Assembly (NCBI GenBank): GCA_027001995.1
Contig: JALTLO010000155.1
Location: 1-11,344, forward strand
Length of the DNA: 11,344 nucleotides
From: Planctomycetota bacterium
Lineage (GTDB): Bacteria; Planctomycetota; GCA-002687715; DRQF01
Direction of reading: 5' to 3'
Shown here: in pieces, positions 1 to 11,344 of the stretch
Layout: each line of letters opens with the position of its first letter
Numbering within the stretch: the first letter of the stretch is position 1
The notes under the pieces: generated by a model
What the model was told of the DNA's origin: nothing
Seen by the model: only the letters and a program-made list of their open reading frames with translations
Database searches by the model: none
Translations under genes and position numbers: made by a program

Positions 1-250
1 GATGGCTCATGGCAAGCTCTTCGTTGCCACCCGAAAGGACTGGGCCAGATTTATGAAGGCGAGAGCTTCGTGCCAAACGAGTTGAAATTTCTGACTGTCG
101 TTTCGAGATTTCTACGGTATGATCATGATTCACCTGGAAGGCCTCTTTGTGTTTGTTTTCGTTGTTGTCGTAAACACAGAATAACAAGACGCAGAGGGGC
201 TTTCTAGGCGTTTCAGGCTATTTCAACATGTTGACGTTGCTTGATTCAGG
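1..250 (-). mobile_element. Probable left end of an IS1380-family insertion sequence, including the transposase N-terminus (GTG at 133, runs off the window)
   Basis: The minus strand begins CCTGAATCAAGCAACG at 250, resembling the CCTGAAT-type ends of IS1380 elements, next to AT-rich sequence. An open frame from GTG 133 reads MNHDHTVEISKRQSEISTRLARSSRLHKSGPVLSGGNEELAMSH, which recalls planctomycete IS1380 transposase N-termini (..I..RL....P.LS..N). Only 44 codons are visible. Confidence 0.4.
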
Positions 251-251
251 A

Positions 252-770
252 TTAGTTATTGTTGTTGATGAATTCTTCGACTTGATTCCAAAAGTCACGC
301 CATTCAGTTGCCTCCGATTCACTTAGAGTTTTCAGGTATATGTCGCTACGAACATCTACCAGGTATCGTGTTTGCATCCAGTCAGCAAGAGAGAGTGAGG
401 CATCTCGCCGACTATTCTCTCCTGATTCGCAATTCTTGTTGACCATCTCGAACTCAATTCTGAGCCAAGACAAGGCTAGCTTACGAGCGATCTTGCTTCC
501 TTCAAGTGCTGCTGCACAAGCCGCTGAGTAGCGATTCCCGGCCTCGGACTCAGGGAATTCTTTGAATGCGATTTTGAACCAAGAGAGCGCTTTCTCCGCG
601 TTGCCAGATCGAAGTGCAAGTTTTGCAAACTTGATGAGTTTCGTTTGTTCCTTGGGTCGTGAATCATTCTTGAGGAAGAACATCAATTGATCTATGCGCT
701 CCAACTGTTTCAATACTCTTTGGTTGTTCCGGCTGAGATTCAATTCCAATCTGTAGGCATCTCTGGCCGA
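252..770 (-). pseudogene. In-frame C-terminal continuation of the kinase-TPR gene after a TAA at 771-773 (the ORF track calls it 252..749)
   Basis: Reading through the TAA gives ...AHFRLGDL*SARDAYRLELNLSRNNQ..., which completes a TPR unit in the same frame. The tail RYSAACAAAL...ALSWLR...EWRDFWNQV matches the C-terminus typical of planctomycete kinase-TPR proteins. Confidence 0.75.
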
Positions 771-2468
771 TTATAGGTCGCCGAGGCGGAAATGAGCTTC
801 CGCAAGAGCCGCGTGAAAATTCTTTTTCTTGGGCACAATCTTGACTGCTTCTTGGAAACACTTGAGTGAGTCCTTGAGTTGGTTATTGCGTAAAACTAGT
901 GTGCCCAATTCACTCCATGCTATTGCTTTGAGCTCTGCATTTCTTGGCCCGTGATGCCTCAACGCGACGCTCCGCCGATAGGCTCTTTCACTGGCATCGA
1001 GAAGTCCCCTGGATCGTAGGGTTGCTCCAAGGGAAACCCAAGTCGGAAGGAAACTGGAAAGAGAATTGAATAACACCGAACTTGGACCTTGATTCGATAG
1101 ACTGACCTTCATTGTTTCCACCAAGTCATCCATTGCTCTATGTCGTTCCGGCCCAGCAGAAGGCAATCCAGCAAGCATAGCATCTAAAATGTCCGTCCTT
1201 TCAATTGCCATCTTGAATTGATAATCCAGCGCCTCAACGCGATCAGCCAACTCCTCTGAAGTCGTCACCAACTCACTTTTGGCTTGGCCCAGTTCTTGGT
1301 TCACAAGCGAAAGCTCAGCGTTCTTCCTGAGAGCCCACAAAGATGTGGACACCAAAATGGCGATCACTGTGATTGTTGATATCGAGATTTCCGGATTTCT
1401 TTGGATCCATCGCATTGCCTTCACCAAGGGGCCAGCTGGCCGAGCTTGAACTGGCTCGTTCTCCAAGAACCTTCTCAAGTCCTGAGCAAATTCAAGCGCT
1501 GTGGGATACCGTCGGTCGCGATCCTTGTCAATCGCAGTCAAGATGATCGCGGAAAGATCTTTGGGAATCTTGGGGTTAATGCTTCTCGGTGATGCTGGCT
1601 CTTTCTGCGAAATGGCTTGATAGAGTTCTTGACGGTTCGCGCCAATAAATGGTCGCCGTAGCGTGCAAGCTTCAAATAACGTCACACCAAGCGAGTATAT
1701 GTCTGTCCGCCGGTCAAGCTTCAGTCGGTGCGCTAACAATTGCTCAGGTGACATATATGGAAGCGTCCCCATCAAGTCACCCGACTGCGTCAAAGTCATC
1801 TCCACCGACTGTTCATCTCTTGCCAGGCCAAAGTCCAAGATACAAGCAGTTCCGTCTTCTCGTACCATCAGATTCTCTGGTTTAATATCCCGATGAACAA
1901 GCCCTACTTCATGTGCCGCATGAAGCGCCCGTGCCGCACTTTCGATGTACCGCACCGCACTTATGATTGCCTCGCGATCAACGTTGTGCGATCCACTGTG
2001 AGAATTGGAGTCCACTTGATCGTCGTCTTTATCAAAGTGAATGTGGATCTCAGTGACCTGATCTTGCTTTTCTCGGTTTCCGGTCTCACTGATGTATGTG
2101 CCGAGTGTTTTGCCGCGTACCAATTCAAAAGCGATGAAGGCAACATCGTCGTGTTCACCAACCTCGTAGACCCTAGCGATTCCTGAGTGGTCAAGCTTGC
2201 TGGCAGCCTCAGCCTCCCGCTCAAACCGTAGCTTGGCCGAACTTGAAAGATTGTACCCACCAATCAGAATCTTGAGTGCCACCTGTCGATGTAGATTCTC
2301 GTCTTCCGCTAAGTAGACATAGCCTTGCCCACCGTGCCCAAGTTCCCTTAGCAGTTTGTAGCCGCCAATCTTCCGTCCCTGGATACCCATCTGAATTGTC
2401 GCGGGATCAGATTGGCCGGAATCGCCCTGTTCTTCTATAGGTGTTGTGACCTTGTCGTCTGTGCTCAT
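771..2468 (-). CDS. Hanks-type Ser/Thr protein kinase with a TM-like segment, coiled coil and TPR repeats (5' part of an interrupted gene)
   Basis: Kinase motifs GHGGQGYVY, VALK, HRDIKPEN, DFG, GTLPYMSPE and DIYSLG are present. These are followed by the post-kinase FLENEPVQARP motif, a hydrophobic stretch ISISTITVIAILVSTSLWAL, and TPR-like helices. Confidence 0.95.
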   Translation of the reverse strand: MSTDDKVTTPIEEQGDSGQSDPATIQMGIQGRKIGGYKLLRELGHGGQGYVYLAEDENLHRQVALKILIGGYNLSSSAKLRFEREAEAASKLDHSGIARVYEVGEHDDVAFIAFELVRGKTLGTYISETGNREKQDQVTEIHIHFDKDDDQVDSNSHSGSHNVDREAIISAVRYIESAARALHAAHEVGLVHRDIKPENLMVREDGTACILDFGLARDEQSVEMTLTQSGDLMGTLPYMSPEQLLAHRLKLDRRTDIYSLGVTLFEACTLRRPFIGANRQELYQAISQKEPASPRSINPKIPKDLSAIILTAIDKDRDRRYPTALEFAQDLRRFLENEPVQARPAGPLVKAMRWIQRNPEISISTITVIAILVSTSLWALRKNAELSLVNQELGQAKSELVTTSEELADRVEALDYQFKMAIERTDILDAMLAGLPSAGPERHRAMDDLVETMKVSLSNQGPSSVLFNSLSSFLPTWVSLGATLRSRGLLDASERAYRRSVALRHHGPRNAELKAIAWSELGTLVLRNNQLKDSLKCFQEAVKIVPKKKNFHAALAEAHFRLGDL

Positions 2469-2566
2469 CGATTACTCACTACCAGGTTGAGCTGACATCA
2501 GAAGGGGTGAGCGCGGAATTGGCAAGGCGAGAGAAAGAGCCATTGATGCGTCACTTCGGCAAGTTC

Positions 2567-3232
2567 TCAGGATCCTCGGAAGACTCTGTGGGTCCAGATA
2601 TCAAACATATGGAGCAAAGATCCATCAGCCCCTGAGTACACGACCACCCGGCCAGCTTGAGGGATCGTGGAGTTTGACGATGCGGCATCAGAAATTCCAA
2701 TAATCACATCATCGAAGCCATCGTTATTGACATCGCCGGCTCCACTGACGGAATTGCCAAACGTATCACCCATCTGTGTGCCAAAGAAAGAATAGAGCAG
2801 GCTGCCGTCGAACCCGGAGTAGACCCATGCGCTCCCGCCATTCTGGGCGAGAGTACCGTCAAAATGAGCTCCGATGATGAGGTCTGCGTAGCCATCTTGA
2901 TTGACATCCCCAGCATCGCTCACTACCGCGCCAAAGAAATCGCCGGCGGAATTGCCATAGAAAGTATAAAGGATGCTGCCATCTAGGCCGCTAAAGACGC
3001 GAGCACTCCCAGAATCTTTCCCCAAGTCGTCATCCCGAAAGGCGCCAACGATCACATCATCGAAGCCATCGTTGTTAACGTCGCCAGATCCACTCACACT
3101 TCTTCCCAAATTGTCGAAGGTCACTGGTCCGCTATAAGCGTACGCACCACTGAATTGACCTAAACAAGTGAGGCCCAACGACCCCACGCTGAGAACAACG
3201 ACCATAGTCAATTTGGCAATTCGATTCGTCAT
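2567..3232 (-). CDS. Secreted FG-GAP (integrin alpha beta-propeller-type) repeat protein, probably C-terminally truncated
   Basis: The signal-like N-terminus MTNRIAKLTMVVVLSVGSLGLTCLGQ starts at ATG 3232 with purine-rich GGAAGAGGG upstream. Three repeats follow: GDVNNDGFDDVIVGA, GDVNQDGYADLIIGA and GDVNNDGFDDVIIGI. Confidence 0.85.
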   Translation of the reverse strand: MTNRIAKLTMVVVLSVGSLGLTCLGQFSGAYAYSGPVTFDNLGRSVSGSGDVNNDGFDDVIVGAFRDDDLGKDSGSARVFSGLDGSILYTFYGNSAGDFFGAVVSDAGDVNQDGYADLIIGAHFDGTLAQNGGSAWVYSGFDGSLLYSFFGTQMGDTFGNSVSGAGDVNNDGFDDVIIGISDAASSNSTIPQAGRVVVYSGADGSLLHMFDIWTHRVFRGS

Positions 3233-3341
3233 TTTGAAGGGCCCTCTTCCTGTTGATGAAATGATGCTCATTATCATAGGCGTAATGAGGCCAAGATCGT
3301 TACGGGAATTCTAATAGTAATTCGGAATCGCAACGGGTACG

Positions 3342-3374
3342 AAAAAGCGGGGATTCACCGAAGTGAATCCCCGC
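3342..3374 (-). terminator. Rho-independent terminator of the HMA-like gene
   Basis: The minus strand reads GCGGGGATTCAC-TTCG-GTGAATCCCCGC-TTTTT: a perfect 12-bp stem, a cUUCGg tetraloop and a U-tract, 22 nt after the TAA at 3397. Confidence 0.9.
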
Positions 3375-3396
3375 CCTATTTTCGAAGAAGAAAAGC

Positions 3397-3990
3397 TTAG
3401 TTCTTGCTGACTGGCTTGGCCTTCTTAACCAAAACGCGTGTACTGAAAGCAGTCACTTTGAAGCGACGATCTTTCTGGATCAGCTTGGTGGCGCTATCTT
3501 TGGAGAGAACTCCAGACTTGCTGGCGCGCACAAAAACCTTATGGGTGTCACCGTGGGGATAGGCGACGATGACGCCATCTTTCTTTTCGAGCATCGCACG
3601 GATGCTCTTAGCTGTCTTCTGTCAGGCAAGGCCTTTCACGGAGATCTCATAGACCTCATGGGCCACGGCCCGTGAACTCTTAGTCACTGCGGAGACTTTG
3701 AGTCCGCGACCAAGGGCCTTGTTGATGGCGTCAACAGTGGGTGCTTTGCCGTTTTTCGTCTTAATGACACCACGGGCTGTGGTGTCTACCATGGCGTTTT
3801 CTACGTTTTCCATCTTTGCGAGAGCCACACGGGCTTTCTTGGCCATATCGGCCGCTCCTCAGTTAGCGATCCCGCTGATCTGAACAAGATAGACTGTTTC
3901 GGTCTTTGACTGCTTCTTGGTGTCGACTTGAGCCCCAAGGGACAAGCACGTGACAGCAAAAAGAGCAGCAAGAAGAGCTGATGTCTTCAT
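3397..3990 (-). CDS. Secreted tandem heavy-metal-associated (HMA/MerP/CopZ-like) domain protein with two in-frame TGA codons, putative selenoprotein (197 aa; U44, U123)
   Basis: An AAGGAG RBS precedes ATG 3990 and the signal peptide MKTSALLAALFAVTCLSLGA-Q. One frame continues through TGA 3861-3859 (TVYLVQISGIAN-U-GAADMAKKARVALAKMENVENAMVD) and TGA 3624-3622 (EVYEISVKGLA-U-QKTAKSIRAMLEKKDGVIVA) to TAA 3399-3397 and the terminator. This joins track ORFs 3622..3846 and 3397..3594. Confidence 0.8.
3589..3607 (-). promoter_or_regulatory. Candidate bacterial SECIS hairpin for the second UGA
   Basis: Minus strand GAGCATC-CGTGC-GATGCTC, a perfect 7-bp stem. The loop begins 21 nt after the UGA, has G in position 2, and is nearly identical to the loop of the first hairpin (CGTGY). 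Confidence 0.7.
3820..3838 (-). promoter_or_regulatory. Candidate bacterial SECIS hairpin for the first UGA
   Basis: Minus strand GAAAGCC-CGTGT-GGCTCTC (AGCC/GGCT core stem, extended past one mismatch). The loop begins 27 nt after the UGA and has G in position 2. Confidence 0.55.
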
Positions 3991-4017
3991 TTACAAACTC
4001 CTTGGAAACTGATGTTG

Positions 4018-4044
4018 AATCGTCGGGAAGCCTCTGGGCATTCC
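4018..4044 (-). promoter_or_regulatory. Possible ECF-sigma-type promoter of the HMA-like gene
   Basis: Minus strand GGAAT-N17-CGATT, ending about 27 nt before ATG 3990. It resembles the generic ECF pattern GGAAC-N16/17-CGT. The motif is short and could be chance. Confidence 0.25.
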
Positions 4045-4643
4045 AACTCATCTATCTAACACGCCCCATGCAGAACGATTCACGAATTCACCCAGCAAAG
4101 GCAAAATTCCTGAGCGCCGAAGAAAATAATTGGTCTCGGGAGATCGGCGTTGTTGGACCGGAAGCGACATAAGAGCCGTCAAGCAAAGGCATTATGAATA
4201 ACTATTCTCATCTTCGAAGACCTTTTGTTCGGCCCAAGAATGGGGAGCAAAAACATCAGTTCTCATGGCCAATTGAGATTGCAAAGGCCAACAGGGAATA
4301 TCTGCTCTTCCGAGAAATCGAAATCGCAAGGCTCTGGAGCCAAGAATGGAAACTTGGGTTTTTTCTCAGCCAAACTCACACCACAACGTGGGCTCCGTAC
4401 CGAATAGTGCTGGCAAGCCAATTCCAGCCCTGACTTTGATGATGGTCAGAGATTTGTTGGAGCAATTCCACAAAGCCGTAATTTCCTGCCGTACGACTTT
4501 CTGTCCCGGAGTCCATTGGCCCCGATTGAATACGCTCCCACCGAACATCGGCTTGCACCTTATGTAGGAGTGAGGTCCTGGTCGTTGCCTGTTGGGCCTA
4601 GGTGGTCCAACAGAATCCTTCCCGTTCGAAAAGGAGCTCCCCG

Positions 4644-6158
4644 ATGAGATTGTTCAATCACATCTGCGCCCCCGCGCTCATTCTCCTGATGGCCTTTGCC
4701 GTGCCAGTCTTTTCCCAGGTCGACGTTTCTTGCTTGTCCATTGACGCGCCAAGTATAAACGCCTTAGATTGCACCACCCTCTTGAGCCAGAACGAATCGA
4801 TCTCAGTGACGATTCGTAACGAAGCGAATGCCTCCATCCTCTCAGGTACGTTTCTGCAATTTGATGTCCGAGTCAACGGTGCCATCGTTTTGTCAGAGTT
4901 TTTCGCCTTAGTCAATGACCTCAACTCAGGGGCCACTTTGCCTTTGACTCTTGTTGGCAAAGTCGATCTTTCGGCCTTAGGCAACCATACTTTAGATGTC
5001 ACCTGTTTGGCACCAATGGATGCAAACCCAGCCAACGATATGGCCAGCATTACCTACTCCAACCCTGGTGCTCTGCCTCAGACTGTTGGCTACGTTGAGG
5101 ACTTCAACAGTCTGCCCTCCAATGGTGGAGCATTCTCCCCCACCATCTTTGATGTGCCCCCGGGATGGAATAACGATGGGTCTGACGCTGCCAGCCTAGC
5201 TGGCAATACGGTTCCTGATTGGGCACCCAACGACAACACAACTGGTTCGAATCAAGGTCCTTTGGCTGATCACAGCACCGGTGCGGGTATCTACATGTAT
5301 CTGGAGGATTCGCCATCTCAGGTGGGAGACGTTGAGCTGTCCTCACCCTGCTTAGACACCCAAAGTGCCCAATCTCAACCGCGAGCGAGTTTTTGGTATG
5401 TGAGCCGTGAATCTGCGGGTTCCACAGCGGACAACATCCTTAACATCGATATTGTTGACGAAGACAGTGGGGGCGTTGTCACTCTTGCCATTGTTGCCTT
5501 GCCGGGTAATGGCTCTACTGATTGGGTGCGCCAATCAATCGATTTATCTGCCTTTGCCCCAAGCCGGGTTCGAGTCATCTTCAGGGCCAACAATAACAAT
5601 GGCACTTTCACCGACGACATTGCCATCGACGTTTTTTCTTTCTTTGACTTCGTTCCTGGACTCGGCCAAGCACCAAGAACCTCGATTGCGACCTTCGACA
5701 TGAACGGAGCGCTCAACGCCACCGGCGACAATATCGCTACCGATGCCAAAGGCCCCTACTTCGCCAGCATGACTGTGGGTGCGAACCTGAATATGAGCTG
5801 GAGCGGATCGCCCAACCAGCCCATGGCCTGCCTCTACGGCAACATGAATCTCAAGTCTGCCACTTACGGCGCTGCCATCGGGCAGACAGACATTGGTGGC
5901 CCAGGCGTTGATGTCAACGGCTATCCCTTGAATCTACAAATCTTCGGCGATGGATTTGCCTGGTTGAGGAATCCTGGTTTCTCAAACCAAGACGCCTTCT
6001 TCTTCACCGGCAGTAGTGGAATCGGTGGATTCGGTGCCGTTGTCCCCAACCTTGGCCTCCCACCGGGCACTGTCGTCACATCGATGCAATGCCTGATGGC
6101 CGACCCTGTGGCGCCATTCTTCCGCTTGTCCAACGCCATCGAATTGACCGTGTTCTAA
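4644..6158 (+). CDS. Secreted/surface protein with a CARDB/Ig-like N-terminal domain, a MAM-like domain and an uncharacterised C-terminal domain
   Basis: An AAAGGAG RBS precedes ATG 4644 and a signal peptide ending VFS-Q. Ig-like segment: ISVTIRNE...GNHTLDVT...DANPAND. MAM-like motifs: GPLADHSTGAGIYMYLE, ELSSPCLD, SFWY, WVRQSIDLS, DIAID. Confidence 0.85.
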   Translation: MRLFNHICAPALILLMAFAVPVFSQVDVSCLSIDAPSINALDCTTLLSQNESISVTIRNEANASILSGTFLQFDVRVNGAIVLSEFFALVNDLNSGATLPLTLVGKVDLSALGNHTLDVTCLAPMDANPANDMASITYSNPGALPQTVGYVEDFNSLPSNGGAFSPTIFDVPPGWNNDGSDAASLAGNTVPDWAPNDNTTGSNQGPLADHSTGAGIYMYLEDSPSQVGDVELSSPCLDTQSAQSQPRASFWYVSRESAGSTADNILNIDIVDEDSGGVVTLAIVALPGNGSTDWVRQSIDLSAFAPSRVRVIFRANNNNGTFTDDIAIDVFSFFDFVPGLGQAPRTSIATFDMNGALNATGDNIATDAKGPYFASMTVGANLNMSWSGSPNQPMACLYGNMNLKSATYGAAIGQTDIGGPGVDVNGYPLNLQIFGDGFAWLRNPGFSNQDAFFFTGSSGIGGFGAVVPNLGLPPGTVVTSMQCLMADPVAPFFRLSNAIELTVF

Positions 6159-6203
6159 ACCGAAGACAAGATTCCCTCGTACGGGGAGCGCACTTCCTGT
6201 GGC

Positions 6204-6242
6204 AAAACCGCGGAGCACGCCAAGCGTGTTCCGCGGTTTCTT
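6204..6242. terminator. Probable bidirectional terminator between convergent genes
   Basis: AAACCGCGGAGCACGC-CAA-GCGTGTTCCGCGGTTT is a 16-bp stem with one G-T pair, with T-rich sequence after the GC core on both strands. It lies between the stops at 6158 (+) and 6275 (-). Confidence 0.8.
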
Positions 6243-6274
6243 CGGTGGATCGACGGTGCCTTCGAGGCGAATAC

Positions 6275-7600
6275 TTAATTGTCAATCAAGTGAGAAAGAT
6301 CACCAACGGCCTCGTCCAAATCGGCATAGCCATTGCTTACTTTCTTCATCATCATTCCATTGCCCTTGCGGGTTTCCTCACGACTGTAACCATCGGGCCC
6401 AGGTTTGATCGCGATCGAACGGTTGGTGTCGCCCCCCATGTCTTTGAGGAGTCGCCCGCCCATGGATTCTTTCTTGAAACGATCCATTTCCTTGGGCAAC
6501 AAGATTGCCGCAAGGTCACGATTCCATCCCGTTTGAATGCGGCTCCAATCTTTCTCCCAAGTTGGAATTTCAATTTGATAGCCGTCGTCGGTTTCTTTGA
6601 CCACCGCGTGAATCTTCTCTTGCTCTTTGATCTTTTCTTCAAGCTGCTCAAAAGCAGCCACAAGAGCTTCTTCTCGCGCAGGCTCTAAGTCCAGCAATTT
6701 TGCAATGTCCCGAGGCCCGGCTTTTTCTTCTAGTTGGGCACCTTCAGCTTGACGTTTCTTGAAGTCTGCCACGGATGCTTCGACCTTCTCTTTTTCTTGA
6801 CGAAGGGACGCCATTTCCTCGGCCTGACTTGCTTTCGCCGTCGACAATTCTTTCACTTTCGCTTGAAGATTCTTGATCAAATCCGCTTGTTTCGCGAACG
6901 CCATTTCCCCTTCTTCTCCCCGAGGAACCCGACGGGGAACAATGCCTACGCGCAAGTCATCTTTGTCATCCCCTCGCGAGACATGAGCCGTTTCGCCTGG
7001 CCCAATTTGGTCGGCGTCGCCACCATCACCGCGAAACACAACAGCCCCTACCAGAACGCCGACAGTCAAAATTCCTGCTGAACTCAAAACACTCTTAGGG
7101 TCCACGGCTCTCTCCTCTTCGTACGACACATGAAAACTTGCATTCTTCGTAATAACGGATCCAAAATCGGTAACCACTTCAAAAGCCTCTCTTCCCGGCG
7201 ACACATCCAAACCGATGCCGCCTTCATAAAGGCGAATAAGACGGGGGCCAAGAAACTCATAGCGAGCTTCGGGTGACAAGGCAGAGACGAGGGCTCGGTC
7301 TGAGACCCTATCGTTCTTGACTTGCTTCAGATTCATTCGCTCGGAGCCATAAGCCCCCAAGAAAATCGCAATCAAAAACAAGGCCAACGCCATCACGGGC
7401 TTTGGCACGGGCCGTCGTTCTTTGAGATCTACCCTGTCAGTCACCTTCGTCAACGAAGCCTCCAGCGCCTGAACTTGGCTCAAAGAAGTCCTGCACCTGG
7501 AGCAGGCAAGAAGATGTTTAGAAACCGACGCCTCCTCATCTTCCACTAAGGCTCTTAGCTGCCAGGATTCAAGAAGTTCTTCGACTTCTGGACATTTCAT
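6275..7600 (-). CDS. Anti-sigma factor: zf-HC2 (ZAS) zinc finger, TM helix, FecR-like domain, coiled coil
   Basis: ATG 7600 overlaps the sigma stop (ATGA) and has GGAGG upstream. MKCPEVEELL...HLLACSRC gives the HxxxCxxC motif, followed by TM VMALALFLIAIFLGAYG and FecR-like RLYEG...FEVVTDFGSVITKNASFHV...VGVLVGAV. A heptad-rich segment reads LIKNLQAKVKELSTAK...LRQEKEKVEASV. Confidence 0.85.
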   Translation of the reverse strand: MKCPEVEELLESWQLRALVEDEEASVSKHLLACSRCRTSLSQVQALEASLTKVTDRVDLKERRPVPKPVMALALFLIAIFLGAYGSERMNLKQVKNDRVSDRALVSALSPEARYEFLGPRLIRLYEGGIGLDVSPGREAFEVVTDFGSVITKNASFHVSYEEERAVDPKSVLSSAGILTVGVLVGAVVFRGDGGDADQIGPGETAHVSRGDDKDDLRVGIVPRRVPRGEEGEMAFAKQADLIKNLQAKVKELSTAKASQAEEMASLRQEKEKVEASVADFKKRQAEGAQLEEKAGPRDIAKLLDLEPAREEALVAAFEQLEEKIKEQEKIHAVVKETDDGYQIEIPTWEKDWSRIQTGWNRDLAAILLPKEMDRFKKESMGGRLLKDMGGDTNRSIAIKPGPDGYSREETRKGNGMMMKKVSNGYADLDEAVGDLSHLIDN

Positions 7601-8103
7601 TTCCACTGCCCTCCTATGGTCTTCCTCAATGTGGCCAAACCCCGGGCGACCCATGTTCTGACGGTTCTCTCTGGACAATCGAACACGACCGCCAACTCTG
7701 TGAAAGAACAGTTTTCCAAATAGCGTAAACGAACTGCGCTGCTATAGGGCTCGCGGAGGTCATGAACGGCAGCTCGTAGTTCTTCCTTGGCGATCTTTGA
7801 GATGGTTTGGGCGGCAACCCTTTCTTGGTTCGCCCCCAGTTTCTTCTCCACCCGTCCACGCAAGCGATCAATAGACCGGCGCTTCACCACTTGCATCAGC
7901 CAAGCCTCAGGCCGGCGAGGTTTTGGGCCTTGATACTTGGTTAGGGTGAGAAAGACTTCATGAACCACATCTTCGGCGTCATCCCGATCGTTGACGACCT
8001 TCTGTGCTCGGGCGATCAGCTGATCACGAAGACCAAGAGCCTGATCGAGCAGGCTCGGCCCTTCGCGCCTACGACCTTGATGTGATGTAGTTGTGTCATT
8101 CAT
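7597..8103 (-). CDS. ECF (sigma-70 group 4) RNA polymerase sigma factor
   Basis: Region 2 reads DAEDVVHEVFL...AWLMQVVKRRSIDRLR and region 4 reads AVHDLREPYSSAVRLRYLENCSFTELAVVFDCPERTVRTWVARGLATLR. The start is either ATG 8103 or ATG 8145. Confidence 0.93.
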   Translation of the reverse strand: MNDTTTSHQGRRREGPSLLDQALGLRDQLIARAQKVVNDRDDAEDVVHEVFLTLTKYQGPKPRRPEAWLMQVVKRRSIDRLRGRVEKKLGANQERVAAQTISKIAKEELRAAVHDLREPYSSAVRLRYLENCSFTELAVVFDCPERTVRTWVARGLATLRKTIGGQWK

Positions 8104-8255
8104 AGCGTCATGGGGATGACGCAGGCGGTCACACTTTTGACTCATTCTTTGCGAAAAATGACGGATTTCGGCATGAAAGCGGAGTTGCTACGCGAATCCA
8201 ACCCGCCAATCCTCAAATGTGGGTAGATCCGCTGAACCAACCAGGGGATTGAGCC

Positions 8256-8390
8256 GTGTCCACCAAACGATCCCGCGTCGCCCCACCATACAGACGCAAA
8301 TATCGCGTGTCCAAGCGAGCTGACTACGATCGAGCTCTCATCAAACTCGGCAGTATCACCATTTGGCTGTCCACTTCTGCCATCAAGATT
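8256..8390 (+). pseudogene. Decayed N-terminal fragment of an IS5-family (IS903-like) transposase
   Basis: SRVAPPYRRKYRVSKRADYDRALIKLGSITIWLSTSAI resembles the IS903-type N-terminal motif Y+..NW..Y..AL..RGS.T.W....AI, with the NW and R positions mutated. The similarity ends after about 45 codons and there is no DDE domain. Confidence 0.75.
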
Positions 8391-8424
8391 AGAAGCCCGT
8401 GCTTATTATTCAGAGATTCACATC

Positions 8425-9189
8425 TCACTTTCCCATCTCTCTTGATGTGCTTTTCATTGCTTGCAGTCGAACTCGCTCCGAGATGTCGGCGCGAGACGCA
8501 AGTTTCAATGCTTTGAAAACGATGTTGCTCTTCCGGGCAAAAGTAGACAATGACTCAGCTGCCTCTTCGCGCACCATGCTGCTGTTAGCCGACCGCAGAA
8601 ACCGCATGAGTGGCTCGACAAACCGTTCATCGTCAATGCCGCTTATCAAGCGCAACACTCGTAACTGCGATGTTGCATCAATCGAACCATTGAGAACCCC
8701 AAGCGCGAACGTTCGCGCATCGTCTGGCAATTCGTTGCTTACGCCCCGCACCATTTGCAGCGCCATGACCCTCTCTTTTTCAGGGAGGCTCTCATTCGAG
8801 ACGCGTTGGAGATACAGATTCGACACTTTTCCACGAAAGTCTGAATTCGCTGTTTGTCCTAAGTCACGTGAGATTTCAATCTTCTTTGACAGCAGGCCTT
8901 CAACCGTTGCTTCCATTCCCTGGAGCCTCTCCAAGGCAATTTGTTGAGGAGATCTCAATGGGCCAATTGCGACAGCATCTTGCGACATTTCTTGGGTCGC
9001 CCGATTTTCCAGATCAGTCAGTTTCGTCTTCAAGTCCGCCAAACGAACATTCAAGTCATCCAATCGTCCCTCAGAGATTTCGAATGAGTATTCACTTAGC
9101 GTCTCCTCTGTATCTTCCATGCCGCGAAACACGGACAGAATAGACACCACGAACGCCCCAAAGATAAAGAAGTAGATGAAGAAATTCAT
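8425..9189 (-). CDS. Membrane-anchored coiled-coil + HEAT (PBS-lyase-like) repeat protein, paralog 3
   Basis: A GAGGGAG RBS precedes ATG 9189. N-terminal TM MNFFIYFFIFGAFVVSILSVF, coiled coil LDDLNVRLADLKTKLTDLENR, HEAT motifs VEPLMRFLRSANSSMVREEAAESL and DISERVRLQA. Confidence 0.8.
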   Translation of the reverse strand: MNFFIYFFIFGAFVVSILSVFRGMEDTEETLSEYSFEISEGRLDDLNVRLADLKTKLTDLENRATQEMSQDAVAIGPLRSPQQIALERLQGMEATVEGLLSKKIEISRDLGQTANSDFRGKVSNLYLQRVSNESLPEKERVMALQMVRGVSNELPDDARTFALGVLNGSIDATSQLRVLRLISGIDDERFVEPLMRFLRSANSSMVREEAAESLSTFARKSNIVFKALKLASRADISERVRLQAMKSTSREMGK

Positions 9190-9301
9190 CAAGTTCGCTC
9201 CCTCAACATTCACAAAATTATTGTCTGCACGAAAAAATTGGACAAGAATCTCCACTGCAGAAGACTGCCCCAAGGACACCACTTTCAGTGGGCACTTTTC
9301 A

Positions 9302-10060
9302 TCATTTATCTCTTTCGCCAAGGCTCTTCTGGGCTTGGGCTCTAACCGCAATTGACGCATCGCTTGCAATCGCAGACTTCAGAGCATTTATGACCTCAAG
9401 ATCGTCGGAAAAAAAGGACAAACTCTCTGCCGCTTCTTCGCGCGCTTGCGCAGCAGTGTCACTACAGAGCGCTTTGATCAATATTGCCTTAAACTCCGGA
9501 TGCCCAATGCCCTTTATGTATCGTAGAATATTTACACGACATGCCACATTGCCTGGGGCAAAGGCAAATTTCTTGACAAATTCAATGACCTCTTTGTCAA
9601 AGGCCATTGAGTTCCCTCGAAGATATCCCATGTGAAATACTCGCTCCGTCAATGGCAAGGAATCATCCAGAACCTTATTTCGCCGAAACTGCCAGTAGGT
9701 CCAACTAGATCCAACTGATGCGTTTTTCCTTTGGGCAACTCCGCTCTTCAAAATCCGATTCAATTTCGCCTCCAAATTGTTCAATTTCTCTGGTGACAAT
9801 TCGGTGGGTTGTGGTGAACTTGCTGCGATGTCAGTTGGCTCCCTGGAGTTCAGAGACAACTCGCAAAGATCAATTCTTTGTTCCATCGTTGATACTTGTG
9901 ATTCGAAGCTATTGATTGCACGCCTAAGCTCCTGATCGACGTTCGAATTCTCATTTGATTGGTTGCCACCCGAAGCGTTGCAATAGTCCACGATACATAA
10001 AACGAATGCGCCCGCACTCAAGAAGAGAAGAAACCAACGGTTCTTTTTCTGAAAACTCAT
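9302..10060 (-). CDS. Membrane-anchored coiled-coil + HEAT repeat protein, paralog 2
   Basis: ATG 10060 overlaps the upstream stop (ATGA) and has GGAG upstream. TM RWFLLFLSAGAFVLCIV, a coiled coil, then HEAT motifs LIKALCSDTAAQAREEAAESL and DASIAVRAQAQKSL. Confidence 0.82.
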   Translation of the reverse strand: MSFQKKNRWFLLFLSAGAFVLCIVDYCNASGGNQSNENSNVDQELRRAINSFESQVSTMEQRIDLCELSLNSREPTDIAASSPQPTELSPEKLNNLEAKLNRILKSGVAQRKNASVGSSWTYWQFRRNKVLDDSLPLTERVFHMGYLRGNSMAFDKEVIEFVKKFAFAPGNVACRVNILRYIKGIGHPEFKAILIKALCSDTAAQAREEAAESLSFFSDDLEVINALKSAIASDASIAVRAQAQKSLGERDK

Positions 10061-10833
10061 CTTGTGCGCTCCAATACGATCTCTGACCAATTGCGAACTT
10101 GGGGCGAAGGATCATTGAGAGACACCTTGAGGCTTTCTCTCACAACGTCCGAATTTGCATAGCTGCGAAGCTCTCGAACCGAACGTTCGCGAATCTCTGA
10201 TGCAGAACTATTGTGCAAATTATCCAATAGAAAGTCCCTCACAACATCGCTTTCAAATCGAGCGATTGCTTTCATCATTCTTGGCCTTCGTTTTCCCAAT
10301 CCACCAAAATAAAACATTCGAATACCGACCAAGGCTAGCGCGTCAGATTTGAGAAAGTTGGGGAATTCAGCACACTCTTCAAAAGCGGAAAGCCTCATCT
10401 CCATATCTAACGAAGGATCTTCAATTCTTGACCGAATGGCTGCCGCTTTGGTGACAAGAAGGTCGAATTCCAGCAGTCCCAATTCAATTCCTTCGATCAT
10501 TTCGCCATTCGAATAGGCCAAAGCACTTTCGAGTTGAACCAAGTTGAGCTCCAGTCTTCTCGTCCTCTCCTGGAGCTCAAGCCCTGTTGTGTCGCCCCTC
10601 ATTTGATTGACTCGCGTTGAGTATTTCTTCCATTTGAGCAAGAGACTATTCATTTGCTTGGTGGTCTTCATCCCTGCGACGAGCAACGAGTCCCTTTTTC
10701 GCTTCATTTGCGAATTGACCATCTCAACCTCTTGCCCATTCTTGGCGATGCGTTGTTTCTGCGCCAGAAATGACCCGAAGTTGATCACCGCAAGGATGAG
10801 CAGGGAGCCCATTACATAGTGAGTTATCTTCAT
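10057..10833 (-). CDS. Membrane-anchored coiled-coil + HEAT repeat protein, paralog 1
   Basis: ATG 10833 overlaps the upstream stop (ATGA) and has GGAG upstream. TM YVMGSLLILAVINFGSFLA, a coiled coil, then HEAT motifs LLDNLHNSSASEIRERSVREL and SLNDPSPQVRNWSEIVL. Confidence 0.8.
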   Translation of the reverse strand: MKITHYVMGSLLILAVINFGSFLAQKQRIAKNGQEVEMVNSQMKRKRDSLLVAGMKTTKQMNSLLLKWKKYSTRVNQMRGDTTGLELQERTRRLELNLVQLESALAYSNGEMIEGIELGLLEFDLLVTKAAAIRSRIEDPSLDMEMRLSAFEECAEFPNFLKSDALALVGIRMFYFGGLGKRRPRMMKAIARFESDVVRDFLLDNLHNSSASEIRERSVRELRSYANSDVVRESLKVSLNDPSPQVRNWSEIVLERTR

Positions 10834-11093
10834 GAGTCGAACGCTCCGCCAAAAACAGATGCCCAAGGCACTAGATAGAGTTCCATCAAGAAAAATACGA
10901 ACAGAAAGGCAATTCGAGTTCGCCATTGTTCTGCTGAATCAACCTGAGAATAGCCCATGATACACAACAACCAACCAAACCCTATGACGGTTGCAATCGG
11001 GTAGGTAGTAATCAGAAAAATGACCAATAGAAACTGCCGAATTCTTCGCGCAGTTCTCCATTTCATGGGCAATACAAACAATATCCCAATCAA
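10830..11093 (-). CDS. Small hypothetical membrane protein (2-3 TM helices); start uncertain
   Basis: Hydrophobic helices FLLVIFLITTYPIATVIGFGWLLCIMGY and IAFLFVFFLMELYLVPWASVF. The stop is coupled by an ATGA overlap to the next gene, and GAGG precedes TTG 11093. Confidence 0.55.
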   Translation of the reverse strand: MIGILFVLPMKWRTARRIRQFLLVIFLITTYPIATVIGFGWLLCIMGYSQVDSAEQWRTRIAFLFVFFLMELYLVPWASVFGGAFDS

Positions 11094-11344
11094 ACCCTCG
11101 AGGGTAATTGTCCACCTTGTAAGAAAAACTGATGTTGCTGCTGAGTATGCTCCCGGACCGCCTCGTTGAATTCCGCGAGTCTTGGGGTGTTGTGGTCACA
11201 GAAAGCGCTACCCCGCGCTAAACTTGCTGCGAACCACTCTGAGGCAGTACCGACCAAGAGAAAACAAACTACAACTAAGTTTGGGCGGGTGGGTTACCGG
11301 GGCCTTTGGACGGTTCTCCGCCGCAATGGCAGGGATTCTGTGGT

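Follow-up and report, generated by a model that had tools for sequence, protein, structure and literature searches.

A predicted exported selenoprotein family of tandem HMA-fold domains in Planctomycetota, with a copy on T4-like phage contigs

Introduction

Selenocysteine (Sec) is already known from proteins of the heavy-metal-associated (HMA) type. In the portion available, the 119-family selenoprotein table of PMC13188914 includes NF041115, with a UxxU motif, and P1B-type ATPases with UxxC, the former entered in its Table 1 as a ‘putative mercuric reductase’ with two Sec; a MerP selenoprotein is recorded in the accessible part of PMC2398784. Judged by names and motifs, the same portion of the 119-family table has no entry for an exported tandem form with a lone Sec in each domain, and the Sec–HMA literature compared here also included the available parts of bioRxiv 2022.07.06.499078, PMC13326102 and PMC9312934. 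The string ‘Planctomyc’ is absent from the main text of the selenoprotein reviews and of the BSepDB paper, as far as these were accessible, though SelA is common in our sample of the phylum.

Among viruses, selenoproteins are recorded as the glutathione peroxidases of the molluscum contagiosum and fowlpox poxviruses (PMC8310308, accessible text), and tRNA-Sec has been predicted in Basilisk-like Bacillus phages (PMC6145125, accessible text). For families other than RNR II, plastocyanin and Cu–Zn SOD, the available part of PMC9402790 reports no or very few viral sequences. In a literature consisting mostly of freely accessible main texts, we found no phage-encoded selenoprotein.

Here we analyse a gene in an 11,344-nucleotide stretch of a Planctomycetota genome (assembly GCA_027001995.1, contig JALTLO010000155.1), hereafter the window. 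We put at roughly 60% the probability of the reading as a whole, namely that the gene belongs to an exported HMA family with lone Sec residues and no Cys counterpart, which would bind soft metals between two selenolates of separate domains or molecules, and which a T4-like marine phage of Planctomycetota keeps, with both hairpins, under purifying selection.

One gene read through two in-frame TGA codons

The gene occupies 3397..3990 of the minus strand and runs from ATG (3990) to TAA (3397) as 197 codons plus the stop, in a single frame whose sole interruptions are TGA codons 44 (3859..3861, minus) and 123 (3622..3624, minus); this delimitation rests on direct reading, homologs and dN/dS. The initial annotation had joined three apparent fragments into one gene with TGA at these two codons without naming a strand, and the minus-strand frame confirms it; two of the fragments are the 74-aa (3622-3846) and 65-aa (3397-3594) pieces of the ORF track. 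A plus-strand reading of 3397-3990 was ruled out, as it meets four stops and holds no gene.

The flanking signals proposed earlier were also found. A Shine–Dalgarno sequence, AAGGAG (3998..4003, minus), is read directly 7 nt 5′ of the ATG, and just 3′ of the gene stands a terminator-like hairpin followed by a T run (3341..3374, minus), the hairpin itself (3347-3374, UUCG loop) having a folding energy of −29.2 kcal/mol (z −5.4; 0 of 200 shuffles equally stable). The first residues, about 1-20 (3931..3990, minus), form a predicted Sec-pathway signal peptide with a basic N-terminal end, a hydrophobic core (12-residue KD 2.6) and low pLDDT at residues 1-25; from this leader sequence the protein is probably exported, and the cleavage site is likewise a prediction. 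The sole Cys of the 197-codon protein sits in the signal peptide, leaving the mature protein free of Cys, and the protein is strongly basic (pI about 10, net charge +20).

That the two halves are paralogous, with their TGAs at equivalent sites, is borne out at the level of profiles, which align by HHalign (97.2%, E 4.6e-11) and bring the two TGA columns to a distance of no more than about one position; the single sequences of the halves gave no alignment in pairwise BLASTP.

A family conserved across both TGA codons

A search with the read-through protein matched 17 of 61 relatives, 18 of the 23 genomes of the window's class (though none of the five of one family) and, in the phylum sample, 62 of 401 genomes, the weaker of these last being probably ordinary HMA domains; no further copy was found in the window's own genome. 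The set taken for closer study comprises 42 genes of 36 Planctomycetota genomes: 24 belong to the class and 18 are the best matches outside it, weaker matches being left out. These carry 81 in-frame TGA sites together with nine domains that have neither TGA nor Cys; none of the 42 has Cys at the aligned TGA position, and no Cys-bearing member of the tandem family was found. It had been proposed to look for homologs with either a conserved TGA or Cys at the aligned sites, and only the first kind turned up within the tandem family. With no Cys version detected, methods that depend on Sec/Cys pairs would miss this family.

A further search gave matches in 20 of 61 genomes (four already counted), and all 20 matches have exactly two TGA codons. 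The TGA of codon 44 is invariant in 27 of 27 rows of alignment A2, the rows of which were chosen as TGA-bearing tandem members. Compared with a same-genus gene, dN/dS is 0.21 before, 0.30 between and 0.26 after the TGAs, and selection, as judged from these sequences, is purifying past both of them. Together, the constant pair of TGAs and the ratios of 0.21-0.30 in all three segments uphold the argument that two such codons are beyond chance.

Close relatives are stored in databases as 43- and 74-aa pieces that end at the two TGAs. A full-library protein search returned nine matches, comprising eight fragments and one form with Trp, and a domain-1 profile search returned four, all Trp forms, while word-indexed protein searches with the single protein or with alignment A2 returned none because the databases hold the gene in pieces. 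Automated annotation thus misses the gene, as had been anticipated, leaving either pieces or Trp forms; we conclude that this is a real selenoprotein gene, until now split by annotation.

Several groups of relatives depart from the tandem plan. A sister group (L054, L056, L058, L059, L061, L062, L063, L078) comprises exported Sec–HMA proteins that have between one and three domains and whose motifs, UxxxC or UxxxU, exceed CxxC by one residue; it falls below the NCBIfam cut-offs where scanned (four of the group, including L035). In the three-domain members L031, L033, L037, L076 and L082, a Cys stands in the β2–β3 hairpin of the first domain, where it is a possible alternative partner for Sec, and L037, L076 and L082 have lost Sec and the RNA hairpin together in domains 2-3. 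More widely, there is a gradual passage among relatives to UxxC, UxxxC and UxxxU forms, which give scores with the CopZ, MerP and MerA models.

Decoding of the TGA codons

The genes that the initial annotation proposed to look for are all encoded in the window's genome (92% complete): SelA, SelD and tRNA-Sec stand together on one contig (C148), SelB on another (C17), and the SelD gene itself has an in-frame TGA. SelA occurs in 36 of 36 carrier genomes and in about 295-298 of the 401 genomes of the phylum sample; since it is so common there, its co-occurrence with the family is weak evidence. Very probably, SelB and tRNA-Sec would decode each UGA with one downstream hairpin guiding each, Sec insertion itself being predicted from these components.

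That the locus encodes no selenoprotein, and is instead a pseudogene, an assembly error or a gene whose TGA is read as Trp or Gly, is very improbable and largely refuted. Full-length database forms with W at both sites do exist (P0008, P0030-P0032), but these come from short contigs and fall into clusters alongside truncated forms of 38 and 66 aa, and the DNA of one W-form cluster (nine loci read) has TGA at these sites and TGG at true Trp; the Trp homologs named at the outset as grounds against a selenoprotein are TGA in DNA wherever checked. A Trp reading is further opposed by the tRNAs of the genome, in which tRNA-Trp reads CCA and the only tRNA with a TCA anticodon is tRNA-Sec. Three gene pairs show dN/dS of 0.08-0.52 in every segment, and the covariation of the hairpin described below speaks against pseudogene, error and Trp reading alike. 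A contig from a second study spans the gene, differing at 58 of 748 bases and aligning without gaps, a comparison between assembled contigs that bears on indels.

SECIS-like hairpins

Past codon 123, a 7-bp stem with loop CGUGC 21 nt after the UGA (hairpin 2; 3589..3607, minus) is the minimum-energy fold. Past codon 44, hairpin 1 (3820..3838, minus; loop CGUGU 27 nt after the UGA) pairs at 6 of 7 positions, the remaining one being a mismatch, and an alternative fold is preferred to it, so that it is not the minimum-energy fold in the window's genome. Both agree with the bSECIS model set out in the available text of PMC13188914, which asks for a loop of 3-9 nt with G in its first two positions, 16-37 nt after the UGA, and a stem of at least 4 bp. 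Taken singly, neither of the two exceeds shuffled sequences in stability (z −1.1 and −1.6).

Across the family, most sites have a hairpin with a CGUG(N) loop 18-27 nt past the TGA. An Arg codon coincides with part of the loop at 76 sites (five sites lack this Arg) and is CGT at 70 of them, whereas among the remaining Arg codons of these genes 44 of 260 are CGT. On average 6.6 of 7 pairs form, compared with 4.6 in synonymous shuffles; pairing is significant singly at 38 of the 76 sites, but not at the two of the window (p 0.13 and 0.07). A CGTG loop was found in none of the nine Sec-less domains. Across 20 selected sequences, hairpin 2 is paired in 140 of 140 cells and 6 of its 7 pairs have changed on both sides, giving a covariation of 0.807 against 0.333 when shuffled (0 of 500 shuffles reach it) and at most 0.118 in slid controls, the structure having been derived from the same sequences and the kin not being independent. 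At three sites the loop Arg is replaced (L022 site 1, in genome record G001; L031 site 2; L074 site 1), and the L022 and L031 loops, AGUUC or GGUUC, keep G within their first two positions; these Arg-replaced sites suggest that the RNA loop, rather than Arg, is the conserved element.

The CGUG motif follows 569 of the 206,150 TGA triplets in the window's genome. It is also seen past an in-frame TGA in two long UxxC genes, one near 6615 of contig C179 (minus strand; 393 and 220 open codons on either side of the TGA) and one near 25072 of contig C20 (plus strand; 688 and 110). The two presumably resemble a DUF3179 protein and a DsbD-like thioredoxin domain. The SelD gene's own hairpin has no CGUG loop.

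Predicted fold and metal site

AlphaFold2 models the whole protein (mean pLDDT 86.5, pTM 0.76) as two β-α-β-β-α-β domains, the two ferredoxin-like folds that had been expected: domain 1 (3667..3903, minus; residues about 30-108; pLDDT 89.4) and domain 2 (3430..3660, minus; residues about 111-187; Pfam HMA E 0.0015) both model as HMA folds, with each predicted Sec placed where helix 1 begins. The closest structures to domain 1 are 4a48 (Z 9.0, rmsd 1.9 over 64 residues) and ZntA (1mwz, Z 8.8), and those to domain 2 are Ccc2a (1fvq, Z 11.1, rmsd 1.7 over 72 residues) and ATP7B (6a71, Z 10.9); the best Foldseek matches are the tandem HMA regions of ATP7B and CopA. Against Pfam HMA (PF00403) the window protein scores 19.3 bits with a gathering threshold of 24.8, and 14 of 16 family members match at E ≤0.01.

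The earlier placing of the TGAs at the first HMA Cys holds, in that the family profile aligns Sec with the first Cys of CopA and ATP7B domains; predicted Sec2 aligns with the first Cys of MxCxxC, and Ala takes the position of the second, while predicted Sec1 is without a partner Cys. Neither window site has C or U within the four residues after Sec, and the same is true of 55 of the 81 family sites. Of the metal-binding HMA motif that had been claimed, then, the first-Cys site stands and the second Cys is absent, hence metal binding by the window protein is something we infer.

A copy on T4-like phage contigs

Nothing in these results is more surprising than the phage-borne copy. With a Trp-form homolog as query we recovered 10 metagenome loci, nine at 38-42% GC (computed for eight of the nine) and one at 57%, and one IMG/VR contig, L123. 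The latter carries an intact family gene (L123:139-690, plus) in which codons 39 and 121 are TGA and the two hairpins are both present, the protein being 34% identical to that of the window, and the gene lies 3.2 kb from a terminase large subunit (phrog_2, E 3e-47) and a portal gene (phrog_213). The family gene is also on L109, L110, L111, L112, L113, L115, L116 and at the end of L130/G419; L111, L112 and L123 are near-identical and count once, and several contigs overlap in varied arrangements. The full gene and hallmark genes occur together on only one 7-kb contig type. G419 is a 98.5-kb IMG/VR record (CheckV 87%) with major head, sheath, baseplate and polymerase genes and a terminase 66% identical; the record ends within the first 22 codons of the family gene, and in it we found no tRNA, and so no tRNA-Sec, and no further SECIS-like match. 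Among 81 viral loci the family occurs only in L123 and as the cut copy in L130, with none in four larger related phage records; the family had no match in 50,697 GenBank phage records, and the window protein as query had none in viral contigs.

In these phages TGA serves as a stop codon and Trp is encoded by TGG: seven of 25 long ORFs end in TGA, and the same ORFs hold 123 TGG Trp codons. In a tree of 38 rows, from which single-domain, partial and one-Sec three-domain members were left out, the phage copies nest inside the Planctomycetota family, with support of 99/96 for the grouping with L114 and 100/98 for that with family f46. Their GC3 of 0.37-0.38, compared with 0.68 in L114, the nearest and apparently cellular relative, indicates amelioration, and a dN/dS of 0.10 between phage copies indicates purifying selection. 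A T4-like phage would have captured and kept the gene, and would need a Sec-decoding host to make the protein; from the tree and the neighbouring HEAT-repeat gene, that Sec-competent host may well be one of the Planctomycetota. The neighbour in question is an exported HEAT-repeat gene directly upstream of the family gene (L109:594-2519; L130:9530-11452), with GroES nearby. Its protein is 45-46% identical to genes of the window's order, which are its best matches in a 121-genome sample, and it is probably a second captured host envelope gene.

If true, this would be a bacteriophage-encoded selenoprotein made through host Sec recoding, of which we found no instance in print. One implication of the phage copy is that selenoproteins can be borne by bacteriophages; another is that an in-frame TGA in a phage gene does not always signal code reassignment. 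The type of SECIS may also help to assign phages to hosts.

Proposed function and its alternatives

We favour, at about even odds, a role as a periplasmic scavenger or buffer of soft metals such as Cu(I), Hg(II) or Ag(I). In each domain a single selenolate would stand at the beginning of helix 1, where CopZ and MerP have their first metal ligand, and in the proposed geometry two such selenolates, contributed by the two domains or by two molecules, would hold the metal; in UxxxC relatives, Sec and a Cys one turn later may form an alternative ligand set. A site that has given up the intramolecular CxxC pair would be spared the oxidation of that pair to a disulfide in the periplasm. Counting against the metal-binding role is that the mature window protein offers no second ligand. 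A lone Sec in an HMA loop would provide a clean test of what selenium contributes to such a metal site.

A periplasmic redox catalyst, in which the HMA fold is a scaffold and Sec a nucleophile that reduces peroxides or oxidized envelope thiols, seems possible and rather less likely. Sec would be resolved by the other Sec, as a diselenide, or by the Cys at +4 where present, and such a UxxxC is found in domain 2 of nine of 15 core class members. Asp and Thr are invariant in the β2–β3 hairpin of domain 1, lone-Sec sites appear to resemble peroxidatic sites, and in two congeneric genomes a thioredoxin-like gene adjoins the family gene. A redox role is assumed for most selenoprotein families (PMC13188914, accessible text), and Cu–Zn SOD and plastocyanin are carried by marine viruses (PMC9402790, accessible text). 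However, all top structural matches are metal-trafficking HMA domains, and no conserved reductase partner occurs in the neighbourhoods examined. We know of no HMA-fold oxidoreductase.

The genomic neighbourhood does not discriminate between functions. Among 82 neighbour proteins in 20 loci of 9-17 kb, collected with a strict ORF filter that will have missed some, we found no metal transporter, reductase or metal regulator, and none lies within the window; the only HMA match among the neighbours is part of a family member itself. No neighbour cluster recurs in more than four of the 20 loci, and no partner is widely shared. The window's own neighbours lie at 771-2468, 2567-3277, 6275-8145 and 8425-10926 on the minus strand and at 4602-6158 on the plus strand, and are of such types as a Ser/Thr kinase with TPR, an FG-GAP protein, an exported MAM-domain protein, an ECF sigma factor with a zf-HC2 anti-sigma factor, and three HEAT-repeat proteins. 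The kinase and FG-GAP ORFs look short at their 3′ ends, the kinase stopping inside the TPR and being followed by a 165-aa ORF, and both are possibly split genes.

Two other roles appear improbable to a similar degree. The first is that an exported protein with one to three Sec per chain banks selenium or hands it over to envelope proteins, for which selenoprotein P offers an analogy. Members with three Sec (L031, L033, L054, L078) and the presence of lone Sec without a partner fit this role, but there are only two Sec per about 180 residues, placed strictly at HMA ligand sites, and the loci examined have no linkage to sel genes. The second is an envelope adaptor binding protein or polyanion, in which the basic HMA domains would attach to a partner and Sec would make a mixed Se–S link; the partner might be the exported HEAT-repeat protein or a phage receptor, in which case the phage would alter the host surface. 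The net charge of the window protein accords with such docking, CxxC-less HMA domains serve as protein-binding modules (rice HMA–effector complexes are among the structure matches), and the gene directly follows the HEAT-repeat gene on several phage contigs. Yet on phage contig L113 no HEAT gene lies between GroES and the family gene, tblastn with the phage HEAT protein found no match beside the cellular family genes in 21 loci, and several family members are acidic.

Comparison with known systems

The window protein is HMA metal-site-like and is not a member of CopZ, MerP or NF041115, and no curated model matched it. It shares with MerP, CopZ, CopA and ATP7B the same predicted fold (Z 9-11), with Sec at the place of their first Cys, and is exported like MerP, by prediction, and tandem like the N-terminus of CopA. 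Unlike MerP and CopZ it has Sec for Cys and no CxxC pair, falls below all cut-offs, and has no mer or cop genes nearby, mer genes being absent from the window and from the 82 scanned neighbour proteins; against MerP (TIGR02052) it scores 20.4 bits with a cut-off of 92.55, and it has two domains to MerP's one.

NF041115 (UxxU_metal_bind) resembles it in having an HMA-like domain, Sec in the metal loop and two Sec per chain, and is its best NCBIfam match, at 20.8 bits with a cut-off of 95. That model, however, describes one 74-position domain with both Sec in a single UxxU, whereas the window protein lacks UxxU and has two domains with one Sec each and no partner. NF045683, a heavy-metal transport selenoprotein like a MerT/CopZ fusion, shares with the window protein the use of Sec in heavy-metal trafficking, as do the P1B-ATPase UxxC form (TIGR01525) and the GOS ‘MerP’ selenoprotein of PMC2398784 (accessible text). 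The window protein differs from NF045683 and the P1B-ATPases in being without a membrane transporter part and in consisting of stand-alone exported tandem domains; NF045683 (cut-off 375) matches seven of 16 family members weakly and the window protein not at all at E 0.01, and the model of the latter has no membrane segment. The suggestion that this may be an undescribed selenoprotein family thus stands for the tandem lone-Sec form, which has no curated model, and does not extend to Sec in HMA domains, which was known already. What is added is a selenoprotein family that gene callers split into 43- and 74-aa pieces or mistranslate with Trp.

Among viral systems, the Basilisk-like Bacillus phages concern a predicted tRNA and not a selenoprotein. 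The poxvirus glutathione peroxidases are like the phage copy in being host-derived Sec genes in a virus that require host recoding; the phage copy differs from them in belonging to a bacteriophage and in having bacterial in-frame SECIS elements, two Sec residues and an HMA fold.
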